A stretch of DNA of 64,000 nucleotides. Origin: Octopus bimaculoides. Lineage: Eukaryota. Shown here piece after piece: positions 1 through 64,000 of this stretch. The position numbers and the translations under genes were made by a program. How positions within the stretch are numbered: position 1 is the stretch's first letter; every line of letters starts with the position of its first letter. The notes beneath the pieces were generated by a model that had not been told where the DNA came from, searched no databases, and saw only the letters and a program-made list of their open reading frames with translations. The stretch covers positions 58,995,120 through 59,059,119 of the forward strand of contig NC_068989.1 of assembly GCF_001194135.2 (NCBI RefSeq). The letters run 5' to 3'.

Positions 1-922
1 TATATATATATATATATATGATGTATGTAGATGTGTGCGTGTGTATATATACATATACATACATATATACATATCTATTTATCTATATATATATGGATAT
101 GAATGTATATGTATGCAAACACACATACACATACACACCAGAATTGATATGTAAAAAGTAATTGCAAAATAAATATACAATGTATTCGATACTTTGCATG
201 TTTGTAAAGTCGTACATGTATGTGCGTATGTTTACTTGTGTATGTATATTCTTGTCTTCTTTCCTTTACTCATTCTTGTATTGATATGATATTTGAACAC
301 ACTCAGTTTATCTCCATCCTTTACATACAGTCAATATTCATTATTTGTTTGCATATCTTTACGATAGTTTTCGTTTTATGTACAGCTATAAATCCAAATA
401 GTTAAACTGTTATAAGTTAATCCCTCATTATTTAAGGCAATGTTTTTATGCAATGTGCAACTGCCTGATCTAATCCCCAGCCTTACATAGCAGTTTTGAA
501 TGATTGATTACATTATTGAATGAAAAAATCTGCTTAGTTTTACTGCAATTGTTGGAAAAGGAATCCATTCAATGGTGAAATTGATTTTATCCACCTCAAT
601 ATTATCCAAGAATTTGTGATGTCACTTTAATTATTGTAAAATCATAAAGTTTGCTTTGGTGTACACGCCTGAGTGTATGTATGTATGTATGAATGTATGT
701 ATGTATGTCTGTGGCGTGTGTTTGTGTTTCTATGTGTGTGTTGTGTGTGTTATTTTGTGATGTGTTGTATTGTGTGTGTGTGTGTGTGTGTGTGTGTTTC
801 TGTTCATACACTTGGGAGATTATTCCTATGGATGCAATGTCTGGAGTAATTTCGGCCCAATTCGGTGATATGAATTAATATTCAAGGTCACTGAGAATAT
901 AATTTATTACTGTTGCTGACGC

Positions 923-1120
923 TAAGGCGGCAAGCTGGTAGATTCGTTATAACACCGGCTAAATTGCTTTGTGGTTGTTGTTCTTAGTTCATATTCCAAC
1001 GAACTTAACTTTGCTTTTCATCCTTTAGGAATTGTGCACTGGGGTCGATGTAATCAACTAGCTCCCTCCCTACAAACTTCAGGCCTTCTGCCTATTGTAG
1101 AAAGGATTATTATTGTTATT
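923..1120 (+). mobile_element. tRNA-derived SINE family B, tail type 2
   Basis: Degenerate copy of the 33813 element (aaggcggc.agctgg...agttc.aattcc...ctttgcttttcatcc); ends aggccttctgcctattgtagaaaggattattatt. Confidence 0.8.
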
Positions 1121-1395
1121 GGTGAAGCAGCGGAAGTGGTAGCGCGTCTTTTGCAACATTTTACCAACTCCCACTACGGCTCACAACGTCCTCAATTAAA
1201 ATGTCACCGGTTTTGACGTTGACACTTTCCTTTTAAGGATCAGTGATATTGTTGCTAATACCAAATGTCCTGTCAACTGCTCTCTCCCTTAAAATGTTAT
1301 GGTCTAATATCATTGTACAAAATTGTCATTCCTCTTAGTTGTACTAGAGTTGGTTGCGTTGAGTGGACGTCTGTAAAATAACCCGGACAAAATTT

Positions 1396-1732
1396 GGATC
1401 TTATTCCATTTACTTATGATAAGAATGTTTTTTTTTTCTAGTATATTTTGTTTGGGGACACCTGAGTCCTCGCGTCATTATTATGATTTGAAAAAAAAAT
1501 AATAAACTCCAAGATTTGTCTTAATAAAAATGCAAATTGTTTAGTATGTTTTGATTATATTTATACTTTGTAAACATTAAATTACTCGAAGATTTTATAT
1601 GGACTCCTCTGAGGTGCTGTAAAATATGTTAGCAAGGATTGAAAAGAAAAATTCAAAAATTTGAACGAATTTTAAACCCTAACCCTAACCCTAATGGGAA
1701 AAGATGATGATAAAAAAAAGTCAATAAGATCC
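1396..1732. mobile_element. MITE-like element with GGATC termini and an internal telomeric repeat
   Basis: Perfect 10-bp TIR GGATCTTATT (1396-1405) / AATAAGATCC (1723-1732); (AACCCT)3 at 1675-1692. No matching TSD at these ends. Confidence 0.45.
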
Positions 1733-3383
1733 TGTTATGGATACTCTAACCACTACAAATGAAAAAGGAGTAACTGTAATAGTTTTAGTGACAAAACCAA
1801 CAATAACAGTTTTAATGATATTACATGCTGAATCGAAACACTTGACATAGAACAGTTGCCTGAGAGGAAGAAAGCAAAAACAAGGGTAAAGTATGTAAGA
1901 AAACCAGTGTTTCTATGGCCTAAAAATTTATTGGAGTATGTGCAAGATATAAGTGACCGAGCTCCATTTTTCAATAAATCGGAGGTCTTTTGATATTCCC
2001 CTTGAGGGGTTCTTTGGAGAAGCTCTGTTTGTTTAGCCGACCGAGGCAGGGTCACTGGAAGTATATGACTGGTCTTTAAAATCAATGATAAGGCGACTGG
2101 TGTGTTTTTTACACAACATATCTAGTCACGGGTTGTTGTTGCCGTGTGTGGGAGACGGAAAGATGCAACAGAAGGGTCATGGTTGAAGACATTGGTGCTC
2201 AACTTAACCCTTGGGTTATCATCATGGAAACGATGCCCAATGACATATGGCATATGAATTCTGCCAGGCTCTTTCAAAGCTATAGCATCTTGTAACAGCA
2301 GAAAAAAAATGCAAACAAAATGAAGGGTAGAAAGTCTTGTTACAAATGTGGGATCAAGACCTATTAACGGGTTTTTGCCAAAAAGTTCCAGGAATAAAAA
2401 AGAAACAAAATAGGGAGGCAAACAAGATGAGCTGAAAAAAAAAACCCCACATCAGAGGTTGTTGTTTCTTTATCACCACCGGTCGTGACTCCTCATTATA
2501 AGGATCTGGCGGCCGGTTAGAGTAACAGGAAGTTAAAGGTCCCTTCGCCCGAAACAGCATGAGATTCAAGATTCTTCGAGTCACCAATGAGAACCTGATG
2601 AATTTGATGAACGACTTAGAAGAAGGTGACAAATAATTGAGAATGGGGTAGAGGTTGATTATGTGTGACACATGAATGAAAGAATGTTAAAGAAACCTTA
2701 ATAGCTGTCTATCAATTGCTAAAATTGAACTATCGAGAAGGTATTCTCACTAATAAAAAGATGCTTACGAGTGCTTTCGAAATACCGGTTTGAATACTCA
2801 GTCTAGAAGCTGATCAGGGTCGTCGGTTACCCTGATTTAACTTATGTGGTAGTTTCTCACTCAAGTGAGGATGGGTTGCCTTTATTTGTACCTATCCGTA
2901 TTCTTTTATTCATATTTCTATACCTTATACACAATCATGCATATACGTATGCACATACATACCATATTCCGTCTCTATTTCTATCATTTGTGTTAGTCAT
3001 CAATTTTAATGTCATAATCTGTATATATAAAGCTGAAAATGTGTGTGTGTGTCTCTCTCTCTTTGTGTATGCGTGCATCACTAAAACTCGAGAACTACCC
3101 AACCGATTTCATTCAAATTTTACACATGTATTACTTAGGGTCCATGCTGTGTCATGGGCCAAAAGTGATTTTCAACTTCTTGCCTATTGCAAGCCCGGAT
3201 CAATCTCTTATCTCTCATACTGTTACCGTATTACGTGTCAAAAGTGAAGCAATATGTCTATTAATACTTTCACTATTATATGGTTTCAATTTCAATTACT
3301 TTCATTATGTATCTATATATATTAGTTTCATTTCTATAACTTACAGTATGTATTTATGTACATGTTTGTATATGTATGCATGC

Positions 3384-3419
<36 letters not shown>

Positions 3420-3434
3420 AAATAACAACGAAAT

Positions 3435-3570
3435 AACGGCAAGATTGGCAAATCATTAACCTACAATATCTGGCTATAGGTTTTTATGTTCTGAGTTCAA
3501 GCGCCACAGTGGTCAACTTTGCCTTTCATCGTCTCGGGGTTGATAAAATAATATGTCAAGTACTGGTCTT
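3435..3570 (+). mobile_element. SINE family B, degenerate
   Basis: gttctgagttcaagcgcc...gtcaactttgcctttcatc...ggggttgataaaataa matches the B-box and body of family B. Confidence 0.7.
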
Positions 3571-4397
3571 GATACGTATAATGTATCCTAGATATAAATG
3601 ATAGTTATAATAGAAGGAAGTTATTACATTTTACACACACTCTGCAAAGAGGTAACCATCAAAGTGGTTAAACTACTTCATAGAATACCAGCCAAATCTC
3701 CCTAAAATACGTCTTAAATAAGACAGGGCACATCTGATAATGTATATCTTAAATGTATACTCTATGTAAATAATACTGGGTTGACTCAGTTGGAAAGCAT
3801 TTCATCCTGATAGCTCGATTCATATCAGACGATGGGCGATATTTTGCTCGTAATATATAACCTGTATAAATATTTGAAAATGATGAAACAAAATTTGATG
3901 CAATTTAATAACTGAACTATTGTCCTTCAATAAAGATTTGACTGACGCTAAATGTCTTGCATAAATTAAATATAGAAATTAATAGCAATTTATCTGGATT
4001 TTGGTGATACCTAATTTCTAAGCAATATATTGATAGAGAACACATGTTTATATATTTCCAGTAACATCTACTGGAAGTGATGTCTAAGTTGTGTTTTGTA
4101 CGTATGGTTATTTGCCTACCGGTCTTGACAACTAGATATATTCATACATACAAGAGTCTCTTCGACATTTTGACACTAACATAATAAAATTCTACAAGAG
4201 GGAGTGCTTCAGATCTATTGCAATAGTTTTAGTATTGAGATAATAAAAAATCTCCGAGGGATCTTATAGATATGCTGTTATAGATTTAGTAATATTGTTA
4301 CTTGTAACATATTAAAAGCGAGAAAATTATTATTTCTGAGTAATAGTAATTTATAAGGAGTGTATTTATTTAAATAAACTATCAACCACAAGCACAC

Positions 4398-4399
<2 letters not shown>

Positions 4400-4429
<30 letters not shown>

Positions 4430-4480
4430 GTCAGTCAGTCAGTCAGTCTGTCTGTCTATCTCTCTCTCACTCTCTCTCTC

Positions 4481-4520
<40 letters not shown>
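4400..4520. repeat. Compound microsatellite (AATC)(AGTC)(TC)n before gap 4521-4965
   Basis: Read directly. Confidence 0.95.
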
Positions 4521-4974
4521 NNNNNNNNNNNNNNNNNNNNNNNNNNNNNNNNNNNNNNNNNNNNNNNNNNNNNNNNNNNNNNNNNNNNNNNNNNNNNNNN
4601 NNNNNNNNNNNNNNNNNNNNNNNNNNNNNNNNNNNNNNNNNNNNNNNNNNNNNNNNNNNNNNNNNNNNNNNNNNNNNNNNNNNNNNNNNNNNNNNNNNNN
4701 NNNNNNNNNNNNNNNNNNNNNNNNNNNNNNNNNNNNNNNNNNNNNNNNNNNNNNNNNNNNNNNNNNNNNNNNNNNNNNNNNNNNNNNNNNNNNNNNNNNN
4801 NNNNNNNNNNNNNNNNNNNNNNNNNNNNNNNNNNNNNNNNNNNNNNNNNNNNNNNNNNNNNNNNNNNNNNNNNNNNNNNNNNNNNNNNNNNNNNNNNNNN
4901 NNNNNNNNNNNNNNNNNNNNNNNNNNNNNNNNNNNNNNNNNNNNNNNNNNNNNNNNNNNNNNNNNTATATATAT

Positions 4975-5130
4975 GGGAGAATATACAAATAATAACAACA
5001 GACGAGGACAGGTGGTGTAAATAACAAAAGTATATATTAGTATGACGCTCGGGAATACGGAAAGTCTTTGACGTTTCGAGCTACGCTCTTCAACAGAAAG
5101 AATACGGAGACAAGGAGAAAAACACGGAGA
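4975..5130 (-). mobile_element. Solo PLE-type terminal repeat with minimal hammerhead
   Basis: About 100 bp homologous to 59440-59530; contains the HHR motif at 5065-5101. Confidence 0.6.
5065..5101 (-). ncRNA. Minimal type I hammerhead ribozyme, core mutated
   Basis: TCTTT-CTGTTGA-A-GAGC gta GCTC-GAA-ACGT-C-AAAGA: helix I 5 bp, helix II 4 bp, palindromic helix III ACGT, GUC site. A6 is changed to U. Confidence 0.7.
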
Positions 5131-5464
5131 AAAAAAAATTGAATAGAGTTCAGTCATATATATATACTCATACATATATATACATATATAGATATATATA
5201 CCCATGCATATTTATACGTATGTGATCGTTCATTAAATGGCACGCTTATCGATACGTACCAACACACACATATAACAACATATCTACATACAAAGTCACA
5301 CGTACGTATACATCGCGTATGCACACATGACTTCAACAATATAGACTTTAAAAGGTTTATACTGTGCAATACATATTATTTCATTGACACTTGCTCAAGT
5401 GGGGCCTTAACCAGTATGCTAAAACAAATAAAGCTAAAGACATTGCACGAGACTTGAAATTTCA

Positions 5465-5545
5465 TATGTGGTGGCTAGTCGATCTGATCGACTCCGAAAG
5501 GATGAATGTTAAAGTTGACCCTGGGTGGTATTTAAACTCTAATCG
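5465..5545 (-). mobile_element. SINE family B fragment
   Basis: gtcgatctgatcgactccgaaaggatgaatgttaaagttgacc...atttaaactc is the reverse complement of the family B body. Confidence 0.6.
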
Positions 5546-6028
5546 AGTATGTATGTCATTATTCAGTTTATTTCAAGATTTCTTGCCAATACAGAAAGAA
5601 CCGGTTTCTAACCCAGATCCAAGGCTCCTTCATTGGCATTTCAACATGAACAACAGAGTATTTGTTTGTTTGTTTGTATGTATGTATGCACGTATGTATG
5701 TATGTATGTATGTATGTATGTATGTATGCTTGTATGTATGTATGTATGTGTCTACAGGTTTATATGTTTTATGTATGAATTCTCATGCATATAGTTGCAT
5801 GCATGCATGTATGTATGTATGTATAAGTGTGTGTGTATCTATGTATGTGTATATGCATGTTTGGATGTTTGTTTGTTTGTATGTATGTATCTTTGTATGT
5901 TTGTATGTGTGTGTCTACATACATGCATGATACATGTTACATAAAATGTTCATGTTTATATGTATATATAAATATGTATCAAATAAAATGTGTACATGTA
6001 TATAATGGTTTATATTCAAATAAAATTG

Positions 6029-6065
<37 letters not shown>

Positions 6066-6230
6066 ATGTGTAAATATGTATATGGTTATGTATATTAGAT
6101 AAAAATATGCTTTCAAAATCTGTGGTTATATATCTGCCATATATTTGGATATGGATACACACACGCAGTCAGATATTATATATATAAACAATCAGCACAT
6201 ACATACAGAAACACGCGTATACATATGCAT

Positions 6231-6291
<61 letters not shown>

Positions 6292-7171
6292 AACGTACAC
6301 ACAAGTGCATATATCTGTACGTTGTGTGTGTGTTTACAATATAAAGCTCACTATAGTATATTTATGTGTTCATGTAATATATACATATGTTTATACATGT
6401 ACTCAGAGAGAGAGAGATAGAGACAGACAGACAGACAGAGAGGAGAGAGAGTGAGAAGAGAGAGAGGGAGAGATTGTGTATGTGTATGTGTGTGTGTATG
6501 CGAGAAAGAGAGAGAGACAGACAGGCAGACAGTGAGAGAGAGGGAGACCTTGTGTTTGTAGACATATTTTTCATTCTCTACGCATTCGATAGTTGATCAG
6601 TAAGAAAAGAAGAGGTTAAAAATGTCAATGTTGGCTCAATTCACGCGTACTAACTATTATGCATACACACTACATCCATACGTACATAGATGCATACATA
6701 CATATATACATACATATATAAAAACATAAATACATACATATATATATGTACATGTATGCATATAGACATATATATATATATACGCGCGCGCACACACACA
6801 CACACACACATGTATATGCATAGATACGCACACACACATATGCATATATACATATATGCAATATACACACATTTCAATTACCAGGAAGTTACAAAAATGA
6901 CATTGACTTAAAGATCAACAATTTCGTCCATTATACATATACGTATGTGTGTGTGTGCGTACATATATAAATAAGGTGCATATAATTTTGAGCGTTTATG
7001 TATGTCAAATCAAACGTGAGCGTATGTAAATACAGCTGCATGCGTTCATGTACGTGCACGTAATAAAACTGTTTCGCATGACATAAGTTCTTGGATACCT
7101 GTAAGAAACTGGGCGCAACTCATTATATTAGGTCAAAATTTCCGTAGCATAATTGGAATTAAATTCACTCT

Positions 7172-7172
<1 letters not shown>

Positions 7173-7222
<50 letters not shown>

Positions 7223-7235
7223 ATCTATCTATCTG

Positions 7236-7274
<39 letters not shown>

Positions 7275-7287
7275 GTCTATCTGTCTA

Positions 7288-7318
<31 letters not shown>

Positions 7319-7345
7319 GTGTGTGTGTGTCTGTGTGTGAGTCTG
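7173..7345. repeat. (TATC)n/(TGTC)n microsatellite
   Basis: Read directly. Confidence 0.95.
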
Positions 7346-7680
7346 TGAAATATCAAATATCGCATGTATGAGTATTTCTACCTTGAATGTTGTAAGCGAA
7401 TATATAAAATACACATATTTATGTTAGTGTAAAATATTAAACAGAAGTTAACGGTGGTGCCCCAGCATGACCGTAGCTGTAAAGCTGAAACAATTTAAAG
7501 AATAATAAACTAACATAATCGAAGCTTACACACGAATTAGATATATAAAAATATAAATACAAATTCTTAGCTCATATGTGAATTAACTGTTATCTTGTAT
7601 ACGATCTTTGTTAAGTGTATGTGCATACATGCATACGTTTCTACACACATATGTAGAAATATATCTATAATCCTGGGTTA

Positions 7681-7686
7681 TTTATT
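7681..7686 (-). terminator. Candidate polyadenylation signal for twist
   Basis: AATAAA on the minus strand about 930 nt past the stop codon. The hexamer is common in AT-rich DNA. Confidence 0.2.
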
Positions 7687-8612
7687 GATTGAGTGAATAT
7701 TATCTCGTATACGATCTTTCTAAGGTGTTTGTATATGCTTCAGTCTACAACGAAGAATCAACTTATGTGCATATTTTTAGTGTTTCGATTGCTCCTGTAA
7801 TAATTCCCTATCGAGATTATCAATAATATTAGCTTCTGAAATTTAAGAAATAGCCATAAAATTTCGAAAAGAACTGGAGGAAAGAAGAGTAGATTGCAAA
7901 AATATAAATAGGTAGCGAAGACAACATCTAAAACACAGAAAAATATATAGTAAACGACATTTAAAGGAAGTACGATGATGAAATAAAAACTAAAATAACT
8001 TGAATTATGTATCCAAAATATATATATATATATTCTTATATTTATAGTATATTTCAAGAACTAAAAAAAAAAAAAAACACTTTATCAGTCCATTAAAAAG
8101 TGTCATATTAAATGCATTTTTAAAATCTGTACATTAATTTATCATCTGTTTCCAGTTTTGGAAGCTGGCACAGTCACCTCTGCATGGACAGGATGGATAC
8201 TCACCGTACAGAGCCTCTCAGATAACTTACGAAACGTTACAACACTGACGACCGAAGTTAACCACTTTTTTTTATACCACACCTTTGTCACCTTTTTTAG
8301 TCTGAATGTCATTTCTTACTGACCTGTTTATGTATGTAATACATTCAGCTTGTGGTCACTGGCAACGTTTCGGTTCAGCTGTAGAGATGACTGTCATTGA
8401 ACTGTCAAAATTCTCTCTTTTGTCACCATTTACAGGAACAATCACTCGACAGATTAAATAGAATGTCACAGTCAAGCACCTGGAGATTTTGACCATACTG
8501 TTATATCACATGTAATTAAATATACAATGTTTGTTGTAGTGTAACGTCGATAGACGATCGATGGTTACGCTTCTTCTTTACACAGTTGGATGCGTGAATT
8601 TCATTACAAAGT

Positions 8613-9200
8613 TCAATGTCCTCCCATTGACCATGCACCTTCCATCCGCCACACAGAGAAAGCATAACTTAGTCTCTCGTGTGCCATATAGCTACACGAT
8701 GCCATTTTATTGTCCGTGTCATCACTACGAAGTACCTGATATAAGAAATCAATATACCGCGCTGCAAGCTTTAGTGTTTGTATTTTGCTCAATTTATCAG
8801 ACGGCAGGGTCGGAATGATTTTGCGAAGTTGGGCAAATGCTTCATTTAATGACTGCGTACGTTGACGTTCACGTACATTTGCTAAAACTCTTTGATTCTG
8901 GATATCTTCGACGGACTGAGGATTTTTTCGGCGTGCCTTTCGAACAGCTGAAGAGTGAGATTCACATGTTACAGCAAGGGAATGGACAGGGGTCAACTTT
9001 AACGATTCCGGAGAACCAACGTCACCACAAAGACCATTCTTCGTATAACCACGTTTTCGCTGTATTCGCATTTTTTCTGTTTCGTCATCACTGCTGGGTA
9101 TATCCTGATTAGACGTTTGATGATGGTGAAGATGATGGTGATGATGAGTGGACAGAGATAAAGAATCCCCATCTAGTAGAGAGTGATGCTCGGGTATCAT
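8613..9200 (-). CDS. twist: Twist bHLH transcription factor, uninterrupted CDS (195 aa)
   Basis: b[58 protein letters not shown] plus the Twist WR motif [16 protein letters not shown]. The ORF track starts at a TTG (9206). The first ATG is at 9200-9198 (aaaATG), with an in-frame TAG just upstream. TGA stop at 8615-8613. Confidence 0.98.
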
Positions 9201-9894
9201 TTTCAATGTTTTCTTCTACTGGTAAAGAAATATTTTTCCACGGAGAAATAGTTTTCACTCAAGTTTACTGTTTGATGTATGTTGGTACACGTGAAAATAT
9301 TTTCCTGCTTCGTAAATAGATGATGCGGTGTTAAAAGATGACCATATTTTTTTTTACCACATTAATAGCGATAAAATCTATATTTGTGGTTTTGAAATAA
9401 TCGTTTTAGGTTATTTTTTATATAGTCAGCTTACACAGCAACAAATGGCAAACTTTATTAAAGGTCTCTCTTTTTTCACTTCTTTTTAAACAGAATGTTT
9501 ATGTAAAGTTGTGTGTGTGTGTAACTGAGAGTGTAATATTTTGTGGGAGTTTATATAAATATATATGTATGAACGATTACTTTGATCGTTAAATTATAAT
9601 TTATCATTTTTTTTTTTTTTAACTTGATAAAAAAAATGTTTCCGAAGTTGAACAGAAGCAACAATTGTCATCAGAAATAAAAAGTTATTGAAGAATAATA
9701 TTAAAGAGATTGCGTCTGCAACAATTAAAAAATTAAATGGTGAGATTAGTGAATGAAGTGCCACATCTACAGAATATATCAACATGTACTGTTACTATTC
9801 TGTCATAGATGTTGTTAACATTTGCCAAAGTTTCAAAGTAGAATGGGAAAATACAAGCGATTTGTCCGTCAATCTCCAGTTTGTTTGAAAACGT

Positions 9895-9927
9895 AAGTGA
9901 TGGTTTCTAACAAACCTCTTATTTATA
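9895..9927 (-). promoter_or_regulatory. Candidate twist core promoter (TATA + Inr)
   Basis: Minus-strand TATAAATA at 9927-9920 and an Inr-like TCACTT whose A is at 9898, 29 nt from the first T of the TATA box. Spacing is canonical but there is no transcript evidence. An alternative TATATAAAT lies at 10592-10584. Confidence 0.4.
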
Positions 9928-11569
9928 AGTTCCTCTCTCACTCTCTTCTGTCAGTATGTGGCCAGAATACATAGTCTTGTGAATGTGTTAGTAAATGATA
10001 GTCCATAGCTGTTAAAAGCTGCATGATAGTGTGTTTCGATGTTTTTGTGTGCTACGTAATTCTCTTTCTCGCTCTCTTCCTCTCTCTTCCCCCTTCACAG
10101 ACACTCTGAGATAACTATGCATAAAGTTCTTTCTATCACTTTCCTCCTGTACAGAGTCTTATAATGTCTTAGATACCGTCAATCAAAACAAGACTGTAGA
10201 ATCGTTCGGTACCTCATCTATAACAGCAGCCAATGGCGATAAAGAACTATATTCTAAACGACCAATGATAGCTGAAAGAAACCTTTTAATGGGACAGTAA
10301 AGAAGCTTGCTCGTCGGAATATATATACGAAAAGACATAGAAACAACGATGATATCTTTACCCTACTCCCTCCTGTCTGAAGACTCCCTTCACCGTTCAT
10401 GTTCATCTTCCTGCCTACCAAACCCCACTCCAAATTCAAGAACTACTACGAAAGCTTCTTGAAGTGACACCCGAGCTGCCGGCACCCGAGCGATGTTTTA
10501 ACAGTCAACACTACTACCAGCACCACTGTCTGAATTAGTGTAAACGGGTAGCAGTTTCGAACACATTCGTTCATACGGTGATGATTTATATAGTAGTGTC
10601 AAACAGTGTCATTCACTATAACACATTAGGAAGCTGGAGTGAAGTGGCAATTTAACTGGGATTTCATTTTTACTGTATTCTTACCAAAAGTTGTAATAAT
10701 CTCACACATTTCTTACTACTATTTTGGAATTATTTTCTTCTACTTTCCACTTCATTCAACTGTATATTACCGATGGAGTTTACTACATCACTTCTTCCCA
10801 TAAATTAGCTCGAGATGAAGTATTAATTGCATAATTACATAAAATCACAAGATGCAATTTACAAAAGATAGCGTTTCTTATTAGTCCGCGTGCATTATCG
10901 GGAGATATAAAAAGGCTGATGTTATTCTACATAAAACAATTTGTGCGACATAAACTTTACAGATACAGTAATGATAATAACAATAATAATTTATTGCTTA
11001 AAGCAAGACACAAGGTTAATTTTTTTGTGATATGTTGGATAGGAAGATCTGAAATCATTTATACTAATACTTCTTGGAACAACTCACGCATTTGAGATTG
11101 TAAATATTGTTTTGTTCCAGTCTATGAACAAAAATCCTAAATATTAGACAAGCTGAATGATTGTTGTAGGGTTTATTCTTTTACTAAGAATGTTTTGCAA
11201 TATAAGTGAAGTGAGACAACTTCTGGTGATCGAAGCTACATAACGAGTTCGTATTGGTAACTACGACGTGGAGCACTACATTAATAGAATTCGTATAATA
11301 TCTGATACCCACATGTGATATACAAAATAATAAAGTATGTGACTTGTTCTATAAGTATTTTTACTGAAACACACGCTCTAATAAAATTTAATTGATATGA
11401 TATAGTGAGATTCCCATAAAAAAGGTGGTACCTTGATAGTGATGCCTAAAATTGTAAAGAAAAACTAACGAACATATCATTACGGTAACCTTTTGCATAC
11501 AACTTCAAGCTAGAGGTGAACAAAATTACACTTTAAATTTGATTGCTATATTCCTTGTTGTTGGTATCT

Positions 11570-11855
11570 TTTATTCTTTACTTGTTTCAGTCATTAGACT
11601 GTGGCCACACTGGGGTACCGCCTTGAAGAATTTTTCGTCGAACAAATCAACATCAGTTGTCAAGAGCATGGTGGGGGACAAACACAGAAACACACACAAA
11701 AACACACACACACATATATACACCGGGATTTTGTCAGTTTCCATCTATCAAACTATTCACAAGGCTTTCGTTGGCCCAGGGCTATAGTAGAAGACACTTG
11801 CACAAGATGTCACGCTGTGGGACTGAACGCGGAGCCGTGTGGCTGGAAAGTAAAC
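11570..11855 (-). mobile_element. tRNA-derived SINE family A, internally deleted
   Basis: Tail cttttacttgtttcagtca, internal (CA)n, and the head-proximal block aaggcttt..ggcccagggctatagtagaagacacttg...gggactgaac. Confidence 0.85.
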
Positions 11856-12290
11856 ATTTTACAAAAGAAATAAAAAAAATAGAAACAAATCAACAAAAAA
11901 CAAACTTTGTTTCTTGTAATTTGTCACCAGTATCTAATTAACAGCATAATTATGTAATATCATTCGTTGCACCAGTATATGAATAGTACTATGTTGTTAA
12001 TGATTTAAAATTTCTCCACAATAGTGCACATTCATTGAGTGGAATATCGTCGACTTACTCGATCCCACTATATGAGTGGTATATTTTTGCATCGAGACGA
12101 AAGGGAAGTGAACCAAAGATGACTTCTGGAAGACTTGAACTCAGATCGCAAAACGACGTAGTAAAACAGCTTCGATATATTTTATTTGGTGTGTAACTAA
12201 TTGTGCCAACTTTCGGCACTAAACTACATTGGATATTGAAAATATAACGTATATGCATCATTAACAGTGGTAGAGAAAATCAGCATAACT

Positions 12291-12525
12291 AGGAATAATA
12301 ATAATTATGATCCTTTCTACTATAGGCACAAGGCCTGAAATTTAGGAGAGGGAGATTGTCGGTTACATTGACCCCAGTACTCAACTGGTAGTTATTTTAT
12401 CGACCTCGAGAGGATGGAAGGCAATGTGGATCTTGGCGGAATTTGAACTCAGAACGTAAAGACAGACAAAATACCGCTAAGCATTTAGCCCGGCGTACTA
12501 ACGATTCTACCAGTTCGCAGCCTTA
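12291..12525 (-). mobile_element. SINE family B, tail type 2
   Basis: Full head (taaggctgcgaactggtagaatcgttag...gagttcaaattccgcc), body and aggccttgtgcctatagtagaaagga tail. Confidence 0.9.
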
Positions 12526-12771
12526 AAATGTCACTAAAGATACACACACGCCCCACATACATACGTACATACATACTTATATACATACATACATACATAC
12601 ATACATACATACATACATACATACATACATACATACATACATACATACCTATGTATGCATGTATATATGTGTATGTATACATACACACACACACACATAT
12701 ACGTATACATATATATAGATGTGCATGGGGATATACATATATCCGTGTATGTATATATGCGTGTATATATT

Positions 12772-12973
12772 CTTTTATTCTTTTACTTATTTCACTCGAC
12801 GACTATGGCCATGCTGGAGCACCACCTTTAGTCGAACAAATCGACCGTAGGACTTATTCTTTGTAAGCCCAGTACTTATTCTATCGTACTCTTATGACGA
12901 ACTGGTAAGTTACGGGGACGTAAATACACCAACATCGGTTGTCAAGCGACAGTAAACACAGAAACACAAACAC

Positions 12974-13022
<49 letters not shown>

Positions 13023-13225
13023 NNNNNNNNNNNNNNNNNNNNNNNNNNNNNNNNNNNNNNNNNNNNNNNNNNNNNNNNNNNNNNCTTTCAATTCCCGTCT
13101 ACCAAATCCACTCACAAGGCTTTGGTTGGCCCGTGGCTATAGTAGAAGACACTTGCCTTAGGTACTACGCAGTAGGACTGAACCCACAACCATGTAGTTG
13201 GGAAGGAAGCTTCTTACCAAACGGA
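12772..13225 (-). mobile_element. SINE family A with internal microsatellite and assembly gap
   Basis: Both conserved halves flank (CA)n(TA)n and the N-gap at 13023-13084. Confidence 0.88.
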
Positions 13226-13232
13226 CACACAC

Positions 13233-13274
<42 letters not shown>

Positions 13275-13584
13275 ATATATATACCTGTCTTCCTCTTTTT
13301 TTTTTGTACATTCTAACTATATATATGTATGTATATATATATATATATGTATACACACACACACACACACACACACACGCAAGCACACACACACGCACAC
13401 ACATATATGCATATATATATATATATATAAAAAGTGTGAATATATATATATATAAATATATATCTACATGTATGTTTATATAAATATATTTGTTATTTGT
13501 TTATATGTACCTATATGTTTATATGTACGAATATGTTCATACATACACATTTACAAATGCATAAGCATATATGCATTTATGTGT

Positions 13585-13954
13585 TTCAATCACTGGACCG
13601 CCGTCATCCTGGGGCAACGCTTTGAGGAATTTAGTCGAACAACTTGATCGTAGAAATGAATTTGCTTCTATTTTTAAAGTCTGGCGGTTATTCTATCGGT
13701 ATTTTGGATTAACCGCTAGTTCAGGAGGCATAAAACAAAACCAGCTTTGACGTACAGGAGAGGACAGTCATAAAAATACACTCGCACACAGACATATAGA
13801 CATACACAAGTATACACACACACGCACGCACACACACACACACGCACGCACTCACACACGCACCCACACACACGCACTCACACACGCGCACACTCATTCA
13901 CACACGTACGCACACATACACACGCACACACACACACGAACATACACACACACC

Positions 13955-14002
<48 letters not shown>

Positions 14003-14150
14003 ACATACTTCTTTCAGTTTCCGTCCACTCAGAAGGGTTTGGTATCCCAGAGTCTATAGTAAAAGGCACTTGTTGAAGGTGCACGCAGTGGGACTGAATC
14101 CGGAGCTATGTAGTTGGGAAGCAAGGTTCTAACCACATGGCCACGCCTGC
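13585..14150 (-). mobile_element. SINE family A with expanded internal (CA)n
   Basis: Degenerate 3' half, about 200 bp of CA-rich repeat, then the head half ending ccacgcctgc. Confidence 0.8.
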
Positions 14151-14159
14151 ATATATATA

Positions 14160-15965
14160 TAAAACTTAAATAAAACTTAGATATGTTACGACCAAAGATT
14201 GGTCCAGGCCATGTCTAACTTAAAAGCACCACCTGATAGGATTATCTAAATCCTTTTTAAGTCAAGTTTTGTTTATGGTCCACTCAAGTAGTAAGTTCTT
14301 GTTGAGTGAGTTGTATCCAGGTATGGGTGCCCTGTCTGGTATACCTTGAAGAAATCTGTCCAGACTCCGTTTAAGGGTTATGGGATCCTTTTCCTCTTTG
14401 ATCAGTTTTGGGACAACGTTAAACAGAGCAGGGCCTGTTGAGGAAAAGAAATTGTGTCGCAGTGTAGCTATATATTGTGATCCAGAATTGGGCAGGGGAC
14501 GTATGGCCCGTGGTCCCAGCCTTGGATGAACCTTGAAACTAATGTTCAGGTCGTTTGGGCGATGCTGGTGGTATATTCTCCACATCGTACAAATGATGTA
14601 CTGCTCGCGGTGGCACTGGAGAGAGGAAAGTTTCAAGGCTTTAAGGCGGTCCCAGTAATCGAGATCAGTCATGCCTTCAATTTGTTTAGTGAGTGCCCTC
14701 TGGAGTGATTCAATTTTAGAGATGTTTTGTTTTGTATGGGGAGACCACAAGGTGCAGCTGTATTCGAGGTGTGATCGTACAAAGGAGGAGAAAAGTGGAA
14801 TGATGACACCTTGTTCTCTGGACCGGAAGGTTCTTAAGATCCAGGAGCTCATCCTACGAGCTATATCGACCTTATTGTTGATGAGAGCACTCCAACTGAG
14901 ATTGTTAGGTATCTGATATTATTAGATGCTGTGAGCTGTTCCCCTGAAGGAAGACAGTATGGCTGTTTTAGTATAGACTTGCTTCCAAAATGCATCAGCT
15001 CAAATTTTCCCTCGTTTAGTTGCATTTTATTTTTGTCTGCCCATTGACTCACAGCATATAGATCAGACTAGAGCTGAGTTCGGCCTTCTTCATTGATGAT
15101 TTGCTGGAGTTTACTGTCATCAGCAAATATGTTTACTTTGGATTGATTTACGACGCTGGAAAGGTCGTTTATGTAGATTATAAAGAGGAGCGGGCCCAAG
15201 ACAGTCCCCTGAGGGACACCACTGGTGACTTTTGCAGGGCTTGAGTGGACTCAATCGACCACAACATGTTGTGTTCTATTCGCCAGGAAATACTTAATAC
15301 AGTGTAGAAGCTTTCCACGGATTCCAACATTTGCCAGTTTTGAGAGTAAGATACTATGGTCAACACTGTCGAACGCTTTACTGAAGTCAAGATATATGAC
15401 ATCAGAGTTCGAACCTGTCCCCAAGACTGTAAGTATATCTTCAATGTGGTGTAAGAGCTGTGTTAGTCCCTGCCACAGCGAAAGCCATGCTAATTTGCAT
15501 TTAGGAGTTTGTGGGTCTTCAGGAACTCAGCTATCCTTGATCTTACTACTCGTTCAAACACGTTAATGATGTGAGAGATGAGTGAGATTGGGCGATAGTT
15601 GACTGCGATAGATCTGTTTCCCTGTTTGAAAACTGGAATGACAGACTGGGATAGGAGCTGTTTCGGTATATAACCTGAGTCGAAAGAATTTCTCCAGACG
15701 TTGGTCAGAGGGACTGCAAATTGGTGTCTACATTCCTTCAGGAGACTAGCGGGGAAACTACCAGGGCCTAAAGCAGAATAGTATTTGACCTCATTTATTG
15801 CTGCTTATAATGTCTGAAGCAGTGAAGGTTATGTCCGAGATTTTATGGAGGGAATCACCTTCGTTCGCTTCTCTTACGTCAATATCAGTGGGATCACTAA
15901 AGACAGAGCAGTATTGTTTCTGCAGTATTTCTGCCATTTCTTTAGCATCAAGACGAAGAAAATAT
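14160..15965 (-). mobile_element. CR1/L2-group LINE, 5'-truncated, frameshifted RT
   Basis: Minus-strand fragments [46 protein letters not shown] and RSHLEYSCTLWSP...ESLQRALTKQIEGM...YWDRLKALKL are typical CR1/L2-group RT and C-terminal motifs. Confidence 0.93.
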
Positions 15966-16149
15966 GCTATTTCTTTAGCACAAGACGAGGAAAATATGAT
16001 CAAAACAAAACAGATATAGATAGAAGACACGTTTCATGAACTGTTGATCTTCAGGTCATCGTAATTTCAGTGGGTCATGCTAATAGCTTGAAAGAAAAAT
16101 AGTATAATCTAGCAGCAGAAACAAAGAGGATAGTTTTGTGTATGATAGC

Positions 16150-16430
16150 AGACAAAAAGCAAAAAATGTGCGAAAAGTTTTTGAGTATTTTGATTATGAG
16201 CCATACTGGACATAAAAGTCAGGCAGTGTTCTGTCTGAGGAAACATTCGTCCGCAGTGGAGCTCTTCAAGGAACTATACTGGGACCACTACTGTTTGAAG
16301 TGGCTCCCAGATATGCCATCAATCGTGCAGTTCAATACTGATAAGTTTCAAGCACTCCGCTATCGGTCCACAAACACACTGCAGTCGGACTACATAGGAC
16401 CAGGGGGCAGTGCAATTTCAGAGTTAGAAT
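16150..16430 (+). mobile_element. Second CR1/L2-type RT fragment, opposite orientation
   Basis: agtggagctcttcaaggaactatactgggaccactactgttt translates as SGALQGTILGPLLF (RT QG motif); followed by QFNTDKFQALRY. Confidence 0.7.
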
Positions 16431-16436
16431 AGGTGC

Positions 16437-17384
16437 GTTATTTGATATTTGTTTGCATCTCTTAAGTTAATATATATCCCCATCTTTTAAAGAATGAAAG
16501 AGTAAAAGAATACAGTGATACGGCTACAAAAAGGATGCGAAAATTTTATAAGTTTTCGACTGGAAAAAATTTACAATAAAGACAGTATAGAATTAAAGTA
16601 TTTCGATTGAAATGACGAAACAAAACGAGGGATGGTCGAGCACAGAATTAAAGTTGGGAGAAAATAAAAAAAAGTCGACAGCTCAAACATTGGTCCTCGT
16701 ATAGAGAGACAATGTGAAGAAAGTGAAAGAGGGAGTGGGAGGGAAAGAGGAGAGAAAGTGAGATGAAGAGAAATGTACATACAATATACATACAGAATAT
16801 ATATATAAAAAATAAAACATAAAAACTCCCACCAGCCCTCTTAATGATTCGTACGTCTGATATAAAGCATAAATTTATTAATACCTCCAAAACAATTAAA
16901 CACATATCTGGCGCAAGCATTATCCTTCTCTTTTCCCTGATGATGGGGGCATTCCTTCGAAGTGAATCGTAAGATTCACATGTACTCTCGGGAAAAAACT
17001 CTTGAAACAATCGTAGGAATATTTCATTTAAGTATGGTACCAAAAACTCTTTTTTAAACATTTATTATTTCCTGCATTCCATAATTTTAAAATTATGCAA
17101 AAACTGTAACAAATGAAATGGTCGTTTAAGAATTTTCTTATAACCTAAGAAAGAACAACCCCAATAAACAAAATATATATTGATGAAGAATAACACGAGT
17201 AAACTATATAGTTGTTGAATTCCATTTAGAGATCTTGAAGAACACTTATGCATGATAAGACTTCAGAATAATTACTTATACTCACTGTAGTAGATCCTAA
17301 AAAAATTGGTGATGTCAAAATATTAGTATTTTGATTGTTATTTGATATTTGTTTGCATCTCTTAAGTTAATATATATCCCCATC
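16437..17384 (+). repeat. Pair of identical 48-bp direct repeats 900 bp apart
   Basis: gttatttgatatttgtttgcatctcttaagttaatatatatccccatc at 16437-16484 and 17337-17384. Confidence 0.95.
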
Positions 17385-17707
17385 CCAGCAAGAAGAAGTA
17401 AACATCGTCTTCATTTCTAATATGTAATAGTTCAAGTGTTTAATGATTAATTAGTAAAGAATGCATGTGATATTTTTAGCATACTGGCTCACCAATCCTC
17501 CAATGAGAAAGTTACTTCTATGAATTTATAGAGGTATTGCCTTTAGCCTAACTTTTAAGTGTAATAACTGTCTTCACAGTGTCATTACAGATATTGTTTA
17601 TCGTACATTTTACACAGTACAGTTCTATATTTAAGAGATGAGGAATTATGTACATTATTTATATTATTTACATTTGATGGACATTTGTCCTCATCTTGTT
17701 TGTTGTT

Positions 17708-17753
17708 AACACAACGTTTCGGCTGATATACCCTCCAGCCTTCATCAGGTGTC
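17708..17753 (-). ncRNA. Minimal type I hammerhead ribozyme, intact core
   Basis: GACAC-CTGATGA-A-GGCTGG agggtata TCAGCC-GAA-ACGT-T-GTGTT: intact CUGAUGA and GAAA, helix II 6 bp, palindromic helix III, GUU site. Confidence 0.85.
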
Positions 17754-17958
17754 TTGGGGAAATTTCGAACCTGGATTCTCATTCCTAAGGTATTTTTCGA
17801 TGTTATTATTATTAGAATCCAGGTCACTGTCTGGAATTGAACTCGGAATCTTGGGGTTAGTAGCCCACGCTCTTAACCTCTACGCCACGGCATATGGCGT
17901 AGAGGTTAAGAGCGCGGGCTACTAACCCCAAGATTCCGAGTTCGATTCCAGGCAGTAA

Positions 17959-18017
<59 letters not shown>

Positions 18018-18100
18018 GTAATAATAATAATAGTAATAATAATAATAATATCATCGAAAAATACCTTAGGAATGAGAATCCAGGTTCGAAATTTCCCCAA

Positions 18101-18145
18101 GGCACCTGATGAAAGCTGGAGGGTATATCAGCCGAAAGGTTGTGC
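18101..18145 (+). ncRNA. Minimal type I hammerhead ribozyme, helix III mutated
   Basis: GGCAC-CTGATGA-AAGCTGGAGGGTATATCAGCC-GAA-AGGT-T-GTGC; mirror copy of 17708-17753. Confidence 0.75.
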
Positions 18146-19822
18146 TAACAACAAACAAGATGAGGACAAATATCCGTCAAATGTAAATAATGTAAATAAT
18201 GTATTTTACACAGTGTAATGACATTCGTGAAAGTCATAACAGATAGAATACATATACCTGGATTCCATCCTGTAGTTGTGCCATCCCCACCCACTGCATT
18301 GTATCAAGACCAAAGTGCATAAAGTCTGCAAGACCAATGCAACATGTAGATGTAGATCAAGATGAGCAAATGTCACGATAATATCTTGAACAGCTAACCA
18401 AGAATCCCAAGCGTCAGCTCCTTTTCAACAGTACTGCACTATATCCTAACCAAAATTACCTGTTTCCTTTTTATATTTGCCTTTGTCTAAATTAACTGTG
18501 ATTGTGGTCATATATAGAAATGACTCAACAGTATTCGGTGGGTTGAAAAGCTCATTGTTGTCAATTACGTCAATACAGTATTACAGACGTACGTTTCAAT
18601 GGTTTGTTATACTGACTTGGACCTGCATATAGTTTTGGGTACCGATATAAAACTAATAATAAGTTCATCTCTTTAAATATTATTTCTACAATTCCAGAGA
18701 TGACTCTAAATCAATACAGTCCCTCTGCTATTGAATAATACAATTAACTCATCTTTAGGAACTTAAATAGGGTACGCAAGCACATATATGTAAGTATATA
18801 TGTATGTTGTTATGTAGGCGTGTTTGTAAGCAACAGTGAAGGATTGCGCTACCAATACATACATGTCCAGAATGATTATACTTTTCGCTCCTCGCAGTTA
18901 ATAATGTAATTGAGAAGATAAGTTTTTTATGATCGTTATAATCGATTAACACTCTGTAAAGCAGTGCGTGCTCCACTTTGATCATTGTCCAGTAGCTGAA
19001 ACTTGTTAAGGAATAAGACAATAGAGTGTGCAGCTGTGACTGCAACGTCCATGAGTTTGTGCGATTGTACATGTTTAAACACAGTTGTATGTGCATGAAC
19101 ATGTGTGCGTATGTTTATACCTTCATGAATATTCACATGTGTGTTTATATTCACACACGTATATGAAATTACATATTGGTAAGCTCAAGTATGGACACAT
19201 AGCTAATTGATGATACACCTGTGCAGTCAGAATATGTACTTATAACCATAATTGTCACTGATACTTTAAGATTAACAATGTTTCTTCTGCATATTGTGTA
19301 CAAAGAACCGATATTTTCCTTTGTAAACGCGCGTACATTTAATGATGTGTGTCGCTATTCAAGTACATGTGCCATGGTTATCTAGCAATGTGCTGTAACA
19401 TTCAGTCGAATTTGTCTGTTTTTCCGCCAATTTTTCTAGCTTCTGACTCCCCGTACCTCCACAGTGTATATAATTCGTCGTAACTTACTCCCTTCCTACA
19501 CAGTCAGCAATTATTTACATCGAACATATCGGGCAGTAATTTCCCTAACAACTTCCCAACAGGTATCAACATGCTTACATCCACAATTCTACCTCAACAA
19601 TGCAAAGTTGGCTCGGATTCAAACTCAGCGAAGAAGAGAAAGAAATAAAAAAGATAAAAAAAAAAGAAGCAGAAACTCCGCAAATAAATTAATAGTTGAT
19701 CCGGAAGCCTTGCTATCTGGTACCTATTTTCCCTGAATTTGAATAATTACAAACATTGCTGTTCTACCTAAGATTTCTAGTTTTAGGACACCACACAGAC
19801 GCAGGCACGCTGGTACGCAGAC

Positions 19823-19823
19823 A

Positions 19824-19919
<96 letters not shown>

Positions 19920-19920
19920 C
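19823..19920. repeat. (GCAC)n microsatellite
   Basis: Read directly; source of the spurious RACV/ARTH ORFs. Confidence 0.95.
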
Positions 19921-20543
19921 ACTCTCACACACACACATGCACACACGCACACTCTCTCACACACACACGCACAGAAATATGTGGTTTCTACTTTAGGCAG
20001 AAGGCCAACAATTTTGAGGAAAAGGTAAAAAGTTGTTCCATCGACCCCACAAATTGACTGGAGGTTTTATCATATCCATCTGTTTACATATATGTATTCA
20101 CACACACACACGCACACACGCACACACACACACACACACACATACTCACACACACGTACACACACATACACATACGTACATGTATGGTGACGTAAAAATC
20201 AAGACCTATATCCGAGTTTTGGTTCAGGTTTCTTAACATTAAGTTTCACAATTTTTTCTGTGATCCCACTCTTGCTCTTTGTAATCCTTCAAACCTCAAA
20301 TTTTTCTTTCACAAGTACCAACTTCCTCAACCCTCAAAATCCTCAAAGTACCAACTTCCGTCATCGGCCTTTATTTTCATCACTGAAATAATACATTAAA
20401 GGCTCAGCAGAAAAAACAAAACAAAAACAGAAAGAATGATACAAATAAATAACCACCTATGTATTCTAAGATCAATAATATTTGTTATAAATAACATTTT
20501 TATTTCTGTATTTGGCTAAAATCGTTGGTTTAATTAAGGTTTG

Positions 20544-20664
20544 ATCCCCACTTAAACGTGGATGTTTTATTAGAAGAAACTTTATTGTGATGGTTGCCAT
20601 GAGAGAAGCTCTCACGTTGGCTTTTTGGTGTATTTTGCATTTTGCATCCACGCTTAAGTGGGAT
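20544..20664. repeat. Small inverted-repeat (MITE-like) element
   Basis: atcccacttaaacgtggatg (20544-20563) vs catccacgcttaagtgggat (20645-20664), 19/20 complementary. Confidence 0.7.
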
Positions 20665-20768
20665 AAATATTAACTCTCAGTATTAATCCTGTCTTTGTCG
20701 CAAATATATATTCTTTAAAATTAGTAATGTGAGGGCCTTATTCTAACCCTACATTTCGTACAATGAAG

Positions 20769-20799
<31 letters not shown>

Positions 20800-20954
20800 C
20801 TATAGTTTCAGCTCAGAGCTACGGCCATGCTGATGCACCGCCGTTAAAAGTCAATGGTGGACTGCCGTGAAAATATCGTAATATACATATAATGTCCGGT
20901 AAAACAATATATAATGTACTGTTTGTGAAATGTGGAGAATATATGTGCATTGGT

Positions 20955-21348
20955 TGATGTGTTGTTGTTGGCACTCCGTCGCTTACGATGTTGAGGGTTC
21001 CAGTTGATCCGATCAACAGAACAGCCTGCTCGTGAAATTAACGTGCAAGTGGCTGAGCACTCCACAGACACGTGTACCGTTAACGTAGTTCTCGGGGATA
21101 TTCAGCGTGACACAGTGTGACAAGGCTGACCCTTTGAATTACAGGCACAACAGAAACAGGAAGTAAGAGTGAGAGAAAGTTGTGGTGAAAGATTACAGCA
21201 GGGTTCACCACCATCCCCTGCCAGGAGCCTCGCGGATCTGTAGGTGTTTTCGCTCAATAAACACTCACAACGCCCGGTCTGGGAATCGAAACCATGATCC
21301 TATGACCGCGAGTCCGCTGCCCTAACCACTGGGCCATTGTGCCTCCAC
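20955..21348 (-). mobile_element. tRNA-derived SINE family C
   Basis: Minus-strand head gtggaggcacaatggcccagtggttagggcagcggactcgcggtc...ggtttcgattcccagacc (A- and B-box) and an (AAC)n-type tail gccaacaacaacacatcaacc. Confidence 0.85.
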
Positions 21349-21760
21349 ATCGGTTGATGTAGTAGTGCAAGAAAAGTAGCATCAAAACATAACATCACAA
21401 TGGTCTAGAGGAAATTCTTTAGTTCCTCAACCTTCTTGACTGGATACAACTGTCGAATTTTGTATGGAAATATATATTTTCCACCTCTGTTCAGTTATGA
21501 TTAATCAAGAAAATATTCTTCATTTCGTTTCTTTGCATTGTAAACATTGAATCAGTACAAAGAGACAAGAATAGAATACAGAGACGGCTAGGGGAGGTAA
21601 ATTTATGTTTATCTACTTCAAACTTGGCAAACTAACACACTTCCATATATATGAATATAAACACGCACGTACATACGCGCGCGCGTATGTATTTATATGT
21701 ACTTACATACATATCCATTATACTAAATGGATGTGTGCATATGTAATATTTATCTATTTA

Positions 21761-21988
21761 TTTATTGCCCACAGGGGGCTAAACATAGAGGGGACAAGCA
21801 AGGACAGACAAAGGGATTAAGTCGATTACATCGACCTCAGTGTGTAACTTGTACTTATTTAATCGACCCTGAAAGGATGAAAGGCAAAGTCGACATCGGC
21901 GGAATTTGAACTCAAAACGTAACGGCAGACGAAATACCGCTAAGCATTTCGCCCGGCGTGCTAACGATTCTGCCAACTCGCCGCCTTA
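21761..21988 (-). mobile_element. SINE family B, tail type 1
   Basis: Complete head and body; tail ttaatccctttgtctgtccttgcttgtcccctctatgtttagccccctgtgggcaataaa. Confidence 0.92.
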
Positions 21989-22951
21989 TGCATATGTAAT
22001 ATTAGATAAGAAATTATTAATGAATTCCACTTTCTATCAAATACCGTTTTAAATGAAACACAGATCTTTATACAATGGTTGAAACAGATCAACGTCTGTT
22101 GGGTGATGAAGTAGTTTGTGTTAATAGTAAATATATTTCCTGTATTTAATGCATCAACTATGGAAAGACAAATGGCGAAATTAAACTTGTTAGGATTTGA
22201 ACTCATTATCTAGAAGACCGAAACTAAATGTTCTATGAAATTTAATCTGGTATTTAATTGTTTCAGCACTTGGATCACCATCCTTAATATTATTTCTACT
22301 CTAAATCATTTAATAACTCTCGAATTAATTATGTGTCATTCTTTTTCGGGTGGGGATGGTTTCAGTGTACCCAGATTAAGGTAAGCTGTTTAATTTTAGT
22401 TTCCTCTCAATCCCAGAATATTTGTAATAAATTTTTATGGCGCTTCATGCTACGACTGTTTTATTCTGAAGTCTTTTGGTATGAGAAATTCCAGCAGAAA
22501 AGTTGAAAAAGAATAATCTAATGTCAATCATTAGGGATGGTTAGAGAGTCAATTGACCGTTGGTTATAATGTTTACCAGATAATATACAGACAAATCATC
22601 ATAAATAAAAACTTCCGGCCGCGTGCGGAAGCCTCACCCTCAATGGAAAACAATCAAAGATTAGGGGAGACACCGATGCATCAACGGAATTAAACGTCTT
22701 CTGAAGCAGTAGAGCGGGTTGTGTGGTTTGTCTATTAGGTTCAAGTCATAGGTGTCTATGGGCACATCAAAACCAATAGGACGCCACTGGGTCTTTGACG
22801 CTTCGTTAAAGATTAAAAACGAAGACGAATTGATGGCCCTTGGGACCCGAACTGATATAATAAAAATGAAAATGTATTTCAACCTTGCAATAAACGCTGT
22901 CTGCCCCCTTTTCACTTATTTACACATATATATACACACATACAAAACTAC

Positions 22952-23070
22952 ACATAAATAAATATACACATAGAAAGATCTATATGGAAATATATAAACC
23001 ACATATACATAAATAAATATACACATAGAAAGATCTATATGGAAATATATAAACCACATATACATAAATA
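22952..23070 (+). repeat. 55-bp tandem duplication
   Basis: acataaataaatatacacatagaaagatctatatggaaatatataaaccacatat occurs twice, plus a partial third copy. Confidence 0.9.
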
Positions 23071-23252
23071 CATACGTAACTGCAGCGATACGATTACACC
23101 GAAACATACATTCACACATATAGACGACCAAGCGTAGACTCGTGTATCAACACACACACGTGCATGCATAGTCTTTCTCTGTCTCTGTCCTCCTCCCCTG
23201 TGTTTCTCAATATATGCGTGTGTGGGTGTATGTTTATACATATACATACATG

Positions 23253-23322
<70 letters not shown>

Positions 23323-24596
23323 TGTTCATACACGCACATATTCACACACACACATTGAGGAACATCAAGATATGTAAGTATTCAATTAGAATTCTATGTA
23401 TATTTTAGGTTGTATACGTGTGTATGTGCATATGTATATATGTGTGTGCGCGCGTTTACAAAGCATTTATATGGAACAAAACGGGTGGGAATATGTGTGA
23501 AGGTATTTAAATAGAAGAAAGGCACTCCTCGTTGTTTTTCTGGTAGATGTTGCTTAAGTATAATCGAAATTAGAATTGTTGAGCATACAATGCAAACAAA
23601 ACGGTGGTCCGGTTTCGAATCTCGGTCACAATGGCTTTAATTATTCATTTACTAAAGCCACATAAATTTCAAGCCTCTGGTATACACACACGCAAACACA
23701 TATATATATAAAGAAATACATACCCGTGCACACACGCTCGCGCGCACACACACGCATGCACACAACATTTTGTTTGCATGAAGCGACTAGTTCAGTTTCG
23801 GTTCAGAATTTGGTTCTTGAATGTGAGTATATGGTAGGATTCATTACTACAAAATTAGCAGGCTTTGTTGTTAACTTGGTGTAGTTGTGCGTTTGAAAGT
23901 ATTTTTCATCTGATGCTAGTAGAAGTATTTTAAATTTAGATGTTCATATACGTTTGGCTACTTATATATCATTTTCTTATTTCGGTTAAAAAAAGTGTGC
24001 GTGTGATGGTTGTATTGTGTCTTGAACCAGTTCGCTTTAAACTTTATACATGTAGATGGCACTTGGTGTCGTGTTCGTGGTTACTATTACGCTATAGACA
24101 ATTTTACTTGAGAGACAGTTTCTTTCAAGAGGACAGGATAAAGGTGTTCTACAATTGCAATTGTTATTATGTGTGTAATTTAAGCTGTTGCTTTTTGAGA
24201 AGTTTTGGTGGTTGGAATTGGCTACAGTTTTTCAAAGTTGTTGGATGTTGAATATAACAAGTTTCTGTTGCATTTGTTTATTAGTTTGAAGTAATTATGG
24301 TCGGGATGGAAGTGTAGTAATTTGAAAAATGATTTAGCTATTGGTGTGGAGGCTAAACCAGATTATTTTACTTTTACTTTTCTATTTTTTTATTTATTCT
24401 GGGAGGTTTGTTGTTTACATATCATGATGTAGATAACTCTTTCAGTCTTCAGGTGACTTTAGGTCTTTCATGTCAGCTAACTTTTTCTCTACAGTTTCAA
24501 TCTTATGCACTCCCATGCTGTTGACTGTTCAGCAATACATAAAGCTCTTCCTGAAAAAAGGAGACATAAAAATCGTCAAATTTAGCCCGAATACAC

Positions 24597-24628
<32 letters not shown>

Positions 24629-24644
24629 GTATATATATATAAAG

Positions 24645-25742
24645 TTAGATAAGGCCGGTTTATGGGATTGCCCTGGGTTTCACGTCCATAAAGCGCTTAG
24701 CCAAATGAGAGGCTAACAAACATCAACATAGCCTTCTGTCACCCACCCATTGTGTTCAAAAACCTGGTGAAGGGTGTTAGCAAGAGGATCTCGAACCTTT
24801 CCTCCAGCCAAGTGATTTTTGATGCAGTAGCCCTCTACTATAACGAGGCTGTATCTGCTAGCAGATTTAAGAACCGTATCTCCTACATGCCGGGCTCCAA
24901 CATCCGTAGACGGAAGCGTCGCAGAAATGTCATTTGGTTTCCCTCCCGCTTCTCTATTAAAGTATAAAAAAACATCTGTAGGTAAGATATTCCTTACGTT
25001 AATAGACAGCCATTCCTCACGTTCACATAGGTACGGACGCATTTTCAATAGGTACAACATTAAGGTCTCTTTTAGTTGTTCCCCCAATATTAAGAGCATT
25101 CTAGTTAGCATCGCTTGACCACGAGCGGAGGCAGGATGCTCATGCAGGGAAGCTCATCAGGCAGGATGCTAATCCCTGCAGAATGCTCATGCAAGGACCG
25201 CAACAGATGCCCAGTGAGAGGCTACTGCGAAACCAAGGGAATCATCTATGAAGCTGATGTACTGGCTGACCCTAATAGCAGCAGCAACAGCAGCAACTTT
25301 CCCATCGGCTACTACAATAGCAGGGTTGACAGTACCAATAGTAGCAGCAGCAGAGACACGACCAGAACCAGCGGCAGCACCATCGCCAACGATAACAACA
25401 ATAACAACATCAACGACAACAATGGCAGTATCCCTAACGAAATAGCAACAGAAAGATCGCCAATGATATATATAACAACAGTGACAGCGCCTCCATCAAC
25501 GACGATTACCATAACAACAACAGCACCATTACCAACACCAGTAGTTATGGCACTAACACCATTGCCACTTCCAATGACGCCAACACCAACAGCACTAGTA
25601 TCAACAAAAGCAGTAGCTGGGATCCGATGATACGCTGTAAAGATAAGCGCTTTATGAGCGTGAAACTCAGGGTAACCCCATAAACCAGCCTTATCTAATT
25701 TAATATAATATACTGCTCTACAACTTAGTGTGTGCTTCTTTT
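24645..25742 (+). mobile_element. Penelope-like element (PLE), 5'-truncated, with inverted terminal repeat
   Basis: RT C-terminus FCHPPIVFKNL...SKRISNLSSSQVIFD...YYNEAVSASRF, VIWFPSRFS...VGKIFLTLIDSH...IFNRYNIKVSFSCSPNI, then CSCKDRNRCPVRGYCETKGIIYEADV. Termini 24645-24699 and 25644-25698 are inverted repeats. Confidence 0.9.
25619..25679 (+). ncRNA. Type I hammerhead with long helix II (PLE 3' terminus)
   Basis: GGGAT-CCGATGA-t-acgctgtaaag ataagcg ctttatgagcgt-GAAA-ctcaggg-TA-ACCCC; U4 changed to C. Confidence 0.72.
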
Positions 25743-26815
25743 TCTGATACATGTTTTACCGACGATATATATATATATATATATATATATTATTCTACTT
25801 GGGGATGGTCATATTGCCAGTTTAGCCAATAAAGACATACGCACTGTATATTTGGTGTTAATTTGCTTCAGCTTTATATTACATTACATTATATTAATCC
25901 TATTTCGGCCAGAGTTCTTTCGTCACACTTATGTGACCTCATCAATGTTAGAAGCAGCTTTATAATGTAAACATTATGAATGTCACATACTTAAAGTATG
26001 TGCGCTGTCGAACGCTTTTTGGCTGCGGAATAGCATCCATGGAAATTTCCTTTAAAAAGGTAGAGTGCTAAAAGAACAAACAAAGTATGCTTGAAAGCCA
26101 AGTAAAACCAATCGCCCCAGAGATAATTGAGAACGACAGATATGAATATTTCGCAGTTTTTTCTGCTCGTCGGTGCCATATACTCGGTTTACTCTCAATG
26201 AATTCGAATCGCGATAAATTTGATACTTTCTCATGTTGTTAGATCTTCATCAGAGAAAACATTGTCATTATCTATTCACGGAAAGTTGATTAGTTTCTGG
26301 TAATTTATTAAACTAAATACATCCGTTTAATTCATAGTGCATGCGATGACAACGTGGATTAATTAATTAATAGTTTATTATAAAGTGTTCTCTTTGTTTT
26401 TCGTTTTTGATAAATTGAACTATAATCAATCTATATTGTCGCTGATTACAGTTAAAACAACTAGACAAGCAGTATAATTCTGTTGGAGTTGTGACTTGCA
26501 GTCGATAACCAATAAAGATAATGTTCTACAATGGAAGCTGCATAGACAGCAGGGGAAAGAACCTGCTTCAGTGTGAGTTAAAAAAATACTTGTGGCTTCT
26601 CCGGTAGCATTAGTAATGCACAGCACCTCATGAGTTAGTGGTACGGTAAAAATTTGTCAACATCATTGCAATCTTCAGTTGACAAATGATGAAGAGAATG
26701 TCCCATAGTACTAACTGTAATAAAATATATTGGATTATGAAATAACGTAACCTGCTGTTGAAATAGTATCAAGATGAATGCTTTCCACATACTCTCTACA
26801 CATTTGTATTCACGG

Positions 26816-27016
26816 TGCAGGCATGGCTATGGGGTTAAGAAGCTCACTTTGCAAACAAGTGGTTTTGGTTTCAGTCCCATCGTGCGGCACCTTGGGCAAG
26901 TGTCTTCTATAGTTTCGGGCCAATCCAAGCCTTGTGAGTGAATACGGTAAACAGAAATTGTGTGGAAGCCCATTATATATATATATATGTGTGTGTATGT
27001 GTGCGTGCGTGTGTGT

Positions 27017-27057
<41 letters not shown>

Positions 27058-27295
27058 CGTACGTGTGTGCGTACGTGCGCGTGTGTGTGTGACTTTGTAT
27101 TCGTGTTTGTCCCCACTATCACTTGAATGCTGGAATTAGTTCGTTTACTTTTCCGTAACTAAGCGGTTGGGTAAAAAACACCGATAGAATAAGTACCAGA
27201 CTTAAAAGGTAAGTACTAGGGTTGATTTATTTGACTAAACCCTTCAACGTGGTACCCCAGCATGGCCGGGGTCAAATGACTGAAACAAGTAAAGA
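26816..27295 (+). mobile_element. SINE family A, near full length
   Basis: Head gcaggcatggctatggggttaag...ttcagtccca, ggcaccttgggcaagtgtc, internal (TA)(TG)n, and tail gactgaaacaagtaaag. Confidence 0.88.
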
Positions 27296-30200
27296 TTTAA
27301 AAAAAAAGATGAAGATGAATAATGTTAAATCATAAGATTTTTCACCAAGCATTACTTGATCCATTCATCCACAGAAGCGTGAAGATGAACTTCCTAAAAC
27401 CTTAATTTCCTTACGAATACAAGTTGGATGGCTTCTAGTAATTTCTGTCAACAATCGTTTCAAGAAATCTTAATCAATTAAGAGCTTGTTCACAGCATAA
27501 AAAGAATCAAAAATTTAATTGAAGTACACGTTTAACACGTGTGTAACTCTTGTGAAGTTTAAACGAGACGAGATTTTCCATTTCGTCGTAAAGGAAAACA
27601 TCTATTCATTCATAAAATGGCATATTTTTGTGAAATGAAAAGGAATAGTACAACTGTTTCGTGTGTATTTACTCCTAACCGTTAACTATTTATTAACTCC
27701 TAAGTGTTTGAAGACTGTAGTGAATGAACTTTTGAAGTGGGAGCTGGCAGTCATTGAACCATTGATAAGATCGCTTAGATGGTGATGTCATTGAATTTTC
27801 AGTACGACAAAACCACATGTATGTTGTCTGTTTGGACAACTTTTTGATTGTCACTACTGTCACAGTAGATCCCTCTCCCACTTTTTACTTTAATTTGGGC
27901 CAAGTGTAAACAATGACATCTACTGAAATATCTCTCTCGTATCTATTGCAAATACAGTTTCTAAAGAATATTAAGTGTGTTTATTGTATATAAATTAATA
28001 TTATTACTGTGTATAAATGTTAATTTAATGTTATTTATTGTCATGAACGTAGACTATATTATACAATGATATATAATTCTTATTTTTGTTTCTTCTCATT
28101 CGTGAATTTCTGTTAGACTACACCGTATCATTTTGGATTAGTAATAGTGTGAGTGGCAAATAATATAATGATAATGCATACATACATACATACATACATA
28201 TATGTATATGTATATGTATATATGTACTCGGCTACACTAATATAGAATTAAATATTATAGAATTAATCTAGGAGTAAACGGAGAATGAATGTTTATATTT
28301 AAACCAAATGGGAATTCAGATTTAAAAAATAACATATGAGAGAGTCATAAGTACCCAGGAGGTGTTCACATTTGATTGTTTTTCATATGTCCTGTGTGTC
28401 TGCATAAAAACTGAAATGTTTTCAGTATAAACATATACGTGCATACTCATTTACATACAGATGACAAGGAGAAAAAAAGAGAAAAAAAAAACATATAATG
28501 TACTGGAGTGAATTCTTCATACAATAAAAGTGATTATGTGACATTCACTTCAGGTACATGTCCCTAGAACAGTTTTACAATAGAATTTATTGAATGTAGG
28601 TGGTGTGTTACAGGGTAAGCATTTTGTAATGTATACAGACACTGGAGGCTTGTGGTCTCAGGACACATAATGTTATCTTTGAAAATATTGTTGTTGTCAA
28701 GCTGTAGATTATGAAATGGTAGAAATAAGAAAATGAGAAATTAATAGAGTATTTATAGATTTCATTCTTCTGTGTCAACAACATACTGTTGGTGGATGGC
28801 AGAAGCGCTATAGCGTCGATTTCAATGTTTTGCACTATTGTTCCTTAACGCCCAAAGTTCAATAGAGTCCATAATATGAAGCACTAATGAAATCGTGGTA
28901 CACGGAATAATCAAAAATATTCGACTGTCTCGCTCTTGAAATTGGTATTCGTGTATTGTTGTTAATTTGTTATACATTGGAAAGTATTGCAATGGAAAGT
29001 AAACTCCCATCAAATCAAAATTCTAATTTCGCTTAAAATCTCTTCGTTAAAGTTTTAATAAAAAGAAAAATGATATTAAAAATTATAACTTACTTTGTCA
29101 AATTTATCCACGTCTTTGTAAGAAATAAGATGATTTAAAAGTAAATTTAAACCATTTAAAACTTTGATTTAAGTTTAAGATTTAAATTTTAAAGTCAGAA
29201 AATATTCGTAATAGTCGGAAGTGTTTTCAATGATGCTGAGCTAGAATTACAAAACAGAGGTAACTTTGTGAATTATGTCTCTCAATACTGTTTAGTAATA
29301 CTGTTAGTAATAAAATACTGCTAACTCAAATGGATTTTTAATTTAGGTATGTTTGTGAATAGTTTTATTCCAAATGATGGCTGAGTTAGATAGTGATAAT
29401 TTAGAGGGGTTTTTTCTTTTAATGAAGATTCTGTGTTTTTATCGAGGGTAAACTGAAATGATAGAAGTGTTTCTGTGAATTAAACTATGCCAATTGATTC
29501 TCTTGTAACAACATTTATAGTTTCATAATAAATGCAGGGACAACGCCCAATATACATGCAGATAGTTGTAATAGCAAGAAAATTGACATCAACTAATACA
29601 ACCACGTGTTTCACTAGAATCAATGTATAACCATTATGGAAATACTTGCTTTATCATATTTCTTTAGTTAAATGAGTCATAATATAAATAAAACATTTTA
29701 AGCTAAGCTCTCTCTATTAGGTTTTCAATATTAGCTACTAACATTCTAAGTTAACATAATTTGAGTGGTTTTACTGTTTCTGCACCGCCAAAAAATGTGA
29801 ATGTGATGCCTGAGGCTGTGTCATAATTGGCAATCAGTAGAATTAGGAACAGGATTGGCCTGCGCTCTGAAAGTTCATGGATTAGGGTGGGAGAAACAAT
29901 ATTGTAAGCGGTATTGAATTTTGTCCATTTACTTCCTGAATTAAAACCATACATTTGTAGACTTAATTTTCATCACCTTGCAATCGATAAAATAGGTAAC
30001 CGGTGTACTGCGGGTCGATTTAAGATTGTGTCTAACTCTTCAAATTGTGCCACTTCGATAAACTAATAATTTCGTCTTCGTCTGATTTGCCAAGAATAAC
30101 CTACATGTACAAACTGGCTCAGTGGCTCAGAGATGTTGGTTGTACTTATACGGTTTTATTTCCTTTCAGTAGACGACTAAGATGAAGTTAAAACGACAAA

Positions 30201-30964
30201 ATTTAATTTAGGAATTAATGGAGCAGCGAATTTAAGTTTTTGGATTCTGAATCAGTGTATGATAGATTCCCCAAGCGCTGAAATTAATATAAAAAAAAGC
30301 AACAAAAAAAAAAATTACTATTGGTTTGTACCAGAACGTTTTCTAAAAACCTACTGAATGTATTATAAAATTGTAATCTAATACCAGGAGGTGTAACAGT
30401 ATAGATAATCTTTACATGGGATCGGTCTATTTTATGTTCGTTTTGAAGACTGATGTCAATTGACAAATCGTAGGCAGGGCGAACACTCAAAAAAGTTTCA
30501 GTACTGTGTTGGAGGGAGAGAAAGATTGGTCAAATGTCTAGTACAGGATCTAATCAGGCTGTAAAGTAGGCTTAGCGCTAGGAATACACGGCTTAATAGA
30601 GAGGAATTGGAAAAATTCTAATAATCATAGTAAAGACAGAAAGACATCAGAGGAGCGCTTTAGAAGCTTAGGGTTGTAATGGGCTGATGAGTGAGGTTTT
30701 GCCAATCATAAGTGTAACTTTTTTTTAGGATACAATCTAAAGCGTTGACTGTGTACCGACTCCACTTCTTCATATCTATTAGCTGTATTCTAAAGTGTGT
30801 GTTGTGGGAACAATGAATTTTGCAGAGAGACATCAAACGATTTGGAAAGGAAGCCTAATATTTGGGGCAGTGAGTTATCTATGATATATATATGTGTCAA
30901 AGTCGAAACATAGATAGAGAGAGGAGGAGGAAGAGGAGAGAGATAGAGAGAGAGAGAGAAAGTT

Positions 30965-31007
<43 letters not shown>

Positions 31008-31783
31008 AGGGAAGTAAGAGACTGTATTAGGAACATACTATGTCATAGTATTCGTAGCAGAAACTCAGGCACGACCTCTTCTAGGTTGCACTAATCAATA
31101 AAATGTGAACATTTCGTACATTTTTATTCAAGATAAAATTGGGATAAAATCGAGTAGGAAATATAATTTTGCCTTTAGTTATTGTTTATGGGAATATCTT
31201 GAGTAAGGAGTATAGAGTAATAGGATGGTGAAAAACTGATGAGCATCCCCACACATGGGATCAGTATACCTCTTTGCAGTTTGAATGAGTAGACCATTTA
31301 CAGATTGTACCCTGCATGCAAACAATATTTTAATCTCCTGAAATCATCTTGCAGGAAATATAATGACAGGTGAATGCCTCTCAATGGCGATGCTGGCTGA
31401 TAGGCGGAATGTTGGCGACTAATTAATGCAACTTGAAGTAGTAGATTGCTTAAGTGAGCGGTAGGTGCTCTACGGTTGCTGTTATTGTTGTTGTGAAGCA
31501 CCAGGTTCGCTTTGATCGAGCAGACGAATGACACGTAGTGAATCGACTGAAAGACTAGATACAACTTATCTTTAGTTTTTTTTCCCCTTATAAACATAAT
31601 TGAGGACCATATTGCACCTTCCGGTTTACATTGAGGAATCTTAAGGATGTTTTTTGTGCTCTTAATATTCTGCAATCGATTTCTGTATCTGCATATCCAG
31701 AGGAGGCGATAAAATCATGACAGATCCTTGATATAGCTCTGCACTTATAGTTGGTGTTGTCCTTAATGTTCGCCGTGCTTGAG

Positions 31784-31838
<55 letters not shown>

Positions 31839-33812
31839 GCGAGAGAGAATGTGGCTTTAGCAAGCGGTTGTAGTAATTTTCTGGAGCGTTGTCTGTGGAT
31901 TGTTATTGCTTAGCCCCAGGCCAGTCCTGGCCGAGCATATCTACGATTCACTTTTACCAATGAAGTTTTCTATGATATAAATTCAATATTTGCGACAGTG
32001 AACAACTGTTCTATACGATGAATGAATCTCTAACAGCTTGGTGGACATATGTGGGTCTTTTATATTGACGGTTATAGCAGTTAAATGGTAAACCGTTGGG
32101 CTATATATTTCAAATAAACAATGAGAATTCCTCTTGAATAAAAATAATATTTCATCCACTTGCCAATTCCATATTTTATAGAAGCAAATTTCTATATGTG
32201 CATTAGTTTTCAGAATAATGATTGTATAAAATGAGAATTTATTCATCATCCTAAACTTATTTGTCACTTTTGATTGTCATATGTTAAGGTCAATTAACAA
32301 TCTTCATTTATCAAGCTGTTGTGTGAGAAATATGTTATCCCCATCCCATTGTACTGTAGCTGATTAGCGATTTCGATTCCCCAGAAAGATGTCGGAGCTA
32401 AACTCCCAACTTACTTCTAGAAAAGGGATTATCTTTGTATCAAACCAACTTCAAGTGTTTCTTAAGGACATGCCACCTCACCAGCTGCCCATCTTCATTA
32501 ATTTAACTTGTTCCTTTTTCCATTGTATAGTTATATTCATACTCTATGAATATCACATCATGTCCTTTCTTTTCACCGGTGTCCACTTAGAATCGACACA
32601 ATTAGAAAGTCGTATTGTAGAAGGCACCATTGAATTCCAACCATGAATGAGAATTATTATTCTTTAATTCTTTAAATAGGGTTTCATTTTACCTTGGCAC
32701 ATCAAAGTTTAATTTTGGTGAGTCAGTTTCAGTTACGAAAGAAACCAGTTTCTTATTTACACAGGCAATTCCTAGAAGTTTGTTTCAGGCTAACAGTTTA
32801 CCATTTAATATCTCTGCTTTGCTCGCAGACGACAAAGATAAGCGATTTCGCAATTGGGCTTTCATTTCCGTTATTTTCTCATTTTACGTTTTGATAGCAA
32901 GTTTCATCCTATATTTTGACGACAGTAATTGGTTTAGGACATCCCCAACATCAGCTTCTAGCAGTATTATATTCCTCGAGTTACTTTGATTTCTTGAAAA
33001 CATTCATCATTATTTCTCCATCTCTCCTCAATTGCTGTAACAGACAACACAGGCAAAATCAAAGTCTTGCTATTTTTAGAACAAGCTTCATGAATGAATG
33101 TAATAAAGTAGTTTTACCTGCGTCTTGCTCAGTAATTTCGAAATAGAAAACTAAGGCTTTCTGTTTCTTCGCCGAACTGAAAGGAAAATAACGAAAACTT
33201 ATAAAGGATAGAATAGTCACGCGATAAAGTAGTCACTTGTTATAAAGTTAAATTTGTGTAAAAATACATTTATTTTTCTTTTGAAGTTTACAACTTCTAT
33301 ACTTTCACAAGGATATTTCTTCTTATTCGTGTTAAATTAAATTACTGTATTAATAAATAATCTCAATTAAAAAGAAAGATGATGTAAATTCTATTTTATA
33401 GAACAAAATTTGTAGGCTCTTAGCAATTTCAGTTACTAATTTAAATTAACTCGCTCCTCTTATGCCGCTATTGACTTTATGAACAATCACGTTATCACAA
33501 TGTCTCACTAAAATATATTTATCTCGTTTCAAAATAAGATTTCTTACATAGCCACGAAACTAAGATTTTGAAGTGGGAAGAAACAATCAGTTGAGTTGAC
33601 CCAGCACTTGACTAGTACTTTATTTTATCGATCCCAGAAAGGGAAAACGATAAACAAAGACAACCCTCAACGTCATTTGAACGTACAAAATAATATCGAG
33701 GGCAAGGCTACAAAACATTTTCTCCAACGTTCTAATGATCGTGCCAACTTACAGGATGGCATATAGTTGCATTTTATAAAATTCCTCACATATTTAATAT
33801 TTCCATTTTTCC

Positions 33813-34236
33813 AAGGCGGCGAGCTGGCAGAAACGTTAGCACGCCGGACGAAATGCTTAGCAGTATTTCGCCTGCCGTTACGTTCTGAGTTCAAATTCCG
33901 CCGAGGTCGACTTTGCCTTTCATCCTTTCGGGGTCGATAAATTAAGTACCAGTTACGTACTGGGGTCGATGTAATCGGCTTAATCCCTTTGTCTGTCCTT
34001 GTTTGTCCCCTTTATGTTTAGCCTCTTGTGGGCAATAAAGAAGTAAGAAACCTCGTTGGGTGAAATGCTTAGCGGTATTTCGTCTGTCTTTATGTTCTGA
34101 GTTCAAATTCCGCCGACGTCGACTTTGCCTTTCGGGGTTGATAAATTAAGTATTAGTTACATACTTGGGTCGATGTAATCGACTGGCACCCTCCCCCAAA
34201 ATTTCGGGTCTTGTGCCTAGAGTAGAAAACAATATT
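33813..34236 (+). mobile_element. SINE family B tandem dimer
   Basis: Complete copy with tail type 1, immediately followed by a 5'-truncated copy with tail type 2. Confidence 0.9.
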
Positions 34237-36859
34237 TTCTTTTTCACAAAAGTTAAATCTCGTTTATGGAAGGAGAGACACAAATCCTTGTAAATTTGCC
34301 TCATTACGTTCCTATTTCTTTTAGCAGTATTCAAACAATGAACCGAGAACCATGGTGAACTATTAATGCTGAATATATTAAAAATATATGTTCGTCCTCA
34401 CGTCTTTCTGCAGAATTGCTTCAGACCTTTTCTTTCGTTAATGATTTCATTTAATTTAATCTATTAACTTTTAGTATTTATTTTAAAATGTCAACGATAC
34501 ATTTGACACAATATATATTGTAAACTTTTTATAAATATATAAGAAATTTTACCACTTAACAAACATAGAACTCTGGGAGATGCATGAGCATCATACCTTC
34601 TTATTTCTTTTCTTACATAACCACAAGTTTTCATTTCTCGAACTTTGCAAAATGGTAGCAACAGGCGAGCTGAAATCTTGCTGTTTTTGATTTCCAGTTG
34701 AAATTAGGTTACCTCATTTAGTCTGTTTAAAGCTGTTAGGAATGGCACGAACATCACAACTGCTATTTTATCCATAAATATTTTAAAAGGATTATAAGAA
34801 ACAAATATTTGGCAAAAATATGTTTGAGTGTCGCATCGCATGAAATTAGCTTCCGGTGATCATTCCACTGATGATGTCCTTGGGAAATGCTTGAGTGTTT
34901 CAGCATCCTGTTTTGTACGCCGATAAGTTTATAGCCTCTTGATTAAAGAAGAAATCAATATTTTGTCTGAAAAAAATTGCGAAACACTAAGAAATATATT
35001 CAAAACCTGAGCTAATTCGGCTGTTTAGGCGGCGTCAAGGATGTAGAAATGCAAGACAGGAATTTCCTGTTTGTTATCTTTTGCATAATATTTGAGATGT
35101 TGGGAGAAAGGAGATATGGTGTAATTTTGTCGGGTCTTAAGTGTCTTCTTTCTTTGCTAAGAGAAAATATATTATGAAGGCAAGGAATTATTTGACACAC
35201 ATTAGGAATAAATATCAAGCAGACCAAGAGACAGTGGTCAACACAGGAATTTCAGGACACTTTGGTATCAGCGCTTACAACTAATATCATTGGGTGAGAC
35301 ACTTTTGAAGATATTTATCCATTGAATATTTGATGTGTAAAAGTTAAAACTTGGGTATATTATTATTAACGAAGTATATGGTGATTCTACAGAAAAAATG
35401 AAACTGGAAGAAAGAAATAGATTACAAGTAATGGTTTTACCGGAGGCCAGTGTGACTTGCACAATAGTGTGATTTCTTTCAGAATTTTAACGGAGATACG
35501 TTTATAATTGACCAGAAGGCATGGCTAGTTACATAGGAGTGGTATAAGACTGTAAAGATTTGTGTAATCATTTAGTAAATATACACCGTGATAAACCAAC
35601 AACTATCCCATATGTATATCATTGCAAACATTTTGTTTTAATAGCAAAAGTGTTTATTTTATTTTTTTGTTTAATTTCTATGAACCTCGAATATAAATAT
35701 CTCACCAGAAAAATCTGATCTAACTTGCGGTTTTCACATTTACTTACAGCTAGAACGATCAAAAGAGTCAGCTAAAGAACCATACACTGTAGGCATTCAC
35801 ACAAACAGCTAACGTGTTTGTGTGTGTGTATGCGCGCGCGTGTTTGTGTGCAACTGTGCGTGTGTGTGTATGTATGTCTCTATATATAGATATGCCTACA
35901 CATCTATATANNNNNNNNNNNNNNNNNNNNNNNNNNNNNNNNNNNNNNNNNNNNNNNNNNNNNNNNNNNNNNNNNNNNNNNNNNNNNNNNNNNNNNNNNN
36001 NNNNNNNNNNNNNNNNNNNNNNNNNNNNNNNNNNNNNNNNNNNNNNNNNNNNNNNNNNNNNNNNNNNNNNNNNNNNNNNNNNNNNNNNNNNNNNNNNNNN
36101 NNNNNNNNNNNNNNNNNNNNNNNNNNNNNNNNNNNNNNNNNNNNNNNNNNNNNNNNNNNNNNNNNNNNNNNNNNNNNNNNNNNNNNNNNNNNNNNNNNNN
36201 NNNNNNNNNNNNNNNNNNNNNNNNNNNNNNNNNNNNNNNNNNNNNNNNNNNNNNNNNNNNNNNNNNNNNNNNNNNNNNNNNNNNNNNNNNNNNNNNNNNN
36301 NNNNNNNNNNNNNNNNNNNNNNNNNNNNNNNNNNNNNNNNNNNNNNNNNNNNNNNNNNNNNNNNNNNNNNNNNNNNNNNNNNNNNNNNNNNNNNNNNNNN
36401 NNNNNNNNNNNNNNNNNNNNNNNNNNNNNNNNNNNNNNNNNNNNNNNNNNNNNNNNNNNNNNNNNNNNNNNNNNNNNNNNNNNNNNNNNNNNNNNNNNNN
36501 NNNNNNNNNNNNNNNNNNNNNNNNNNNNNNNNNNNNNNNNNNNNNNNNNNNNNNNNNNNNNNNNNNNNNNNNNNNNNNNNNNNNNNNNNNNNNNNNNNNN
36601 NNNNNNNNNNNNNNNNNNNNNNNNNNNNNNNNNNNNNNNNNNNNNNNNNNNNNNNNNNNNNNNNNNNNNNNNNNNNNNNNATATATGCATACATACATAC
36701 ATACATACATGCATACATACATACACACATACATTCATGCGCGCGCACACACACACACATACACACATATATATGTATGTATATATCTTAGTGGATAATA
36801 TATTCGAAAAAGAAGCTCACTCTTACAGTTGGAGCAGTAAAGTATTTACATGAAGTTAA

Positions 36860-37105
36860 ATATGCGCCCGGTCATAGAGTGTCCAAGGGTTTCGTATCCA
36901 TAAAGCGCTTAGCTTTATAGACAACTCGTCAGACACCAATGGCTGCGGGCATGTAACCTCTCTTCAACCTAGAGGCAGGAAACTGTTACGGTCAGTTAAT
37001 TTGCAAATCAAAGAATAATATACAATTTGAGACTTAAACGGGATAGGTTAGCGCCCTTAGATCGTTCCGCTTGTGCGGCACCTTAAGAATGAAGGAACTC
37101 CATAC
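36860..37105 (-). mobile_element. Short element ending in tandem hammerheads (copy 1)
   Basis: Homologous to 40620-40875. HHR motifs at 36876-36970, including an intact CTGACGA...GAAA with long helix II. Confidence 0.7.
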
Positions 37106-38148
37106 GAAACTGAATAGAGGATCATACAGCAGCGGTATTCCTATATCAACGGGAGAGGATGATGTAAACTTTGTATAGTAGAGAAGAGTATACAACTACA
37201 AATTTTTAATATACGAGATAATATGGAAATGTGTTGAGACAGGAAAAGCTACTGGCAATGTAAACTATGGTTCATATTGTAGAAGTGATCACGTTCAGTT
37301 ATGAATTTTGTCGAGATCTACAGTAGTTTGAATTTATATAAGAAAATGTATGCCAAAATGAATTCCAACACGTTTATACCGAAAGAAATTCTATATCGCA
37401 TGGTTTTCTATAAACTTCCAACCATGTTATAGTTTACAGAATAATAGTAGAATCTCTATGGGGGTTGCTAGGTGTGCTTATTTATGTCAATGAAAAAAAC
37501 TAAAAATAATAATAATAATGATTCATTATAGTGTTGATATATTGTTACAAGAGAGGACAATACACTTCCTGTCAAAGGTCACCAGGAAAGCATTTGATAG
37601 TATCCTACATAATTCGCTACTCAAGGCTCCTGAGATATATAAGAATTCTCCTGTCGCCTCTGAATTCTTACAAGGTAACATGACCAAGTGGAACACATAT
37701 CCCCTTCAAAACCATAGTAATGGGATGAGCCAATCTAACAACGTCAACATTAAATGAGGCATCTTTCAAGGTGACTCCCTCTCCCTATTATTCTTTTGCA
37801 CATCACTGATCCCACTCTCAAACGAACTAAATAACACCAGGAATGGTTTTAAAGTTTAGATTACGTCAATAAACCATCTATTTTATATGGACGATCTGAA
37901 GTTGTTTGTTAGAAATGACGAAGAGCTAGCAAGGCTGCTAACAACTGTTAAAGAATTGGTGTCGGGATGGATTTTGGCCTTGATGAGTATGTTAAAGCAA
38001 CTTTTGTAAGGGGCAAACTCAGGCAAACAACTTCCATTAAATTAGATACCGGCGCTACTATCAAGGAGCTTGACCCGCAAGAAAGTTACAAATACCTGGG
38101 GATTAAAGAAGGAGATGATGCTACTATGAAGGAAAAATAAGAAAGGAG

Positions 38149-64000: not shown

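What the first reader, a model, noticed from the sequence alone, without database searches (positions are those of the whole stretch)
17607..18214. tRNA-headed SINE with a hammerhead 3' end, inserted with Penelope-like geometry: candidate PLE-mobilised ribozyme SINE
Seen: two head-to-head copies of a roughly 240-nt unit made of a pol III A/B-box tRNA head, (AAT)n, a minimal type I hammerhead and an A-rich tail. They are flanked by a 12-bp direct repeat (ATTTTACACAGT), and only the left arm carries an extra 32 nt (17619-17650) beyond the shared 3' end. Established: SINEs normally borrow LINE 3' ends. Minimal type I HHRs with palindromic helix III, inverted terminal copies and a short (about 30-40 nt) one-sided tail are hallmarks of Penelope-like element termini. 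tRNA-related HHR repeats are known from schistosomes (SM-alpha). Inference: this is a SINE family that parasitises PLE reverse transcriptase. I do not know of one described in cephalopods.
Basis: partly seen in the sequence, partly recalled or inferred. Interest (0 to 1): 0.9.

Follow-up and report, generated by a model that had tools for sequence, protein, structure and literature searches.

The report
Octopus SINE with Penelope-type ribozyme tail
This is an old, inverted double insertion of a short octopus retroposon that joins a tRNA-type promoter to the ribozyme-bearing end typical of Penelope-like retrotransposons, which suggests that these SINEs are copied by Penelope enzymes rather than by LINEs.

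Summary
Window 17607-18214 (Octopus bimaculoides, upstream of a Twist-like gene) carries two head-to-head copies of one element inside a 10-12 bp target-site duplication. Each copy has pol III A and B boxes at tRNA spacing, an (AAT)n run, a body with an open ATG frame, a minimal hammerhead and an AT-rich repeat end.

The hammerhead shows the published marks of Penelope-like-element (PLE) min-HHRs. It is intact in three independent copies from two species.

The one-sided 32 nt is not a one-off. An unrelated O. sinensis copy ends at the same nucleotide, and other copies stop 32 nt earlier. That is the optional PLE "tail".

All three copies with a readable 5' end have an inverted repeat there. 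Each arm in the window holds sequence the other lacks, so two cDNAs were made, one from each target strand.

The insertion predates the O. bimaculoides/O. sinensis split. O. sinensis later deleted most of the palindrome.

Still inferred:
- No partner PLE was found.
- tRNA models do not recognise the head.
- Only four independent loci were available.
- A LINE-type tail is not excluded.

Verdict: a real element and a new variant of a known kind. Mobilisation by a PLE is probable (about 0.6).

The parts
17607..17618 (.). Left copy of the target-site duplication, ATTTTACACAGT.
   Evidence: family D2. The duplication encloses both arms.
17619..17650 (-). The 32-nt distal 'tail' of the left arm (RNA sense CATAATTCCTCATCTCTTAAATATAGAACTGT). 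It carries the 3' strand of the terminal stem.
   Evidence: Absent from the right arm. The same sequence and the same last nucleotide occur in the unrelated O. sinensis copy at L002 10124-10156.
17619..17712 (-). The 94-nt region 3' of the predicted cleavage site. It holds a 9-bp stem, AGAUGAGGA (17688-17696) pairing with UCCUCAUCU (17636-17644), and the (TAAATAATR) repeats. The proximal terminus lies at 17651 and the distal terminus at 17619.
   Evidence: Fold z-score -2.99, with 0 of 200 shuffles as stable. The same stem is predicted in the L002 copy.
17708..17753 (-). Intact PLE-type minimal hammerhead: GACAC|CUGAUGA|A|GGCUGG-8 nt-UCAGCC|GAA|ACGU|U^GUGUU. Predicted cut between 17713 and 17712.
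   Evidence: Descriptor hit, alignment, pair counts, and the features listed in PMC4209133.
17754..17802 (-). Body upstream of the ribozyme. The ATG at 17782-17780 opens a frame that runs to the element's end.
   Evidence: The frame is open in all four copies. A given frame stays open in 1.4% of shuffles.
17803..17814 (-). (AAT)4 microsatellite of the left arm.
17815..17887 (-). Promoter head of the left arm. It starts at the A box and lacks the 7-nt leader. Its B box is decayed (TTCAATTCC).
17888..17894 (+). Central 7 nt (cGGCATA). This is the 5' leader of the right arm and the junction between the two cDNAs.
   Evidence: The same GGCATATGGCGTAG 5' end occurs in the L002 copy.
17895..17962 (+). 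Promoter head of the right arm: A box 17895-17905 (TGGCGTAGAGG) and B box 17939-17949 (AGTTCGATTCC).
   Evidence: spacing 44 nt, as in tRNA genes.
17963..18050 (+). (AAT)29 microsatellite of the right arm.
18051..18100 (+). Body of the right arm, with the ATG at 18072-18074.
18101..18146 (+). Decayed hammerhead of the right arm. Changes: G10.1>A, C15.2>G, and helix I pair A-U>G-C.
18147..18202 (+). 3' region of the right arm. It ends at the proximal terminus (...AAATAATGTA) and has no tail.
   Evidence: The same boundary is kept in the O. sinensis ortholog at L003 235-291.
18203..18214 (.). Right copy of the target-site duplication.
   Evidence: The O. sinensis ortholog reads ACTGCGTAAAAT on the other strand.

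Best explanation
This is a non-autonomous retroposon family of Octopus, about 250-350 nt long.

The 5' module is a tRNA-gene-type pol III promoter: a 7-nt leader, then an A box and a B box. The 3' module of about 150-185 nt looks like the pLTR/ORF-start junction of a Penelope/Poseidon-type element. It has an ATG-opened frame, a dimer-type minimal hammerhead, a stem-loop, and two alternative 3' termini 32 nt apart.

Proposed mechanism (inferred):
1. Pol III transcribes the unit.
2. A PLE RT-endonuclease binds the 3' module in trans.
3. It nicks both strands of an AT-rich target about 12 bp apart. Here both nicks read T^GTA, give or take 1 nt.
4. It starts reverse transcription internally at either of the two sites.

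At this locus both nicked strands were extended. The bottom strand primed at the proximal site and ran to the RNA 5' end, giving the right arm. The top strand primed at the distal site and stopped 7 nt short, giving the left arm. The two cDNAs were joined end to end. The result is one insertion with inverted arms, one tail and one target duplication.

The hammerhead is probably retained as part of what the PLE machinery needs. A monomer cannot form helix III, and cleavage would separate the promoter from the RT start sites.

Shown: the anatomy, a single-event insertion, recurrence in other loci and species, and the age.
Inferred: pol III transcription, PLE dependence, the priming scheme and the role of the ribozyme.
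For: Anatomy and target duplication.

Organism: (O. bimaculoides, GCA_001194135.2).

In the two O. sinensis copies with a complete ribozyme (a third fragment has lost the core) the only changes fall at N7 and in loop 2.

The distal end ...GAACTGT is identical in ObimL and in the L002 copy. The proximal end ...AAATAATG(T/C)A is seen in ObimR, in its O. sinensis ortholog and in the L003 copy. In the PAc Penelope-like element (Poseidon of Anolis carolinensis) the optional 30-40 nt tail is likewise the stretch between two internal RT start sites about 85-92 nt past the HHR cut. Here the distances are 62 and 94 nt. The PAc protein cuts and extends both strands.

An inverted 5'-truncated partner at the 5' end is a described PLE trait. 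It is seen here in 3 of 3 copies with a 5' end: about 280 nt in the window, about 70 nt in L002 and 12 nt in L003.

The right arm has the 7-nt leader that the left arm lacks, and the left arm has the tail that the right arm lacks. Neither arm can therefore be a copy-back of the other.

The terminal stem-loop is significant. The ATG-opened frame resembles PAc, where the ORF starts inside the HHR.

PLEs are present and recently active in Octopus, and most octopus SINE families are unclassified.
Against: - No PLE ORF or pLTR sharing the 3' module was found in the window or in about 210 kb of octopus DNA. A peptide search with the module's frame returned only an exonised copy.
- Only four independent loci were available.
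- No tandem (pLTR-like) arrangement was seen.
- The proximal end is a variable-copy 9-nt repeat after a small hairpin, which also resembles the tails of stringent LINE/SINE pairs.
- Rfam hammerhead and tRNA models do not score the element.
- The head does not fold as a cloverleaf.
- The single compensatory pair in helix I is not significant with n=4. It is probably post-insertion chance, because private changes are balanced between the arms.
- In PAc the HHR is dispensable for insertion in vitro.
Confidence: 0.6

Rival explanations
1. It is an ordinary LINE-dependent tRNA-type SINE whose body happens to include a captured fragment of a PLE pLTR. The (TAAATAATR)n end and the small GGACAAAUGUCC hairpin would be an L2/CR1-type recognition tail. 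The inverted arms would come from LINE twin priming. The 32 nt would be an extended RNA 3' end.
For: The copy number of the 9-nt terminal repeat varies between 2 and 3 among copies. That is the pattern LINE RT slippage gives at 3' repeats (my own knowledge). SINEs are modular. LINE RT fragments lie in the same window.
Against: No LINE-like sequence shares the tail in the window or in the loci. Two unrelated copies end at the same distal nucleotide 32 nt past the repeat, with no terminator there. All three 5' ends carry inverted repeats, which is unusual for LINE-driven SINEs. The intact ribozyme core in three copies would have no explanation.
Confidence: 0.2
2. It is not a SINE at all. These would be 5'-truncated pieces of an autonomous PLE (a terminal pLTR region). 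The 'tRNA head' would be part of that PLE's untranslated region, or box-like sequence there by chance.
For: Dispersed min-HHRs were originally read as truncated PLEs, and pairs 100-700 bp apart on opposite strands were noted. tRNA models do not recognise the head.
Against: Two unrelated full-length copies start at the same nucleotide (GGCATATGGCGTAG), 7 nt before an A box, and the B box follows at tRNA spacing. That is what a transcript made from an internal promoter would give. There is no coding sequence upstream.
Confidence: 0.12
3. The palindrome arose at the DNA level, by two independent insertions, by a fold-back duplication, or as an assembly artefact.
For: Long palindromes can arise by replication errors. 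The assembly contains N gaps.
Against: A single 12-bp duplication encloses both arms, and neither arm has its own duplication. The arms differ by 5-8% and in (AAT)n length. Each arm has unique terminal sequence. The O. sinensis ortholog keeps the same right-arm/flank boundary. A similar inverted design is seen at another locus in the O. sinensis and O. vulgaris assemblies.
Confidence: 0.04

Closest known systems
Minimal hammerheads of Penelope-like elements, including the thousands of dispersed copies in metazoan genomes (Cervera & de la Pena 2014, PMC4209133)
   Same: The core is the same. There is no helix III loop and 15.2/16.2 are palindromic, so the ribozyme is dimer-dependent. [quoted passage not shown] Pairs on opposite strands a few hundred bp apart have been reported.
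   Different: Here the motif sits in a short unit with its own pol III-type promoter head and (AAT)n, not in the pLTR next to an RT/GIY-YIG ORF. Dispersed copies were previously assumed to be truncated PLEs.
Poseidon PLE of Anolis (PAc), studied in vitro (Frangieh et al. 2024, PMC11167929)
   Same: The HHR overlaps the start of an open frame. RT start sites lie tens of nt downstream in a stem-loop. Two start sites define an optional 30-40 nt tail. Both target strands are cut and extended. The targets are AT-rich.
   Different: PAc is autonomous and arranged in tandem. No sequence similarity was tested. The distances are 62 and 94 nt here against about 85-92 nt in PAc.
Non-LTR retrozymes of animals (de la Pena et al. 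2020, PMC7229834; Li et al. 2026 preprint, 10.64898/2026.07.22.740005)
   Same: They are short, non-coding, HHR-bearing elements thought to depend on PLEs and to derive from pLTRs.
   Different: Retrozymes are tandem repeats with canonical type I HHRs and are expressed as circRNAs. This family is dispersed as monomers or inverted pairs, has a min-HHR and carries a pol III head.
Sm-alpha of schistosomes (my own knowledge, cited as Ferbeyre 1998)
   Same: It is a SINE-like repeat with pol III boxes and a hammerhead.
   Different: Sm-alpha has a canonical HHR with helix III. No sequence comparison was made, and it belongs to a different phylum.
Non-autonomous PLE derivatives without small-RNA heads: MRC1/Chlamys in Chlamydomonas (PMC8557442) and short Penelope elements in butterflies (PMC6685494)
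   Same: They share 3' ends with, or depend on, PLEs and form complex insertions.
   Different: No tRNA-type promoter head has been described for them. MRC1/Chlamys lack canonical HHRs.
Classical LINE-dependent tRNA SINEs of octopus, annotated as tRNA-Core/tRNA-Deu (PMC8967140); a plain example lies at window ~20960-21350
   Same: A/B-box head, short length and a target duplication.
   Different: They have a single orientation, no hammerhead and no alternative tail.

Membership tests
tRNA-type SINE | Internal pol III A and B boxes at tRNA-gene spacing. | tested here: met
   TGGCGTAG(A/T)GG and AGTTCGATTCC lie 43-44 nt apart in ObimR and in the L002 copy. Shuffles give 0.37 such pairs in 209 kb.
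tRNA-type SINE | The head is recognisably derived from a tRNA, by sequence or cloverleaf. | tested here: inconclusive
   ARAGORN at default settings calls nothing and calls the head only at 70-80% thresholds. The Rfam tRNA model gives no hit at E<=10 on 83-84 nt. There is no cloverleaf, z +1.18. Other evident SINE heads in the loci are not called either.
tRNA-type SINE | A short, non-coding, dispersed multicopy element with 5' truncations and target duplications. | tested here: met
   Four independent loci in about 130 kb of non-overlapping Octopus DNA (about 210 kb fetched, including the O. vulgaris ortholog and the Argonauta and metagenome loci). One is 5'-truncated and one is internally deleted. 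A 12-bp duplication is seen here.
tRNA-type SINE | The 3' end is shared with an autonomous partner. | not testable with these tools
   No octopus TE library or genome-wide search was available. No partner lies in the DNA that was fetched.
PLE-type minimal hammerhead | Conserved core CUGANGA ... GAAA ... UH. | tested here: met
   Intact in ObimL, the L002 copy and the L003 copy. These are the only descriptor hits in 173 kb.
PLE-type minimal hammerhead | No loop 3, palindromic 15.2/16.2, an extra nucleotide between 9 and 10.1, and a G10.1-C11.1 pair. | tested here: met
   GAA-ACGU-U, a bulged A, and G-C closing helix II.
PLE-type minimal hammerhead | Helices I and II supported by pairing or covariation. 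| tested here: inconclusive
   97.7% of cells are paired and one pair has a change on both sides, but 138 of 500 shuffles reach this value with only 4 sequences.
PLE-type minimal hammerhead | Self-cleavage, as a dimer or assisted by protein. | not testable with these tools
   This needs an in vitro assay. The monomer MFE fold pairs part of the core.
PLE-type minimal hammerhead | It lies in the pLTR of an element with an RT and GIY-YIG ORF. | tested here: not met
   There is no such ORF next to any copy.
Hammerhead families of Rfam | A match to a curated covariance model. | tested here: not met
   No hammerhead hit at E<=10 on 1.2 kb or on 81 nt. This is expected if the models require helix III.
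PLE insertion signature | An inverted 5'-truncated copy abutting the 5' end. | tested here: met
   In the window, the left arm lacks 7 nt. In L002, the inverted head lacks about 26 nt. In L003 there is a 12-nt inverted repeat with a 7-nt spacer.
PLE insertion signature | An optional 30-40 bp tail at one end. | tested here: met
   The tail is 32 nt. It is present in 2 ends and absent in 3.
PLE insertion signature | Partial tandems forming pLTRs. | tested here: not met
   No tandem copy at any of the four loci.
Non-LTR retrozyme | Tandem 170-400 bp repeats, each with a canonical type I HHR, expressed as circRNA. | tested here: not met
   No tandem units. The HHR is the minimal type. Expression is not testable here.
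Stringent LINE-dependent SINE (L2/CR1-type tail) | A 3' stem-loop plus short tandem repeats shared with a LINE. | tested here: inconclusive
   The repeat end and the small hairpin are present. No LINE with this tail was found in the sampled DNA.

The most novel reading that the evidence does not exclude
A sizeable share of the 'unclassified' SINEs that make up about a tenth of octopus genomes may be pol III-driven parasites of Penelope-like elements. That would be the first SINE class not dependent on LINEs. Its minimal hammerhead, with the ACGU helix III palindrome, might serve as an RNA-RNA dimerisation handle that lets the SINE RNA pair with a PLE RNA, or with a second SINE RNA, inside a dimeric RT-EN complex. 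This would explain both the conserved but monomer-inactive ribozyme and the two-cDNA inverted insertions.
Probability: 0.15. Interest if true: 0.85.

Novelty: new variant of a known kind. Interest (0 to 1): 0.62.

Why it matters
SINEs are defined by their dependence on LINEs. PLEs are a third class of retrotransposon whose integration mechanism is only beginning to be worked out. A compact element of about 300 nt would be a natural minimal substrate for studying PLE target-primed reverse transcription, because it carries all of the following:
- the PLE recognition module
- both RT start sites
- a readable record of double-strand priming: two arms, one tail and one duplication

It would also reassign part of the very large and mostly unclassified octopus SINE load to a different engine. 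And it would give the thousands of 'orphan' minimal hammerheads in animal genomes a concrete carrier.

If the partner proves to be a LINE, the element is still a clear case of a ribozyme-bearing PLE fragment recruited into a SINE.

Tried and rejected
- **Rfam.** Scans of the region and of sub-regions gave no hammerhead or tRNA match. The 42.8-bit MIR167 'hit' is only the centre of the palindrome.
- **ARAGORN.** No tRNA at default settings.
- **Exact-pattern scans.** Metagenome, viral and prokaryote-genome collections were scanned with 32-nt and 23-nt ribozyme patterns and gave 0 hits.
- **Six-frame peptide query.** A chimeric query meant to fish out copies called as ORFs returned one hit, an exonised O. 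sinensis copy. That hit opened the route to loci L002 and L006.
- **Protein searches with window ORFs.** Searches with LINE-like and RT-like ORFs from the window gave only short contigs from other organisms, so they did not help sample octopus DNA.
- **RT-like fragment at 43.4-44.7 kb.** I suspected a PLE, but long relatives show only a weak RVT_1 match and no GIY-YIG. I do not call it a PLE.
- **Argonauta Twist locus.** It aligns only within about 1.5 kb of the gene and has no copy of the element, so it gives no empty site.
- **Copy-back (snap-back) origin of one arm from the other.** Rejected, because each arm has terminal sequence the other lacks.
- **The A-U to G-C double change in helix I as proof of selection.** Rejected. 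It is not significant, and private changes are balanced between the arms.
- **Literature.** Searches, including raw sequence strings, found no description of this family.
Full report
**What is there.** The window is Octopus bimaculoides. The 195-aa Twist-like ORF at 8613-9200(-) is found exactly on chromosome CM046609.1 of GCA_001194135.2. Between 17607 and 18214 there are two inverted arms. Arms 17651-17814 and 18040-18203 are 164 nt and 95% complementary. Arms 17803-17887 and 17895-17979 are 85 nt and 92% complementary, with 7 nt between them. ATTTTACACAGT occurs directly outside both arms, at 17607-17618 and 18203-18214. Neither arm has a duplication of its own, so the whole 584 bp entered in one event. 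One base at each junction is ambiguous, which makes the duplication 10-12 bp. The arms differ by 5-8%, and (AAT)4 faces (AAT)29. This excludes a mirror-image assembly artefact. No other copy lies in the 64 kb window.

**The unit, read in RNA sense from the left arm and the other copies.** It consists of:
- a 7-nt leader (GGCAUA+U)
- an A box, TGGCGTAG(A/T)GG
- a B box, AGTTCGATTCC, 43-44 nt later
- an (AAT)n run
- a roughly 50-nt body with an ATG
- the ribozyme
- 62 nt ending in (TAAATAATR)2-3
- optionally, 32 nt more

The box pair at tRNA spacing is far above chance: 0.37 such pairs are expected in 209 kb of shuffles, and nearly all real hits are SINE heads. The head is not recognised as a tRNA by ARAGORN at default settings or by Rfam, and it does not fold as a cloverleaf. 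Other obvious SINE heads in the loci are not called either. I therefore call it a pol III-type promoter head. Descent from a tRNA is unproven.

**The ribozyme.** The left arm reads GACAC|CUGAUGA|A|GGCUGG-AGGGUAUA-UCAGCC|GAA|ACGU|U^GUGUU (17753-17708). It has the full catalytic core. Helix I is 5 bp and helix II is 6 bp, closed by G10.1-C11.1. [quoted passage not shown] There is no loop 3, only the palindrome ACGU. These are the features that Cervera and de la Pena list as emerging from PLE min-HHRs, which can form helix III only as dimers. A descriptor built on those rules hits only copies of this element in 173 kb on both strands: the window's left arm and two independent O. sinensis copies. 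Shuffles give 0.02 hits. In the two O. sinensis copies the only changes within the 46 nt fall at N7 (U>A) and in loop 2. The exonised copy's peptide (D>E) shows the same N7 change. The right arm has lost G10.1 and C15.2, and it carries an A-U>G-C double change in helix I. With four sequences the pair statistics are not significant. Private substitutions are evenly split between the arms relative to the family consensus. I therefore read the arms as identical and consensus-like at insertion, and the double change as chance. Rfam's hammerhead models do not score the motif. This is a limit of models that expect helix III. It also means the ribozyme call rests on the descriptor and on the literature, not on a curated model.

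**Other copies.** No genome-wide search was possible. A six-frame peptide query found an O. sinensis gene model whose first 36 codons are a copy of the element. Through cluster members I fetched that locus from O. sinensis (L002) and O. vulgaris (L006), and the Twist loci of O. sinensis (L003) and Argonauta (L004).
- L002 9768-10156 holds a full copy that begins with the same GGCATATGGCGTAG and ends ...TCCTCATCTCTTAAATGTAGAACTGT. It therefore includes the '32-nt extra' and stops at the same nucleotide as the window's left arm. It is preceded by an inverted, 5'-truncated head plus (ATT)n.
- L003 1575-1996 is a copy truncated within the head. It ends at the proximal site (...AAATAATGCA) and has a 12-nt inverted repeat with a 7-nt spacer at its 5' junction.
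- L002 5980-6105(-) is an internally deleted copy.

So the 32 nt are the family's distal terminus. The family has two termini 32 nt apart. All three readable 5' ends carry an inverted repeat.

**Age.** In O. sinensis the orthologous site keeps the right flank, one copy of the duplication (ACTGCGTAAAAT) and 57 nt of the right arm's end, with the same arm/flank boundary. It then jumps to a point 23 nt beyond the left duplication, across a TGT(T)A microhomology. The insertion therefore predates the split of the two species, which PMC13282606 puts at 13-33 My. O. sinensis later deleted about 570 bp of the palindrome. Flank identity between the species is about 92%, consistent with the 5-8% divergence between the arms.

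**Mechanism.** Craig et al. describe PLE insertions as 5'-truncated, often with an inverted 5'-truncated copy abutting the 5' end and a 30-40 bp tail at one end. Frangieh et al. show the following for a purified Poseidon protein:
- Both target strands are cut and extended.
- Reverse transcription starts internally at two adjacent sites in a stem-loop, about 85-92 nt past the HHR cut.
- The optional tail is the stretch between those two sites.
- The ORF starts inside the HHR.

Here the termini lie 62 and 94 nt past the predicted cut. The intervening region forms a significant stem-loop whose 3' strand is in the tail (z -2.99). An ATG 70 nt before the cut opens a frame to the element's end in all copies (1.4% of shuffles for a given frame).

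At this locus the right arm owns the 7-nt leader and the left arm owns the tail, so neither arm is a copy-back of the other. The simplest reading is two cDNAs, one from each nicked strand, joined by an end-to-end template jump. Reconstructing the empty site gives nicks at AAT^GTAC on the bottom strand and AGT^GTAA on the top strand, 12 bp apart (inference, +/-1 nt). I infer trans-mobilisation by a PLE RT-EN, with pol III supplying the RNA. Internal initiation would suit pol III read-through transcripts that have ragged 3' ends. The ribozyme would cut the promoter away from the RT start sites, and it is monomer-inactive. It is therefore more likely kept as part of the recognised fold, or for RNA pairing, than for processing.

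**What is missing.** No PLE or LINE sharing the 3' module was found in the window or in the fetched loci. The RT-like debris at 43.4-44.7 kb could not be classed as a PLE. The repeat end with variable copy number is also what stringent LINE partners produce. That rival keeps about 0.2. PLEs are abundant and recently active in Octopus, and 893 of 900 recently active SINE families in O. vulgaris are unclassified. A partner is therefore plausible but unshown.

**Novelty.** The following are already known:
- dispersed min-HHRs (2014)
- HHR-bearing non-autonomous PLE derivatives, i.e. tandem retrozymes (a 2026 preprint argues for a pLTR origin)
- headless non-autonomous PLEs
- Sm-alpha

I found no description of a pol III-headed, dispersed SINE with a PLE min-HHR and tail, in cephalopods or elsewhere, in the searchable library. 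Repbase and Dfam could not be consulted. I rate it a new variant of a known kind, with interest 0.62.

Noticed in passing
window 38388-38467: (TAACCC)7 directly abuts (TAGGGT)6. These are two telomere-type hexamer arrays placed head to head, about 260 bp upstream of a LINE-RT-like ORF at 38725-39120(+).
   Followed up: no
window ~20960-21350 (-): A different A/B-box SINE (TGGCCCAGTGG ... GTTTCGATTCC) with a long body. It has ordinary single-orientation geometry, a 9-bp direct repeat ACATCAACC at both ends, and no hammerhead.
   Followed up: partly
window 43400-44650 (-) and 25115-25300 (+): Decayed RT-like reading frames (FDIVDFYPSV, YRDDTL, FLDVTLDL...) are followed by a CxC..P..G.C motif. 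The same motif plus IIYEADV occurs at 25.1 kb. Relatives reach 806 aa but show only a weak RVT_1 match and no GIY-YIG, so the class of element is unsettled.
   Followed up: partly
L002 10001-10108 (O. sinensis CM016884.1): RefSeq models of LOC115224785 (a TNFR-like protein) start at this SINE's ATG and use a GTAAGT inside its repeat end as the splice donor. The true start is probably the downstream signal peptide MKAPAS..., so the SINE supplies a first exon or an annotation artefact.
   Followed up: partly
L003 223-300 (O. sinensis ortholog of window 17580-18230): O. sinensis has deleted about 570 bp of the palindrome, together with one duplication copy and 23 nt of flank, across a TGT(T)A microhomology. 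This is an example of the instability of long inverted repeats.
   Followed up: yes
window 17845-17938: Rfam MIR167 scores 42.8 bits here (gathering score 100). The only reason is that the head-to-head junction forms a near-perfect hairpin. If transcribed, such inverted SINE pairs would give long hairpin RNAs.
   Followed up: no
window 8613-9200 (-): An intact single-exon Twist-like bHLH gene. The O. sinensis and Argonauta hians proteins fall in the same 90%-identity cluster. Non-coding sequence aligns with Argonauta only within about 1.5 kb of the gene.
   Followed up: partly
window 53187-53552 (-): An ORF resembling the C-terminal end of a Tc1/mariner-type transposase (...NSPDCSSLDYYVW...). 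It has no Pfam hit.
   Followed up: no
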